From an archaeon (GTDB lineage Archaea > Iainarchaeota > Iainarchaeia > Iainarchaeales > CSSED10-239): a DNA stretch of 9,440 bases. The stretch's first letter is position 1. Every line of letters begins with the position of its first letter. Location: contig JBAWVI010000033.1 in NCBI GenBank assembly GCA_037147375.1, positions 1 through 9,440 on the forward strand. The letters are read 5' to 3'. Position numbers and translations under genes: made by a program. This document shows positions 1-9,440 of this stretch, one piece after another. The notes below the pieces were generated by a model. It was not told the origin of the DNA. It was given only the letters and a program-made list of their open reading frames with translations, and searched no databases.

Positions 1-64
1 TTAAGATCAACACCTACATTATCCTTTGATTGTATTGTTAAATAAATAATGAAAATTTAAAAAG

Positions 65-265
65 ATGGGAGTTATGAATATTTTTAATAAATTACTTTAC
101 GATAAAAAAGCACAACTCTCTGTTGAATATCTTATAATGATTGTTTTTGGAATGATGCTTGTTATTACTACAGGTATTGTTATTATTAACTTAAGTAGTC
201 TTGTTAGTGTTGCAAAAGCAAAGATATTAACTTATAGAGATAATATACTTTCATCTTTTTTATAA
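65..265 (+). CDS. Short archaeal type IV pilin-like protein (class III signal peptide, DUF361-type)
   Basis: The N-terminus reads ...YDKKA|QLSVEYLIMIVFGMMLVITTGIVII. It has basic residues at -2/-3, Ala at -1, Gln at +1 and Glu at +5, then a hydrophobic helix of about 20 aa. The mature part is only about 50 aa. The ATG at 74 (MNIFNKLLYDKKA|Q) is a plausible alternative start. Confidence 0.7.
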   Translation: MGVMNIFNKLLYDKKAQLSVEYLIMIVFGMMLVITTGIVIINLSSLVSVAKAKILTYRDNILSSFL

Positions 266-273
266 GCTTAAAT

Positions 274-287
274 ACACTAATTAGTGT
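274..287 (+). promoter_or_regulatory. Perfect 14-nt palindrome ACACTAATTAGTGT between the short pilin gene and the peptidase gene (possible intercistronic hairpin)
   Basis: Read directly. It lies 9 nt after the TAA at 263-265 and directly abuts the GGAG (288-291) upstream of the ATG at 300. As RNA it can form a 5-bp stem with an AAUU loop. Confidence 0.35.
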
Positions 288-299
288 GGAGTAAACCCT

Positions 300-1433
300 A
301 TGTTTAATTTTGCATTATATTCTTTTTTAGTTACTTCTCTTTTTCTAATTATCTTTTGTGTATTTGATCTAAAATATAGAGAAATACCAAATTATCTTGT
401 TTTTTTATTTTTTGGAATTGGTTTAGTATCAAGCATAACTATTAGTTTTTGGTTATGGAACTTTTCTTATATCTTAAATTCATTAATATCTATTGCAATA
501 ACTTTTATTATAACATTTATACTTTGGGAACTAGGTTTATTTGCTGGAGGAGATTTAAAGGTGTTTGTAGGCATCTCTGCATTAAACCCATTAAACCTCA
601 ACTTCTTAGGATCTGTGCTAACGTTTGGAGTAATTAAGCAACCAATTTTTGGAATAACCTTAATCATAGCAAGCATATTGTGTACTTTGCCATATATTCT
701 ACTATTTTCAACCTATAAGATAATTACAAAAAACTATTTTAAATATTTATTCGTAACTTATTTTTCTAAGAACAATCTAATTGCAATTTTCAATGCAATA
801 ATTATATTATTTTTAATAACTTCTTTTATGAATGTTTTCTCACTTAAAACCCCGGTAATTTTAATTTTATTATTATCTTTAGTTCTAATATTTTTGTTTT
901 CAAACATATTAATTTATAGTAAAAAAACATTTTATTTATCTATTAGTTCTTTATATCTTATTTTTATTGTTTGTGTTTGGCTTTCAACTACCCCACTAAA
1001 AACAATTTTTATTTTTTCAGATTTTCTTTCAATAATTATAGCTGTATTAATAATTTACTTATTAATTATGTTATATAAATTTACAAAAGAAAAAATACTT
1101 GTACAAGATTCTAAAATTACAGATCTAAAAGAAGGAGATGTGACTTATTATAATTATTACTTAGTAGATAAGAAGGTAATACAAAAAAAAAGTACTTTTT
1201 TCTCAGCAATTAAAGATATGTTGAGCGGGAATTACTATAAAGACCAAATAATTGATTCTAGAAAAGCAGGTGGCTTAAATAAGAAAGAAGTTACCTTTTT
1301 AAATGATTCATATTATAATAAATTAATAAGTAATACTATAAAAATAAAAGTAACCATTGCATTCACCCCATCAGTATTAATTGCATATATCTTGCTTAAT
1401 ATTTTTGGAGATGTAATTTGGTTAATATTTTAA
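300..1433 (+). CDS. A24-family aspartic prepilin/preflagellin peptidase (EppA/FlaK/PibD-like) with a long C-terminal extension
   Basis: The first catalytic motif is FDLKYREIPN (Asp23, codon 366-368). The second is AGGDLKVF (GxGDxK type, Asp85, codon 552-554). The spacing resembles that of characterised archaeal enzymes. The protein is polytopic. A GGAG sits about 10 nt upstream of the ATG. The gene lies among prepilin genes. Confidence 0.85.
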   Translation: MFNFALYSFLVTSLFLIIFCVFDLKYREIPNYLVFLFFGIGLVSSITISFWLWNFSYILNSLISIAITFIITFILWELGLFAGGDLKVFVGISALNPLNLNFLGSVLTFGVIKQPIFGITLIIASILCTLPYILLFSTYKIITKNYFKYLFVTYFSKNNLIAIFNAIIILFLITSFMNVFSLKTPVILILLLSLVLIFLFSNILIYSKKTFYLSISSLYLIFIVCVWLSTTPLKTIFIFSDFLSIIIAVLIIYLLIMLYKFTKEKILVQDSKITDLKEGDVTYYNYYLVDKKVIQKKSTFFSAIKDMLSGNYYKDQIIDSRKAGGLNKKEVTFLNDSYYNKLISNTIKIKVTIAFTPSVLIAYILLNIFGDVIWLIF

Positions 1434-1445
1434 ATGTGAAAGATT

Positions 1446-1907
1446 ATGACTTTAAGTAGAAAAGGACAAATTGCAATTGAATATATAATTTTCATAGCTA
1501 TCTTTTTATTGTTTTTTCAAGCAATGGTTAAACCATCAATTGATTTTGCAGAATATGTAATTAATGATGTTCAATCTGTTGCAGTAACACAAGAAAACAT
1601 AAGTAAGTTAGCAAATAATATTAGTTCTTTTGCATCATCTATGGGTACAGGTAGTGTTACAATGAACTTCTATTTACCTAGAACTGCAATTTTAAAAAGT
1701 TGTAATTCAAATGAAATAGCTTATGAAGTTGAAATATCTAATATTAATCCAAAACCAGTTGGTTGTCCAGGAAGTATTTGTAAATTCACAAAGGATATAT
1801 TTATTGGTGGTAATGCAATTAACTGTGATGTTATTGGCCCAGGGTTTACTGGGGTATTAGTTATTGAAAAAAGCGATACAGGAGCTTTCGATGTTTCAAT
1901 CCAATAA
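1446..1907 (+). CDS. Archaeal type IV pilin-like protein (class III signal peptide) with a Cys-containing globular domain
   Basis: The leader is MTLSRKG|QIAIEYIIFIAIFLLFF: 7 aa, Gly at -1, Gln at +1, Glu at +5, then a hydrophobic helix. The C-terminal part of about 100 aa looks beta-rich. It has 4 Cys (86, 107, 112, 127) and two N-x-S sequons. Confidence 0.75.
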   Translation: MTLSRKGQIAIEYIIFIAIFLLFFQAMVKPSIDFAEYVINDVQSVAVTQENISKLANNISSFASSMGTGSVTMNFYLPRTAILKSCNSNEIAYEVEISNINPKPVGCPGSICKFTKDIFIGGNAINCDVIGPGFTGVLVIEKSDTGAFDVSIQ

Positions 1908-2244
1908 AGCACAAACAAGTATAGAATTTATTATTCTTGTAGCGATCTTATTATTAATAGGATTTTACTTTATTGGTGCAATCTATAAAACATTTGATAG
2001 TACTTACGCAGTTTATACTATTAAAAACAGAACCTTACAATTACTTTCAGAAAACGATAGTGAATACGTTTTATCTAAAATTAATTATCAAATAAATAGT
2101 TCTGATATTAATCTAACTTTATATCTTATTGATTCGAATTCAAATAGTTTTGATTTAAACGAATCATATTATGCAAACGATATAACAGATATACAAGGTA
2201 GAACTAATTTTAGTAATGTGGGGCTTGTTTTTAGGTATATTTAA
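1891..2244 (+). CDS. Archaeal type IV pilin-like protein (class III signal peptide), rich in N-glycosylation sequons
   Basis: Starting at the ATG at 1891 gives MFQSNKA|QTSIEFIILVAILLLIGF. This is a 7-aa leader and an exact Q-x-S-x-E-x-x-x-L motif. The longer ORF from 1864 would give an atypical 16-aa leader. The gene overlaps the previous gene by 17 nt out of frame. The mature part carries six N-x-S/T sequons (NRT, NDS, NSS, NLT, NES, NFS). Confidence 0.7.
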   Translation: MFQSNKAQTSIEFIILVAILLLIGFYFIGAIYKTFDSTYAVYTIKNRTLQLLSENDSEYVLSKINYQINSSDINLTLYLIDSNSNSFDLNESYYANDITDIQGRTNFSNVGLVFRYI

Positions 2245-2260
2245 TTGGGTGTGATTATAA

Positions 2261-2827
2261 ATGATTGATAAAAACATAGTGTATATTGAAATTATCTTTT
2301 TATTAGGTGTTTTATTAAACGTTTTTGTGCCTCGCAATATATTTTTAAAGATTTTAATTGTAATTGTATTATTTTTATTTGTAATTAAAGAGATTGATGA
2401 TTATAAATACATTAAACAAAAGTATTTGTATGTTGGGTATGGTTTTGTTGTACTATTAATTTTATTTATTATTACAGAATATATAATTAATATTTACTAC
2501 ATTGCAGCATTAATTTGCTTAGTTGTTATTTATTTATATTTATTCAAAGTTTTATTTAATACAACCTATGGTAAAGTAATTAAGGTTAGTAAAGGGAAAG
2601 TAAGTATACAAGTTTGCGATCCTTTTTATAAGACAAAGAAAGAGCTTGATTTAAGTTATTCTGGAAAAATAAAAAAAGAAGATCTTGTAATACTTGAATT
2701 AACTAAGTTTCCAATAAATAAAAAAATAACTAGAATAATTAAAGTTATTTCTGAGGAAAAAGAAGAAGCTATAGAAATTAAAAAACCAGAAGTAAAAACC
2801 ACTAAAAAAGTGAAGAAAAAGAAATGA
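2261..2827 (+). CDS. Hypothetical 4-TM membrane protein with a small C-terminal beta-rich domain and a Lys-rich tail
   Basis: There are four hydrophobic segments (about aa 6-24, 27-42, 56-72, 76-98). They are followed by YGKVIKVSKGKVSIQV...DLVILEL, a pattern like a small beta-barrel, and then by EEKEEAIEIKKPEVKTTKKVKKKK. A GGGTG sits upstream of the ATG. The stop overlaps the next start (ATGA at 2824-2827). I recognised no confident family. Confidence 0.55.
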   Translation: MIDKNIVYIEIIFLLGVLLNVFVPRNIFLKILIVIVLFLFVIKEIDDYKYIKQKYLYVGYGFVVLLILFIITEYIINIYYIAALICLVVIYLYLFKVLFNTTYGKVIKVSKGKVSIQVCDPFYKTKKELDLSYSGKIKKEDLVILELTKFPINKKITRIIKVISEEKEEAIEIKKPEVKTTKKVKKKK

Positions 2828-3192
2828 ATGAGATTGCATTTAAGAGAATCATAATAATTTCTTCTATAATTGGCTTGATCTTACTTATTATTTATTCCTT
2901 ATTTTTTGTTCCTAAAGAACAAACAATTTATAATCTTTCAAATTTAAAAGAAGGAACAATTATTTCTGTAACAGGGATAATTAAAGATGTATCTGTAAAT
3001 AATAACTTTATTACCTTTAGCTTTTGCGAGAACACAAGTTGCATTCAATCAATACTCTTTAATCCAAGTAGTAAGCAAGCAGATCTAATAACAAAATATA
3101 GTACTACAAAAGAGAGGGTTGTAATTTCTGGGCAATATAAAAAATATATGGATATTCCAGAAATAATTATATACAACATAAAGAAAATATGA
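2824..3192 (+). CDS. Membrane-anchored OB-fold-like protein (single N-terminal TM, domain predicted extracytoplasmic)
   Basis: The N-terminus is MNEIAFKR plus a TM (IIIISSIIGLILLIIYSLFFV). The body is LKEGTIISVTGIIKDVSVNNNFITFSFCENTSCIQSILFN...RVVISGQYKKYMDIPEIIIYNI. This is the alternating strand pattern typical of tRNA-anticodon-type OB folds. ATGA overlaps occur at both ends (2824-2827 and 3189-3192). Confidence 0.55.
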   Translation: MNEIAFKRIIIISSIIGLILLIIYSLFFVPKEQTIYNLSNLKEGTIISVTGIIKDVSVNNNFITFSFCENTSCIQSILFNPSSKQADLITKYSTTKERVVISGQYKKYMDIPEIIIYNIKKI

Positions 3193-4373
3193 TTTTAATT
3201 GAAATACTTATTGGTGTCTTGCTTGGTTTTGTAATTGGATTAATCCCAAGTATGCACATAAATACAATTTCCTATTTTTTTATATTTATTGGAGGATATG
3301 AGCTTTTATATAATAATTCTTATTTTTTTATATCTCTTGCGGTATCTCAATTAATAACAAGTTATATTTCTATTTCTGCTTTTGGGGTTCCAAATGATTC
3401 TACTATTATGCATTTATTTCCACTTCAAAGATTATCTAAAGAAGGAAAACTGAAAAAGGGTGTGTATTTGTGTTTAGTTGGTTCTTTTTTTGGAGGTGTT
3501 TTTTCATTATTACTTTTTCCTGTACTTTATTTATTATTTAGTACATTATTTGATTTTAATTTGTTTATTTATGGGTTGATTATTTTAATTTTAATAATGT
3601 TTGTGATCTTAGAAAAAACATTTAAAAAAAGATTTGCAATTATTTCAATAATTTTGCTTTCTGGTGTTCTTGGAATCTTTACACTTAAATATAATTATTA
3701 CATTTCAGAACCTTTAATGATTTGTGTTGTTGGTTTATTTGCGTTTCCATTTATATTAGAATCAATTTTTTCTAAAACTAAATTTATTAAGCAAAAGGAT
3801 TGCGACGTGGAACTTAATTTTAAAGAAACAAGCATCTCTTCTTTTCTAGGAACTGTTGGATCTTTATTTATGATACTTATTCCCTCATTTAGTTCATCTC
3901 AAGCATCATTGTTAATATCTAAAATTAAAAAACAGATAGATACTGATGAATATTTAATTATTTTTTCAAGTGTTGCAATAAGTGCTTTATTTTTTTCATT
4001 TTTTCTTGCAATTAATTTTTATAAGCCAAGGCTTGGGTACATAGCAATTCTTTTATCAAATAATATCATTGGAAATAGTGTTTCTAATTTTAGTTTAGGA
4101 TTAACTTTATTTTTATCACTTTGTTTATCTATACTCTTAGTATCTATGTTTTACAAAAAGATAATTGATTTTATTTCAAGATTAAATTTAAGGCTTATTA
4201 ATATATCTTTAATTGTTTTTATTTTTATCTTAATTATTATGTTGTTTGGAATAAAAGCAGTTCCTTTGTTAATATTATCAACCTTGATTGGGTTTCTTCC
4301 TCTTGTTTTTGGAGTTGATAGAGTTATCTTAATGAGTTATATTATGATTCCAACCATTTTATTTTATATTTGA
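3189..4373 (+). CDS. Polytopic membrane protein, TctA/DUF112 (COG1784)-like putative transporter subunit
   Basis: The 394-aa protein has roughly ten hydrophobic segments. The N-terminal GLIPSMHINT resembles the GL-PG-H-NT motif I recall in archaeal DUF112 proteins. LCLVGSFFGGVFSLLLF resembles the TctA GSFxGG segment, which follows a charged loop (LSKEGKLKKG). The family assignment is from memory of motifs only. Confidence 0.55.
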   Translation: MILIEILIGVLLGFVIGLIPSMHINTISYFFIFIGGYELLYNNSYFFISLAVSQLITSYISISAFGVPNDSTIMHLFPLQRLSKEGKLKKGVYLCLVGSFFGGVFSLLLFPVLYLLFSTLFDFNLFIYGLIILILIMFVILEKTFKKRFAIISIILLSGVLGIFTLKYNYYISEPLMICVVGLFAFPFILESIFSKTKFIKQKDCDVELNFKETSISSFLGTVGSLFMILIPSFSSSQASLLISKIKKQIDTDEYLIIFSSVAISALFFSFFLAINFYKPRLGYIAILLSNNIIGNSVSNFSLGLTLFLSLCLSILLVSMFYKKIIDFISRLNLRLINISLIVFIFILIIMLFGIKAVPLLILSTLIGFLPLVFGVDRVILMSYIMIPTILFYI

Positions 4374-5144
4374 TTTTCTTGCAGCGAAATTAAACATCCA
4401 ACTAATTATCCAGGATTTTAATAACCAAACAAGGAATTTATTTTTAAATCCAGGTATGTACACACAACTTCTTTTTTCTATCTTCTTAAGAGATCTTTTT
4501 ACAACCCTATCTACCTTCATCCAAAATATATTTGGAACAAATGTTGCATCATAATTTTTAAAGAAATCAGTTTTAGTAAACCCAGGACATAAGGCTTGAA
4601 TGTGCACATTAAAATTATTAACCTTCATCTCATCAATTAATGTTTCAGTAAATATTCTTATATATGCTTTAGTTGAATTATAGATTGCATTACTTTTACT
4701 TGTTGTTATAAAAGATGCAATGGATGATACATTAATTATGTACCCTTTCTTGTTTTTAATCATTATAGGTAATATAGCTCCAGTTAATTGAGTTGTTGCA
4801 AATACATGAACAAATATTTCTTCTCTTGCAATTTCTTGATCCATTTCATAAAAGTATTTTTGAGTACTAAAACCAGCACAGTTAATTAGATATTCAATAT
4901 TTTTAATTTTAGAAATTTCAATAATGATTCTTTTAATTTCAAGTTCTTTTGATAAATCGCAAGGATGTGATATGCACTTAACCTTATATTTTTCTTGAAT
5001 GTTTTTAGATATCTTTTCAAGTTCTTCCTTTCTTCTAGCAATAAGCACAATATTATATCCTTTCTTTGCAAGCTGATTTGCAAACTCAAGCCCAATTCCA
5101 CTTGATGCCCCTGTAACTATTGCATAATTATTGTTCATATCCAT
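4359..5144 (-). CDS. Classical short-chain dehydrogenase/reductase (SDR) of unknown specificity
   Basis: Motifs present: TGASSGIG (TGxxxGxG), NCAG, the NVSS serine, YNSTK (YxxxK) and CPG. The C-terminal tail is hydrophobic or amphipathic (FLVWLLKSWIISWMFNF). The maximal ORF reaches 5171. Starts at 5144 (MDMNNNYAIVTG) or 5138 (MNNNYAIVTG) fit the usual SDR N-terminal length better. Confidence 0.9.
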   Translation of the reverse strand: MDMNNNYAIVTGASSGIGLEFANQLAKKGYNIVLIARRKEELEKISKNIQEKYKVKCISHPCDLSKELEIKRIIIEISKIKNIEYLINCAGFSTQKYFYEMDQEIAREEIFVHVFATTQLTGAILPIMIKNKKGYIINVSSIASFITTSKSNAIYNSTKAYIRIFTETLIDEMKVNNFNVHIQALCPGFTKTDFFKNYDATFVPNIFWMKVDRVVKRSLKKIEKRSCVYIPGFKNKFLVWLLKSWIISWMFNFAARKSNIK

Positions 5145-5209
5145 CCCTTCTTCAATTATTCTAATTATCAAACAGTTTAATAATTATTTTGTTTTGTATA
5201 TTAATTGTT

Positions 5210-5614
5210 ATGAGTATTAAAACTTCAAATTGGAAAATAAATCAAGAGGTTCTAGAATCCATAATGGAATTTTCTAAAAGCTTTTTTCCTCTGGAATTTT
5301 CTGGACTTCTTTATTGTGATATAGATAAACAAATAATTACAGATATATATATTCTTCCTGGAACACATAGTGGAAGAACAAGTGCTGTTCTTCGTATGGA
5401 TCTTGCACCAATGACCTTTAATTTAGCTGGCTCAGTTCATTCTCATCCATCAGGACAGGGAAACGCATCAGACGCTGATCTTAACTTCTTTTCAGGAAAG
5501 CAAATAAACATAATTGCATATCCTCCTTTCTCTCAAGAATCCTATAAAGCATACAATAAGCAAGGAGAGTTAGTTGAAATTAAGGTAATTTCTAAAGAAA
5601 AAACTAAGATTTAA
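5210..5614 (+). CDS. Stand-alone JAMM/MPN+ (Mov34) zinc metalloprotease
   Basis: The JAMM motif H-x-H-x7-S-x2-D is complete, read as HSHPSGQGNASDAD (nt 5438-5479). The upstream Glu lies in FPLEFSGLL. The size is about 134 aa from the ATG at 5210. The ORF extends to 5189, but that start adds a hydrophobic MFCILIV prefix and nearly abuts the divergent SDR gene. Confidence 0.85.
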   Translation: MSIKTSNWKINQEVLESIMEFSKSFFPLEFSGLLYCDIDKQIITDIYILPGTHSGRTSAVLRMDLAPMTFNLAGSVHSHPSGQGNASDADLNFFSGKQINIIAYPPFSQESYKAYNKQGELVEIKVISKEKTKI

Positions 5615-5629
5615 TGATAGTTTTATAAA

Positions 5630-5643
5630 CTTTTCCGGAAAAG
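5630..5643 (+). promoter_or_regulatory. Perfect 14-nt palindrome CTTTTCCGGAAAAG, either a terminator-like hairpin after the JAMM gene or a dimeric-regulator operator upstream of grpE
   Basis: Read directly. It is the only GC-containing island in the AT-rich 141-nt spacer. It has imperfect flanking complementarity (ATAAAC...GGTTTTAT) and is followed by the T-tracts TTTTATTACTTTTG. Confidence 0.35.
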
Positions 5644-5679
5644 GTTTTATTACTTTTGTATTCTATATTAATTTAGTTA

Positions 5680-5745
5680 TTAAATCAAATAAGTATTTAA
5701 ATGAAATAATAACTTAATTTTCTAAAGGTACAGTAAATTTAAAGG
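5680..5745 (+). promoter_or_regulatory. Candidate archaeal promoter region for grpE-dnaK-dnaJ (TATA-like elements and a near-perfect direct repeat)
   Basis: TTAAATCAAATAA (5680-5692) and TTAAATGAAATAA (5697-5709) match at 12 of 13 positions and start 17 nt apart. AATTTAAA at about 5735-5742 lies roughly 25 nt upstream of the ATG at 5765. That spacing fits a TATA box driving a leaderless or short-leader mRNA. Confidence 0.3.
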
Positions 5746-5764
5746 ACAGCTATTAGTGGATATT

Positions 5765-6268
5765 ATGGATGATACAAACAATAAACAAGAAGAAAGAGAT
5801 ACAAATCAAGAAACTACAAACCAAGAATTAGAATCATTAAATCAAAAGGTTTTAGAGTATGAAGATTTATTGAAAAGAACACAAGCTGAATTTGTAAATT
5901 ATAAAGCAAGAGTTACAAAAGATGTGCAAGATATAGTTTTCTTACAAACTAAAGTAATTGCTCTTGAAATGATTTCATTTAAGGAACTATTACTACTATC
6001 AATGAAGAATGAAGAACATGAAGAAACAAAAAAAGTATTAGAATTATTACTTGAAAAAATAGAGGGTTCTCTTGTAAGACTAAGGATTGAAAAAATAAAA
6101 TTAAATGAGGGTACACCAGATTATAATTTATGTGAATGTATTAGTACAGTTCAAACAAAGAACAAAGAAGAAGATAATAAAATTATTGATGTGCTTGAAG
6201 ATGGATATTTATATAATAACAAATTAATAAAACCCGCAAAAATAATATTAGGAAGATTGGAGGAATAA
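5765..6268 (+). CDS. grpE: GrpE nucleotide exchange factor
   Basis: An acidic or polar N-terminus is followed by the coiled-coil motif LLKRTQAEFVNYKARVTKD (GrpE AEF-N-YRKR signature). The C-terminal beta domain reads IIDVLEDGYLYNNKLIKPAKIILG (the GY...R/KPA motif). The gene lies immediately upstream of dnaK. The GTG at 5756 is an alternative start. Confidence 0.85.
   Translation: MDDTNNKQEERDTNQETTNQELESLNQKVLEYEDLLKRTQAEFVNYKARVTKDVQDIVFLQTKVIALEMISFKELLLLSMKNEEHEETKKVLELLLEKIEGSLVRLRIEKIKLNEGTPDYNLCECISTVQTKNKEEDNKIIDVLEDGYLYNNKLIKPAKIILGRLEE
6259..6263 (+). promoter_or_regulatory. Shine-Dalgarno-like GGAGG for dnaK
   Basis: The GGAGG lies inside the last codons of grpE, 8 nt before the dnaK ATG at 6272. 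The grpE stop and the dnaK start are only 3 nt apart. Confidence 0.6.
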
Positions 6269-8107
<1,839 letters not shown>

Positions 8108-8136
8108 TTTCTTCTTTTAATTTTTATTTTTAATTT
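8108..8136 (+). terminator. Oligo-T-rich tract after dnaK (possible partial archaeal terminator or attenuator before dnaJ)
   Basis: TTTCTTCTTTTAATTTTTATTTTTAATTT directly follows the dnaK stop codon. Archaeal termination typically occurs at T-runs. The AT-rich background lowers the significance. Confidence 0.25.
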
Positions 8137-8150
8137 GGATTTGAAGTTGT

Positions 8151-9341
8151 ATGTCTGAGAAAAAAGATTATTATAAACTACTTGGAATAAATAGGAATGC
8201 AAGTATTGATGATATTAAAAAAGCATATAGAGAGCTTGCAAAAAAGTATCATCCAGACATAGCTGGACCAACAGCTGATGCTGAAAAATTCAAAGAAATA
8301 AGTAATGCTTATTCTGTTCTCTCTGATGACACAAAAAGAAAACAATATGATACTTTTGGAGAGGATATTGGATCAAGTCAAGGTGCTGGAGGCCAAGGAT
8401 ATTATAGTCACCAAGGATTTGGTGGAGGCTTTTCACAAGGTTTTTCTGGGTTTGATTTTAAAGATATTTTTTCTCAGTTCATGGAAGAAGAGGAAGAAGA
8501 AGATGAAGGTGGCTTCTTTAGTAGATTTACTAATAATCAAAGAACTAGAAGATCAAGATCAGGAAATTCACAAGATCTTAATTTAGTTTATAAAATTGAA
8601 ATTGATTTTAAAACCACGTATGCTGGCGGTAAAGAAAAATTAGATATTCATAAAGAAGGATTATGTGAATCATGTTCAGGAAGTGGTTCTGTTTCTGGCA
8701 AAAAGGTAGTTTGTGACTCGTGCCATGGAAAAGGAAGAGTAGTAACTTCAAGAAGAACTCCTTTTGGAATGTTTGCAGTTCAATCAACCTGCTCTAAATG
8801 TAATGGAGAAGGAGAAACAATCTCTGATCCTTGTAAGAAGTGTTCTGGAAAAGGTTATGAAAAAATAAAAAGAACAATCTCTGTTGATATTCCTGCTGGA
8901 ATAAGCGAAAACGATGTTATTAGGGTTAGAGGAGAAGGAAATGAAAGAGAACAAGAGAAAGGGGATTTATATTTAAAAATAAGTGTTAAAGAAAATGATT
9001 TCTTTACACGTAAAGATAAGGATCTTTATTGTGATGTTCCTATTCCTTTTACTGATCTTGTACTTGGAACTGGTTTTAAGTTAAATCTATTTGGTAATCA
9101 GGTTAAGATTAAAATTCCTGATCACACAAAAGCAAATACTATTATAAAACTTAAAGGAGAGGGCTTTCCAGATGTTAAGGGTAGTGGAGGAGCAGGATCT
9201 TTATTTGTGAAAGTAATTCCTGAAGTTCCAGATAAGATGAGTAATGAATACAAGGATTTAATCAAGTCTCTTTCAAAGATTGAGGAAGCAACAATTAAGA
9301 AAGAAATTAGAAAAAGACATAGCGAATATATTGTTGATTAA
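8151..9341 (+). CDS. dnaJ: Type I Hsp40 co-chaperone DnaJ
   Basis: The J domain reads DYYKLLGI...YHPD (HPD at nt 8250-8258). A G/F-rich linker contains a DIF motif. There are four CxxCxGxG zinc-finger repeats ([32 protein letters not shown]; nt about 8664-8855). A C-terminal client-binding domain follows. Confidence 0.97.
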
Positions 9342-9381
9342 TAATATAAAGTTATTGGTTCTTATTTATTTGAGATGATGT

Positions 9382-9440
9382 GATGTTAAAGATAAAGTAT
9401 GTATTAATTGGAATAATAATTATTGGATTAATTATAAGTG
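9382..9440 (+). CDS. 5' end of a hypothetical membrane or secreted protein (truncated by the window edge)
   Basis: The ATG at 9382 opens MLKIKYVLIGIIIIGLIIS..., a basic N-terminus followed by a hydrophobic segment. Only 19 codons are visible. Confidence 0.3.

Follow-up and report, generated by a model that had tools for sequence, protein, structure and literature searches.

In the 9,440-nucleotide stretch of Iainarchaeial DNA analysed here (the window), an Epd-like pilus operon ends in three tightly packed genes, ORF1, ORF2 and ORF3. We give an even chance to the reading that ORF2 and ORF3 are the DPANN version of a transformation-linked pair, an OB-fold protein and a TctA-like membrane protein, placed after ORF1 at the tail of a system 1 operon and acting as a pilus-coupled importer of nucleic acid. 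Nucleic-acid uptake is preferred to citrate-type transport because the two proteins match a pair that is essential for transformation in Methanococcus. The system itself is already known, and the Iainarchaeial locus would be a variant of it, marked by fusion to the pilus genes and by the presence of ORF1. A first-pass annotation of this DNA had tentatively raised the idea of pilus-associated nucleic-acid uptake, which gains both experimental precedent (PMC10133366) and the support of a neighbourhood survey. Its analogy with the tripartite transporter TctABC did not survive, nothing homologous to TctB or TctC being found.

The relevant features of the window are as follows.

65..265, + strand: small pilin-like protein of 66 aa carrying a class III signal peptide (weak PF04021 match, E=0.0042)
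300..1433, + strand: archaeal prepilin (class III signal) peptidase, EppA/FlaK-like (PF01478 Peptidase_A24, 45.4 bits; PF06819 Arc_PepC, 33.4 bits)
1446..1907, + strand: pilin of 153 aa carrying a class III signal peptide (PF04021, E=2.4e-4)
1864..2244, + strand: last pilin gene (PF04021, 29.4 bits against a cut-off of 23.7)
2261..2827, + strand: ORF1, membrane protein whose four TM helices are followed by an OB-like barrel and a Lys-rich tail (AF2 model, pLDDT 69)
2824..3192, + strand: ORF2, an N-terminal signal-anchor TM helix (residues 9-27) and one OB-fold domain (residues ~47-121)
3189..4373, + strand: ORF3, polytopic membrane protein of the TctA-like/DUF112 kind, 394 aa, with an internal duplication and ~10-11 TM helices

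Gene organisation

The upstream genes encode the processing and structural parts of a pilus. Both Pfam scores of the peptidase exceed their cut-offs, and its top NCBIfam match, EppA, lies far under threshold (44 bits against 450). The 153-aa pilin gene is syntenic across all Iainarchaeial loci, and the gene for the 66-aa pilin-like protein keeps its position in L001-L004, L008-L010 and L023. The last pilin is probably translated from the ATG at 1891 (MFQSNKAQ/TSIEF) and not from the TTG at 1864, because homologs begin at the equivalent Met. With its peptidase and three or four pilins, the window falls within archaeal TFF system 1, which is defined by two platform genes, counts the Epd pilus among its members and is found in DPANN (bioRxiv 10.64898/2026.04.22.720090). 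The window does not contain the corresponding ATPase and platform genes; these are seen in the syntenic locus L023, where a T2SSE ATPase, two T2SSF genes, pilins, an A24 peptidase, two further pilins, ORF1, ORF2 and TctA follow one another co-directionally with short gaps; two T2SSF genes are also present in L010.

The three ORFs lie exactly where they had been placed (2261-2827, 2824-3192 and 3189-4373), and both of the claimed junctions were confirmed, as was the 16-nt gap between the stop of the last pilin gene (2244) and the start of ORF1 (2261). ORF1 and ORF2 share a 4-nt ATGA stop/start overlap at 2824..2827 (+), identical in L001, L003 and L009, and a second overlap of the same kind joins ORF2 to ORF3 at 3189..3192 (+), identical in L001, L003, L004 and L009. 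Such overlaps are commonplace by themselves; it is the conservation of gene order that goes beyond chance. Co-occurrence of the three genes in other genomes, on which the first-pass annotation had made its proposal depend, was found in 10/10 Iainarchaeial loci in which the genes are intact and the sequence reaches far enough (L001-L007, L009, L010 and L023), all of which keep the order ORF1-ORF2-TctA with junctions ranging from -32 to +10 nt. This order holds at TctA identities down to ~45% and ORF2 identities down to 22-32%. In L008, an in-frame stop interrupts ORF2 and the TctA gene is in fragments, with ORF1 and the pilin genes undamaged, a pattern that is compatible with loss of the OB-TctA pair as a unit. 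The joining of this pair to a complete pilus operon and to ORF1 is seen in Iainarchaeia only. Synteny in this class extends across the whole block through JAB-GrpE-DnaK. Neither Rfam families nor tRNAs were found within the window.

ORF3, a short member of the TctA family

ORF3 matches Pfam TctA (PF01970) at 87 bits against a cut-off of 28.9 (E=1.4e-24), over positions 2-422 of a profile of 423. The TctA/DUF112 membership on which the earlier proposal hinged is thus secure, and the two motifs quoted for it, GLIPSMHINT (residue 17) and VGSFFGG (residue 97), are present. All of its homologs listed in the single-sequence search and among the best 120 of 403 in the profile search likewise carry PF01970. 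The AF2 model (pLDDT 88.3, pTM 0.88) adds one amphipathic helix (44-65) to the ten hydropathy peaks and describes a bundle that contains short broken helices and is internally duplicated, the N-terminal and C-terminal halves aligning with an hhalign P of 0.0018. Ten residues, G9, P20, H23, P78, G162, F184, Q202, P232, R281 and G368, are invariant across 87 archaeal and bacterial homologs.

The predicted architecture is more typical of a carrier than of an obvious DNA pore. Members of the TctA family are secondary carriers that move small carboxylates, and the top Foldseek matches of the model, weak and non-significant, include the citrate/dicarboxylate carriers CitS and VcINDY. A Foldseek search of the PDB gave no structural relative (best E=0.023, TM<=0.26), and therefore no mechanistic template; phmmer searches against PDB sequences returned nothing for either ORF3 or ORF2.

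ORF2, a tethered OB-fold protein

The single TM helix and the OB-fold domain that had been attributed to ORF2 are both upheld. PF01336 is matched in 11/16 members of the ORF2 family (best E=9.7e-10), and on these profile matches the OB fold is solid at family level; the window protein's own match falls under threshold (21.2 bits against 27, E=2.9e-4). Matches to DUF4131 among its relatives are faint and sub-threshold (E=0.064, 2/16). A pair of cysteines, C68 and C73, forms an invariant Cx4C motif. The charges flanking the TM helix predict that the OB domain probably faces outward, in keeping with the extracytoplasmic placement that the original scheme required. The family HMM also matches the Nanoarchaeota partner (E=1.8e-8), and the bacterial ORF2-homolog partners carry a cytoplasmic Zn-ribbon and a basic stretch ahead of the TM helix. 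OB folds as a class bind oligosaccharides, proteins and metals as well as nucleic acids.

ORF1, a lineage-specific membrane protein

The description of ORF1 as a small 4-TM protein holds for its four TM helices and fails as a full account, since in the AF2 model they are followed by a five-stranded OB-like barrel (residues 101-163) and then by a disordered tail rich in Lys (166-188). Foldseek matches to ORF1 are weak (best E=2.5e-3) and all are to OB, S1 or cold-shock folds. Across the family the C-terminal domain has 10-18 K+R residues against 2-7 D+E, and it is this charge bias that places the soluble part, probably, on the cytoplasmic side. The family consists of 12 representative clusters among 1.84 billion proteins and is restricted to Iainarchaeia; an ORF1 HMM found no counterpart in the non-Iainarchaeial loci. 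Being confined to one lineage, ORF1 is therefore not a general third subunit.

ORF1 matched nothing above threshold in Pfam or NCBIfam. Two candidate identities were set aside. DUF2101 (PF09874) gave sub-threshold, co-linear matches in three family members (14.3, 11.7 and 6.8 bits against 22) and no match in the window ORF1, and a literature search on it found nothing. An NfeD-like identity, suggested by the TM + OB architecture, had no PF01957 match behind it.

Could the three proteins instead make up a non-canonical tripartite transporter for small molecules, with ORF3 as the carrier, ORF1 standing in for TctB and the OB domain of ORF2 for TctC? The full-length, above-threshold TctA match, the carrier-like fold with its weak, non-significant CitS and VcINDY matches and the four TM helices that ORF1 shares with TctB all favour this arrangement, which we nevertheless consider quite unlikely. 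Similarity to TctB (PF07331) was not found in ORF1 or 11 family members, in scans at E<=1 (including the window ORF1) or at E<=10 (ten members), and the soluble OB-like domain of ORF1 is missing from TctB. Bug/TctC (PF03401) was matched by none of the nine window proteins scanned, nor by any family member. A TctB alongside TctA and a Bug/TctC binding protein, the hallmarks of TctABC (TTT) systems, are thus both lacking. Moreover, ORF1 belongs to one lineage only whereas the OB partner is widespread, the OB domains belong to PF01336/PF13742, are up to about five-fold multiplied in bacteria and keep HHH or SNase companions, and the sole genetics available ties the pair to DNA uptake (PMC10133366).

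The pair outside Iainarchaeia

The first-pass annotation had called for a survey of the neighbourhoods of archaeal TctA/DUF112 genes, looking for recurrent 4-TM and TM-OB partners and for adjacent pilins. The survey did reveal a recurrent TM-OB partner; the 4-TM partner and the adjacent pilins did not recur outside Iainarchaeia. In Nanoarchaeota-type loci an ORF2 homolog lies directly upstream of the TctA-like gene in 26/67, with gaps of -13 to +41 nt, and within 3 kb in ~12 further cases; about 40% of Nanoarchaeota-type loci have no OB gene within 3 kb. The OB-TctA pair is also present in L012-L014. In Chloroflexota/Kiritimatiellia a Zn-ribbon-TM-OB protein adjoins or sits within the TctA-like locus in 4/4, with one OB domain in L017 and several in L018, L024 and L025.

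The neighbouring genes share a nucleic-acid theme. The OB domains of the partners fall in the nucleic-acid-binding families PF01336/PF13742, L018 has a TM-anchored HHH_5 protein, a ComEA analogue, between its OB and TctA genes (31.3 bits, cut-off 27), and in L046 and L052 the gene immediately before TctA encodes a secreted SNase (80 bits).

The pair is conserved without pilus context, across unrelated contexts, phyla and domains. T2SSE, T2SSF and pilin genes were absent from the 80 Nanoarchaeota-type loci, an A24 peptidase occurring in one only, and no TFF genes were seen near the pair in Chloroflexota contexts. A divergent T2SSE ATPase cluster in L014 was considered as a pilus link and dropped; its small ORFs have no class III signal peptides.

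These distributions bear on the view that ORF1, ORF2 and ORF3 are functionally independent and merely sit downstream of the pilus genes by inherited synteny. The pilus-linked examples all come from one class, in which the block through JAB-GrpE-DnaK is syntenic too, and for the pilus link and ORF1 this single-class sampling therefore makes operon membership inseparable from shared ancestry. Descent does not explain, however, why the ORF2-ORF3 pairing recurs across contexts, phyla and domains with overlapping stop/start codons. For ORF2-ORF3 this view is already largely refuted, and as an account of the whole trio we think it very improbable.

Relationship to the Methanococcus transformation genes

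In Methanococcus maripaludis, adjacent genes encode a single-TM OB-fold protein and an 11-TM TctA-like protein that are both essential for natural transformation; in-frame deletion of either MMJJ_13020 or MMJJ_13030 abolishes transformation, and the defects were complemented (PMC10133366). The TctA-like homolog of M. thermophilus is essential too, and a clear OB homolog is absent there (PMC10133366). The same Methanococcus screen recovered the pilus genes epdA, eppA and epdJKL, as well as a thermonuclease (PMC10133366). The statement in the first-pass annotation that no partner subunits had been described for archaeal DUF112 proteins was thus mistaken, since the OB partner had been described by Fonseca et al. 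in 2023 (PMC10133366). ORF3 has the TctA-like character and the ~11 TM helices of this pair, and ORF2 supplies the adjacent single-TM OB-fold gene, overlapping ORF3 by 4 nt. We infer orthology to MMJJ_13020/MMJJ_13030 from shared Pfam families, architecture and gene order. The relatives of ORF3 among the matches listed (best 120 of 403 in the profile search) are DPANN and Chloroflexota-type, with cluster names that include Anaerolineae, Thermoflexales and Kiritimatiellia; no named Methanococcales member appeared in the single-sequence search, among those 120 or in the cluster names. A literature search found no follow-up to the 2023 study, and for DPANN together with TctA found only a primer sequence.

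The methanogen phenotype could be indirect, because that study reports neither the piliation nor the DNA binding of the OB and TctA mutants (PMC10133366). This leaves room for a reading in which the trio is a pilus accessory module, made up of membrane components that the Epd-like filament needs in order to be assembled, anchored, modified or functional, and in which transformation fails in Methanococcus as a consequence of faulty pili. Archaeal transformation does require pili (PMC10133366), and in every Iainarchaeial locus the trio closes a complete TFF operon, tightly packed and running in the same direction. We judge such a role unlikely, however: in the Nanoarchaeota-type and Chloroflexota contexts the pair has no TFF genes nearby, its HHH and SNase neighbours indicate nucleic acid and not filament assembly, and the text of the 2026 TFF survey mentions neither TctA nor OB-fold proteins (bioRxiv 10.64898/2026.04.22.720090).

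Proposed mechanism and significance

Returning to pilus-coupled import of nucleic acid, the transformation phenotype is drawn from the literature, and the topology, the DNA substrate and the role of each protein are inferred. The pilus would capture extracellular nucleic acid and bring it to the membrane, where the outward OB domain of ORF2 could bind it. ORF3 might then supply or gate passage across the membrane, and the basic OB-like domain and Lys-rich tail of ORF1 would take the strand on the cytoplasmic side. For a reduced DPANN genome the scavenging of nucleotides may be as big a payoff as recombination. More broadly, we put forward, tentatively and at somewhat less than an even chance, that OB + TctA-like pairs are the long-sought ComEC-independent nucleic-acid importer of archaea, at work also in some Chloroflexota/Kiritimatiellia, and that the Iainarchaeial form is a three-protein, pilus-coupled translocon (external OB receptor in ORF2, TctA-like conduit, internal OB-like Lys-rich acceptor in ORF1) feeding environmental or host DNA or RNA to a nucleotide-poor cell.

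Archaea lack ComEC, and until now the only candidate for the step that takes DNA across their membrane in natural transformation came from one genetic study in methanogens. The window and its relatives provide independent comparative evidence for that candidate pair, in the observed family memberships, architectures, gene order and association of OB with TctA-like genes across phyla. The pair is conserved across DPANN and some bacteria, with occasional ComEA-like and nuclease companions, and in one DPANN class it has become part of the operon that encodes the pilus type required for transformation. The locus also yields a putative third subunit and invariant residues (H23, Q202, R281 and others) for mutagenesis, and for DPANN a concrete candidate route to nucleotides or genes. 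Labels of 'tripartite tricarboxylate transporter permease' on ~400-aa archaeal proteins are probably misleading as to function.

Comparison with known systems

With TctABC (TC 2.A.80) the locus shares the PF01970 family of its permease and a set of three co-transcribed genes, whose products are a large permease, a small protein with four TM helices and a protein with an extracytoplasmic domain. Canonical TctA has ~500 aa and 12 TM helices, whereas ORF3 is a short form of 394 aa with ~10-11. Here, in addition, the external domain is a membrane-tethered OB fold and not a Bug-type binding protein, and the small subunit has a soluble OB-like domain.

The functional logic agrees with that of ComEA/ComEC and a type IV competence pilus: a pilus with its prepilin peptidase, an anchored extracytoplasmic DNA-binding domain (here putative) and a polytopic membrane protein. 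ComEC itself starts with a TM + OB module (DUF4131). The window, however, has no HHH protein, although one occurs in the bacterial locus L018, and none of its proteins matches the ComEC competence domain PF03772. The likeness is one of analogy and not of family membership.

The Methanococcus pair has the same two architectures and Pfam families, with the OB gene adjacent to and upstream of the TctA-like gene, in a genome that likewise has genes for an Epd-type pilus and an EppA-like peptidase; neither system includes TctB, TctC or ComEC. In Methanococcus the three gene sets lie in separate locus-tag ranges (0828x, 1056x-1058x and 1302x-1303x), whereas in the Iainarchaeial locus, from a DPANN host, the pair is fused to the pilus operon and preceded by an extra 4-TM + OB-like protein, ORF1.

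Locus organisation

The window is AT-rich (GC ~0.21-0.34) and shows close synteny with loci of Iainarchaeota/Diapherotrites (DPANN) metagenome-assembled genomes. Three membrane-protein genes follow one another in it:

2261-2827, + strand: ORF1, 188 aa, four transmembrane (TM) helices with an OB-like barrel
2824-3192, + strand: ORF2, 122 aa, one TM helix and an OB fold
3189-4373, + strand: ORF3, 394 aa, TctA-like

The first-pass annotation had placed the trio correctly, with an ATGA stop/start overlap at the ORF1/ORF2 and ORF2/ORF3 junctions and a gap of 16 nt between the last pilin gene and ORF1. The 5' neighbours are a small pilin-like gene, the gene of an A24 prepilin peptidase that carries the archaeal C-terminal domain, and two further pilin genes with class III signal peptides; on the 3' side are a convergent short-chain dehydrogenase (SDR) gene, a JAB-domain gene and grpE-dnaK-dnaJ.

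Several gene boundaries deserve comment. For the last pilin, the mechanical ORF begins with the TTG at 1864, but both its homologs and its class III signal motif indicate that the ATG at 1891 is the real start, from which the gene overlaps the end of the preceding pilin (1907) by 17 nt. The SDR gene (4359-5171, minus strand) and the 3' end of ORF3 have 15 nt in common (4359-4373); this convergent gene is kept in most syntenic loci but missing from L002, L004 and L006. The JAB/MPN-domain gene and grpE-dnaK-dnaJ (5189-9341) are syntenic across Iainarchaeia; in one related locus (L023:12543-20609) the JAB gene is separated from grpE by an inserted gene for a surface-type protein of 2688 aa, with C25 propeptide, CHB_HEX and Fn3-associated repeats. 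In public gene call P0001 (410 aa) an otherwise identical ORF3 runs on for 16 residues, with the TGA at 4371-4373 read as Trp (window 4371-4421), apparently a code-4-type call. All ORF3 homologs terminate at ...LFYI, and the homologs of ORF1 and ORF2 likewise stop at the same position, where they use TAA or TAG; the TGA is therefore a genuine stop here.

The three proteins

ORF3 matches Pfam TctA (PF01970) end to end (87 bits, cut-off 28.9), upholding its assignment as a TctA/DUF112-like protein. Its AlphaFold2 model, built with 87 homologs as input, is confident (pLDDT 88.3, pTM 0.88). The two halves (1-200 and 201-394) can be aligned with each other (hhalign P=0.0018, 155 columns), and the motifs GLIPSMH (17-23) and LIPSFSS (230-236) occupy equivalent positions, each after the first helix of its half and before a short broken helix, implying an internal duplication. 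A Foldseek comparison with solved structures gave no relative (best E=0.023, TM<=0.26), and a sequence search of the PDB found nothing. The carrier-like look of the predicted fold would suit a genuine small-molecule transporter with the OB fold as binding domain, a reading that we consider rather improbable.

In ORF2 a single TM helix at the N-terminus precedes an OB fold. The match of the window protein to PF01336 is sub-threshold (E=2.9e-4), but 11 of 16 family members carry this domain (best E=9.7e-10) and five carry PF13742. The TM helix is flanked by mildly basic residues on its N-terminal side and neutral to acidic ones on its C-terminal side, and a Cx4C pair in the OB domain (C68/C73, window 3025-3042), invariant in all Iainarchaeial homologs and missing from Nanoarchaeota-type partners, may form an extracytoplasmic disulfide or metal site. 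Bacterial partners have a zinc ribbon of cytoplasmic type; those of L024 and L025 also have five K/R residues right before the TM helix. On charge bias and domain logic, the N-terminus is predicted to be inside and the OB domain outside.

ORF1 does have the four TM helices noted earlier, but is more than a small 4-TM protein: its model (pLDDT 69) adds a barrel of five strands (residues 101-163) and, after it, a Lys-rich tail that is disordered. Foldseek matches are weak (best E=2.5e-3) and all to OB/S1/cold-shock folds (aIF5A, aIF1A, S17, CspA, RPA32). The soluble part is highly basic throughout the family, which, with the four TM helices, suggests that it lies in the cytoplasm. When 1.84 billion representative proteins were scanned exhaustively with HMMER, the family came to just 12 clusters, of 163-197 aa bar one 82-aa fragment; no TctB similarity was found in the window protein or its relatives. 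DUF2101 is an uncharacterised archaeal membrane-protein family. Three ORF1 homologs (P0165, P0166, P0172) match it co-linearly, below threshold (protein ~8-125, profile 38-164 of 206); if these matches are real, ORF1 may have distant euryarchaeal relatives.

Conservation and genomic context

The order pilins-peptidase-pilins-ORF1-ORF2-TctA is kept in all ten Iainarchaeial loci whose genes are intact and whose sequence is long enough (L001-L007, L009, L010, L023), down to ~45% TctA and 22-32% ORF2 identity. Both ORF1 and the link to pilus genes are confined to this one class, where the unrelated JAB-GrpE-DnaK neighbours are also preserved by shared ancestry. L023 holds a full co-directional array: T2SSE ATPase, two T2SSF platform genes, pilins, peptidase, two pilins, ORF1, ORF2 and TctA. 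The complete Forterrea genome (L010) also has two T2SSF genes. In a 2026 survey, two platform genes are described as the hallmark of archaeal type IV filament (TFF) system 1, which includes the Methanococcus Epd pilus and is present in DPANN (bioRxiv 10.64898/2026.04.22.720090).

In L008, from an Iainarchaeon metagenome-assembled genome (671-kb contig), both genes of the pair are damaged (L008:5620-7180): an in-frame stop interrupts the ORF2 homolog, and stops or frameshifts break the TctA homolog into at least three ORFs. ORF1, pilins and peptidase are intact. The OB/TctA pair may be decaying jointly, or the assembly may be in error.

The ORF2-ORF3 pair recurs beyond Iainarchaeia, whereas ORF1 and the pilus genes do not. 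A 116-aa TM-OB protein (L012/L013) or a 208-aa protein that combines a TM helix with two OB domains (L014) lies 5' of TctA homologs, and both are detected by the ORF2-family HMM (E=1.8e-8 and 8.6e-4). Among 80 metagenomic Nanoarchaeota-type loci, 67 extend upstream by 400 nt or more; an ORF2 homolog is immediately upstream in 26 of these (gap -13 to +41 nt, overlap common) and within 3 kb in ~12 more. None of the 80 gives a hit for ORF1, T2SSE, T2SSF or a pilin. On the GC-rich archaeal contig L014 (27-4996), the TM + 2xOB/TctA-like pair divergently adjoins the genes of a transglutaminase-core protein and of a T2SSE-family ATPase of 712 aa; none of the small ORFs in between shows a class III signal peptide.

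Four contexts were inspected in the bacterial branch (Anaerolineae, Thermoflexales, Kiritimatiellia). Each encodes a Zn-ribbon-TM-OB protein, either immediately upstream of the TctA-like gene or with a single gene between them; it has one OB domain in L017 and several in the others. That the three ORFs have unrelated functions is very unlikely, such cross-phylum pairing largely excluding it for ORF2-ORF3.

Outside Iainarchaeia the pair associates with other nucleic-acid-handling extracytoplasmic proteins. In two of the 80 Nanoarchaeota-type loci (L052:2479-2892, L046:799-1437) the gene immediately upstream of the TctA-like gene encodes a secreted homolog of staphylococcal nuclease (PF00565, 80 bits). 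Three consecutive genes of the bacterial, Anaerolineae-type locus L018 (1544-5320) encode a 626-aa Zn-ribbon-TM protein carrying ~five OB domains, a TM-anchored HHH_5 protein of 160 aa with ComEA-like architecture, and the TctA-like protein; together they look like a bacterial competence-like set that is independent of ComEC.

Comparison with known systems

What does the trio do? It is real and conserved. The first-pass annotation preferred a TctABC-like tripartite carboxylate transporter, of which two of three defining features fail (there is no TctB and no TctC), and ORF1, its supposed third subunit, is restricted to one lineage. Its premise that archaeal DUF112 proteins lack known partners is outdated. 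A screen of Methanococcus maripaludis transposon mutants for transformation defects yielded the Epd pilus genes epdA, eppA and epdJKL, a thermonuclease, and the neighbouring MMJJ_13020 (OB-fold, one TM helix) and MMJJ_13030 (TctA-like, 11 TM helices). In-frame deletion of either of the latter abolished transformation, each being complemented, and a TctA-like homolog was likewise essential in M. thermophilus. The authors, remarking that archaea are without ComEC, TctB and TctC, proposed the TctA-like protein as the archaeal DNA transporter (Fonseca et al. 2023, PMC10133366). Our literature search found no follow-up and nothing on an OB/TctA module in DPANN.

The alternative of a pilus-associated uptake module fits much better, given the match to the Methanococcus pair, the pilus system in cis and the nucleic-acid-handling neighbours elsewhere. 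We favour a pilus-coupled nucleic-acid uptake module, at about even probability, in which ORF1 would act as a new lineage-specific component and its basic OB-like domain may accept the substrate inside the cell. A pilus accessory role is unlikely, though the paper describes the Methanococcus mutants by their transformation defect, not by piliation or DNA binding (PMC10133366).

The underlying system is already known; the trio is of interest for how archaea import DNA and for the ways in which DPANN archaea acquire nucleic acids. ORF2-ORF3 and MMJJ_13020/MMJJ_13030 share family, architecture and gene order, from which we infer orthology. In Iainarchaeia the pair lies in cis with the type of pilus system that the Methanococcus screen also hit. 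That screen hit a thermonuclease too, and nuclease homologs lie 5' of the TctA-like gene in L046 and L052.
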